NCBI RefSeq assembly: GCF_009914755.1
Contig: NC_060931.1
Source of the DNA: the human T2T-CHM13v2.0 reference genome, Homo sapiens
DNA: 64,000 nt
Strand: one strand, 5' to 3'
The notes beneath the pieces were generated by a model. The model had not been told where the DNA came from. It was given only the letters and a program-made list of their open reading frames with translations, and searched no databases. Below, piece by piece: positions 1 to 64,000 of this stretch. Position numbers and translations under genes: made by a program. Every line of letters starts with the position of its first letter. Within the stretch, counting starts at the first letter, position 1.

Positions 1-1772
1 TCTTTCACTTATTTGATTAATTCCTAGGTATTTAATTTTATGTGTGGCTATTATAAATGTTATTACTTTCAAATTTCTTTTTCACATTGTTCTGATTTCA
101 CATTGATCTGATTGCTGCTGATTTTTGTATATTGATTTTGTATTCTGAAACTTTACTGAATTTACTTATCAGTACTAATAGTTTTCTTGTGGAGTCTTTA
201 GGTTTTCCCAAATATAAGATCATATCATCTGCAAACAAGGATTATTTGAGTTCTTCCTTTTCAATTTGAATGCCTGTTATATTTTTCTCTTCTCTGATTG
301 CTCTAGCTAGGACTTCCAGTAGTTTGTTGTATAACAATGGTGACAGTGGGCATCCTTGTCATGGTCCAGATCTTAAAGAAAAGTCTTTTAGTTTTTCCCC
401 ATTCAGTATGATACTAGCTGTGGGTCTGTCATGTATGGCTTTTAATATGTTGAAGTATGTTCCTTCTATCCCCAGTTTTTTGAGAGTTTTTGCTTTATGA
501 AGAATTGCTGAATTTTATCAAATGCTTTTCCAGCGTCAATTGAAATAATTGTATGTTGATTCATTCTGATATGATGTATTGTAACACATTGATTGATTTG
601 CGTATGTTGAACTATCCTTGAATCCCAAGGATAAATCCCACTTTGTCATGATGAATGATCTTTATAATGTGTTGCTGAATTAGGTTTGCTAGTATTTTGT
701 TGAGAATTTTTGAATCAATGTTCATTAGCAATATTGGCCTGTAGTTTTTTTTCTTTGATGTGTCTTTATCTGGTTTTAGTATCAGGGTAATACTGGCCTC
801 ATAGAATTAGTACTCCTCCTTTATTTTTTAGACTACTTTGAGTAGGATTGCTATTACTTCTTCTTTAAATGTTTGGTAGAATTTAGCAGTGAAACCATCA
901 GGTCTCAAGCTTTTCTTTACTGGGAGACTTTATCATGGCTTTGATCTCATTTCTTGTTACTGTTTTTTTTAGGGTTTATATTTTATTCCTGGTTCTTTTG
1001 GTAAGTTGTATGCACCTAGGAATTTGTCCATTTCTTATAGATTTTACACTTTATTGGCATATAGTTGCTCATAGTAGCCACTATGAGCCTTTGAATTTCT
1101 GCAGTATCAGTTGTAATGTCATCTTTTTCATTTCTGATTTTATTTACTTGGATCTTCTCTTTTTTTCTTAGTCTGACTAAAGGTTTGTCAATTTTGTTAA
1201 ACTTTTCAAAAAACCAGCTTGTTTTATTGATCTTTTGTATTTTTTTCTCATTTCAATTTCATTGATTTCTGCTCTGATTTTTATTATTTATTTTCTTGTA
1301 CTAATTTGGGGTTTGGTTTGCTCTTGCTTTTCCAGTTCTTTAAGATGCATCATTAGATTGTTCATTTGAAGCTTTTTTTCTTTTCTGATGTAGGCACTTA
1401 TAGATATTAACTTCCCTGTAGTACTGCTTTTGCTGTGTCCCCTAGGTTTTTGTATGTTGTGTTTCTGTTATCACCTATTTCAATAAAATTTTCAATTTAT
1501 TTCTTATTTTTTTTTTTGCTCAGCCACTGGTCATTCAGGAGCACATTGTTTAGATTCCATGTATTTGTATAGTTTCCAAAATTTATCGTTATTAATTTCT
1601 AATTTTATTCCACTGTGGTCAGAGAAGATGCTTGATATTATTTTATTTTTTGAGTAAAATATGGTCTATCTTTGACAATGATCCATGTGCAAGGAAAAGA
1701 ATGTGTATTCTGCAACTCTTGGATGAAATGTTCTGTAAATATCGATTAGATCTATTTGGTTTACAGTGCAGA
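1..1772 (-). mobile_element. Old LINE-1 (L1MA/L1PB-like) ORF2 fragment, 5'-truncated, continuing off the window's left edge
   Basis: The reverse complement aligns by eye to the + strand L1 ORF2 at ~56950-58760. Peptide 1643..1963 ends NRYLQNISS...HILFLAHGS, also seen in 56509..57066. Confidence 0.93.
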
Positions 1773-4700
1773 CATAATCTGGGAGGCTCTTTGGAGCTCC
1801 TCATGGGGGAAAATTTTCTGTCTAGCCAAACAGGCAGCCCTGACTGGTGTGTGGAAACATTGCTGTCAGCTTTACCACTTTCAGTCACAGAAGATACACA
1901 AAGGGACAGTAGTCTCAATAATTGTTTAAACACATTTTTAAAGGCCCATTTTTCTTCCTCCATGAAGAAACAAATTTTCTGGCCAATCTAGTGCTAAGTG
2001 CCGGAAATCTATATTACGGCATTTTGAGTTCCATTCTAATCTAATTCAATTCTGGTGAAACAAATTTTCACCTGAAAAGCATTGATTTATTTCTCTCTGC
2101 AGTGATTCCTTTTTAAAAATGCACTTGAAACTGGGTTGATATATCAACAGGAAGATTCTATTTCTTCTATATTTCTTGGCATCATTGTCTGTACCCAGCA
2201 AGAGAATAGCAAGGCTATCTTTGGATTATCTGTGCTTTATATCTAATCTTGTTTGAGATACTTTTTATGAAAAAAGATGAAAGTATGAAAAATGTAAATT
2301 TCTTTAGATACTTTAAAGATTGATAGGTCTCTTCTTTTCAACTATATTCACCAGTAAATTTTTTTTTTCTGTTTAGGTATATATAATGTAAGAATACAAA
2401 TATAAGATAAATAACACGATTTTATGCCAATTCTAGAGTTTATATTATAGTTTCAAATTTAAAATACTTAAATGATGTTTCATGGTTTGGAAGCAATTTT
2501 GACCCTACTGCATTCTCAATTTACTGAGTCATTTGTTGAGTAATGACTAAGTGCCAGGCATGATGCTAGGCCTGGGGACTAAGACTTTTTATTTTCAAAG
2601 ATCTCAAAGGGTAGCAGAGACTGTGCACAAAAGAGAGGCATTTGTGATATAATGGGATAAGTATTTGAGTGGATTTATATTCCATTTTTCCCATATTATG
2701 GGTGATATAAAATGTAAGAAAATAACTGTGTTTTAGAAAAAAGATTGGATATGTTTGTCTGGTTCTGATCTTGATTTTCCAGCCAATTAGTAAAATAATC
2801 TTGCTGTATTTATGTTCATGCATGGGTGATGTGGGGAATAAAAACAGTCAAATTAGATGGTTTTATATATATATATATATATGGAGCAGATTTTAGACTA
2901 TAAACCATAGTATGGGTAAGTTGATGTTAATGTCATAGGTGAGATCTTTGAAAAATGTAGTGGCAATTAAAGAATTTACAGACCACAAAAACCAAACATA
3001 ATGCAATGCGATATCTGTTTATACAAATCAATTACAAAAATGGTGTTGTATAACAATTTCTAAACAATGACTTATAATTAGTTGCAATTTAAAGTATTCA
3101 ACAAAACCTTGAAATTCATCAACAATCCTCAGTCCTGCTGAGTGCTTCTGAAATCTCCAACCGTTTTGCTCAAATGAAATAGAAAATTAAAGATGAAAGA
3201 GTTATATTTCTAAGAATTGGGCTTAGCTCAGAATGTAACCTTGGTCTATTCCAGTCTAGGTCACACAAATTTGCACTATTGTTTCTGTATAATGAAGAGA
3301 TCCAAGGTATTTTTCTAATTTTTCAGTGTTGGTGGCAGAAATGGCATGGAGCAAATGTTCACTTCTGAGCAGGAATTACATCAGAAGATCATCTATTTCC
3401 TCCTGGGCTTAGCACACACCGTTCTCTCTAAAGTGCAGACCCATCAGCATCCTGTTTTTCTATCCTTTTCTTGGCTTCTCATTTTGGCTTGCTCTTCTTA
3501 GTTTAGGCTGCTTGGGACTGAGGTTGCAACACTGTAAAAGGTGGCTTGGGTTTTTAGCTCCACACGAGAAGCTTCCAAATTTCAGTCATGAAGTGTCACT
3601 TTCTCATGCTCATTCAGTATCTCAGAGTCACACTGGGTTGGTAAACCTATCCTCATGCTCCACTTGGAAAGGGGAACCAGGGTGAGAAAAACCAATTAGT
3701 TTATCCATTAGAAAAACACACCTAATCAATCTAATGTTAATAGCATAGATTATAGACAGCTAAGCCCTTTTACCTACATTATTTCATTTAATGCTCACAC
3801 CACCTCTGAGATAGGTGCTACACAAATGCCACACTACTACAAAATTCCCATTTTATAGATAACAAAACAGAGGTTAAGAGGTTAAATGCACCACCAGTAA
3901 TTTTAGGAGAATAATAATACATTTTTATGTAAAAAGTATTTAATAAGCAATGTGCAGTCTAAAGTTTCATCAGTGTCCAAAAATGGAAGGTTTACTGAAA
4001 TGTTTCATTTAAAAAAGAATATAAATCTTTACTAATATGATATTTTCTATCAAGGCTAGAGAAATATGTTTAGAGAATCCCGCTTTTTGTAGGAAAGAGA
4101 AGAAAGAAAAAGAAACTTCATAGTTGGAGTTTCAGTCTGAAATGAAAAAGGGAGAAAAATGAGCCAGCCTTTTCAGAGAAGATTGTTGAAACTTCCTAGG
4201 CATAGGACTTGGTGCTGATGAGAGCCTTTTTACCATAGGAACATATGTGGAAAATCAATACTGCAGGTCACAAGCCCTGTCAGTAAATTCCTGTAGTGGA
4301 GCAAAGACCACGTAGAAGTGCCAACCAGAACAGATGTCATTCTTAACTTCATTTTCTCAAACAGAGAAATGCTTGCGGATTTAAAATTGGAACAAAATCT
4401 TCACATAAGCAATCATGAATTGGCAGAATAAGGGATTCTAAGAGAAGGCCTGGAAAAATGCTGAAAAACGAATAAAAAAAGGCTTAAAAACCTGATTTTG
4501 GCAAACATGTGAAATTATAGGACAGACTTTCAATCCATTTTTTTTTAACATTCCTGCAAAGCTGTAGTCACATGTTCTTCATCTCAGGCCCAGGCATGAG
4601 CAATGCCCCATGTCAATTCTACTAGGGCAGGGAGTGCATGATAAGCTTGAGCTGCTTGATTGGAATTATGATAGACAATATTTGTGGCATCTAGGGTGAC

Positions 4701-7700
4701 TCTGGTATAGCCCTATGCCCAGCAGATCTCAGTGTCTCCCTGGATTGCCATACCTGCACTGGGACACCTGCCTTGGTTTCCAGCTAAGGTGAGAGCCATT
4801 CACTTTTGGCTATGGTCTCAACACATTTCTTGATGCTTGCCATTGAAATGAATCTCATTTGTTTTACTTTGTGCTGCTAGCTGAGGTCTTGTTCAGAGAA
4901 AACATATTTTTCATAATTGAGGTAATAATATTTACCCACTTTTGGATATTGTTTATTACTTTGTATCTCCAGACTTACACTCAGATAATATCCTATGATG
5001 CTGTTAGAAGTAAGCTAAATTTTGTCGTGACTTTTTCCTTCATGCTAGTTAGTTATTCTCAAAACCAGTTAGTCCCTTCAGTCTGCCTGGCAGAGTTCCC
5101 AGTATGTCTCACCATGTTGCTCACATTATCCCATGGTTCTCATGAGATGGAATTATATTAGAGTGAAAAATTCCAAGGCAATAGAAAAATATTAAGAACA
5201 TTAAAAATTTAACATTATAGCTCATGATCTAGAAAGGTTGATTTAAGGAAATAATTCAGTAAAGGACAAATGTGTACTTATTAAAAGTATACGTAATGGG
5301 AGTGAGGATCTGTGTCTAGTGAAGAATGTAGGGTGAAAAGTTGTGGGGTCTAAACTTCTGAGTGAGAAAAGAGTTGCAACCTAGGGAGAGAAAAATAGAA
5401 GTTTCTGAATTTCCAGAAACAATATAGATGATAGAATCATACAACAAATGGGATCTTAGCAGTCGTTAAATAAAATTCATTGCATAATACAGGAATTCCT
5501 TTTGTAACACTGCTGATACTGATCATCCGCCCACAACTTGAAATTTTGCAGCTCTGGGGAACTTATTACTGGTAAGTAGGCCACTTTATAGAGGAAAATA
5601 ATAAATAAATATATATTCTTCTTAGTAAGTGGAAACAGGCCAATAACATGGCACTGAAGATTTTTAATGCTTAAAAAGACTTTAATATTTTTAGCAGGGA
5701 GAGCCTAATCTACAGTCTGAACTGGACTGAACATGGCTCTGGGACTCAGGGCAAACATACTACAAAAGGGAAGGACTAATACATATTTTCTAATCAGCTC
5801 AGCTACCTACCTCCATTCCAAGGACACTGTTATCCGTTTTTTTGAGACTGTCTAATGGCCAATGCCTAAGATGTGAAAAGGTCAGACTGGAACCCATATT
5901 TCTTTCATCATAAAATACAAATTCATATTTCCATATTGTTACAGTATTGCTAATAGTTATTATTATTCAGTAGTCTGCTTTTATCTGGATATTTACCAGC
6001 TGGTATTTCCAGTCATTGGTGTCCTAGATATATGGGTAGAGAAGGAAACCCCATTTTTTGCAGAGGGCTGAAGCGTTGCTTAGTTGCTTAGTACATTCTT
6101 GAACAGGAGGTGTCTAAGATGTAAGGACTTTTTATTATTAGCCAGAGACTGTCTTACAATAATTAACTCATGTAATTCTTATTTTGACAGATTTCTGACC
6201 CACAATATCCTAAAAGAACAATTTATATATAATTAAGCAAGTAAGTGTGATTCCAAAAGAAAATTGTAAAATAGACAAAATTTATATTTCTAGTGAATCA
6301 TAATAACAAATATTCACTGAATGAATTAATAGTCATGATTATTAGAGTAGAATGAAAAAATGATTTGTATCCAAAAGATTACAAAAATCTAAATTTGAAT
6401 ATATTTAAGAGAAAAAAATGAGTGAAGAAAGAAGGGGCGAAAATGAGAACATGACAATAGATTCTACAAAGCTAGGATGCTCACAAAATCAAACAGAGCA
6501 GCAATGACTGGACAGTGATGAATTGATGGTATTTGCAAGGAAAGGATTCTTAAGTAATGATGTCTAGTGAGCTTCATGGGTTTTCTGTGAAAGGTTAGGG
6601 ATAATAAAACTTCTTAGAAAATTTCACTGAAATCACCATACTGTTGACTTCTGCTTCAACATGATCACACTGGCTACTCTGATTAGGGTACTGTTTATAA
6701 AGAAGAGTGTGTATGCCTGTTTGTGCACACATGTGTGTGTGGAGACAATGTGTCTCTTAATGAAGATGATTTCTGCATCTTTTGTACATTTATATTCTAT
6801 GTCTACTGATATCTTGTTCCAAAGTAGCTGTAGAAATAAAATTAGCTCTTTAATGGATTATATCATCATGGGAAATTAGGAAAATGTCTTTCCTCTTCCC
6901 TCTTCTGTAATTCTGCCTCTAACTGGTCATTAGGACACGTTGAGTTTTTTTTAAATATCCATTTCCTCTCCTCCATTGCTGACTGTTCTTAAAGTTTGGT
7001 GCTTAATAACCTTTACCATTGCTTTCTAACTTGTTCTCTTGCCTCCTGTTTGTTCTTTCAATCTGTCTTTCATATTGCCTCTGAGTTATCTCCTGAAAAG
7101 AGAGATCTGATCCAATGGCCCCCGTTAAAAACAAAAACAACTTATATGGCTCCCCATGGTGAAGAGAATAAAGTTCTGCATTCCCTATTTCAACTATGAA
7201 TTCTCTAGGATGCATTACTTGACTATGTTTGGTACTAATGTTCTGTGCTCTTAAAGATTTTTGTCTTTTTCCTGTTATAAAACCTTGCCAAAATGTATTG
7301 GAAATCCTGATTTACTTATTGACCTACTATGATTATACTGTTGGTCTTGTTTTAAGTTGTATTGCTATTCCCAGTAGTCACTACTATATAGTATATGAAA
7401 GTTAAGGGCTGGAACAAATTTGGCTTTAACTTGGCTTAGTTTTCCACTCTATGCCTTTCTGTGCACAGTGCAGTGCACCTGTTCCTCAACACTTCCCAGC
7501 ACTTCTGGGCTCTTCTCCCTTGGCACACTCTCCATGTAATGTAACCTTCCTGACCCTATATAGCAACACTTCACCTGTCATTGAAGCCAGACCTCTAACT
7601 GTACACTCTCTTTCAAGCTTTCTCTGATCTCATTTGTCTTCTTTACTTCTTTGGAATCCAATTGCATGTTCTTTTGGACTCTACCATAGCACTGAACTCT

Positions 7701-10189
7701 TTCTGCTTGGAAATGCAGTTAGCTTTTAATCTCACATTTTCTCTACTTCTTTGAAAGTTTCTTGAAGATAGATGTGATGCCTAGCTCATCTTTACTGCCT
7801 TCATGGCATAGATGAAAAGTGCTAACTTTATGAAGAAGATGCTTACTAAGTATTTTTTAAGTGGTCAAGGGGGTGTTTGATGGATCAGTATTTCCTCATG
7901 TGTGTTCTGCAGAAGTCTATTTCTGCAGCATTTCAGTAGGTTTTATATGAAATGGAGTTCTGTGGTCAAGGAGGTTTGGGAAATTCTGTGTCTAACAGAG
8001 TCAAACTGTTTTAGTTTTAACTGAGATACTTATTAGAGGCTTAAATGCTGAAGTTTGTCGTTCTCTAATGGTAAAATATTTTATCCAGCATTTCCAAACT
8101 TACATGGGCTACAGAACTCTTTATTGACAAACTGCCATGTTACATATAATCCAGTGAGAAGATCTGGCTGGCCCCTGTTTTACAGTTGCAAACAGTTCCA
8201 AACTCCAAACTAAATAGCCTTGGAGTTAACTAAGTTAGAGACTAAATCTTTAACTGAGTTGACATATGAAGATGCTCTGATCTTCATGCAGCTATAGCCT
8301 TTGACTTTTGAGCTGCAGGAGGCAATATCAGTGAGACTAAGCAGGGCAAGCACTGTTAGAGGATTTTTTTTAACCATTTAGGATGTCTAAATTACAGTTA
8401 AGCAGAATGTCTCAATATTATGTAATTTATCCTAGTATACAGGCTATTATAAGGAAATTTTCACAATTAATTTTTGTTACTTGATTCCTCTTAACTTACC
8501 CACTTTGAAGACATACATTTTGCATATTTACCATAGCATAAGAGAATCTTGAAGAACAATTTTATAGATGTGCAATTGTGTGGGCTTTATACAAGAAGAA
8601 TTGCAACTCATTGTTCAAAGTCAAAATGAAACAGGGCTTGATAAGTAGTTTTTCAAAAAGGAAATCATCCTGCTCCAATTTCAACACCCACATCACCCAC
8701 ATCAGTAACATGCATTATAACCTGCTCTGACAAATCACATGATATCAATAATGTTTTAGAATATAATGTATACTCAGTTTTCACTTGGAATCTGCACTAG
8801 GAAATAATGGAAGACGTTGCCTTGGGAAAATATACTTCAGTTTCTGTCTATCATTCTCTTCATCTCAAGTATAGTCTTCTGAAGAGCAGAGCTATATCCT
8901 TTGTTTCCTTTGCATGCTCCTCCAACTTGAGTGCTGCTCTGTGTACTCAGCAGGTACTCTAAAGACATTATTAGGCTGATGCCCAAGTAAGTAAGTACCT
9001 TCATTAAGTTTTAAATGCAAGAACATCTTGATGATAAGGTATGGAGGAGTGTAGGGGTGGTGGTGGGCAGAAGCACCAGCCCCCTGGAGACGGAAAACAA
9101 AATTCAAAAGACCTTGATAAGCAAGAAACGAATATAAAGACGTTCTCTGGTACACTCAAAGAACAAAAATCACATTGTATAAATGTAAAATGAGTAATAA
9201 GGAGCTAGATCCAAGAACCTCAGGGAAACATGGAAAAGTCATCATGAATTATAAGAGCTCCCATGAGTCAGTAATATGGTGCTTTTAAAAACTGAGCATT
9301 TTCCCAAGGATATGTTAAAAAGGAGAATAGTAGGCAAGGTTTATGCTTGGAGTACATCTCATGTTAAATGACATACCTAAATGAGATAACCTGAATATAT
9401 TGTGAGCTAAAGAAATAAAACTCAACTAATATTTCAATTTTGTGAATTTTTCCTGCAAGATTCCTGAAAATATTGTGCCAATTAAGTCTCTTTCTAAATA
9501 ATGGCAGCATTCACAAGCTCAGATCTCAAATTCCCAAGTATAATATTGGTTACAATGCAGATGAAGTATCCTTTGTGTTCTAACCATGATGAAATGACAA
9601 CCACCATCCTGGGGAACTATTCCCATGTGAAGAAGAGTGACTGAATTCCTGTCCTTGTAATACTCTGGTAGCATTAGGAGTGGTATTCCCATCCTGTCAA
9701 ACTGTGTGCACCTCTTTTGCTGAATATTCATTAGATTTCAGTTACACATGCTATGGGATTTCAAAGATCTGTAATGATTGAAAAAATTCATATACCTATT
9801 TTGGATAATTCATGTTGAGTATTAAATAGGAAATGAAATAAAAAGATTATTTCTCTTTTATTAACTCATTAAGACTATTGTCTAATACAGTAAAGAATTT
9901 TAAATAAAATATGCAACTGGGGAAAACTAAAGCAAACAGAGTTTTGCCATAGCTTTATAATGGTGTGTAAACTCAGTTTGTCACAAAAGGCATTTCATTA
10001 GAGGAGAATGTGCACATCAAATATATTCTAAAACTGAGAAGTGGAAATTCCCCATTTTATACAAGGCAATCTAAAAATGTAAGGAAATAGAGATTTTGAG
10101 CAATATAACTGATATGTAGATGAGAAATATTTCAACCTTGTACTTCATAAAAGATATACATTTTCAAATTGACCATTATAAAAACCAAT

Positions 10190-10880
10190 TACCCTGCCAT
10201 GAGGAAGCCCAAACATCTTGTAAAAAGACCCACATCAAGAAAAATGGGAACTCTCAGTCCATAGCTCCATCTGAGCTCTCAGAGGCCAGCTGCCCCCATT
10301 TGTCAGTCATAGGAGTAAGCCATCTTGAAAGAGGATTTTCCAGCACCCAGTCAAGCTGCCTACTTCGGGTTAGGCTCTCCAGAAGCAAACACTGAGATGG
10401 AGTGGGTAATACAAGTGGGTAGGAGAAATCAACATCTGTGAAAGAAAGAGGAAACGCAGGACCGAGCAGAGGAAAAATCTAAATCGTAATGAAGGTCTGA
10501 CAAAGCCCTTGCCAACCAGCTATGAAGCTCTGCAGTGGATTTTGCCCATCGAATTTGTTCAGTGTCAGGTTAGAATGAGCAGAACTTTGTATTCCTGCCT
10601 TGCTCAGTCATCAGATGAGAGCTGCCCTGGAAAGGATGTGACCTCCAGATGAAGCAGCTCTCTGCATCTAAGACAGATCCCGAAAGGGCTGACAGCTAGA
10701 AGTGTCTGCTAACCACACACCCCACACACCCCACAGCTGGACAGCAAGTTTTTCCTTGAAAGGGGAGGATCTTTGTGGTGCATCTCCTTATCTGCCCCAC
10801 TGCCCCAGCTGATGCTATGTGGAGCAGAGATGAGTTTCCCTGGGGAGTTTTTGTTATACAGCAATAGTAACTGTGATACA
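10190..10880 (+). mobile_element. MLT1-type MaLR LTR interrupted by an ERVL-type (LTR33-like) LTR at ~10361-10799
   Basis: MLT1 motifs (gaggaagccca, gccatcttg, ccccagctgatgctatgtggagcagagatgag) are split by an insert flanked by CTGCC at 10356-10360 and 10800-10804. Confidence 0.65.
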
Positions 10881-11455
10881 CCAAAACTTTTCCAAGCTAT
10901 AAAATGACAAAAAAGTGAAAACTCTAATTTAATTTAGGTATTTATTTATTTGATCTCTGTGTGAGTAAGGATTATTTAGGAATTTATTCGTTTGGTCTCC
11001 ATAAATAATAGAAAGAATCAAAAAGAAAAAATATCAAGGAATAGACAACTCTTTAGTGAAAAAGTATCATAAAGTTTGAACAACAAATAAGACAATATTT
11101 ATAACAAAAAATAGGCAAAGAATTTTTATCATATATGATATACTCAGACAAATCAATAAGTTTTAGTACAGAAATAGGCATGTCAGAAAAGAGATATCTA
11201 TCTCTCTATATAGATAGATAATATACATATAAAAACTGCTCAATCTTGTGAATACATAAAGGAATACAAGTTAAAACTAAAATAATCATCAGTTTGATTT
11301 ACAAATAAACAATATTAAAAGAAAGTGTTAATGTTTATGTTAAGGTCATAAACATAAGGTCATATGATGTGCAATAAGGTCATTCACATTAGCAGTGGAG
11401 GAAGGAGAATTTCATCAGACCCTTTTAGAAAGCATCTTGGCAATAGGCATTGTGA

Positions 11456-11640
11456 GGCCTGTTGTGGGATGAGGGGAGTGGGGAGGGATAGCATTAGGAG
11501 ATATACCTAATGTAAATGACAAGTTAACGGGTGCAACACACCACCATGGCGCATGTATACATATGTAACAAACCTGCACATTGTGCACATGTACCGTAGA
11601 ACTTAAAGTATAATAAAAAATATATAGAGAGAAAAAAAGA
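11456..11640 (+). mobile_element. L1PA 3' end, heavily 5'-truncated, with A-rich tail
   Basis: Contains ggagggatagcattaggagatatacctaatgtaaatgac...aacttaaagtataataaaaaa, the canonical L1PA 3'UTR end. Confidence 0.92.
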
Positions 11641-13032
11641 AAATGATCAAAAACAAGTCATAAAATATAAATGCAAAAGGAAAAGTTATAAAATTCTATG
11701 TTCTCTCCCATCCAGTAATTAAGTTTCCCAAACTCTACCTTGCGTAAATATTCTGAAAATATGGCCAGTATTTTTGTATTAAAATGTTTATTCTTTTATT
11801 TTTGTTAATAGCCAAATAAGGGGATAGTTGTAGTAACTGATGAGATAGAATGTTATATGGCCACTAAGCATACTGTTTTCTAAGAAATTTTAATGGTGAA
11901 AAAATGTTTATTATGTTCAAAAATGTACATAGACTCTATATACAATACAAATCCAACTATGAAAAAATATATATGTGTTTGAAAATGTGGCGACGTGTCC
12001 ACAGTTGCTTCTCCTAGGAAGTTGTTCAAATAGTATTATTAATTTCTACCCACTTTGGACAGAGTTATTTCTCTTCAAATTGCCACCTTAATACAAGGCA
12101 TTAATGTCTTTACTCTCAGTTCAGGGAATGTACAAGTGTCCCAGACTATTGGATAGAGTGGTTCCCATGCAATAATTTTCAAGAAATTCACTCTCAAGCA
12201 CTTTTAAGTGCTGAGCTTCTTTCACTCACCTTTGGTTGTTGTGGCCAAACATCCCTTTCTTCTGCTGAGTCTCCTTTCTTTCCATAACTTCCTCTCTGGG
12301 ACAGCTACTCCTCTGCTTTCTCTTATTCCTCTCTTTCAATCATAGTTTTCTGCCCTGAACTGTGTCCAGACAAGGTTAGAATTATCTTTAAATCTTTGTT
12401 TCTGCTCTAGTGTGATCTTCAGTTTTTATTGAGTGTGACAAAGTAGATGATATAGGAAATATACATAAAGTGATTTGGGCTAATAATTCTTTGGCTTGAC
12501 TTATCCACATTATTGTAGGAAGACTTAACGCTGGCTAGAGGAGACTAGATGAATTAAAAATCCCTTCTACTTGACATCCTGTAGTTCTGAGAACTTTTGG
12601 GAAGGAAAGTACATTATATTTAACTTGTAAGACAGTTTGTATTCATGGAATCCACAAAGTTCTAGAAAAGTATGAAGTTACACTGAAGATTTGTCATCAG
12701 AGGTGTAGAGAAATGACTCAATCGCCTCATGAGATCTGTGTGTTCAGTTTTTATTTTTCCTAATCTGTTTAATGGCAGAAGTGGGCAGTGCCATGGTCTC
12801 TTACACTACTAAAAACTAGTGTTAAAAAGTAATGCTAAAAGTAGTTTATCCTTACTCAGAAAATTCTCCGTTTGACAAAGACTTTTTTTGAGAGAAAAAG
12901 AGATAATGTATCTATGGATGTCTCAAGGGTATTTTAGGTACATTCAATGACTGCACCATCCTCTAAAGCACCTCCCTGCACTTGATTCTCTTCCAATAAA
13001 GGAGAAAATCAACAGAAGCAAAGTTGACAGCC

Positions 13033-13061
<29 letters not shown>
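13033..13061 (+). repeat. Poly(A)29 homopolymer
   Basis: 29 consecutive A residues, with no adjoining Alu or L1 body. Confidence 0.95.
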
Positions 13062-13064
<3 letters not shown>

Positions 13065-15282
13065 ACGCTGCCTGTGACAATGTATCTGGGACACAAAGCA
13101 TTGACCTTGAAGCACTGGTCCATTCATTTGTGAATGATTTAATCACTAGGACCTTTTAACATCTGGGTCATTGCTCCATGGCATGTGATCCCATGGATCT
13201 CCCTTGCTCCTGTTTTCTCACATCTATCTTTATTACTCATCAAAAGGAAACTCGAGATCTCCACTTCTATGAGTATTGGCTCAATCTTACATAGGGAAGA
13301 AGTGGGGGAAAAATTGGGAACTAAAGAAATTATCAAACCATTATTCATAGGTGAAGTCTACTGAAAAATATTCTCTAATTATTAAACTCAAAATATTTTC
13401 TACATATCTGTTATGTAAATATTATTAAACAACACTTATTTAGAAATCCAGAAGAAAAATGACACCCTAGCTGGGGTAGTTGGGAATGTGGATAAGAAGA
13501 AAGAGAAGTTTATATCAGGGAGGCTACTGAAAATTGGTCTTATAATTATAGAAGAAAAGAACCATACATTCTAGAGATAACACAATAAAAGGTGTGTGTG
13601 TGTGTGATGAGTTAGCGTTTGTTGTTATGACCATAATAAACTGAATTATTTGAAATTCATTTATCTGTTAAAACAAAAGCAGAACATAACAGGTAAAAAC
13701 CTTAGTATGGAAATATTAAATCTCAGTACAAACTAGTAAATTTGCATTGGGAGAATGAGATTCAGAAAGAGAAAAAGACCCTAATTGAAATTGTTTTATT
13801 TAAATAAAAGGAATAAAAATAAATTTGTGCTTGATTTGTTATGCATTAATAATTAGCAAGTAAGTAATATGTGCTAGAATTGTTATGTTAATTTAAATTA
13901 TATTAAAATAATTCAATTCCTTGTAAAACATTAAAAAGAGAGCATGATCTATATTTTAAAGCCATATTAAAAGGGGGTGACATATGTGAAAAGAAAAACT
14001 TGAAGGAAAATAACAGAACATTATGAAGACTATGTAGAAATACTGAAAATGTTTGAGTAATGCTGAGTCAAACATAAGAAATTGAATATGTGTGGATTAT
14101 ATAATTGATGTAAATATAAATTCATGTGGCAGACGATATGTGAACATGTTAGGACAGTGGCATTAATACTATTGCTATTATTATTAAATTATTTTAAATA
14201 TTATCTTATTTTAAAACTATCCCTCCAATGCTTTATCGTGAAGAGTCAAATACTTTTATAATTTTTTTGAACTAATATGTCTTTGAATAAAATGCCAGGA
14301 AAATTTTGCAAAGAAAACGTTATATTTTTGTTTGTAAACAACTTTAACAACCTTGCTTTATTTTTGATATCTAATAACTAACCATTTCCATAAAAGCATC
14401 ACCTATAAAATTAGTTTAATGATGATGTGTACTGATCTATGATAGAATTGAATTATCGTTCAGATAATTATCAAAGTGATTATATTTCATGACTTAAAAA
14501 AATCTTTAATAATCTTGTATATTTTTTTCATTTGGCATCATTGCAACATCACTAGAATGATGTGCCTCCTCTTGGAGTTGTTTCAACATATGTTGTATTT
14601 CCCATGACTTAGTACTCAACATCTAGTTACTGGAGCAGAAATGGAAAATGCCATCAAAGATAGCTGAAAAGGCTTATTTTCCTTGAATTTTTCCTGAGGA
14701 CAAGGATGACTCGTATTATTTAATGTTGTTCATGCTACTAATGCCACAGCCCTGGTAAACCAAAGCATTAAAGGTTCCCTCCAGCCACAGGATGCATTGT
14801 AATAAGAAGAGGCAGCAGGATTGCTCAGTCATGTGATGATCCCATCCCATTTCAGCAGCCTTAGGGAATGTTGTGCCCCTGGTGAGATCCATAGATCTGA
14901 TTGATTAGAAATTGTCTCTGTCTAGACTTAGTTCTTGGTGGAATATATTTTCCTTGTAGAGGAACCATTTTTCCAGTTCTGTAATGGTTTTGAAATGATC
15001 AATTTGTAAATGAGGAAGAAATGTAGGTAGTGAGTAACATTCATGTTGTTGAGTCATGATTAATTACCTCATAATCCCAGTATTTCTAATGCTGCATTTA
15101 GCACACAGTAATCATTGAAATAACTGGGACTGTGCTGATGATATGCAGAATTTTAAGTAATCCATGTTGGACTCTCAGTGAAATTTCAAATCCAAAAATG
15201 ATATGAAAATGGAATGTAGTTAAAATAGATAAAAATAACATTAGCTCTTTTAACCCTATTTATAATCCTGTGGGTGGAACTA

Positions 15283-15880
15283 AGCTGGAGGCATTACACT
15301 ATCTGATCTCAAAATATACTACAAAGCTATAACAAAACAGCACAGTCCTGGCATAAAAACAGACATATAAACCAATGGAACAGAATAGACAGCCAAGATA
15401 TGAGTCTATGGATTTACAGTCAACTGAAGGTGCCAAGAACACACAATGGTGAAAGGATAGTGTCTTCAATAAATGGTGTCAGGAAAACTGGATATCCATA
15501 AGCAGAAGAATAAAATTAGACCCCTCTCTGATACCATACACAAAAATCAACTCAAAATAAGTTAAAGACTTAAATGTAAGACTGCTAGAAAAAACACAGG
15601 GAAAAGCTTTTTGACAATAATTGGGCAATAATGTTTTGGATATGACCCCAAAAGCACAGATAACAAAAACAAAAATGGACAAATGTGATTATATCAAACT
15701 AATAAGCTTCTGTACAGCAAAGAAAACAATAAGCAGAGTGAAGAGACAACCTACAGAATGTGAGAAAATATTTGCAAGCCATACATCTAATAAGGGGCTA
15801 ACATATAAAGTACATAAGGAACTCAAACGATTCAATAACAAGGACACAAATAACCTAATTTTGAAATAGGCGAAGCACCT
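15283..15880 (+). mobile_element. L1M ORF2 3' fragment
   Basis: Peptide DMTPKAQITKTKMDKCDYIKLISFCTAKKTISRVKRQPTECEKIFA matches the L1 ORF2 C-terminal region. Confidence 0.9.
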
Positions 15881-16670
15881 TGTCTCAGTACATTTGTGCT
15901 GTTACAACAAAATACCATAGCTGAGTAACTTATAAATAATGTAAATTTATTTCTCACAGTTCTAGAGGCTGGGAATTCCAAGATCAAGGAGCTGGCATTC
16001 AGAGTCTGGGGAGGGCCTTCTAGCTGTGTCTTCGGCATGGCAATAGGTGAAAGGGTGTAGCTCATTTCCTCCAGCTCTTTTATAAGGCGCTAATTCCATT
16101 CATGAAGCCAGAGCTGTCATTCTCTAATAACCACCTAAAGGCCCACCTCTTAATACTACTGTGTTGGGGATTAAATTTCAATATGAAATTTTGGAGATGA
16201 CACAAACATTCAAACCATAGCCTTCCACTGCTGGTCCCCCCAAATTCATGTCCTTCTCACAAAGAAAATACATTCATTCCATTCCAATAGCCTTAGAAGT
16301 CTTAAGTTGTTCCAGTATCAGCTGAAAAATCTAAAGTCCAGAGTCTCATCTAAATATCATCTAAATCAGATATGGGTGAGACTCTAGGCACAATTCATGC
16401 GGAGGTAAATTGCTTTCAAGTTGTGAACCTGTGAAGTCAAACAGGTTATGTACTTTAAAATACAATGATGGGACAGGCACATGATAGACATTTCCATTTT
16501 AAAAGGAAGGAACAGGAAAGAAGAAAGGGGTAGCAGATACCAAGTAAGTTCAAAACCCAGTAAGGCAAATCATAGTAAGTCTTGAGGCTTGAGAATCATC
16601 TTCTTTTTTGATTCTGTGCCCTGCCTATCTTACACTTGAGGGTGGAGGTTAGGCCCATAAGGCTCCAAGT
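15881..16670 (-). mobile_element. MaLR (MST/MLT1A-like) LTR at 15881-16221 plus part of its internal sequence, inserted in L1
   Basis: The minus-strand LTR runs tgtctcagt...ttctagaggctgggaattccaagatcaagg...aaacattcaaaccatagc and is followed by MaLR internal-like sequence. Confidence 0.8.
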
Positions 16671-16689
16671 GGATGAATATGTAACAAAA

Positions 16690-16905
16690 ATGTACATTCT
16701 GGAGATCTATTTGACAGCATAGTGGCTACAGTTAGTAATCATGTATTGTATACTTGAAAAATGCTGAGAACAGATCTTAAATATTCTCACCACAAAAAAA
16801 TTAGTATGTGAGGTGATGGATATATTAATTAGCATGATTTAATAATTTCTTAATGTATACATGTAGAAAAACATCATGTTGCATACCATAAATACATACA
16901 ATTTT
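16690..16905 (+). mobile_element. L1MA 3'UTR end
   Basis: Contains gagatctatttgacagcatagtg...gtatgtgaggtgatggatatattaattagc, a typical L1MA 3' end. Confidence 0.8.
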
Positions 16906-17264
16906 GTAGAACCTGAATATTCTTTCTTCTCCCTGCTAAAATAGGCTCTATCAGGACTGGCTGAGCTAGTAAGGTCTCTTGCAAAAATCAGGAGCATCTA
17001 CATTGAGCTATAAAAATGGAAAATAATTAGATCTGTTGAGCAAATATCATTTTTGTAATATAAAAAATAAATACTATGAATGACACAGGTTTGATACTCA
17101 GGCAAACTGAACAAAGTAGAAAAACCAGGTCAATTGTTTAATTAAATTTAAAATAAAAGTGCATTACTAGACAAAATAGGTAGAAGCTGGACTAATGATT
17201 TCTCAAGTTCTTCCATGATAAGAGCCAGTGTTATAATGAGGAATGAAGGCCTTGACAGTCCACA

Positions 17265-18640
17265 TGTGGTAGGCTGAATAGTGGTCTCCTAAAGATATCT
17301 AAATTTCAGTCCCTACAACCTGTGAATGCCGTGTTAGATGACAAAAGAGACGCTGAAGGGTTAATATCCAGAATATAGAAAAAATTAATGCAACTCAACA
17401 AAATATCAAATAACTTATTTAAAAAATGGGCAAAAGATTTGAATAGACACTTCTCCAAAAATGATACACAAATGGTCAGCAATCATATGAAAAGATGCTC
17501 AACATCCCACTAATCATCAGAGAAATACAAACAAAAACAATGAGATACCACTTCACACCCATTAGGACAGCTACTATAAAAAAATGGAAAATAAGTATTG
17601 GCAAAAATGTGGAGAAATTGGAACTCTTATGCATTGTTGGTGGTATTGTAAAATGATGCAAATGCTGTGGAAAGCAGTATGGAGGTGCCTCAAAAAAATT
17701 AAAAGTAGAACTACAATATGATTCAGTAATTCCACTTCTGGATATAGACCCAAAAGAATTGAAAGTAGGACCCCAAAGAGATATTTGCATACCCATGGTT
17801 ATAGCAGTGCTATTCACAATAGCCAACCCAAATATCCATCAATGAATGGGTAGATAAATGTGATACATACATAAAATAGGGTATTATTCAATCTTAAAAA
17901 GAAAGGAAATCCTGTCACAAGTTACAACATGGATGAACCTTGAGGGGATTGTGCTAAGTGAATAAGCCAATCAAGACATATACTGTGTGATTCCACTTAT
18001 ATGGGGTATCTAAAATAGTCAAAGTCATAGAAACAGAAGCAGAACAGGCAAGGAAGAGGTGGGAAAAGGGAGTTTAATGGGTATAGTGTTTCAGATTTGC
18101 AAGATGGAAAAGTCCTGGAGATCTGTTTAACAACAATGTGAATATAATCAACACCACTGAATTGTACATTTAAATTGGTTCAGGTGATAAATTTAATGCT
18201 ATTTTTTTGCCACAATAATTTTTTAAAAGGGACTTTGCAGGTGTGATTATGTTAAGGATCTTGAGATGGGGAGGGTAGCCTGGATTATCCAGGTGGACTC
18301 ACTCTAATTACAATGGTCCTTACAACAGGGAAGCAGCAGATCAGAGTGAATAGTAGATGTGATAACAGAAGCAAGAGGTTAGAATAATGTGGCCATGAGC
18401 TAAAGAACGCAGCTAAGGAATGTGGCTTCTAGAGGTTGGAAGAGGTAAGAAATGGATTATTTCGTAGAGCCTCCAGAATGAACCAGCCAGCCCTGTAGAC
18501 ACCTTGACTTAAGCTCTATCAATTTTATTTGGAACTTTGACATTCAGAAGTCAGACTTTCAGAATGAGAGAATAAATTTGTCTTGTTTTAGCCATTAAAT
18601 TTGTAATAATTTGTTGCAGCAGCAGTAGGAAACTAATGCA
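17265..18640 (+). mobile_element. MLT1D-like solo LTR interrupted by an L1
   Basis: Begins tgtggtaggctgaat and ends ggaaactaatgca. 5-bp TSD ccaca/ccata. Confidence 0.85.
17356..18224 (+). mobile_element. L1MA/MB 3' fragment nested in the MLT1 LTR
   Basis: L1 ORF2 end and 3'UTR motifs. Degraded TSD aaaagagacgctg (17343-17355) / aaaagggactttg (18225-18237). Confidence 0.88.
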
Positions 18641-20614
18641 CCATATAAGAGCTCCAGGAAAAGGTAGACAGAAGCCTTTGAGCTGAGTCCTTGGAGGCTC
18701 TAGTCTAGAGAAAGTAGACATGGTGTCCTTTGATGTATAAAGAAAAGGGCCAACTTAAAGCAAGGTAATAATAACTTACTCTTTGTTGCTTGGAGGAATA
18801 GATTGATCTAAATAATGGTGAATTTTCTCTTCCTCTGTGATAAACCTGTAACCTATAAGCCTTGGCAACATCTATCATGATTTCTAAATATCACAACTAA
18901 CATCCAAAACCACCACACTTTTATCAAAATAAATACAAATTTTACCCTTTCCATAAATATGATCATCCAGATTGGATAAAATATGATTTGATAGTGCTAA
19001 CCCAAATTTAGAATTATTTTATGTAATTAAGTTTATGCTGATAAAGTCTGAAAGTTATGATAACTGTGCACTGTTTTCTTTCAACTGATCAATATACCCA
19101 GAGAAGACAAATATTTTAACTTAAATGGTTTATCACTAGCCTAACTGTGTGTATGCATTCAATAGGAAAAAAATAACTTTTCTATTGCCATGCAAGTCTT
19201 CCTATAATGAGAAACATTAGGAGTTGAATAGAGCTAGATTTTGTGCAACCATTGGCCCAAAATCGCATATAATATTGATGGGAAATATATTATGTATATG
19301 GCTGTTGCATTAGCAACATATATATATATAATCCATATATATATAGTTTTGAGAACATATATATATATATACATATATACAGTTTTGAGATTCTTTTGCT
19401 TTCAAAAATGTGAATGTCTTATTTTATGAGGCCAATTAATACTTCACAGTCTGAGTAGTAAAAATAAAAATAGTCAGGAAGGGGCAAAAGATTAAGTAAA
19501 TATGTTGCACAGGTCCCTGTGTTGGGAACATAATGTAGTTATTAATGAATATTGCTGCTTGACCCAACAGATTTAGTCTGTTTTATCTTGCATTTATATT
19601 ATAGAGTAGCAAATGCTTTTATTCCACTTCCAAGGCAGAATAAGCCTCAAACGCAGAACCATAATATTGAGCAGATGATTAAAACCATTAGCTAAAATCT
19701 TTTATGACAAAAAGATGAAATGTACTAGATAATGACACAGGAAACATAAAAATGCTGTTTTTATAAGTGGGGACATTTTACCTTCTTTAAATATGATTCA
19801 AGGTTTTTCTTTCTTTTGTTATTAAATAATTTCATTATTATCTATATTTGCACTTTGACAGCTTATTTTTTCCTCTTTGCTATATTTAACTTCGTTAGGG
19901 GGGTATACATTCACCAGTCTTTTGAATAGTATACAGCATACAATTAATATACTTCCTGTTAAGACAGAAAAAATGCACTACAGCTGGCTTTCTTGAGAGA
20001 ACATTCACACATATATACAGTCTTTTGAAGGATACATTTCATAAAGACTCTTGCATTTTGTGTTACATTTATTAAGGCTCCTTGCATAAATTTTCATAAT
20101 TTCACATTTTATTAGTAATTGCCATTTCTATTTTTCTAGTCTCATCTGAAACATACTTACCATTTCCATTAGAAAAAAAGTCTAATTTCCTAACAATACA
20201 ACCAAATACTATAAGAGCTTGCAGCATCAATGGAATGAGCATGCCAGCTCCCTTCTTCCCATAAGATGACTCTAAAATATGACTTTTAATTTCCAAAGTC
20301 TTGGGATAAAATTGAGACACAGCCTGTTTCTCTTTAGGTGCTGAAAATTTGAAATTTATTTCTAATGAATACTTATCTCAATCAAATACACCCTTATCAA
20401 AAGTATTTATAGCTCTTGTAGGGTTCAGTATGTAATGATTCCACCATTAGACTTACAAATTCATACTTCTTACCTCAATACATGAATCACACTTGGATGT
20501 AGCAAGATATCTGAGTCTAATAGTTTTAATCTCAAACCATAACTTTTTAGCATAGAGTATATTTTCCCTGCAACAACTAAAAAAATCTATTAATATCACA
20601 CACAGTGATATCAG

Positions 20615-21170
20615 TTTATTAATAAGTAATTATCTGAGAGCCTATTACATGGTAGGCACTAGTAATAAAGAGGATTCTTACCCTGAGGGACCTGAGCTTC
20701 CAGCAGAGAGAAGGAAAAGTCATGTAAAAAAACAAACAATAATTTCAGATAATGATAGGTGCTTTCTAAGACGACAAATACGGTGATTTAAAGCGTGACT
20801 ATTGGGGGTTGGGGGATGACTGCTGATATGGGCCAGGAAACATTTCATCAAGGAGGTGGAAGAAGAACCCAGCTGTGTTCTTCTCAGTGGAGGAAAAAAA
20901 AATGATAGTCACACAAATGTCTGGGGAATGGAGTTCCATGCAGGACTAGCAAGTGCATAGACTCTGAGATGGAAAAGGAAATCCATTAATTCTGGAGCTT
21001 TATACTGAAAATTTGGATAGCAATGAAGTCGAAGAAGAAAGCAGAGACAGGTTATATGAGGCCATGTAAATCACTGTATGGAGTTGAGGCTGTAAGTATA
21101 TTGGGAAGCTATCAGAGATATTCAAGCAGGTGAATAATAGATCTTAATTTCACTTTAGGAAGATGATGCT
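20615..21170. mobile_element. Ancient L2-like fragment
   Basis: Degenerate L2-type motifs (tatctgagagcctattacatggtaggcact; gttgaggctgtaag...gatcttaatttcactttaggaagat). Boundaries are approximate. Confidence 0.55.
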
Positions 21171-21601
21171 GACAAGATTTCTTTTACTTGTTCCCCTTCT
21201 CATTCACTAGCTTGCCCAGGACCATCAATTTTTTCTCTACCATAACCCCTTTTATGCATCTGCTCCTCTCCATTCCCAATGTCACTATTTAAATTCAGGC
21301 TTCTATTTTTATTTTCTTGAGCTACTACTATAAAGTACCAACTTGCCTCCTTACCTCCAGTCTTTTGGTTTTCTGATCAGTTCTGATTTCTCCTAGCAGA
21401 TTCTCCTGACTTAAAAACTCATCGACCTCCTAATGCTTAAAAATTAGCTGAAGTATCCCTATGTAGAAGGTTTCCAGAAAGAAGTCCTGTATTTGTACTT
21501 CACTTATCTAGAGGTCTGGCAAGGTGGGCTTAGTGTTGTTAGATTTATTTGAGGAACTGAGTTTCCCAAAGAAAGAGATTCACTTTTAAAAAGATAATTT
21601 C

Positions 21602-21815
21602 TTGATGATTTGTTTGAATTCCTTCTAGATTCTTGCTGTCAGTCCTCTGTCAAATGTATAGTTTGTGAATATTTTCTCCCATTCTGTAAGTTGTTTATTG
21701 GGTACAATGTACACTATTTGGGTGATGGGTGCACCAAAAACCCAGATGTGATTAGTATAAAATTCATCCATGTAACCAAGTCACTTGTACCCCTAAGTCT
21801 ATTGAAATTAAAAAT
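21602..21815 (+). mobile_element. Short L1PB insertion with 5' inversion (twin priming)
   Basis: 21602-21694 is antisense L1 ORF2; 21695-21815 is the sense L1PB 3' end with A-tail. TSD aaaaagataatttc (21588-21601) / aaaaaataatttc (21816-21828) follows TTTT/AAAA. Confidence 0.85.
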
Positions 21816-23266
21816 AAAAAATAATTTCATCCCACTAGCTTGGTCCAAAAATATGGGGTGAATGCTGGAGATGAAGGGTGATTTTGGATATAACGTATAC
21901 ATGCTACTTGGGTTTCTTTTTAGCCCAGCTTCGTGAACTAAAGCAATGTTTTTTGGGAAAATTGTCCTAAGTAGAGATTCTTAAAGGAAAAATGAAAAAA
22001 ACATGCAACAGTACTTTGTGTCCTCACAAAAGGTATACCATGACCTACTCTCTTATTTAGAAAATCTGTGGATCTCAAAGACAAATCTTGGTAACAAAAG
22101 TGAGGTTACCTAAGCACTCTAGACAGATTAAACAACAAGTTTCTCCCACTATTGAATGGAGAAAACCATCAGCATCCGTTTAGCATTTATTGGAATAATC
22201 TCAATAGTTTCAGCTTTAACTTTACCAGATACAAGCTTTCTTCAAATCTGCACTAATCTTGTACAAATCAGTGACTTATTCAGGGCACAGTTTGGCTATT
22301 AGTGGAAGTTAACACAGACAGGCCTGCAGATAAGTGGGTGATAGTGTAAAACACATCGTGCTGTGGGTTTATATTACAGCAATTAATCCAGAGTCTGAGA
22401 GGAACACAAACTCGTACCTTAATATCATCCCTCACTCAAAATCACTCATTTAGCTCATTTGGGAAGCCTTGTCACTGCCTGAAAATAAAGGAGTACAGAT
22501 GAAAGTTGCCACATCCTGTGGAGAAGAGGCAATTATCCTTTATTTGGTTTCCAACTTCCCTTGTAAATGTGCCAGCAGATAAAGTGTTGGTGTGAGTTCA
22601 GGGCTGTTAGAATTTTTTTTTTTTTCTCACCACATGAGTCAATCCTGTTCTTAGGCTTTATTTCCCAGTGATGGCTGTGTACCGAGCAAGTGTTATCTTC
22701 CCATGTTTATGTCTCCACGACAAGAATTTACCATTTTAAAATAAAACGATCAAGTTGGTGGACTGATGGCTTTTGTGATCACACCACAAATTTTACTTAC
22801 TTGTTTTCAGTGTTGAAAGTGATTGATGAAAACAAGTGATTACTTGTTTTCAGTGTTGAAGACTGGTAGTTTTAATGTTTTCCCTTGGGATGTTGGATTC
22901 CAAGTATGACAAGATGGGGGATCTTCTTCCTCAATCTCTGTCTTTCAAGGACCCTGTACTCACTCCTGGTTGTCCCCACAGGAGTGCTGAAGCATGACTG
23001 CAACAGACTTGCAGTTGTGCAGGAGATCCATTCAGCCGCACAGAGATGACCGGAAAAATGGCTGGCGCAGGGGAGTCCCGGGTAAAGAACACGGAAGTTT
23101 GAATCAGAAATGGAGTCATGACTATGCCGGTTACTAAGCAGTTTTATATATCATTGAGATTACTTCTTTTTTTTTTATTGCAGTAAAAAACACATAACAT
23201 AAAATTTACCCTCTTAACCATTTTCTCATTGTACCGTTCAGTATTGTTAAATATATTCACATTTTT

Positions 23267-23965
<699 letters not shown>

Positions 23966-24528
23966 TCTACATATATTTTTTACTATTTTTTACATTTTGT
24001 GCAATGGATCTCCAGAACTCTTTCATCTTGCAAAACTGAAACTCTATATCCATTAAATAACTCCTCTTTCCTCCTTCCCCCACCTTCTGGTAACCACCAT
24101 TCTACTTTCTGTTTTTATGAGTTTGACCACTCTAGGTACCCTATATAAAAATAATCATACAGCATTTATCTTTTTGTGACTTGCTTGTTTCACTCAGCAT
24201 AATGTCCTGAAGTTTCATCCATGTTGTAGCATGTGACAAGATTTACTTTCTTTTTTAAGGCTGAATAATATTTCACTGTATATATATATACACACACATA
24301 CATATATATGCTACATTTTGTTTATTCATCTATTGAGATTACATTTTATTATCTTCAAAATGAAAACTAATAAATCATTTTTACCTCAAAGAATCGTTGT
24401 TAACATCTAGTGTAAACTACGTTTGTCACTATTATATTGGAAAGTTATGCTTTAGATGTATTGACCAATGATTCATTAAATCTGAGTTCTATCCTTGGCT
24501 CTGCTATTCATTTTCTGACTATATACCA

Positions 24529-24592
24529 ACAGTCTACTTGCTCTGGGGCCACAATGTACTACAGTCTACTTGCTCTGGGGCCACAATGTACT
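24529..24592. repeat. Perfect 32-bp tandem duplication
   Basis: acagtctacttgctctggggccacaatgtact occurs twice in tandem. Confidence 0.97.
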
Positions 24593-27500
24593 ATCTGTAA
24601 AATCATATTGTCTTAACTACTGAAGAGGACTGCAGAAAGATGAATAATGCAGATTCATTCCTCAGAGTAATTTATTCCTCAGTTATTCCTGGAGCCCAGG
24701 TGCTCAGTCCTTATCATCTCTGAGATTACTCAGGAGAGAAAGCTGTAATCTTACAGAGCCTTGGTCTCCTAATCTATAATATTGATTGAAGCTAAACAAG
24801 CTCCCCCAAATTACTGAACTTTAAAACCACCAATTTAAAAAAACCTCTAGTGATAAACATATACATTGTACATCCTCTTCAACATTATTTTGATATTTAA
24901 AAAATACTATGTGTCTAAAACCAAAATGCTGTATAATTTTAGAACCTGCTTTTTCAAAACTATATTCCAACCACTCCCTCCTCTCTGTCAAAGTCTAATG
25001 ATGACACAGATGCTGCCCATCTCATACCCTCAAAATATCCCATAGAATTGCACTGGATAAGCACTAAGGCCCATTTGAAAATTCTATGATTTGAACTTTT
25101 GAATTTTTAGGTAATTTTCCATTGCATCGGTTCTTCTGGTGTTTTCAGGATCTGTGCCAAATGCGAGGCTGCCCTTGCCACTAAGGACTTCTAACATTGC
25201 AACTATCAAGATGATGATGAACTCATCAACAGATGGAGAGAGACTGCTGTATTTTGAAGGACTCTGGATAATAAATAGGTAATACTGATAAATCTTATAC
25301 TTATTTTTGTTTAAAGTGGGAAAAAAAAAGCAATGGTAGCAACTTTGAAAGTGACAGTCTAAGAATTATACTGATTGGTTAAGCACCTGATTATTGAATG
25401 ATTGAGCCATGGGAGGCAAGGAACAGAGATACAGAAGTTTGCTGAATCCTCTTCCTCCCCAACCCAGAAAGCCACTAGGGCTTAATCACCTTGTCACAAG
25501 GTTGTCTAAGTCCAGACTTGTATTGGAGATGTAATGGGTGAAGGTTATCAAGGGAATGTGAAATGGAAAACTTGGCAGAATAGAATGAACTTTCTGATTA
25601 CCATTAGAATTTTTTTAGATTGACTTTCAACATTTCAGGTTAAGCTCAATTAGAAAAAGTTGAATTTCTCTAAGGCAATGTTTAAGATGTAACTATCTCA
25701 GAATAACTTGCTAATTTACATATTTATAGTACTTTGATTTAACAGTACTGAAAACTTTTAAATAAAAATCTAAGCACTTAACAGTATGTGAAGTATGAGT
25801 TATGTTTTATTGTGAATATCTAAATGTATTTTCAGCAAGAATCCTGCACATAATGGCATATATAACTTCTTTATATATGTAAAATCAAAACTATTTATTT
25901 ATTCTATTGATAAAATTAGTTATTTATATTATTTGGTGTTATTAATTGAATAAGCAACTTTGAAAAAAATGGGCTAGTCAGAAAGTATGCTGACAAAACA
26001 GAACAGAAGCTACAACAAAAAACTTTAAGAGATATTTTGGACAAGGCATTTTATCTTATCTAGATGTAATCGCTATTCTTAGTATAGTGCCTAATATTAT
26101 AAATGATGAGAAGGTTAACTAAAAACAATTGAAATAGAGTAAAATTTTGATGTGCATATATATTCTTATTTTGAACTTAAAGGTATATTCGATTTTTATT
26201 AATAGAAAATTAGTTTACTTTTGTTCTTTTAAAGTAAATATTTAAATAATATCAGTTTGAAGGAGTGCCAAATTATTGGTTGGCTCTGAAGGTTAATATA
26301 TTTCAGTCTGATTACAAGGACATCTTATGGAATTCCTATAGCTTTGCCTGTACCTGAGACACCTGCTGATTAGGCAGTCACAAAGAAGTACAGATGAAGG
26401 AGTGATTAATCTGACCTGGGAGTAAAATTGGTAATTCAGGAAACCTCAACAGAAGACATATGGTTAAACTTAGTTTTGAATCATGGTATGGTGTTCACCA
26501 GGCAAAGGGAGGAAGTCTATCATAGAGGATGCAATGTTAGTCCAAGGCACAGCAGTGTGGTTTGTTTGGAAAACTGACAGTGTTTCAGTGTGAACATAAA
26601 GATGAGGCAGATTAGAGGTCAAGACAGAAGATCCTCAATGCTTGATGAATCAGAGGTGGAAGGAGAAAATGGGGTCAAAAATAATACTAAGATTTTCAAG
26701 TCATATTCATTTGCTCTTGAACCATTTTTGATTGCTATGTACATGGGTACTACAACATTTTTAATAATAATCTTGTAAAAAGCACCTACAAACAGGAAAT
26801 CTGTTACCAAACCTTAAGGAGAAAAAACAAGAGTATTTATAAGAATGAAAATAATTATGTAAAAAATCTCTTCCTGAGAGAAAAGCAAAAAATCAATTAA
26901 AAAAAAAGATTACCTCATTTAACTTTGACATTTTTGCAACGTTAGAAAGAGATACTTTTTAAAAATATGGCTATTAACAAATCCTGCTCTAATCTAGGGA
27001 ATATAAAATCAACCACCAAACCTCTTAGTGCTTTACTCAATTGTGTGTGCGTGTGTGTGTATGTGCATGAGAGAGAGAAATGAAAGAGATATATTTTAGA
27101 AATATTCTTTTAAGAAGGAGATAGGCAGATATAACATGCATAATCTGCACAAGGTTATAAACTTCATTGTGTATAAAAATGCATAATTATTTGGTTAGGC
27201 TATAAATAGCAGAAGTATATAAACAACCGAATTTATTTAGAAAAAATACATATTTGCACCAATGATATGAAGTCAAAGACAAATAGAACTAAGTACACTC
27301 TAATTGTTGTTTCTTCAGTGATAATACCAGATATAACAAGAGTTTCTTGCTCCCTCTCATTTCCTGGTAAAAGAGTACAAACCATCACCACTCCATAGAC
27401 ACACTTAAAATGCCCTCAACTATTTCTGCAAATCCCCAGAGATAATCTCATGAGTTTTCCTGAATCGATCCTCTCAGTCACTGCATAGAGTCACTATATT

Positions 27501-27949
27501 TCTTCTTCCTTTGGCCCATGTTTCTTTTGGAGATGTCACCAAGATGATTTACAATGGTGTGTTGCCCTCTCTCTGGTTCTTGAGTTGTCTCCTATTGCTT
27601 CTGCTAATCACCACTGTGCAAGATTTCTCTGGACTAAAGTTATTCTATTCAAGAGAGGAGGATACTCTGAAATGCACACGCATCTATATGCCACACCTTG
27701 TCAAGAAGGTCCCAAATATATGCCAATAGTATTCTCAAAGATTTGCTTACATCATGTGCAAACCACTTTTTCAGCAACTGTTTGAACATCTATCTCTCTT
27801 ACTTGGGCTTAAATAAGATTTCATGGGTGCTGGCCGGGAAGATCTCAGTCTACTTAACACAGGACTTGCACTTTTTGCTAATCTTTTTCTTGTCTTTGAA
27901 TTGAAGCTTAGCATTCACAAACAGTTGTTTAATTTTAAACTCTATAACA

Positions 27950-28130
27950 ATCCTATGAGGTAAGTAGGATGGATATTACCACCATTTTATAGACCAGAAA
28001 CCTGAAACTTGAAAAGCTGCATTTACTCAGCAAGTAAGTTACAGAGCAAGCACTTAAGTCCAAGTTGTCTGAGCCTAGAATCAGTGCATTATGCTCAGCT
28101 GTCTCCGTAAAGATGGAGATGTGGTGCATA
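27950..28130. mobile_element. MIR SINE
   Basis: MIR core: aacaatcctatgaggtaag...accattttatagaccagaaacctga. Confidence 0.65.
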
Positions 28131-28915
28131 TCAACTGCCACCTCTATTGCTTAATAACTGTGATCAATTTTAGAACAACATCCCACCCTTAATGAGATTG
28201 GATTCCCCTCACTGCATGTAAGCATCTCATCAAAGCCATGATTCCTCTCTCCAGAAAAATGCATATCAGTGGGCAGCCCCATGCATGCACACGCTTTACA
28301 TACTTTTGCAAGTTGTTACAAGGGTTTTTAAAATATCCCGAACCTTAAAGTCCCTATTCAAATGGACAACTGTCTTGTAGATGCTGATTCTGTCCTTTAA
28401 GGCCAGTTTTATAAAAGAGGTTTTATTATGTGTATTTTAGTGCTAATGCTGTATGTTCTTTTGATTTCAAAATCTTTTACTCAAGGCATATTTCCTTTTA
28501 AAAGATTTATTAAAAATGCATAAAAGTAATTGGGTCTATGTGGTAAAGAAAAGTTTGATTGAAACACTCAAGAATTCTATTTTCCTAGAAGCCATCTTAA
28601 CAAATTATGGTTTCTTATCATGTTTACAGTAACGAATTGGACTACCAAAAAATGCCTAGGTATTTGACTTAATTTTGTGTGTGTACATATAAACATATTT
28701 ATTTAATTACTTTAAACTACTCAGAGCCAACTTGAGTAAACACTTCTTGAACAAATACTTCATGAAGTCTTTTTAATAACTTAAAAATATGTCTATGTAA
28801 CACGAAGTAACTTATCCTTTTGGTCAGTTGAGTGGTTAATTGACTAGTGTCTGATCAATATCAATAATATGTCTGAAAATTGCGAAGGACAGTAGTGGAG
28901 TAACAGGCTCAGACT

Positions 28916-29084
28916 CAGTGGTTCTCAACCATGGCTGCACTTCTGAATCACCTGGGATTCTTTATGCTTTGGCCCCAGTTCCAGGAATTTTGATTTAACT
29001 GGTGTGGAGTGTGGCATGAGTAATAGGATTTTTCAAAAAGCTTCTCAAGTGATTCTAATTTGCATCTAAGTTTAATAACCACTG
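28916..29084. mobile_element. MER5-type hAT-Charlie MITE
   Basis: Terminal inverted repeats cagtggttctcaa ... ttaataaccactg, internal gaatcacctggg and gtgattctaat, about 170 bp. Confidence 0.85.
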
Positions 29085-31056
29085 TTCTATTGCACTGTTC
29101 TATTGTTTTATTGTTTTCCCCCAAATGGGACAATTCTCAAAAAGCACAACAGAGGGTATGCCTGTATAGTGTATGAAGCTGGGGTAAGTTTAGATTATTT
29201 TCTTAGGAGAGAAGCAGGATTTAACAAGATGATAGCTGGCCAAAGTAATAAATTTAGCCCATCCTTCCATCAACGAATCTTTTTTTTTTCTTTCTTATCA
29301 CACACAACAGATAACATCTGAATTGACAAACATGCAGCTATATACTGATTACATAGTCTATGTAATTAACCTTTCCATCATGCCTGATGAATTATAATCC
29401 ATGATTGTATTTAATCAGAATCATGGAACATGTAACCGTAAGACTCATCAGAGCTGTATGACACAGCTCCTTATTCTGAGCACGTCACAAAATGTCTCAT
29501 ATAACAGAATAAATTTTTGAATCACAGTTTAATGAACCCCATCCAGTGCTTTTAAAAACCATCAAACAACCAAACCCTTAAGGCTGAATTCTTGTCATTA
29601 GAGAGTTTCAATTATTTGCACCATATCTAGAGTGGTTTAAGGAGTTAGAATAGTGGTGGAGAGGAAGAGAAGAGAACAATCAAAAGTCTAGAGGAACCCG
29701 AGGAATATGGGGTCAGCTTATTTTTTAAAAACTCATATTTAATGATGTCTTTCCTTGAAAAGTATTCCTCCCATACCCCTATTTCAGAAAATGGAGAAAT
29801 AAGCAATTGGAGATACATGTAGTACCTGAGGATGGAGAAGAGTAGAGAGGATGAAGAAGAGAAGGACAAATTTAGGGCTGACTCCTAATGGATGACCTTG
29901 TGTGTACTTTCTCCACTCCTGCCCTTAGTCTACACAAAGGACTAGCAGAATGGCACCTGGAAGGACTGGGAGCAAAGAGTTACCTAGGGAGAAGCTTTGG
30001 CTTTGAAATGTAGATCAGATCTGAGGCACAGTGAATGGGAAAAAACACAAATACATCTTGACGTGTATCATATCCTCTCATTCTTTTTTCCTCTCATCCC
30101 TATCTTCATAATGTTAGTTTAACAATAAAACCTTTTTCCTAAAATTGGTTGTTTTATTTTAAGAATAAATGGCAACAGATATCCTCCCCCCCACCGAAGA
30201 TGTAGGATCTGGATTTACAAAACTAACAGAAATGATTAAAAGAGAAGTAAAATATCAAAGATTAAAGTCTTCAGTGTGAAAATTATGAAAATGTGTCAAT
30301 GTTCTACCCTAAACATTAATAGCTAGGTCTTAATAATAAGAGCAAACACCTATCAAGTACTTGATGTACTAGGCATACTTTTAATTTACATGAATTAATT
30401 TATATAAATTTCACTACAACTCAAGAGGTAGGACCTATTGTTATCTCGAGTTTACATATGTGGAAATTGAAGCCCAAAGAGGGAAGTAAACCCATACAAG
30501 GTTGAGTTCGGGTTACATTCTCAGACATTTAATTTCTATAGTCCATATTATTAATCACAATATCACCTATGCATAAAAACAATTTAATCCAATTGGCGGA
30601 AGGGAGAGGAAGTAAGAACTTGCATTTCTGGGAAGAGTTACCAAGTATTGCAGGCAGTTAGGTGGAGGAATCTCTGGAAAATTCCATTAATATTCCCCGA
30701 TTAGAAGCATGTAAAAAACTGGACTTGCCAGGGAAAATGTAAAAAAAAGTTTCCCAATTCCTGAGATAAGCAGGACTGAAGGCTGAGGTGGGAAAGCTCC
30801 AACTTTGCAATAGATAAAATAGGAAAACACAGGAAATAATCTAGGAATGACTACTTTGGTCAGCACTAGCAGTGGTAAACAAGGAGATCTGAATAGAAGA
30901 AAATAATCACCTCATCAGAAGACAGTGGTGACCTGTAAACTGATCCTGATGTAAGAGTTTAAACAAAACGAGAAAAAGAATAGAGACAAAGTTCCCCAGT
31001 ACTGGCTTCCAGAGCTTTTGGATCTTTCTCATTCCCTCAGCAGGGGAATGAATAAC

Positions 31057-33596
31057 TGATATAGTTTGGAAGTTTGTCTCCTCCAAATCTCATGTTGAAA
31101 TGTAATCCCCAATGTTTCAGGTGGGGCCTGGTGGGAGGTATAATATTTAGGTTATGGGATAGGTCACTCATGAATGGCAGCAGCACTATCCCCTTGGTGA
31201 TGAGTGAGTTCTCACTCTGGCAGTTCATGCAAGATCTGGTAGTTTAAAAAGCATGGCACCTCCCCCATTCTCTCTTGCTCCCTCTCTCATCGTGTGACAT
31301 TGCCTTCTCTCCCTTCATCTTCTGCCATGATTGTAAGCTTCCTGATGTCCTCACCAGAAGCTAATGCTGGAGCCATGTTTGTATAGCCTGAAGAACCATC
31401 AGCAAATTAAACCTCTTTTCTTAAAAAGTTACCCAGTCTCAGGTATTACTTTATAGTAACGCAAAAATAACCTAACAAAGAAAATTGGAGTGGGATGTTG
31501 CTATAAAGATACCTGAATATGTGAAAACAGCTTTGGAACTGGATAATGGGCAAAAGTTGGAAGTGTTTGGAGGGCTCAGAAGAAGAAAGGAAGATGAGGG
31601 AAAATGTGGAACTTTTTAGAGACTAGTTAAATGGTTGTGACCAAAATACTGATAGAAATATGGACAGTAATGGGGTCAGGGGTGATACTGGGGGGGGGAC
31701 AGGACACAGGAGGCTGTCTCAAGAAATATGGAGAGTAAACGACAGGCTGATGAGGTCTCAGATGGAAGTGAGGACTTTATTGGAAACTGGAGTAAAAGTC
31801 ACCTATGTTATGCTCTAGCAAAAAAACTTCGCTGCATTACATCCATGCTCTAGGAATCTGTGGAAATTTGAACTTAAGACTGATGACTTAGGGCATATTG
31901 TGGAGGAAATTTTTAAGCTGCAAAGTGTTCAAGATGTGGTGTGGCTGCTTCTATCAGTCTACATCAGATGCTGTAGCAAAGAAATGACTTAAAAATTGGA
32001 ACTTATATTTAGAAGGAAAACAGAGCATACAAGTTTGAAAAATTTGCAGCGTAGCCATGTGGCAGCCTAGCCGTGTGGCAGGAGAGTAATCCAAGTAGGC
32101 TTTGGAGAAACCACTTGCTAGAGATATTATCATGATTAAAAGGGAGCCAAGTGTTAATATCCAAGAGAATGGGGGAAAAGCCCCAAATGTATTTCAGAGA
32201 TTTTGGAGACAGCCCCTCCTCTAACAGGCCCAGAGGCCTAGAAGGAAAGAATAGTTTTTTGGGCCAGGCCTGGGGCACTACTGCCTTGCTCAGCTTCAGA
32301 ACACAGCTCTCCACATTCTGGCCACTCTGATTCCAGCCTCGGCTCAAAGGGGCCTAGATACAGCTTAGGTCGCTGCTCTGCAGGACACAAGCCTTAAGCC
32401 TTGGCAGCTGCCACATTTTGTTAAGCCTGCAGGCACCCAGAATGCAAGAGTGAAGGAGGTTGTGCAGCTTCCACCTAGGTATCAGAGTATGTAGTGGAAA
32501 GCCTGGGTGCCCAGGCAGAAGCCTGCCACAGCGGCAGAGTCCCCACAGAGAAACTTTACTAGGCCAGTGCCAAAGGAAAACATGGTGTTGGAGCTCCTAC
32601 ACAGAGTTTCTATCAGGGCACTGCCTGGTGGAGCTGTGGGAAGGAGGCTGCTGTCCTCCAGACCTCATAATGATAGACCCACAGGCAGCTTGCATCTTGA
32701 ATCTGGGAGAGATGTAGGCACTTGACTCCAACCCATCAGAGTAGCCATGGGGCCTGCACTCTGCAAAGCCACAGGGGTGGAGCTGCTCAAAGCCTTGGGA
32801 GACCACCCCTTGCACCAGTGTGTCCTGGATGCAGGACATGGAGTCAAAAGAGATTATTTTGGAGCTTTAATATTTAGTGACTTCCCTGTTGGGTTTCAGG
32901 CTTGCCCGGGGCTTATTGCCCCCTTCTTTTGGCTGATGTTTTGGAATGGTAATGTTTACCCAATGCCTGTAGCACCATTGTATCATGAAAATAAGTAACT
33001 TGATTTGTATCTCACAGGCTCATAGGTGGAAGGAACTCATCTCCAGATGAGACTTTGGACTTTAGGATCTTTGAGTTAAGGCTGGAATGAGTTAAGACTA
33101 TTATGAAGGCACGATTGTATTTTGAAATGTGAGAAGGACATGAGAATTGGGGGGCCAGGGGCAGAATTTTATGGTTGCAATGTTTGTCCCCTTTAAATCT
33201 CATGTTGAAATGTGATTCCCAATGTTGAAGATGGGGCCTGGTGGGAGGTGATTAGCTCATGGGGGCAGATTCCTCATGCATAGCTTGGCACCATCCCCTT
33301 AGTGATAGATGAGTTCTCACTCTGGTAGTTCACGGGAAATCTGGTTGTTTAAGAGAGTCTGGGACCAACTCTTTCACTTTATCTTTCTTCCTCTCTTGCC
33401 ATGTGATATACTTACTACTCCCCCTTTACCTTCTGTCATGATTGTAAACTTACTGAGGCCTAACCAGAGTCAGATGTCAGCACTATGCCTCATGCACAGC
33501 CTGCAAAACCATGAGCCAACTAAACCTTTTTCTCTTCTTAAATTTTACCCAGTCTCAGGCATTTCTTTATAGCAATGCAAAAAGTGGTCTAATACA
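31057..33596 (+). mobile_element. Full LTR-internal-LTR MaLR element (MSTA/MSTB-like)
   Basis: 5' LTR 31057-31479, internal region starting gaaaattgg, 3' LTR ~33167-33596 ending ctaataca. TSD ataac/gtaac. Confidence 0.92.
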
Positions 33597-33714
33597 GTAA
33601 CCATTAGCGCATTTTCTAGGAAAGGCATTGAATAGTACCCAGGTAAATATTAAATTAATGAGAATGTACTGGCATGATTTCTAAATTATTTTGTTTTTGT
33701 TTTTATTTTGTTTT

Positions 33715-34910
33715 CTTTTAAAAATTCTTCTGAAATATACATATAGAAAATTGCATAAATCGAAAGAACAAAAAGATCAACAAACTACCACACAGTGAAA
33801 ATTCCCACATAACCATTGCATGTGTCTAGAAATAAAACATTAATGGTACCACAGAAGTGCTTCTTATACTCTCTCTTGATTTCTAACACCATGTATTAGT
33901 TTGGCCCATTTTTGGATTTTATATAAATGGGACATGAAGTGTTTATTCTTTTGTGACTTGCTTCTTCCACTCAACATTGTGAGGTTCATCCCTGTTGTTG
34001 CATGTAGCACTAATTCATTCATTGTCATTGCTATATATTGGTTGTGGTAGATTGCTATAATAACGCCTCCCAATATATCATGCCCTTTTGTGTACACACC
34101 CCTTTGCAATGTGATGTTGCTTCTCTTGCTATCAAAATATGGAGTCTATTTCTTCATCATCTTGAATCTAAGCTGGCCTTATGATTTCTTTAACATTGAT
34201 TGTGATAGAAATGATACTATGCAAAAAAGAAAAAAAAAAGAAAAGAAATCATACTATGCAAGTTCTACAGCTCAGCACTAAAATCCCTTGCAATTTTGTC
34301 TCTTGTTCTCTTAGACCATTTGACCATAATGCTGTGAAAAAGCCCAACCTAATCTACTCAATATGAAAGTCTCTGCAGAAAGAAGAATGGAGGTACTCTG
34401 GTGACAGCTAGTACCATGTTCCAAAGGCCATCTTCAGCCTGCAGATTCAGGGAAGACATCAGATGATGGTAGCCACATGAGTGAGTTCAGACAAGAACAG
34501 CAGAAGAAAGTTCTAACCAACTCACAGAATTTTAGAAAATAGATTGGCATTTTAAGCCATCAAGTTTTACAGTAGTTGTTATGCGACCATAGATAACTGA
34601 AAATATACATGCAAATATAATTTATTTATCCATTTACTACATTTGGGCTGTTTCCAGTTCTGGGCTATTACAAATAGTTCTACTATCATCTTTAGGACAC
34701 ATATGTGTGCATTTCTGTTAGATATATATCTAGAAGAGGAATTGCAAGGTCAGTATTAATAAATATTGGTAAAGGGTTATATTTCCATAGGTAATATAAT
34801 AGAGACTAGTTGCTCCACGCCCTTCCTAATCCTTGGTAATGTCTGTTATTTTCATTTGAATCATTCTGGCATGTCGGTACTATTATCTCAGTGTAGATTT
34901 GACTTACCAT
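33715..34910 (-). mobile_element. Old L1M 3' fragment containing a + strand MLT1 LTR (~34043-34602)
   Basis: Antisense L1 motifs flank tgtggtagattg...ttttaagccatcaagtttt...agataactgaaa. Confidence 0.7.
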
Positions 34911-35489
34911 ATTTTCATTTTTGTGTAAAGGTACCTTAAAAATGAACGTAAATATGCAGAGATCCCAAAATACTTCACCCATATGTTTTCTCTAAGAAGC
35001 TTACCTGAAGAAGGAATCATTCATGCATGTGTGCAGACACCTACAAACACACATGCACACATACAAAGCAATATTCTGTTTTGTTTAATGATCCACACAT
35101 TGTATTCACTTTTGCTCAATATTGATATTTCTCTGTTCTCTTTTTATTTGTATATTTCTGGTTGTCCTTTGTCTACCCTTTTATTTTCAACCTATGAATT
35201 ACATTGTTTTAGATGTCATCTCGTATGCAGTATATGAATATGAGAGCATTATTTATCAAAACTTATGGGATTTTAGGAAAGATATACTCAGAGGACATAT
35301 TTATAACTTTAGGTACTTTCAATATATAAAAAAGAAATAAAAACAATAAATGAAGCACTCCTTTGAGAGGTTATAAAAAGAACAAAATAAATCTAAGAAA
35401 GCAGAAGTAAACAGTCAAAGATAAATGCAGAAGTCAATGAATTAAACTAAGGAAAGTAGGAGAAAGTATTAAGTTAAAAGAGAATTGAC

Positions 35490-36365
35490 TTTTCAGGGAA
35501 ATCCAAATTAAAACAATGAGGTACCATCTCATGCCTGTTAGAATGACTATTATCAAAAAGTCACAAGATAATAAGTGTTTCCCAAGATGTGGAGAAAACA
35601 GAACTCTTGCACACGGTTTAAGGGGATGTAAATTGGTACAGCCAGCATGGAAAAGAATATAGAGTTTCCTCAAAAAAGTAATAATAGGGCTACCATATGA
35701 TCCAGCAACCCCACTTTTGGGTATATATCCAAAGGAAATGAAATAAGTGTGTTGAAAATTATCCATAATCTCATATTCATTGCAGCATTATTCACAAGAG
35801 CCAAGATATAGAATCGACCTAAGCATCCATCAGCGAATGACTAGATAAAGAACATGTATAGATACACATTGAAATACTATACTGCTTACAAAGAAAGAAA
35901 TCCTGTCATTGACGACAACATAAATGAACCTGGAGGACACTATGTTAAGTGAAATAAGTCACACAGAGAAAGACAGATTCTGCATGATCTTACTTATATG
36001 TGGAATCTAATAAAGTTGATCTCATAGAAGTAGAAAATAGAATGGTGGTTGCCAGCGGTTGGCTGATAGAACGAAGAGGAATGGGGGAAATGTTGGTCAA
36101 AAGATACAAAATTTTAGTTAGAGAAGAGGAAAAAGTTCAAAAGATCTATTGCACAACATGGTGACTATAACAATATATTCTTGAAAATTGTTACAAGTAG
36201 ATTTTAAATGTTCTTGCCACAAAAATAACTATGTGAGGTAATGCAGATGTTAGATGAAGAATAGCTCAATTAAGCTACTTCATAATGTTTATATATTTCA
36301 AAACATTATGTTGTACATGATAAATGTGCAAAATTGTATTTGTCAATTTAAAATAAAATGTTTAA
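35490..36365 (+). mobile_element. L1MA 3' fragment inside an older L1 ORF2 remnant (~35240-37115)
   Basis: Contains cagggaaatccaaattaaaacaatgaggtaccatctc...ataactatgtgaggtaatg...gtcaatttaaaataaa. Confidence 0.85.
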
Positions 36366-37499
36366 AAAGAAATTTATGAAGGAGGGTTGTTAAACAAAAA
36401 AGGTAGATTGATAAAAAGTAAAATTCTAGTTACAGATTTGGTCTAAAAAACTTAAAATTATAAATAAGCAATTAGCTAGATTAAACAACAGTAGAAGAAA
36501 AAAAGTCCCATAATTAGACAAACGTAGCAATAAGTAAAAACAAAGTAACCATAGATAATGAGGAAATTAGGTATATAAGATTAATTTTTCAATAGTATAA
36601 CTTTGAATATATTAGTGAAATATACAAAGAAATGAAAAAATAAAAATAGCAAGATTGGTTCAAGAAAAGATAGAAATGACAAATATATTAATAAATATAA
36701 ACAATTGGGAAAATTGTCCAAAACTGTACCTTAGAAACTCTGGACTGAGATAATTTTATGAATGATCCATTTTAAATTTTTAATAAGAAATAACTCAGAT
36801 ATTATTTAAACGTTTTGAAAGCATCGAAGAATAAGAAAACCTTCTGACCTGTTTTGAAAAACCATCTTAATATTGCTACTTATGCTTGAATGTGATCATG
36901 CAAAAAAGAAAGCTACTGCCCAATTTCAATCTCACATGGCAATATTGTTGTAAAAAAATTTGTTATAAAAAATTTTAGGATATTATCAAACAAAATGCAT
37001 ATTAGAATATATACTAGTATATATTCTAATATAAATATTTTATATTAGTATTAACAATAGACCCCTAGTGGTATTTTCTTTAAAATCAGGGAAAAGACAA
37101 GAAGGAATTCAGTGTACTAATACTAAACAGCCTAAATCCTCAGGGAATAAAGATCTAGAAGGAGCACAATATCCATATTTAGAGAAGGGAAAGAGAGACC
37201 TTGGGAGCTATTTGGGGCCAGATGAGCATTTAGGAACAGTTTTTGAAAAGTGACTAGGCAAAAATTTGCCCAGGACCCTTTCAAACTCAGCAATCCCTTG
37301 TAATCCAGAATGATTAAAGGTGCTGCATCTCTTTGATTTCCAACAGGTAACTCTCTAAATTCCTTAGCTCACAATAATCACAGCCTGAAACTCCACTACC
37401 TAGAGATCTTTTGAAGTTAAGCATTTATGCATATACCTTGGTGGTGCAAGGTGACTCTTTTACTAGATTATCATATCACTGACACATTAAGGGGGGACA

Positions 37500-37730
37500 A
37501 TAGTAGCTAGTGTTTACTGAGTGCTTAACTATGTGCCAGGCACTGTTCTAATATCTCATATGTATGATCCCATTTAATCCTCACAATAACCATATTACAT
37601 ATGTGGAAACAGGTATAGCAGTGTGACACAACTTACCCAACATCACAAGCTAGTAAGTGGTAGAGCTGAGATTAAAATCCAGCAGCTAAGTGCAAGAGCT
37701 GCTGCTCTGGACTACTATGCCACATTATCC
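37500..37730. mobile_element. MIR SINE
   Basis: Contains tttactgagtgcttaactatgtgccaggcactgttcta...catttaatcctcacaataacc...agctagtaagtggtagagctg. Confidence 0.8.
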
Positions 37731-39705
37731 TGTTCTCAGAGTGCAGAAGTCCTGTGTAGGGGGCTTTCCAACATTCCAACTACATTTATTCAAAAAACAT
37801 TTACTGAGAGCTACCTGCTTGCAAAGCACCATGAAGCCTCTGTAGTTGATAAACACATAAACATGACACTTTTCTTGACCTTGGGAAACTTATTCTCCAT
37901 TAAAGGAGATGAATATGGGAATAACAAATGACCCTTCAAGGCTGGATATAGGGTACTTGGTTGTGGTTGTGGGTGGGTCAGGGCTCTTCAGCTTACATTT
38001 TGTGGCAGAGAATCTTCTTTGGAGAATCCATGCTTTTGGGATTCCTCATTTTACCTATTAGAGCACAAATCTATGCTTATTTTCTCTGTTGTGTATGGTG
38101 AGTTCTGTACTTTTGTTTTGAACATATGTCATGAAAAGACAAAGATTTTTTTCCCAGGTATTTTATTACTCAAGTTTCAAAAACATTACAGAAAATAAAC
38201 AATAAAGAAATATGACTAAGTAACACAGGACTTCCAAACTTTTCCCTCTTAGGGAATGAAATAAATAATATCATCCTAAAGATAAAGACCTTAATTTATT
38301 CTCTAACTTGGATAACCCACTGGGAAAAACCTTGATATTCATAGATAGAAGGGTGAGAGAAACCAGTCCTGCTAGAACTGCTCTTTCAGTTGTCAGCACA
38401 TTTTAATGAAGTGCCAGTCTTTTCATGCCAAATTCTGAAGGAAATCTCTGGGTACCAAATGATGAAATGATTTCATTCCCAAATGGCATCTAAAGTAAAA
38501 TAAATCCTCTCGCATTTTGCAGAGCACGGCACTCTACAAGTTCAAAAGGTAAAACATACTTGCAGTATGTATAAACTGTGGAGTACATTTGAAAATAAAA
38601 TTTTTAATTATGTTGGACATTTCAGGCCCAGCGCTGTCATCCTGAAGAAAAGTAACATCTGTTTTGACATCTCCAGTGGTAGAGACTTTAAATCAGTTTC
38701 CACATTGCTTATCTGCTGGCTAATCAGAATGGATGCAGTATTCTTACCAACTCATTGACAGGGAAAAAAGAAAAGATATGCAGAGAAATAGGGTAAACTA
38801 AAACTGATATGATGAATTTAAATGAAAAATGTAATGGCCTTTGCATATATTATATCTAAACTTTCATTCAATGTAAAATTTGATAATTTCATTTAATTCC
38901 TAACTGTACAGAGATTTATTTTTCTTTCCTCTTCCTGATGTATACCTTTGCTTCCACTTAAATATAATAAAACATTAAAGCATATTTTACTTCTCAAACT
39001 ATTTAGTTTCATCTTAAACTCAAGGTTTGAATTGGAGAAAATTGATTTGTTATTTTCAATAAGATGTGCTATAAAAATGCAGGATTTCAAACTGCAGGTA
39101 TTAGAAAAACATCATGTCATATTGTTTCTTTAGTGGTTATATAGTCTTAACATCTCTTGACTTATTACAAACATTAGATTTAAAAGCATAGTCAATAAAA
39201 ACTGCTCCCTACAGGAATTGTAACTTCCATGTCTTCCGTGTTTTTGAAACTTTCTTAAAGCTATACCAACTTAGTTTTAGGTATCTCTTATAAAGAAAAA
39301 AAAAATATTTCCACTTGAATAAGTCAGGACTTCCCTCAAAACTTTACCTGGATTATTTGGGTAGTAAGTGGGTTACCTCTGTTCTCTTTCTTTCTTTTTG
39401 TATATGTAGGCATAAACTTCATATTGCTACTTAAGCACTGACCTATTCATTGTAAACTGGTTGAGTTACAAAAAATTACATATAAAGTTTTCAGTCCAGT
39501 GGACCAACTCAGTTAAGCCATTTTGTTAGTATAGATGTTAGTATATATGCAGCCTGAGTTAATAGAGAAGCTGGGAGAAGCTTACAGTGGTCTTTATTGT
39601 TAAATATATGGGAGGACAATCCTTCAACCAGATTAATACTATGAAGGACTTGTGTGTTCTTCAAAGAAAATGGCAGAATTTAAACAAAGGAACCTAAAAG
39701 TGATC

Positions 39706-40177
39706 TTTCATGCGCGTCCGTGTGAAGAGACCACCAAACAGGCTTTGTGTGAGCAACATGGCTGTTTATTTCACCTGGGTGCAGGCGGGCTGAGTCTGAA
39801 AAGAGAGTCAGCGAAGGGAGATAGGGGTGGGGCCATTTTATAGGATTTGGGAAGGTAATGGAAAATTACAGTCAAAGGGGCTTGTTCTCTGGTGGGCAGG
39901 GGTGGAGCTCACAAAGTACATTCTCAAGGGTGGGGAGAATTATAAAGAACCTTCTTAAGGGTGGGGGAGACTACAAAGTAACTTCTTAAGGGTGGGGGAG
40001 ATTACAAAGTACATTGATCAGTTAGGGTGGGGTAGGAACAAATCACAATGGTGGAATGTCATCAGTTAAGGCTGTTTTTACTTCTTTTGTGGATCTTCAG
40101 TTACTTCAGGCCATCTGGATGTATACATGCAAGTCACAGGGGATGCGATGGCCTGGCCTGGGCTCAGAGGCCTGACA
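39706..40177 (-). mobile_element. HERV-H 3' LTR (LTR7Y-like)
   Basis: Minus strand reads TGTCAGGCCTCTGAGCCCAGGCCAGGCC...GGACGCGCATGAAA. AATAAA at 39765-39770. PPT adjacent at 40178-40190. Confidence 0.95.
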
Positions 40178-41282
40178 TTCCTGCCTTCTTATATTAATAA
40201 GACAAATAAAACAAAATAGTGTTGAAGTGTTGGAGCGGCGAAAATTTTTGGGGGGTGGTATGGAGAGAGAATGGGCGATGTTTCTCAGGGCTGCTTCAAG
40301 CGGGATTAGGGGCGGCGTGGGAACCTAAAGTGGGAGAGATTAAGCTGAAGGAAGATTTTGTGGTAAGGGGTGATATTGTGGGGTTGTTAGAAGAAACATT
40401 TGTTGTGTAGAATTATTGGTGATGGCCTGGATACGGTTTTGTATGAATTGAAAAACTAAATGGAATAAGAGAAGGAGAAAAACAGGTATAAAAGGTCTAA
40501 GAATTGGGATGACTCAGGACATCTGATTAGAGAGTGCCTAAGGAGATTCAGCATAGCCCTGCCAGCAATGATTATTTATTTACTTCAGGAGTTAAGAATG
40601 GCAGTTTGAGGATAGCACGAGGCAAGCGTGATCAGGGTGAGGAACAGGAAAGAAAGAAATATGGGGAAATGGGGTGAATATCAGGTGGATCAGAGAGATA
40701 CAGTCATGGGGGTCAGGTGTGGTATCAGGAATAATGTGGGAGGCCAGATTGAAGTCCGGGCCAGGAACAATGGTAATTGTGGGACTTAAAGAGTGAGTAC
40801 AGCTGAAGAAGCTGGGGAGCATAAAGTATATGCATCAGGTATGAGGAAGAAAATAGATTTTGGAAGTTATGAGAAATGTAGAGAGTGAGTTGAGCATAGT
40901 TTGTGATTTTTAGGGCCTCTAACAGTATTAAAGCAGCGGCAGCCACTGCACGCAGACATGAGGGCTAGGCTAAAACAGTAAGGTCAAGTTGTTTGGACAG
41001 AAAGGCTACACGGTGTGGTCCTGGCTCTTGTGTAAGAATTCTGACCACACTAACCATGCCTAGGAAGGAAAGGAGTTGTTCTTTTGTAAGGGATTGAGGT
41101 TTGGGAGATTAATCAGACACGATCAGCAGGGAGAGCATGTGTGTTTTTATGCGAATTATGCCGAGATAGGTAACAGATGAGGATGAAATTTGGGCTTGAC
41201 TGAAGTAATGGGAGCTGTCTGTGAAGACTTGTGGCAGTACAGCCCAGGTAATTTGCTGAGCCTAATGGGTGTCAGGGTCAGT

Positions 41283-41675
41283 CTAAGTGAAGGCAAAGAG
41301 AGGCTGGGATGAAGGGTGCAAAGGAATAGTAAAGAAAGCATGTTTGAGATCCAGAACAGAATAATGGGTAGTAGAGGGAGGTATTGAGGATAGGAGAGTA
41401 TATGGGTTTGGCACCACGGGGTGGATAGGCAAAACAATTTGGTTGATAAGGCGCAGATTCTGAACTAACTTGTAAGCCTTGTCTGGTTTTAGGACAGGTA
41501 AAATGGGGGAATGGTAAGGAGAGTTTATAGGTTTTAGAAGCCCGTGCTGTAGCAGGCGAGTGATCACAGGCTTTAATCCTTTTAAAGCGTGCTGTGGGAT
41601 AGGATATTGGCGTTGAGCGGGGTAAGGGTGATTAGGTTTTAATGAGATGGTAAGGGGTGCATGATCAGTCGCCAA
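41283..41675 (-). pseudogene. HERV-H pol, reverse-transcriptase N-terminal remnant
   Basis: QYPIP...SPYHSPILPVLKP...LVQNLRLIN...YSVLDLKHAFFTIPLHPSSQPLFAFT. No YXDD segment follows. Confidence 0.92.
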
Positions 41676-41693
41676 GGAGGGAGTAGAGGTCTC

Positions 41694-42053
41694 TTATACT
41701 TGTGGGTTAAGGTGGGGGAATACAAGAGGAGGATGCAAAGGAGGCTTTGGATTGGGAGGAAGGGCAGCAATGAGATGCAGCTGTAGTCCAGGAATAGTCA
41801 GGGAAGCAGATAATTTGGTTAAAATATCTTGGCCTAATAAGGGAACTGGGCAGGTGGGGATAACTAAAAAAGAGTGCATAAAAGAGTATTGTCTAAGTTG
41901 GCACCAGAGTTGGGGAGTTTTAAGAGGTTTAGAAGCCTGGCTGTCAATACCCACAACAGTTATGGAGGCAAGGGAAACAGGCCCTTGAAAAGAAGGTAAT
42001 ATGGAGTGGGTAGACTCCGTATTGATTAAGAAGGGGACGGGCTTACCTTCCAC
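41694..42053 (-). pseudogene. HERV-H protease remnant
   Basis: FLINTESTHS replaces the DTGA catalytic motif; the CPVPLLGQDIL motif is present. Confidence 0.9.
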
Positions 42054-42133
42054 TGTGAGAGTTACCGGAAGCTCGGCGTCCGTGATGGTCTACGGCGCTT
42101 CCAAGGCGATCGGGCAGCATCAGTCTTCAGCCG

Positions 42134-42460
42134 CTAAGCCGAGAAGGAGTCAGTCAGAGAACATTGGGCCAGAGTTCCAGGGGCTCTGGGAGTGGCTGCC
42201 AGGTGAGTTGAACAGTCCAATTTCCAGTGGGGTCCCGCACAGATGGGACACAGCTTAGGAGGAATCCTGGGCTGCAGGCATTCCTTGGACTGGTGGTCAG
42301 ATTTCTGGCACTTGTAGCAAGCTCCTGGGGGAGGAGGTTCTGGAGGAACGCCTGGCCGCTGCGGTTCAGGCGTTTGGAAGTTCTTGTGTGCTGGAGATGT
42401 GGCTGGGGTTTGTCTCACAGTGGAGGCAAGGAATTGCAACTTTTTTCTATTATTGTACAC
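42134..42460 (-). pseudogene. HERV-H gag nucleocapsid remnant with two zinc knuckles
   Basis: CYKCQKSDHQSKEC (CX2CX4HX4C) and CPICAGPHWKLDC. Confidence 0.9.
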
Positions 42461-43960
42461 CTTGAAGGAGAGGTTAATTAAATCCTGTTGTGGGGTTTGA
42501 GGGCCGGAATTTAATTTTTGGAGTTTTATTTAATGTCGGGAGCAGATTGGGTAATAAAATGTATATTGAGAATAAGATGGCCTTTTGACCTTTTAGGGTC
42601 TAGGGGTGTAAAGCCTCTCAGGGTTGCTGCCGAACAAGCCATGAACTGGGCTGGGTTTTTATATTTGATGAAAAAGAGCCTAAACGCTATCCAATTTGGG
42701 ATAAAGAAAAAGGAGCATTAACCTTGACTATGCCTTTGGCTCCAGCCACCTTTTTAAGAGTAAATTGCTGGGCAGGTTGGGGAGGGCTAGTCACGGAACG
42801 AAACTGTAAGCCTGACCAGGTGTGAGGAGGGGAGGCAATAAAAAGATTATAGGGTGGAGGAGCAGAGGCTGAGGAAGCATTGGGACCTAGCTCGGCCTGG
42901 CAAGGAGGGGAGAGGTCAGATGGGTCTGTAGAAAAGGAAGATTAGAAAGACTCAGCGACGCTTGGGGTTGGGACTGAGGGGACAGGCAGGAGGGAAAGAA
43001 GGAAGATTTGGGAGGAGTTGCACTGGGCACAGAGACTAGGAAGGGACTGATGTGTAAAAGAATGCCTGAACGTCAGGCACCTCAGACCGTTTGCCTATTT
43101 TACGACAAGAATTATTTAGATCTTGCAGGATGGAAAAATTCAAAGTGCCATTTTCTGGCTATTTGGAACTACTGTTGAGTTTGTATTGGGGTCAAGTGGC
43201 ATTGCAGAAGAAAATAAGGCATTTAGGTTTTAGGTCAGTTGTGAGTTGAAGAGGTTTTAAGTTCTTGAGCCACAGGCTAAGGGAGAAGAAGGAGGAATGG
43301 AGGTTGGAAGGTTGCCCATAGTGAAGGAAGCAAACCCAGAGAAAAGAGAGTGTAGAGACACGGAGGGAAGGGGTTTGGGGGTTCTTGCCCCCTAGAAAAG
43401 AGGGACTTGCCACTAAGGGTGAAGGAGAAGGGGTTGAGGGGTACTTGCCCCTGCCCCAGGAAAGCGGGACTTGCCGCTAAGGGTGAAGGAGAAGGGGTTG
43501 AGGGGTACTTGCCCCTGCCCCAGGAAAGCAGAGAAGGGGTAGAGACAAGGAGAGAAGGGGTTGGGGTACTTGCCCCTTCCCTGGAAAAGCAGAGAAGGGG
43601 TAGAGACAAGGAGAGAAGGGGTTGGGGTACTTGCCCCTTCCCCAGAAAAGCGGGACTTGCCGCTAAGGGTGAAGGACCAAGGCAGGCGTCCCTGCATGGT
43701 CTGACACCCTTGAAACGTGGGTGTATAATCAGAGAGGTGTCCCTGCAATGATTAAACACCAAGGGAAGGCTGCCTTCCCAGTCAGTGACCGGCGCCGGAG
43801 TTTTGGGTCCACGGATAAAACGTGTCTCTTTTGTCTCTACCAGAAAATGAAAGGAATTGAAATTAAGAGAAGGGAGAGATTGAAGTGTAGCACCAAGATT
43901 GAAAGGAGAAAGAGGTTGAGAGATAGTGAGGGAAGTTGGAGAAGAGAGTAAAAAGAGGCC

Positions 43961-43969
43961 GCTTACCGG
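43961..43969 (-). promoter_or_regulatory. HERV-H major splice donor
   Basis: Minus strand AATCCG|GTAAGC, about 150 nt downstream of the 5' LTR. A second donor-like site GAAG|GTAAGC lies at 42041-42050. Confidence 0.8.
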
Positions 43970-44092
43970 ATTTGAAATTGGTGAGATGTTTCTTGGGCTG
44001 GTTGGTCTGAGGACCTGAGGTTGTAGGTGGATCTTTCTCACGGAGCAAAGAGCAGGAGGACGGGGATTGATCTCCCAAGGGAGGTCCCCCGA

Positions 44093-44110
44093 TCCTGGGT
44101 TTCGGCACCA
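44093..44110 (-). other. Primer-binding site complementary to tRNA-Phe
   Basis: TGGTGCCGAAACCCAGGA matches the tRNA-Phe PBS TGGTGCCGAAACCCGGGA at 17/18 positions. The His PBS would be TGGTGCCGTGACTCGGAT. Confidence 0.9.
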
Positions 44111-44112
44111 AA

Positions 44113-44583
44113 TTTCATGCGTGTACATGTGAAGAGACCACCAAACAGGCTTTGTGTGAGCAACATGGCTGTTTATTTCACCTGGGTGCAGGTGGGCTGA
44201 GTCTGAAAAGAGAGTCAGCGAAGGGAGATGGGGTGGGGCCATTTTATAGGATTTGGGAAGGTAATGGAAAATTACAGTCAAAGGGGCTTGTTCTCTGGTG
44301 GGCAGGGGTGGAGCTCACAAAGTACATTCTCAAGGGTGGGGAGAATTACAAAGAACCTTCTTAAGGGTGGGGGAGACTACAAAGTACCTTCTTAAGGGTG
44401 GGGGAGATTACAAAGTACATTGACCAGTTAGGGTGGGGTAGGAACAAATCACAATGGTGGAATGTCATCAGTTAAGGCTGTTTTTACTTCTTTTGTGGAT
44501 CTTCAGTTACTTCAGGCCATCTGGATGTATACGTGCAAGTCACAGGAGATGCGATGGCCTGGCCTGGGCTCAGAGGCCCGACA
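44113..44583 (-). promoter_or_regulatory. HERV-H 5' LTR (LTR7Y-like) promoter/enhancer
   Basis: TATAAAA at 44242-44248, ~31-bp U3 tandem repeats, and five CCCCACCC (KLF/SP-type) motifs. Confidence 0.9.
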
Positions 44584-45308
44584 TGATCGAAATAATTTTT
44601 ATATTAAATATGCCTAAATAGTTAGAGATAGGCCATATTTAAAAATCTGATTTACAAAACAAAAAGAGACAGGATTATAAAAAAAAGAATGTCACCATTA
44701 ATAGCAAAATAATGGTTTACTATCTTTTCTTTGACTTTATTTATAGTAGAAACACAGTTTATAGGTCACAGTAGTAAACACGGTTCAGGCCTCCTCTTTA
44801 TTAAAGATTAAAAATGTTTAGATGAACCTGCATTTTCTTTAATGCCAGAGTGAACGTCAGTAAAAACAGTATTTGGCAAAGCAGCTATTAGTTTTTGATG
44901 GGTTAAAATAGATACATCGTCTAGACTTTTTTGCTTATAAATTGTCATGATGCCATTTTTGGATGAGTTGTAAATATAATTCCTCCCTTCATCCTTGCCA
45001 CTCCATCCTAGAATTCTATATTATTTCTTCAAAGTATAGAATATATTACATATTCTCCATAATTGCATAAATTACTGTCAATGTTTAATTCTCAGTACAT
45101 CTATTGATATGATTGGGCTGTGTGTCTCCACCCAAATCTCATATTGAATTTGGATCCCTCATGTTAGACTTGGGGCCTGTTGGGAGGTTATTGGATCATG
45201 GAGGTGGTTTCTAATGGTTTAGCACCATTCTCCTAGTGCAGTCTTGTGATAGAGTTCTCATGAGATCTGGTTGTTTGAAAGTGTGTAGCATCTTGCCCTT
45301 TGCTGTTT

Positions 45309-45310
<2 letters not shown>

Positions 45311-45342
<32 letters not shown>

Positions 45343-46110
45343 CCCCTCCCCCCTCTCTCCCTCTCCCTCTCTCCCTCTCCCTCCCTCTCTCCCTCTCCCT
45401 CCCTCTCTCCCTCTCCCTCCCTCTCTCCCTCTCCCTCCCTCTCTCCCTCTCCCTCCCTCTCTCCCTCTCCCTCTCCCTCCCTCTCTCCCTCTCTCCCTCT
45501 CTCCCTCTCTCCCTCTCTCCCTCTCTCCCTCTCTCTCTCTCACTCTCTCTCCCTCTCCCTCTCTCCCTCTCTCCCTCTCCCTCCCTCTCTCCCTCTCCCT
45601 CCCTCTCTCCCTCTCCCTCCCTCTCCCTCCCTCTCTCCCTCTCCCCCTCTCCCTCTCCCTCCCTCTCTCCCTCTCTCCCTCTCTCCCTCTCTCTCTCTCA
45701 CTCTCTCTCCCTCTCTCCCTCTCCCTCCCTCTCTCCCTCTCCCTCCCTCTCTCCCTCTCCCTCCCTCTCTCCCTCTCCCTCCCTCTCTCCCTCTCTCCCT
45801 CTCTCCCTCTCTCCCTCTCTCCCTCTCTCCCTCTCTCCCTCTCTCTCTCTCTCTCTCACTCTCTCTCACTCTCCCTCTCTCTCTCCCTCCCTCTCTCCCT
45901 CTCCCTCTCCCTCTCCCTCCCTCCCTCCCTCTCTCCCTCTCTCCCTCTCTCTCTCTCACTCTCTCTCACTCTCCCTCTCTCTCTCTCCCTCCCTCTCTCC
46001 CTCTCCCTCCCTCCCTCCCTCTCTCCCTCTCTCCCTCTCTCCCTCTCTCCCTCTCTCCCTCTCTCTCTCCCTCCCTCTCTCTCTCTCTCTCTCTCCCTCT
46101 CTCTCTCTCC
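45311..46110. repeat. ~800-bp polypyrimidine (CT/CCCT) compound tandem repeat
   Basis: Almost purely C and T, with 18-mer ctccctccctctctccct and 10-mer ctccctctct units and rare ctca interruptions. Confidence 0.97.
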
Positions 46111-46947
46111 CCCCCAACCCCCCTGCTGCCGGCCATGTGAATATGTGCTTGCTTCCCATTCACCTTCTGCCATGCTTGTAAGTTTCCTTATGCCTCCCTA
46201 GAAGCAGAAGCCTGTATAGCCTGCAGAACCATGAGCCAATTAAACCTAATTTATTTATAAATTATCCAGTCTCAAATATTTTAGAGCAAGGCGAAAATGG
46301 AATAATACAGAAAATTGGTACCAGATGAGTGGGGCATTTCTATAAAGATGCCCAAAAATGTGGAAGTGACTTTGGAACTGGGTAATGGGCAGAGGTAGAA
46401 ACAGTTTGGAAGGCTCAGAAAAACACAGAAAGACGAGGGAAAGTTTGGAACTCTAGAGACTTGTTATATTATTGTGACCAAAATGCTGATAATGATATGG
46501 ACAGTGAAGTCCAGGCTGAGGCAGTCTCAGAGGGAGATGAGGGACTTATTGGGAATTGGAGCAAAGGTCACTCTTGCTATGCTTTAGCAAAGAGACTGGC
46601 AGCATTGTGCCCCTGCTCTAGGGATCTGTTGAACTTTGAACTTGAGAGAGATTATTTAGGGTATCTGGTGGAAGAAATTTCTAAGCAGCAAAGCATTCAA
46701 GTTCTGACCTGGCTGCTTCTAAAAGCATTTGCTCATATGTGTGTGAAAAGAGATTAGCTGAAACTGGAACTTATATTTAAAAAGGAAGCAGAGTATAAAA
46801 GTTTGAGAAACTTGCTGCTTGACCACATGGTAGAAAAGAAAAACCCATTTTCTGTGGAGAAATTCAAGCTGGCAGCAGAAATTTACATAAATAATGAGGA
46901 GCTGAATGTTAGCAGCCAAGACAATGGGGAAAATGCCTTAAAGACAT

Positions 46948-47317
46948 TGGTATAGTTTGGCCTTGTGTCTCCACCCAAATCTCACCTCCAATTGTAATCC
47001 CCATAATCACCACGTCTCAAGGGTAGGACCAGGTGGAGATAATTGGATCACGGGGCAGTTTCCCCTATGCTGTTCTCCTGATAGTGAGTGAGTTCTACCA
47101 GTATTTTTATTAAGCATTGGGCATTTCCTCTGCTTGCACTCACTTCATCCTGCTGCCCTGTGAAGAAGGTGCCTGCTTCTCCTTTGCCTTTCACCATGGT
47201 TGTAAGTGTCCTGAGGGTCCCCAGCAATGTGGAATTGTGAGTCAATTGAACTCTTTTCTTTATAAATTACTCAGTCTCAGGTATTTCTTCATAGCAGTGT
47301 GAGAAAAAACTAATATA
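46948..47317 (+). mobile_element. THE1C/THE1D-like solo LTR nested in the MST internal region
   Basis: 370-bp LTR tggtatagtttgg...actaatata. TSD gacat/ggcat. Confidence 0.88.
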
Positions 47318-50300
47318 GGCATTTCAGACACCTTTGCAGCAGCCCCTCCCATCACAGATCTGGAAGCTTAGGAGGGAAAAATGGTTTCATGGGCCAGGCC
47401 TGGGACCCCAGTGATCTGTGTAGCCTTGGGACATGGTGCCTTGCATTGCAGCTGCTCCAGCCATGGCTAAAAGGGGCCAAGGTACAGCTGAGGCTGCTGC
47501 TTCAGTGGGTACAAGCTGCAATCCTTGGTGGCTTCTGTGTGGTGTTAAACCTGTGGGTGCACAGAAGGCAAGATTTGAGGCTTGGGAGCCTCCACTTAGA
47601 TTTCAGAGGATGTATGGAAATGCCTGGATGTCCAGGCAGAAGTCTGCTGTAGGGACAGAACCGTTATGGAAAACCTCTACTAGGGGAGTACAAGGGGGAA
47701 ATGTGGAGTTGGGGCCCCACACAGAATCCTCATTGGGGCACTGCCTAATGGAATTGTGAGAAGTGGACTATTGTCCTGCAGACTCCAAAATGGTAGATCC
47801 ACCAGCAGCTTGCGCCCTGTAACTGGAAAAGCTGCAGGCACTCAACACCAGCTCATGAAAGCAGCCGCAGGGCCTGTACCTTGCAGAGCCACAGGGCCAG
47901 AGCTCTCCAAGCCCTTGGGAGGCCACCTCTTGTGTCAGTGCAGTCTGGATGTAAGACATGGAGTCAAAGGAGATTATTTTGGAGCTTTAAGATTTAATGA
48001 CTGCCCTGCTAGATTTCAGACTTGCATGGGACCTGTAGCTCCTTTGTTTTGGCCAACTTTTCCCTTTTGGATAGGAGCATTTACCCAATACCTGTACCTC
48101 TATTGTATCTTGGAAGTCAGTAATTGTTTTTTATTTTACTTGCTTATAGACTGAAGGGACTTACCTTGTCATAGATGACACTTTGGGCTTGGACTTTTGA
48201 GGTAACGTGGAAATTTTGGGCTTGGACTTTTGAGGTAAGGTGGAAATGAGTTAAGACTTTGGAGAACTGTTGGAAAGGTATGATTGTGCTTTGAAATGTG
48301 AGAAGGACATGAGATTTTGATGGGGCAAGGGTCTCCACTGAAATCTCATGTTGAATTGTAATCTCATGTTGAATTGGAGGTGGGGCCTGGTGGGAAGTGA
48401 TTGGATCATGGAGGTGATTTCTAATGGTTTTGCACCATCCCCCTAATACAGTCTCTTAATAGAATTTTCAGAAGATCTGGTTGTTTGAAAGTGTGTAGCA
48501 CCTCCCTCTTTATGCTCTGTCTCTCCTGCCAGCATTTGAAGATATGCTTGCTTCCCCTTCACCTTCTCCAATGATTTTAAGTTTCATTAGGCCTAACCAG
48601 AAGCAGAAGCCTGTACAGCTTGCAGACCTGTGAGAAAATTAAACCTCTTTTATTTATAAATTACCCGGTCTCAGGTATTTCCTTACAGCAGTGTGAAAAT
48701 GAACTAATACATCTATATTGCATGCACATACCTATTAAAACTGTCTTATTCAAAAATTATTTAGAATTTGAAGCTACCGTGAAATAATATTTATTTTTAA
48801 ATTATTGTTTTTCTGTGTGAAATATAAATCACCTTGATTTAAGGAAGAGAAGATTCAACATCTTTTTATGTACAAATCATTTCATTTTATCTTCACAAAG
48901 TAAAAACTAGTTTAATACTAGCTAGAACTAGAAGCATCTCAGATATACTTTGAACTAAACAATCATTTATAGTAGATGTCACACAACACTAACAATTATG
49001 TTCTGCCAAGTATCTTATTTAGTTGTAATCATTTTATCCTGGAGGACATACTAGAGAGTTACACTGATGAAGACTGGATATTTTGTGGATCTTTTATTAA
49101 GATATATTTTCGTGGATAAGGTGAATGTAGGATATACCTGTTTAAATAGATTGTTACCATCATCACCACCACAACAGCAACAATAGTATTAAATAACCGT
49201 GGGTTTTCTTGAAGAAACTATCATGAGTTGTTCTTCTTTAACTAAGTGTTTTACTCCATACAGTGTATATAAGCAATGGATACAGGAATCAGGAATGTTG
49301 CTGATATTCTTGGTTGTATACAAAAAAATCAACATTTCCAAACCTCTTTCTGTGATATTGCTCTGATATTATTCAAAGACAAAATTAATTTTTCAATAAC
49401 TCAGACATAAGTAATTTTACTAAGAACTTGAGCTTTTATTAGAAAGAATAAAAACATAATTAATTGAATAATAAATGGTGACAACAGAGTTAGCATTTTT
49501 TTCTTCTCCTTTTTCAAATATTAATTATGTTAGCATGGTTAAATGACCTAGAGGTTCCTCTAATTTCAGAAACTTCTCTTCATCTTAAAGTCGAAGTGAG
49601 ATAACAGTGAGGATGAAGAAGGAAATAGTGTGAGACTCAGGATATTTAGGTAAGAAATTATCTTCCACATTTCCTTTTTCTCCCCTTATCATTTGAGTGA
49701 TATGTTTTGGAGAGTCAAAGCTAAGTTGGTGTCCAACAGAAACAGGACTGAAAAGGTTGTTTAAACCAGTTTTTTGCCTAGGCCTTGTGACAGAAGAGCT
49801 AAGGGGTGGTGTCTTCAAGGTCTTGAATGAGAAAAAACTCAGCTTTTCAGCTAAGTCGTCTTGTAAGCAATTGAGTTTAAAATCCTAGTTAACATTTTCA
49901 TGCGTTGCGGCTGATAGAGGATTTGAGGACCTGGTGATGCTGTTTATTTTACGCTGTGGCCTTGATGCACAAATGCTTTAAGGCCAAAAAGAGAGTGTTG
50001 CAGAAATGTATATAGCATCTGGTGTTCACACAACCTCAGAAATGCTTTTCAGCATTACTCCATATTTTACTTCAAGTGATTGTGATAGTAGACAGTGCTC
50101 TATTAATACTTGTTTTAAATTAGTTAAAATAAGAAGTAAGCAACATAGCACTCATGTACAATACAGTGAGGTATGCATGTATGTTTTAGGCAAATTTTAG
50201 TCATTTACATGTTCCTTCTTTATAAAAGATATCCCATTTCAGACTTGAATTTAATGTGCAATTTATTTAGTAGGACATTATATATTATGTCTTTCTTTTC

Positions 50301-50551
50301 AGAGTTTTTGGCATTTTAATCATAAAGGAGAGGCAGGCTAATATTAGTAGTTCAAAAAACAACAAGGTCAAAAGCGTAATATTATTCCTTCAACAACATT
50401 TCAAATTCTGAGTCAAGCAATTCATTTTTTATTTTTTAAGACATTTCTCTTTAGGATATACAGATATATACTTTGAAACAAGTGAAATTTGTAGTTTTAC
50501 ACCAAAATGGGCATTTGCACTTAATATACAAGCTGTCTTTGAAATAAATAG

Positions 50552-50854
<303 letters not shown>

Positions 50855-51319
50855 TCCTTTCGTATTATGTTTGATATGCTTTTTCTTTCCTGAATCAGTA
50901 AAATTTTGTGACATTTGAATGTTATATGCTGTTGTATGCTGTCCAAATAAATGTTATAATTGATAAATACTAAGTTAACTTGATTAGTAAATAGGCAAAA
51001 CTTGCAAAGCACAATCAAACCTCTGTTCTGACCTTTGAATCATGTGTTTTTCTTACACACCAGTTGGATTTGCTAGATGATTTCTATATCACCACTTGAG
51101 GCTATGTAGTTCGTGTCTTTTAGCTTTCTTATTATATCTTATAAATATTGGATAGTAGGAAATATTAGTAGTTAATTGAAATTAGTTTTGCCTTACAGTT
51201 CTTAAAATATTATTTTGATTCCTAAATTAAATTTTTCAATATGATTACTTTGCTTGCTTTTCTCAGAGATAACTTTTACTTTTAAAATCTTGAATAACTC
51301 TTTTCTATGAAAATCATAA

Positions 51320-51935
51320 TATAAAAATTGAATTTACATTCATAAGTCTATACCGATATAAATAAATGATTGATAAATAAATAAAAAGGAGAGAATAAAC
51401 AAATCTCTGTAAAAGAATTCCAAATGAGTATGTAGATAGTCCACCTTCAAAAAGGTGGAGCATGACTTTCTACTCCTTAAGCATGGGCTGCAGATAATGG
51501 CTTTCTTCCAGAATAAAGGGAAGAAAGTAGTAAATTCACAAAGGAGAACCTGAGAAGCATTATATCAGGTGATCGAGATTAAAGTCAGCAGAGATAAGAC
51601 ATGTTGATAGTATGTACTCTTGATATGACATGGAAAGAATGGCACTTTACCTCTATTCTTTCTCCCTAAAACCCATGACCTAAGTCTAATCATGAGAAAA
51701 ACATCAGAAAAAGTCCAACTGAGAAAAATTCTGCAAAATGCCTGGCCAATACTCTTTCAAACTATCAAGGTCATCAAAAACAAGGAAATACTGAGAAACT
51801 GTCACAGCCAAGAGAAGCCTAAGAAGAAATGACAAGTTGATGTCATGTGATATCTTGGATAGATTCCTAGAACAGCAAAAGAACATTAGGTAAAATCTAA
51901 GAAAATTTGAATAAAGTATGGTTTTCAGTTAATTG
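51320..51935 (+). mobile_element. L1MC/MD-like 3'UTR fragment
   Basis: Contains aaggtggagcatgac...ccttaagcatgggctg and aaactatcaaggtcatcaaaaacaaggaaa...gaaactgtcacagccaagag. Confidence 0.75.
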
Positions 51936-53989
51936 AAGAAATGTATTTGCTAGGAAATCTCTTCTATTGGTATATTAAAATTAATTCCTAGACTTGATAA
52001 TGCTTTTTCAGATATTCCATTTAATTCAACATTGTGCCAAAACAAAAGAAACTGACACTATGCTCAGATAAAAGACAATCTGTAACAAATACCAGTACAT
52101 TTTTCTTTTTCTTAATTTCACATGTCAAACAAAATCAATCAAAATGCCATTTAGTATACTGGAGTAAGAAAGGGACCAACTATCTCAAGACTTTCTTAAT
52201 GGAAGAAAATCAAAGTATAATCATTTATAAATTAAAGAGGGAAACACATTTATAACAATATTGGGCACAACTACTTAGAATATAAATTACTTGAGATTCC
52301 ATGTATGACATCTGTCTTGGAGATAATCTATACTTGAAGATATGTCAAAAAAGATTATGTTTCATTGGAATCATTTGCAGTTTTAGAAATTATATCTGCC
52401 ATGATTAAAGACTATTAGGTAATTCCTCCTATACAAAAAGCTTTTAGCAAATGTGTAAGCTACAGTTCTAATTTTGCTGTTATTCTCAAGCATTATCAGA
52501 AATTTGATGAAATTTGTTCATGGCCATGAGATAAATGAAAATGTACATATCTTCTATTTTGCATCACTAGTGGTACATTCTTAAGAAGAATAGCACCTTA
52601 TGGAGGAAACTTATGACTGAGGCATCATTATTTTTATTCTCTGTGTACTATAGTGCATACATTAGCAGGCATATTCTCTGGTGAATGGCAGCATAATGTA
52701 GAGAAACAGGACTCTGGAGAACCATATGGAAGCTCTGTGTTCCCATAGCAACTTGAGCATATATTGAAAGGATCTGTTTCCCTGACTATTCTCCTGTATA
52801 GTGTAATGGACTTAGTACAGGGGCTGTATCTTGTTTTTCTATTCTCATTTCCTACACAGTTTTTAAAGTGAACCATTCTGATTTTAAATGATTTTAGAGT
52901 CAGATGAGTGGACTCCAAAATAATATATAAATCTAATCCCAACTATGCTACTTACTATCAATATGACAGTAGAAAATTTACATTTCCTAATTCGTAGAAA
53001 TGAGATTATCTGTTTAGAAGATTTGACCTAAAGTGAATACTAAATAAATATTTGGCTTTCTCTAACTTAGTTAAGGTTGTGGACTTTTTTCAATATCACT
53101 TCAAGCATTGTTTTTACTTCTATTATTAAACAAATTGCTTCTGTTATCATTGTTAGAATCAAGCCTTAATTTGTAAGAGATGTCTTTGTTCAGGACAACT
53201 GATGGGCTAGATAGCAGAGAAGTATTTTTAATAGTTGATGACTCAGCCTTGGGCATAAAGGAAAACTAGGTTATAATTCTTTGCATAGTTTCTTTCAGGA
53301 AACGTAACTGAGTTAAGGCAATGCTTTTATTTTTCTAACTTTATAGACGCTTTAGTTCCTTTTTTGATTTTCCATTTATTGCTATTTGTAAAAAATATAA
53401 GTGAAAAAGAAAAAATATGAGTAATAAAAGTGTAGAAGTTATATATAAGGCTTATGTGACTTAAATAGACTAAAATTTGAAGGACAAAATTTGTAAGGTT
53501 AATTCACTTTAAAATTTTTCAATATTTTCTTAAATATTGCAATGCTATTTTAAGTTAAAACACTTTATTTTTTGTTTATAATTTACTTCTAAGAAAAAAT
53601 TGAAATAGAAAAGATTAGTTGTCTCTTTAATCAATAAATTCTTTAACCACTGCTTAGTCTTCTGTTCTTAGCATTATTCTGTGTATATTTACTCACTTTT
53701 GTCAGGCTGTCTCTCCTTTTATTACTGGACACCACTGCTTCTATGGTGCCATATTCTTCTGGAGTAAGAATATTATACTCAAATATAAAGTGTAAGAGGC
53801 TATGCAAATAAGGCATTCTACTACATAGGGAGGAATGGTTGTGATACTGAAGTGTGAAGGACTCACCTAGAGTCATTAAATATGTATTTACTTTTCAACA
53901 TTCTGATGTCTAAAGAAGATAATCTCTGGGTTAAATTGTTTTATCAGCTGACATTTTGCTAGTTGTGCTTTATCTAGAGCACAGATTAT

Positions 53990-54400
53990 TAACCTGGGGT
54001 CCAGAGATAGAATTCATCTTTATTTGGGGAAAAAATCTTTTTTTTTAATAATGTAGCATTAAATTGTGAATGAGGGTAATCAACCACAATAGTAATAGCA
54101 GTAATTATGATTTTTCTCACCATTGCAAATCAGAGATGTTTTCATATCTAATTATAGTTGATACAAATATCACAAAATATTGTTTACATTCACTACTTTA
54201 AAATGTGGTGCTTATTAGGCCTACCACTGGGTCTGGTTACTTAATGCCTTTATAAAAAGATGGATATATACTTTGTCACAAATGACTTTGAAAATATTTC
54301 ATAATTATGTTTCAATCTATCTGGTTTTTTTTTTAATATTATGTGTTTTATTTTATACATTAAAAAACCTCATTCTGAGAAAGAATTTATAATTTCACCT
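53990..54400. mobile_element. Probable hAT-Charlie DNA transposon fragment
   Basis: Terminal-like ttaacctggggtcca and degenerate internal motifs, recognised by recall only. Confidence 0.45.
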
Positions 54401-54588
54401 AATTTTTCTTTTAATCAGTTATTAGAAAAAAAGCATAGAGAAATCCTGAATCTCCCTAACATTTCAATCCATGGATTCAAGCCTCATAATCTCACTTCAG
54501 AATCTAATTATGTGGGGTCATTTTTATACATGAGGGAGAGAGAAATCCAAGAGGTATATTTTTTCTAACAATTATAAAACATAACTGG

Positions 54589-57500
54589 GGAGACAGAGGG
54601 TGGAGCAAGATGGTAGAACAAAAAGATTTATCCAGTAATGCTGTGATTCTTGCATTGATTGATGATCTTGGACGAGATGTGGTAGAAGCATATTAACATT
54701 ACAAATTTTGTCCTTCAAATTTTACCCTACTTATTTAAGATCTGGTAGAATTATCTGAATTACTGCACTTGAGATGCTCCATAAAGCAGATACAGCTTAG
54801 GTCACAACACCCATGTCCTCTGAAATATCTGAAAATCCTTCCCAAGAAGGACATCTACAAATAAGCCCAGCCAGTGAAGACCACAAGAAATATCTAACCT
54901 TTCAATGCCCAGATACCAAAGAACATCTATTAGCATCAACACCATCCAAGAAAACATAACCTCACCAAATGTACTAAATAAGCCACTAAGGACCATTCTA
55001 GAGAAGCAGAGATGTGCGACCTTTCTCACAGAGAATTCAAAATGGCCATGTTTAGAAAATGCAGAGAAATTCAAGATAAAACAGAGAATGAATTCAGAAG
55101 TCTCACTGATAAACTTCACAAAGAGACTGAAATACTTAAAAAGAATCAAGCAGAAATTCTGGAGTTGAAAAATGCAATTTGCATACTAAAGAATGCATCA
55201 GAGTTCTGTAATAGCAGAATGAATCAAGCAGAAGAAAGAATTAGAGAGCTCGAAGGCAGACAATTTGAAAATAAACTGTCAGAGGAGGCAAAAGAAAAAA
55301 GAGTAAAAAACAATGAAGCATGCCTACTGGATCCAGATAATTGCCTGGAAAGGGCAAATCTAAGAGTTATTGGCCATAAAGAGGAGATAGACAAAGAAAT
55401 AGTGGTAGAAAGTTTATTCAAAGGGATAACAACAGAAAACTTCCAAAACCTAGAGAAAGATATCAAAATCCAAGTACAAGACAGTTATAGAACACCAAGA
55501 AGATTTAACCCAAAGAAGACTACCTCAAAATATTCAATAATCACACTCCCCAAGGTCAAGGATAAAGAAAGGATCTGAAAAGCAGCAAGAGAAAAGAAAC
55601 AAATAACATACAATGGAGCTCAAATACATCTGGCAGCACGCTTTTCAATGGAAACCTTACAGGCCAAGAGAGTGACATATCTAAAATGCTGAAGGAAAAA
55701 GCTTTTACTGTAGAACAGTATTGGCAGTGAAAATATCCTTCAGACATGAACGGGAAATAAAAACTTTTCCCAGATAAACAAAAGCTGAGGAAATTCATCA
55801 ATGCCAGCCCTGTCCTACAAGAAATGCTAAAGGGAGTACTTCAATCAGAACCAAAAAATCTTTCCCAGACAAACAAAAGCTGAGAGATTTTTATCAATAC
55901 CAGATCTATCTTATGAGAAATGCTAAAGAGAGTACTTCAATAAGAAATATTAATAAAAGGGCATTAATGAACAATAAGAAATCACCTGGAGGTCCAAAAC
56001 TCATAGGTAATAGTAAGTACACAGAAAAACACAGAATAATATAGCACCATAACTGTGGTTGTATACTACCCTTAACCTAAGTAGAAAGACTAAACAATAA
56101 ACCAATCAAAAATAATAACTACAACTTTTCTAGACATGTAAATACAATAAGATATAAATAAAATCAATAAAAAGTTAAAAACCAGGCGGATAAATTTGAG
56201 GCATAGAGTTTTTATTAGTTTTTATTTTGTGTGTGTGTTTGTTTATGCAAATAGTGTTAAATTATTATTAGATTAGAATAATGGGTTATAAGATGGTACT
56301 TGCAAGCCTCATGGGAACCTCAAACAAGAAAACATACAATGGATACAGAAAAAAATAAAAATAAAAACACTAGCTCATGTTATCAGAGACAACCACCTTC
56401 ACTAGAGGAAGACAGAAAAGAAAGAAGAAAGAGAAAACCACAAAACAACCAGAAAACAATTAACAAAATGGCAGGAGTAAGTCCTTCCTTATCAATAATA
56501 TAATAACATTGTACATAAATGGATTAAACTCTCCAATCAGAAGACACAGACTGGCTGAATGGATGAAAAAAGACTCACTGATCTCTTGCCTACAAGAAAC
56601 ACACTTCACCCATAAAGACACAGACAGACCGAAAACAAAGGGATGGAAAAAGATATTTCATGACCATGGAAACCAAAACAGAGCAGAATTCACTGTACTT
56701 ATATCAGACAAAACAGGTTTCAAGACAAAAATAGTAAGAAGAGACAAAGAAGGTCATTATGTAATGATAAAGGGGTCAATTCTGCAAGAGGATATAACAG
56801 TTTTAAATATATATGTATCTAAACCTGAAGCACCCAGATTTCTAAAAAATATTATTGGAGCTAAAGAGAGAGATAGGTCCCAACACCCCACTTTCAGCAT
56901 TGGGCAGATCTTCCAGACAGAAAATCAACAAAGACACATCAGACTTAATATGCTCCATACACTAAATGCATCTAACAGATACTTACAGAATACTTCATCC
57001 AAGACCTGCAAAACACACATTCTTTTCCTTGCACATGGATCATTCTCAGGATGGACCATATGTTAGGTTACAAAATAAGTCTTAAAAAACTCAAAAAATT
57101 GAAATAATATCAAGCATCTTCTCTGAACACAATGGAATAAAACTAGAAAATAATAACAAGAGAAAATTTGTGAACTATACAAATAAATGGAAACTAAACA
57201 ATTTGCTCCTGAGTGACCAGTGGGTCAATAAAAACATTAAGAAGTAAATTGAAACTTATTTTTGAATGAATAATAATGGAAAAACAACATATAAAAACCT
57301 ATGGGATACAGCAAAAGTAGTACTCAGGAGGGAAGTTAAGAGCTATAAGTGCCTACATCAAATAAGAAAAAAAAGACTTCAAATAAACAATCTAATGATA
57401 CATCTTAAAGAACTGGAAAAGCAAGAGCAAACCAAACCCAAAATTAGTACAAGAGAAGAGATTATAAAATCAGAGCAGAAATCAATAAAATTGAAATGAA

Positions 57501-60500
57501 AAAACAATACAAAAGATCAACGAAACAAAAAGTTGGTTTTGTGAAAAGTTAAACAAAATTGACAAACCTTTAGCAGGATTAACTAAAAATAACAGAGAGA
57601 TGATCCAAATAAAATCAGAAATAAAAATGGAGACATTAGAATTAATATAGAAGAAATTCAAAGGATTATTAGTGGCTACTGTGAGCAACCATATGCCAGT
57701 AAATTGGAAAATCTAGAAGAAATGGGCAAACTCTTAGATATACACAACCTACCAAGATTGAACCAGGAAGAAATCCAAAACGTGAACAGGCCAATAACAA
57801 ATAATGAAATTGAAGCCATAATAAAGTCTCCCAATTAAGAAAAACATGGGACCTGAGAGCTTCACTGCTGAATTCTACCAAACATTTAAAGAAGAACTAA
57901 TAGCAATTCTACTCTAACTATTCCAAAAAATAGAGGAGGAGGAAATACTCCCAAACTCACTCTATGAAGCCAGTATTACACTGATATCAAAACCAAAGAC
58001 ACATCAAAGAAAGAAAACTACAAGCCAGTATCTCTGATGAATATTGATGCAAAAATCCTCAACAAAATACTAGAAAACTAAATTCAGCAATATATTTGAA
58101 GGATCACTCATTAAGACCAAGTAGAATTTATCCCTGGGATGCAAAAGTAATTCAACATAAAGAAATCGATCAGTGTGGTACATCAAATTAACAAAATGAA
58201 GGACAATTGCAATGATCATTGCAATTGATACTGAAAAAGCGTTTGATAAAATTTAACATCTCTTCATGATAAAAACCCTAAAAAAACTGGGGATAGAAGG
58301 AACATACCTCAATGTAATGAAAGCCATATACTACAGACACATAGCTAGTATCATACTTAATGAGAAAAAACTGAAAGCCTTTCCTGTAAGATCTGGAACA
58401 TGACAAGGATGTCGCGTCATTGCTCTTAATTCAACATAGTACTGGAAGTCCTAGCTAGAGCAACCAGAAAAGAGAAAGATATAAAGGACATACAAACTGG
58501 AAATGAGGAAGTCAAATATCCTTGTTTGCAAATGATATAATGTTTTGTTTGGAAAAAGCTAGACTCCACAAGAAAGCTATTAGAACTGATAAATAAATTC
58601 AGTAAAGTCACAGGATACAAAATCAACATTCAAAAACAAGTAGAATTTCTGTATGCTAACAGCGAACAATGTGAAAAAGAAATTAAAAAGTAATAACATT
58701 TATAATGGCCACACATAAAATTAAATATCTAGGAATTAACAAAATAAGTGAAAAATCTCTATAATAAAAACTATAAAACACTGATAAAAAAATTGAAGAG
58801 GACATCAAAAAATGGAAAGACATTCCATGTTTAAGAATTGGGAGAATAAATATTGTTAAAATGTCCATACTACCCAAAGCAATCCACAGATTCAATGCAG
58901 TCCCCATCAAAATACCATTAATGTTCTTCACATAAATAGAAAAAAAAATCCTAAAGTATGTATGAACTACAAGAGACCCAAAATAACCAAAGCCATCTTA
59001 AGAAAATAAATAAATAAATGAAATGGGAGTAATCACATTCCCTGACTTCAAATTGTACTACAGAGCTATGGTAACAAAAACATCATGATACTGGCATAAA
59101 AGCAGACACATAGACCAGTGGAACAGACTAGAGAACCCAGAATTATATCCACAAACCTACAGTGAACTAATTTTGACATACAGTGGGGAAATGACAGTCT
59201 TTTCCACAAATGGTGCTGGAAAAACTGGATATCCATTTACAGAAGAATGCAACTAGACCCCTATTTCTCACCATATACAAAAATACAATCAAAATGAATT
59301 AAAGTCTTAAATCTAAGTCCTCAAACTATGAAACTACTATAAGGAAACGTTGCAGAAAATCTCCAGGACATGGGTCTGGGTAAAGACTTCGTGAGTAATA
59401 TGCAACAAGCACAGGCAACCAAAGCAAAAATGAGCAAATGGGATCACATCAAGTTAAAGTTTCTGCACTTTAATGTAGTAAAAGTAAAGTAAAGGAAGTA
59501 AAAGTAAAGGAAGCAACCAATAACGTGAAGAGCCAATAACAGAACAGGAGAAAATATTTGCAATCTACCCCTCTGACAAGTGATTAATAGCTAGAATATA
59601 TAAGCAGCTCAAACAACTCTATAGGAAAAAAATCTAATAATTCAATTTAAAAATAGACAAAAATATGAATTGACATTTCTCAAAAGAAGACATCCAATGA
59701 CAAACAGGTATATGAAAAGGTGCCCAACATCATTAATCATCAGAGAAATTCAAATCAAAACTATTATGAAACCTCTCACCTCAGTTTAAATGGCTTTTAT
59801 CTAAAATGCAGACAATAACAAATGCGGCTGAGAATTTTCAGAAAAGGGAGCCATTGTACTCTGTTGCCAAGGATGTAAATTATTACAATCACTATAGAGA
59901 ACAGTTTAGTAGTTCCTCAAAAAAACTAAAAATAGAGCTACCATACGATCCTGCAGTTCCACTCCTAGGTATATATCCATAAGAAAGAAAATTGGTATAT
60001 TGAAAAGATATTTGCACTTCCATGTTTATTGCAACACTATTCACAATAGCCAAGATTTGGAAGCAACCTAAGTGTCCATCAGCAGATGAATGAATAAAGA
60101 AAATTTGGTACATATACACAATGGAGTACTATTCAGCCATAAAAAAGAATGAGATCCAGTTACTTGCAGCCACATGAATGAAAGTGGAGATCACAATGGT
60201 AAATGAAATAAGCCAGGCACATAAAACAAACATCACATGTTTTCACTTATTTGTGGGATGTAAAAATCAAATCAATTGGACTCATAAACATAGAGAATAG
60301 GAGGATAATTACCAGAGGCTGGGAAAGATAGTGGGAGGTTTGGGTGGAGGTGGAGATAGTTAATAGGTATAAGAAATAGAAAGAATGAATAAAATCTATT
60401 ATTTGATAGCATAACAGGATGACTACAGTCAATAATAATTGTATATTTGAAAATAACTTAAAGAATGTAATCAGATTATTTGTAACTCAAAAAAATAATG

Positions 60501-60645
60501 CTTGAGGAGATGGACACCCCATTCTCCATGATGTGCTTATTTCACATTGTGTGCATATATCAAAACATCTCATGTACCCAATAAATATATACACCTACTA
60601 TGTACCCACAAGAATTTTAAAAAATACTTTAAAAATTAAAAAAAT
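54589..60645 (+). mobile_element. Near-full-length old LINE-1 (L1MA1-3/L1PB-like) with rearranged 5'UTR and disrupted ORF1 and ORF2
   Basis: 5' ggagcaagatgg; ORF1 peptide 55012..55578; ORF2 start MAGVSP at 56468 with endonuclease motif CLQETH; 3' end acacctactatgtacccac plus A-rich tail. Many stops and frameshifts. Confidence 0.95.
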
Positions 60646-61242
60646 ATAAAAAACACTGGTTAGATTTGAGTTTTTGGTCAATAAATGAATCTTTTATTTA
60701 AAAAAAAACTACTGAAAAGTAACACTAGGTTAATACCTCATACCACACATATATGTAATTATTAAAATGCATTGGAAATCTAAATATAAAAAATAAAATC
60801 ATATAAGTACTATAAGAATAAATTCCAGTATAAACTGATAATAGAGAAACATTTTCTAACTATGACCCAAAATTCAGATGTGATAAAGAAAAAATAGTGA
60901 ATCTGGCTTGACTTATGTTTGTGTTGGTTAAGTAAAGTTAAAAGACAATTGAAAAATTAGGAGAAAATATTTTCAATGTAGATTAAAGAAAAAGGGGTTA
61001 TATTGCTAATATATAAATTTTAGAATTTGATATAAAATGCCAAAATTTTAGAAGTAAAATTGGCAAGATATATGACATGATAAAATTGTTCTCTCATCTC
61101 TCTGTTTTTCTTCCTTTCTTCCAAATCCTTTAAACCTTTTAAAAATTTTCAGCTCAGGAAACTTCAGGGCCTGTGTTATCAGATGTCATTTGACAAACAG
61201 GAAAAAACAAGTTGGCCACATTTTGATCTTGGTTAACATAAA

Positions 61243-61252
61243 ACACACACAT

Positions 61253-61290
<38 letters not shown>

Positions 61291-61297
61291 CACACAC
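61243..61297. repeat. (CA)n microsatellite
   Basis: Direct reading of the sequence. Confidence 0.95.
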
Positions 61298-62874
61298 CCC
61301 AATACATATTATTATTTTTTTTCTGAATAATTTGAGAGGAAGCTGTATTGTAATGTTCCATTACCCCTAAATATTTATATACTTTTAAGATTAGGGATAC
61401 TTTTTTACATAATTTCCAAAAATGTATCATAATCAGAACATTGATACAACATCATTATCTAATGTATTGATCTTATTTATGTTTTAGTAATTGTCCCAAA
61501 AATGTCCTCTTAGCAAAATTAAAAATATATTCCAGAATCACACATTACATATTAATATTTTAAGAGTAAACATTAGAATAAAGCTATGACATATGACTTT
61601 TAAATCAATAAAAAGAAAATAAACGAATAATAATAAAAATCAATTCAAAAGTAAGAAAGGAGAGAAAGAATAGAACAAGTGGGATGAACAGAAAGCACAA
61701 AATAAGGTAACAGAAATCTATTCCAAATATCACTAATCACACTCTAGATAAAAGTTATATAAAATATAAGTTAAAACATAGAGATTAAGTAACTGGACTT
61801 TAAACTATATAGCTTTTTACAAGATATATGCTCTAAACTTAAAGGCACTGTTGGGCAAAGGATGGAAAAGGAAGTACCAGTCTAATGCTAACCAAAAGTA
61901 AGCTAGTATAATTCTATCAGTATTAGACAAAATAGACTTTAAAACAAAAAACACTGATAGTGACAAAAGGAATAGTACTTAATAGTTAAGTTTTCAGTTC
62001 TTAAAAATGTAAAAATTATGAACATATATGTCAAAAATAACTTCAAAATACATAAAACAGAAATTTATAGAACTAAAAAGAGAAATTTATAAATTTGCCA
62101 TCAGAGTGAGAAGCTTGAGTTTCTACTTCTAGTATTTGGGAGACTGAACATGCACCAACAAATAAAATTTTGAAAATCAATAAGGATATAAACTTGAGCA
62201 CAAAATGAACAAGTTTTACCAAATTAGGTTTGTATAAAACCCTACAGATGAAAGTTAGCAAATATATGTTATTTTTATACCCACATGAAACTTTAAGGAA
62301 AATTGACGGTAAAGTAGGCCATATAGTAAGTCTCAACATGTTTCAAAGGATTGGCCTTTCAGATTACAATCTGTGATTCCAGGACAATTGTTAGAAGCCA
62401 ACAATAAGAAGATAGCTAAAATTATCTCCATATTTGATAATTTAGAAATGTCCTGCTAGTAATTCATAGATCAAAACAATAAATTCTAGTAAAAATGAGA
62501 ACATATTTAGATCTTAATATTATGTAAATAGGTGACAAACTCTGTTTAAGAAATGCTTTAAATGAGTACCACAAATTTTTATACGTACTGCTTATACAGC
62601 TGAGGAAATAATAAACTTGTAGATAGGCTAATAGAATTGATCTAAACAGAAACAAAAATAATAAATAATTTAAAAATAAAAACATAGCAGAACATCCAAG
62701 AACTCTAAGAAATGTCAACAAGTCTAACAAAAATGGAAGTGCAGTTTCAAAAAGAGAAGAGATGACACTTTGGAAGTGGGCCAAATAATATGTGAAAAGA
62801 TAATAGCTGATGATTTTTAAAACAAATTGGAGAAAAGAAAACCAAGACCAAAGAAGTCTAGAGAACCCTAGGCA

Positions 62875-62957
62875 AAAGAAAGAAAAAAAGAAAGAAAAAG
62901 AAAGGAAAGAGAGAGAGAGAGAAAGAAAGAAGAAAGAAAGAAAGAGAGAGAAAGGAA
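62875..62957. repeat. GA/GAAA-rich simple repeat
   Basis: Direct reading of the sequence. Confidence 0.9.
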
Positions 62958-63481
62958 GATTTTTAGAAATATTCTAGAATGCTGAAAAGTTAAAGACAAT
63001 ATCTTGAAGGCAGACCGAGGTAAAAAGTATATATTATACACAGCTAACTTCTTAGAAATTTTGCAAGCCCAGAGTGTTATCTATAAAGTACTCTCAACTT
63101 AGAATTCTATACTCAGAGGAAATACCTTTCAAAAGTGAAAGTAAGATAAATACTCCTACAAACAAACTCTGAGAAAATTCATTGCCAGTAGAACTGAACT
63201 ATATGAAATATTAAATAACATGTTTAGGCAGAATCTACACAAAAAAATGAAGAGCACTGGAAATGGCAAAAAGGGTTAATATAAAAACATTTTCTTATTT
63301 TAATAACTTTTTACTATAAAGTAAAAGAGTAACAATGTATTATTGCAAGATTGGACATTGAAACTGTCCAACTAGAGACATATACCATGTTTGTGGACAA
63401 AAGATTTGATTCTATCAAGTTGGTAAATTTTCCAAAATTGTTTTAAAAAGTTAGAAGAGTGCAATCAAAATAACAAGAGTG

Positions 63482-64000
63482 TTTTTTTTTCTTTTATTAT
63501 TATACTTTAAGTTTTAGGGTACATGTGCACATTGTGCAGGTTAGTTACATACGTATACATGTGCCACGCTGGTGCGCTGCACCCACTAACTCGTCATCTA
63601 GCATTAGGTATATCTCCCAATGCTATCCCTCCCCCCTCCCCCCACCCCAAAACAGTCCCCAGAGTGTGATGTTCCCCTTCCTGTGTCCATGTGATCTCAT
63701 TGTTCAATTCCCACCTATCAGTGAGAATATGCGGTGTTTGGTTTTTTGTTCTTGCGATAGTTTACTGAGAATGATGATTTCCAATTTCATCCATGTCCCT
63801 ACAAAGGACATGAACTCTTCATTTTTTATGGCTGCATAGCATTCCATGGTGTATATGTGCTACATTTTCTTAATCCAGTCTATCATTGTTGGACATTTGG
63901 GTTGGTTCCAAGTCTTTGCTATTGTGAATAGTGCCGGAATAAACATATGTGTGCATGTGTCTTTATAGCAGCATGACTTATAGTCCTTTGGGTATATACC
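63482..64000 (-). mobile_element. Young L1PA (L1PA2/3-like) 3' end, continuing off the window's right edge
   Basis: Near-consensus ttattatactttaagttttagggtacatgtgcac...ctcgtcatctagcattagg. Has GAG rather than ACA at the L1HS-Ta diagnostic site. Confidence 0.95.

What the first reader, a model, noticed from the sequence alone, without database searches (positions are those of the whole stretch)
44085..44112. HERV-H provirus with a switched primer: tRNA-Phe PBS instead of tRNA-His
Seen: right after the 5' LTR the minus strand reads TGGTGCCGAAACCCAGGA-TCGGGGGACC. On the + strand, cgatcctgggtttcggcacca matches the recalled human tRNA-Phe(GAA) 3' end CGATCCCGGGTTTCGGCACCA at 20/21, and the mismatch looks like CpG decay. 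The rest of the element is plainly HERV-H, whose PBS is normally TGGTGCCGTGACTCGGAT (His). Known: rare Phe-primed HERV-H ('HERV-H/F') copies have been reported. Inference: mis-priming by tRNA-Phe (both PBSs share TGGTGCCG) was copied into this provirus or its parent. That could change which 3' tRNA fragments or PBS-binding KRAB-ZFPs silence it.
Basis: partly seen in the sequence, partly recalled or inferred. Interest (0 to 1): 0.8.

Follow-up and report, generated by a model that had tools for sequence, protein, structure and literature searches.

The report
HERV-H provirus with tRNA-Phe primer site
This is an ordinary, defective HERV-H retrovirus fossil whose 18-base primer-binding site carries a copy of the end of tRNA-Phe instead of the family's usual tRNA-His, a rare footprint of a replication slip whose mechanism is already understood.

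Summary
The 18-mer TGGTGCCGAAACCCAGGA lies at 44110-44093 on the minus strand, two bases (TT) after the 5' LTR. It matches the complement of the 3' end of human tRNA-Phe(GAA) at 17/18 (20/21 extended). The one mismatch is a CpG transition. The element is a 4,878-bp deleted HERV-H provirus (39706-44583, minus strand). It has a GATCA target-site duplication, LTRs 2.1% apart and gag/pro/RT remnants. All 29 scored relatives (93-97% identical) have the same flanks around a His PBS. Genome-wide, 660 copies have the His PBS in this context and only 2 have Phe. On a tree built without the PBS columns, this copy sits inside a starred clade with 18 His copies. It lies far from an older LTR7-like lineage that uses Phe throughout (19 copies on the tree, split 100/100). 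The second canonical Phe copy is not its sister. tRNA-Phe most likely mis-primed a His-type genome, and the plus-strand copy of the primer was kept. Phe PBSs in HERV-H are already published (57 of 532 chains) and the mechanism is textbook, so this is a clean new example of a known kind. Effects on silencing are untested.

The parts
44584..44588 (-). Target-site duplication GATCA, upstream copy
   Evidence: the 5' flank ends ...tcGATCA just before TGTCGGG. A 5-bp TSD is stated for the HERV-H group in PMC4798954.
44113..44583 (-). 5' LTR (471 nt, LTR7-family type, starts TGTCGGG and ends GCATGAAA), with a 31-nt U3 repeat x3.6 at 44310-44421
   Evidence: It differs from the 3' LTR by 10 substitutions and 1 indel over 472 columns.
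44111..44112 (-). TT spacer between U5 and the PBS
   Evidence: The same TT is present in 27 of the 29 His-type relatives; the other two read GT and CT.
44093..44110 (-). Primer-binding site TGGTGCCGAAACCCAGGA, complementary to the 3' 18 nt of tRNA-Phe(GAA) at 17/18
44090..44092 (-). TCG after the PBS. The T makes this region 1 nt longer than in His-type copies. It is either the last base of the old His PBS or a copy of tRNA position 58. The CG is shared with the normal leader.
   Evidence: (alignment).
42718..44089 (-). Leader / 5' gag region with a 61-nt tandem repeat at 43390-43676
   Evidence: The LTR plus the first part of this leader (window 43650-44582) is 93-97% identical to His-type copies.
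42526..42717 (-). Gag capsid (p30) fragment
   Evidence: PF02093, E 0.0033, below the curated cut-off, so weak.
42134..42529 (-). Gag nucleocapsid with CCHC zinc knuckle
   Evidence: PF00098, 21.2 bits against a cut-off of 20.8.
41694..42089 (-). Retroviral aspartyl protease remnant
   Evidence: PF00077, E 1.4e-09.
41283..41693 (-). N-terminal part of reverse transcriptase. The rest of pol and env gave no match, so this is a deleted form.
   Evidence: PF00078, E 6e-06, 26.5 bits, below the cut-off of 29.6. None of the ORFs tested downstream of here matched a Pfam family.
40178..40190 (-). Purine-rich tract AAGAAGGCAGGAA directly before the 3' LTR (polypurine-tract position)
   Evidence: read from the sequence; the function is inferred from its position.
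39706..40177 (-). 3' LTR (472 nt, starts TGTCAGG and ends GCGCATGAAA)
39701..39705 (-). Target-site duplication GATCA, downstream copy

Best explanation
This is a deleted, non-coding HERV-H provirus of the canonical His-primed lineage. Its PBS was overwritten by a copy of the primer tRNA in the round of reverse transcription that produced it, or in an unfixed immediate parent. The proposed steps are as follows. The 3' end of tRNA-Phe(GAA) annealed to the His PBS of the genomic RNA and primed minus-strand synthesis. Plus-strand strong-stop DNA then copied the 3' 18 nt of that tRNA. After the second strand transfer the PBS was a His/Phe heteroduplex, and repair or replication kept the plus-strand (Phe) version. 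The extra T after the 18-mer is what this model predicts if the 3' ...GGGA of the Phe copy paired one base out of register with ...CGGA of the His PBS and was then extended. Read-through of tRNA position 58 would give the same T. After integration one CpG in the PBS decayed (G to A). Shown here: the sequence, the tRNA match, the unchanged flanks, the position on the tree and the rarity. Inferred: the priming event itself and how the heteroduplex was resolved.
For: The PBS matches tRNA-Phe at 17/18, using tRNA genes found in this genome. The differences from His-type copies are confined to the PBS core (TGACTC becomes AAACCCA). Both flanks, GAAA-TT and (T)CGGGGGACCTCCC, are those of all 29 scored relatives, and all 29 carry the His PBS. 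On a tree of 51 rows and 693 columns with the PBS columns removed, this copy lies in a starred clade (98/96) with 18 His copies. The older Phe lineage (19 rows) is split off at 100/100 by a branch of length 0.14. Genome-wide there are 660 His PBSs in this flank context and 2 Phe PBSs. Among the 9 copies with exact flanks and a non-T at PBS position 9, the other 7 are point-mutated or 1-nt-deleted His PBSs. Mis-priming is feasible: the His and Phe PBSs agree at 13/18 including the first 8 nt. The predicted duplex of the tRNA-Phe 3' end with the His PBS is -27.8 kcal/mol, against -36.3 for a perfect complement, and 0 of 1000 shuffles score as low. The second canonical Phe copy (L133) has the same Phe-18-mer-plus-T junction although it is not a sister. 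Two further loci show tRNA-Phe copies next to LTR7-type LTR ends: L055 has 28/29 nt of the tRNA and L090 has a tandem Phe+His PBS. The intact GATCA duplication shows a single integration with no later exchange between proviruses. [quoted passage not shown]
Against: The event itself cannot be observed. The first 8 nt and the last GGA(T) are shared by the His and Phe PBSs, so the replaced tract cannot be bounded more tightly than about 7-19 nt. Only 40 of 3,361 candidate relatives were scored, so the true nearest relative may not be on the tree. The genome-wide pattern searches nevertheless found no sister with this PBS. Phe-PBS relatives do exist in the genome and could in principle have donated the PBS by recombination. 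I did not compare the PBS with every human tRNA; only Phe was tested directly, and His was represented by the family's PBS.
Confidence: 0.75

Rival explanations
1. The Phe PBS was acquired by template switching during reverse transcription. The donor would be a co-packaged RNA of a Phe-PBS HERV-H, either the older LTR7-like Phe lineage ('Type A') or a low-copy canonical Phe lineage like L133.
For: 23 Type A loci and L133 carry Phe PBSs. The two LTR7-type copies with Phe have different U3 types, so mosaicism in the family is plausible.
Against: Type A flanks differ right at the PBS...gaCA-TT upstream and GGGA-CAGGAGGAC downstream with no extra T. Both crossovers would therefore have to fall within about 4 nt upstream and 0 nt downstream. 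Compared with L133 there are no shared rare substitutions outside the PBS and identity is only 91.7%, against a median of 95.4% to His copies. A starred branch separates the two copies. Type A terminal branches are long (0.044-0.3), whereas this copy's is 0.024.
Confidence: 0.13
2. The PBS patch arose after integration, by gene conversion from another Phe-PBS ERV or from a tRNA-Phe gene.
For: There are many possible donors: 96 Phe-PBS-like sites and at least 5 tRNA-Phe genes.
Against: The conversion tract would have to be no more than about 20 nt and coincide exactly with the PBS. The 18-mer carries TGG, the copy of the CCA end that is added after transcription and is absent from the tRNA genes, so a tRNA gene cannot be the donor. 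The same junction in the independent copy L133 fits a replication mechanism better.
Confidence: 0.05
3. The His PBS drifted to look like Phe by ordinary point mutation.
For: His PBSs do decay. One search lists 7 variants and searches show many CpG transitions. RetroTector sometimes labels such decayed sites as F (PMC4724089).
Against: This needs about four specific substitutions plus a 1-nt insertion, all towards Phe, in an element whose LTRs differ by only 2.1%. None of the 7 decayed variants approaches Phe.
Confidence: 0.01

Closest known systems
Canonical HERV-H (LTR7-family LTRs, deleted RTVL-H-like internal region, tRNA-His PBS)
   Same: It shares the LTRs, the TT spacer, the leader, the gag-pro-RT remnants and the 5-bp target-site duplication. 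Identity to other copies is 92-97%.
   Different: The PBS core reads Phe rather than His, and the region is 1 nt longer. I could not name the LTR7 subfamily (7, 7B, 7Y and so on) because no repeat library was available.
Older LTR7-like Phe-PBS HERV-H lineage ('Type A' in my notes; probably most of the 57 'F' among 532 canonical HERVH chains of Vargiu 2016, PMC4724089)
   Same: It has the same Phe PBS and related LTR and leader sequence: 70-92% identity in LTR segments and 69-83% in the leader.
   Different: The flanks differ (gaCA-TT, then CAGGAGGAC), the lineage is separated at 100/100 on the tree, and the copies are much older. It is not HERVH48: the HERVH48 consensus LTR end in Vargiu's supplement matches a different group of 15 loci. 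The link to Vargiu's 57 is an inference, because their Table S1 is an .xls file that I could not read.
Experimental and natural PBS switches by alternative tRNA priming (MuLV, HIV-1/SIV, ETn/MusD), as reviewed in PMC7472051, which cites Colicelli and Goff 1986 and Fennessey 2019 (I saw the reference list only, not those papers)
   Same: The PBS takes on the sequence of the tRNA that actually primed, while the flanks stay parental. The copy is inherited through the plus strand.
   Different: This is a fixed germline fossil a few million years old, and the priming event is inferred rather than observed.
HERV-F / HERV-Fc / HERVH48 families (Phe-primed relatives of HERV-H)
   Same: They use the same tRNA-Phe PBS.
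   Different: The LTR and leader are unrelated at the level tested. Their flanks give no BLAST hit to this element's leader, and the LTR gives only weak 37-93-nt hits in six HERVH48-like loci.

Membership tests
HERV-H provirus (LTR7 family / HERVH-int) | Two LTR7-type LTRs flanking the element | tested here: met
   The LTRs are 471 and 472 nt and differ at 11 positions. The LTR plus leader is 93-97% identical to 29 other genomic copies. The name 'LTR7' is recalled, as no repeat library was available to me.
HERV-H provirus (LTR7 family / HERVH-int) | 5-bp target-site duplication | tested here: met
   GATCA is present on both sides. A 5-bp TSD is stated for HERV-H in PMC4798954.
HERV-H provirus (LTR7 family / HERVH-int) | Gamma-like gag-pro-pol internal sequence of HERV-H type | tested here: met
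   Pfam finds zf-CCHC, RVP and RVT_1 (the last below its cut-off). Positions 41283-42529 are 92-97% identical to 39 other loci, and at least 11 of them lie downstream of loci with a verified His PBS.
HERV-H provirus (LTR7 family / HERVH-int) | PBS complementary to tRNA-His (the trait behind the name) | tested here: not met
   The PBS matches His at 12/18 and Phe at 17/18. PBS type is acknowledged to be an unstable taxonomic marker (PMC4724089), so I still file the element under HERV-H.
Older Phe-PBS HERV-H lineage (Type A) | Flanks gaCA-TT and CAGGAGGAC, and clade membership | tested here: not met
   The flanks are the canonical ones, and the tree splits the lineages at 100/100.
HERV-F / Fc / HERVH48 | Family-specific LTR and leader next to a Phe PBS | tested here: not met
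   These loci gave no BLAST hit to this leader, and only weak 37-93-nt hits to the LTR in six HERVH48-like loci. They form separate flank groups.
PBS switch by alternative tRNA priming | The new PBS equals the 3' 18 nt of another cellular tRNA including the CCA end, with parental flanks | tested here: met
PBS switch by alternative tRNA priming | Demonstrated use of that tRNA as primer | not testable with these tools
   This needs an experiment. Only duplex feasibility was computed.

The most novel reading that the evidence does not exclude
Canonical HERV-H kept a low but measurable ability to be primed by tRNA-Phe, the primer of all its relatives (Type A HERV-H, HERVH48, HERV-F/Fc) and so probably its ancestral primer. 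The genome holds at least four independent footprints of this. Two are clean swaps with the same +1 T junction (this locus and C7:127235218). One is a tandem Phe+His PBS (C23:110981779). One is an LTR followed by 29 nt of tRNA-Phe that reads past position 58 (C8:138345332). Together they give a natural estimate of fixed mis-priming (about 2 in 662) and a fossil view of how plus-strand transfer copes with a mismatched PBS. Through tRNA-Phe 3' fragments and ZNF486, this one locus may escape the PBS-directed silencing applied to its His-type siblings or gain a different one.
Probability: 0.4. Interest if true: 0.45.

Novelty: new member of a known kind. Interest (0 to 1): 0.3.

Why it matters
The locus gives a clean natural example of the rule that a retroviral PBS is rewritten by whichever tRNA actually primes. 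It shows that Phe PBSs in HERV-H have two origins: an old lineage that uses Phe throughout, and very rare single swaps inside the His lineage. This matters for anyone who classifies HERVs by PBS, or who maps PBS-directed silencing by tRNA 3' fragments or KZFPs such as ZNF486. This copy and its near-identical His-type siblings form a natural matched pair differing in essentially one element. It does not change how HERV-H is understood.

Tried and rejected
- The tRNA scan of the window found no tRNA gene.
- Six full-text paper searches (one search failed on term format) found no paper describing a PBS-only Phe swap inside canonical HERV-H. The group-level count in Vargiu 2016 was the closest. 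Jern et al. 2004/2005 on HERV-H variation (recalled) are not in the searchable library and may cover it.
- Vargiu's Tables S1 and S6 (per-locus PBS calls) are .xls files that I could not read. I therefore could not check whether this locus is among their 57 'F'.
- I considered that Type A might be HERVH48. I rejected this because the HERVH48 consensus LTR end in Vargiu's supplement matches another flank group.
- Single-linkage clustering of flanks merged the HERVH48-like, Type A and canonical loci into one cluster of 41. I split that cluster by reading the flanks printed.
- I considered an assembly artefact and dismissed it: the context is unique and the TSD intact in a complete assembly.
- The regex missed locus L125. 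The alignment shows that it too has the His PBS.
- No ape genomes were available, so I could not check orthologues.

Full report
**What is there.** On the minus strand the window holds a provirus from 44583 to 39706 (4,878 bp).
- The 5' LTR runs 44583-44113 (471 nt, TGTCGGG...GCATGAAA).
- It is followed by TT (44112-44111) and the 18-mer TGGTGCCGAAACCCAGGA (44110-44093), then TCGGGGGACCTCCC....
- The 3' LTR runs 40177-39706 (472 nt) and is preceded by a purine-rich tract.
- Both ends are flanked by GATCA. This 5-bp duplication is the size reported for the HERV-H group (PMC4798954, passage read).
One search places the exact 28-mer at window 44083-44110 and shows it is unique in the genome at up to 2 mismatches.
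- The LTRs differ by 10 substitutions (5 at CpG sites) and one 1-nt indel over 472 columns, which is 2.1%.
- Between the LTRs, Pfam finds a weak capsid fragment, a CCHC zinc knuckle, a retroviral protease and the start of reverse transcriptase. Nothing matches further downstream. This is a deleted, non-coding copy.

**The tRNA match.** I took the tRNA sequence from the genome rather than from memory.
- The exact 15-mer TGCCGAAACCCGGGA has 18 genome hits and none for the reversed control.
- Nine hits are ERV PBS places already seen. Of the other nine I fetched five, and ARAGORN calls all five tRNA-Phe(GAA).
- The complement of gene plus CCA reads TGGTGCCGAAACCCGGGATCGAACCAGGG.
- The window matches it at 17/18, and at 20/21 if extended. 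The mismatch is G to A in a CpG.
- In register, the window's 18-mer matches the family's His PBS at 12/18.
- I did not compare it with every human tRNA.

**Is the element really HERV-H?** Three results bear on this.
- A genome search with the LTR plus leader (933 nt) scored 40 of 3,361 candidates and returned 29 other loci as sequence. By local BLAST they are 93-97% identical. All 29 carry TGGTGCCGTGACTCGGAT or CpG-decayed versions of it, between the same GAAA-TT and CGGGGGACCTCCC flanks.
- The gag-pro-RT stretch (41283-42529) has 39 other hits at 92-97%. At least 11 lie 1.5-2.9 kb downstream of loci whose His PBS I saw.
- The flanks of the other Phe-primed families give no BLAST hit to this element's leader. 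The LTR draws only weak 37-93-nt hits in six HERVH48-like loci.

**How rare is this, and do Phe copies form a clade?** TGGTGCCGAAACCCRGGA at up to 1 mismatch has 96 genome hits against 5 for the control. I fetched all 96 and grouped them by their flanks:

| Group | Loci |
|---|---|
| Older LTR7-like lineage, '...gtgaCA TT' + Phe PBS + 'CAGGAGGACTCC' ('Type A') | 23 |
| HERVH48-like (the LTR end matches the HERVH48 consensus in Vargiu's supplement) | 15 |
| Other ERV-like clusters | 20, 17, 6 and 2 |
| Singletons | 10 |
| LTR end of the canonical GAAA-TT type | 3 |

- The three canonical-type loci are this one plus two aberrant ones (L055, L090).
- A CpG-tolerant 32-mer search at up to 3 mismatches found only this locus and C7:127235218 (L133).
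- The equivalent His context has 660 hits.
- With exact canonical flanks and any non-T at PBS position 9 there are 9 hits. Two are the Phe copies and seven are point-mutated or 1-nt-deleted His PBSs.

I then built a tree of 51 rows and 693 columns with the PBS columns removed.
- Type A (19 rows) is separated from all canonical rows at 100/100 by a branch of 0.14.
- This copy sits in a starred clade (98/96) with 18 His copies, and L133 lies outside that clade.
- The bootstrap had not fully settled (correlation 0.986).
- The His sample was chosen by similarity to this copy, so it is not a random sample.
- This copy and L133 are 91.7% identical, against a median of 95.4% between this copy and the His copies. 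They share no rare substitution outside the PBS.

There is one old Phe clade, and there are rare separate swaps inside the His lineage.

**Mechanism.** The change from the His-type sequence is confined to the PBS core (TGACTC becomes AAACCCA), with one extra base overall.
[quoted passage not shown] Either version can then be inherited. The review cites cases of alternative priming (PMC7472051, passages read).
- Mis-priming by tRNA-Phe is plausible. The two PBSs agree at 13/18 including the first 8 nt. The predicted duplex of the tRNA-Phe 3' end with the His PBS is -27.8 kcal/mol, against -36.3 for a perfect complement, and 0 of 1000 shuffles score as low.
- The extra T is expected if the 3' GGGA of the Phe copy paired one base out of register with CGGA of the His PBS before extension. 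Read-through of tRNA position 58 would also produce it. This point is my inference.
- L133 has the same junction. Type A does not, which argues against recombination with Type A.
- The TGG at the start of the PBS copies the CCA end, which is absent from the tRNA genes. This rules out gene conversion from a tRNA gene.
- I put mis-priming at 0.75, recombination with a Phe-PBS relative at 0.13, conversion after integration at 0.05, and drift at 0.01.

**Comparison with the literature.**
- Vargiu et al. [quoted passage not shown] They call PBS usage an unstable trait (PMC4724089, main-text passages read).
- They also note that some low-scoring 'F' calls are decayed His PBSs. One of their examples, tggtgccgcaactcggat, is the sequence at C8:116339720.
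- I infer, but could not check, that most of their 57 are Type A copies. Their per-locus tables could not be read.
- ZNF486 is reported to bind PBS-Phe sites (PMC10602909, passage read).
- LTR7_HERVH is reported to have stayed active until the ancestor of Homininae (PMC11458898, passage read). That fits the low LTR divergence here.
- My six paper searches found no description of a PBS-only swap in canonical HERV-H. The older subscription papers on HERV-H variation are not searchable here.

**Verdict.** It is a tidy new example of a known phenomenon in a family where Phe PBSs are already on record. The proposed consequences for silencing are untested. Interest 0.3.

Noticed in passing
L133 = G000:C7:127234418-127236049 (PBS at locus positions 801-818): This is a second canonical-flank HERV-H with a Phe-like PBS, TGGTGCCAAAACCGGGGA (16/18 to Phe), and the same extra T before the leader. 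It has a different LTR7-type U3 and an older terminal branch (0.079). It is not a sister of the window's copy.
   Followed up: partly
L055 = G000:C8:138344532-138346149 (oriented positions 801-829): An LTR7-like LTR end (cttgaaa-TT) is followed by 29 nt matching the complement of tRNA-Phe at 28/29. The match reads past the 18-nt PBS into the T arm. About 36 nt that look like the inverted 5' end of an LTR follow, and then unrelated DNA. It looks like an aberrant reverse-transcription product.
   Followed up: partly
L090 = G000:C23:110980979-110982596 (oriented positions 801-839): This locus has a tandem PBS: gcatgaaa-TT-TGGTGCTGAAACCCAGGA-A-TT-TGGTGCCGTGACTCGGAT, followed by the normal HERV-H leader. 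A Phe PBS sits directly upstream of a His PBS in one canonical-type element.
   Followed up: partly
23 loci, e.g. L003, L014, L015, L036, L081: An older LTR7-like lineage always has a Phe PBS, with flanks gaCA-TT and CAGGAGGACTCC, and is split from canonical HERV-H at 100/100. HERVH48-like and Fc-like relatives also use Phe, so Phe may be the ancestral primer and His a single later switch. This is an inference because the tree is unrooted.
   Followed up: partly
G000:C8:116339720-116339756: The PBS here is TGGTGCCGCAACTCGGAT. This is the same sequence that Vargiu 2016 lists as a low-scoring RetroTector 'F' only two mismatches from His. Some published 'F' calls in HERVH are therefore decayed His sites.
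   Followed up: no
window 45311-46109: An 800-bp (TC)n-type simple repeat (period 8/18, 84% matches) lies about 730 bp beyond the 5' LTR.
   Followed up: no
window 44113-44130 compared with 39706-39723: Three of the 11 LTR-LTR differences fall in the last 15 nt of U5. Two of them are CpG losses in the 5' LTR, next to the decayed CpG in the PBS. This may reflect heavier methylation at the 5' LTR/PBS junction.
   Followed up: no
window 43390-43676; 44310-44421 and 39904-40012: There is a 61-nt tandem repeat (about 4.6 copies) in the leader and a 31-nt repeat (about 3.5 copies) in the U3 of each LTR.
   Followed up: no
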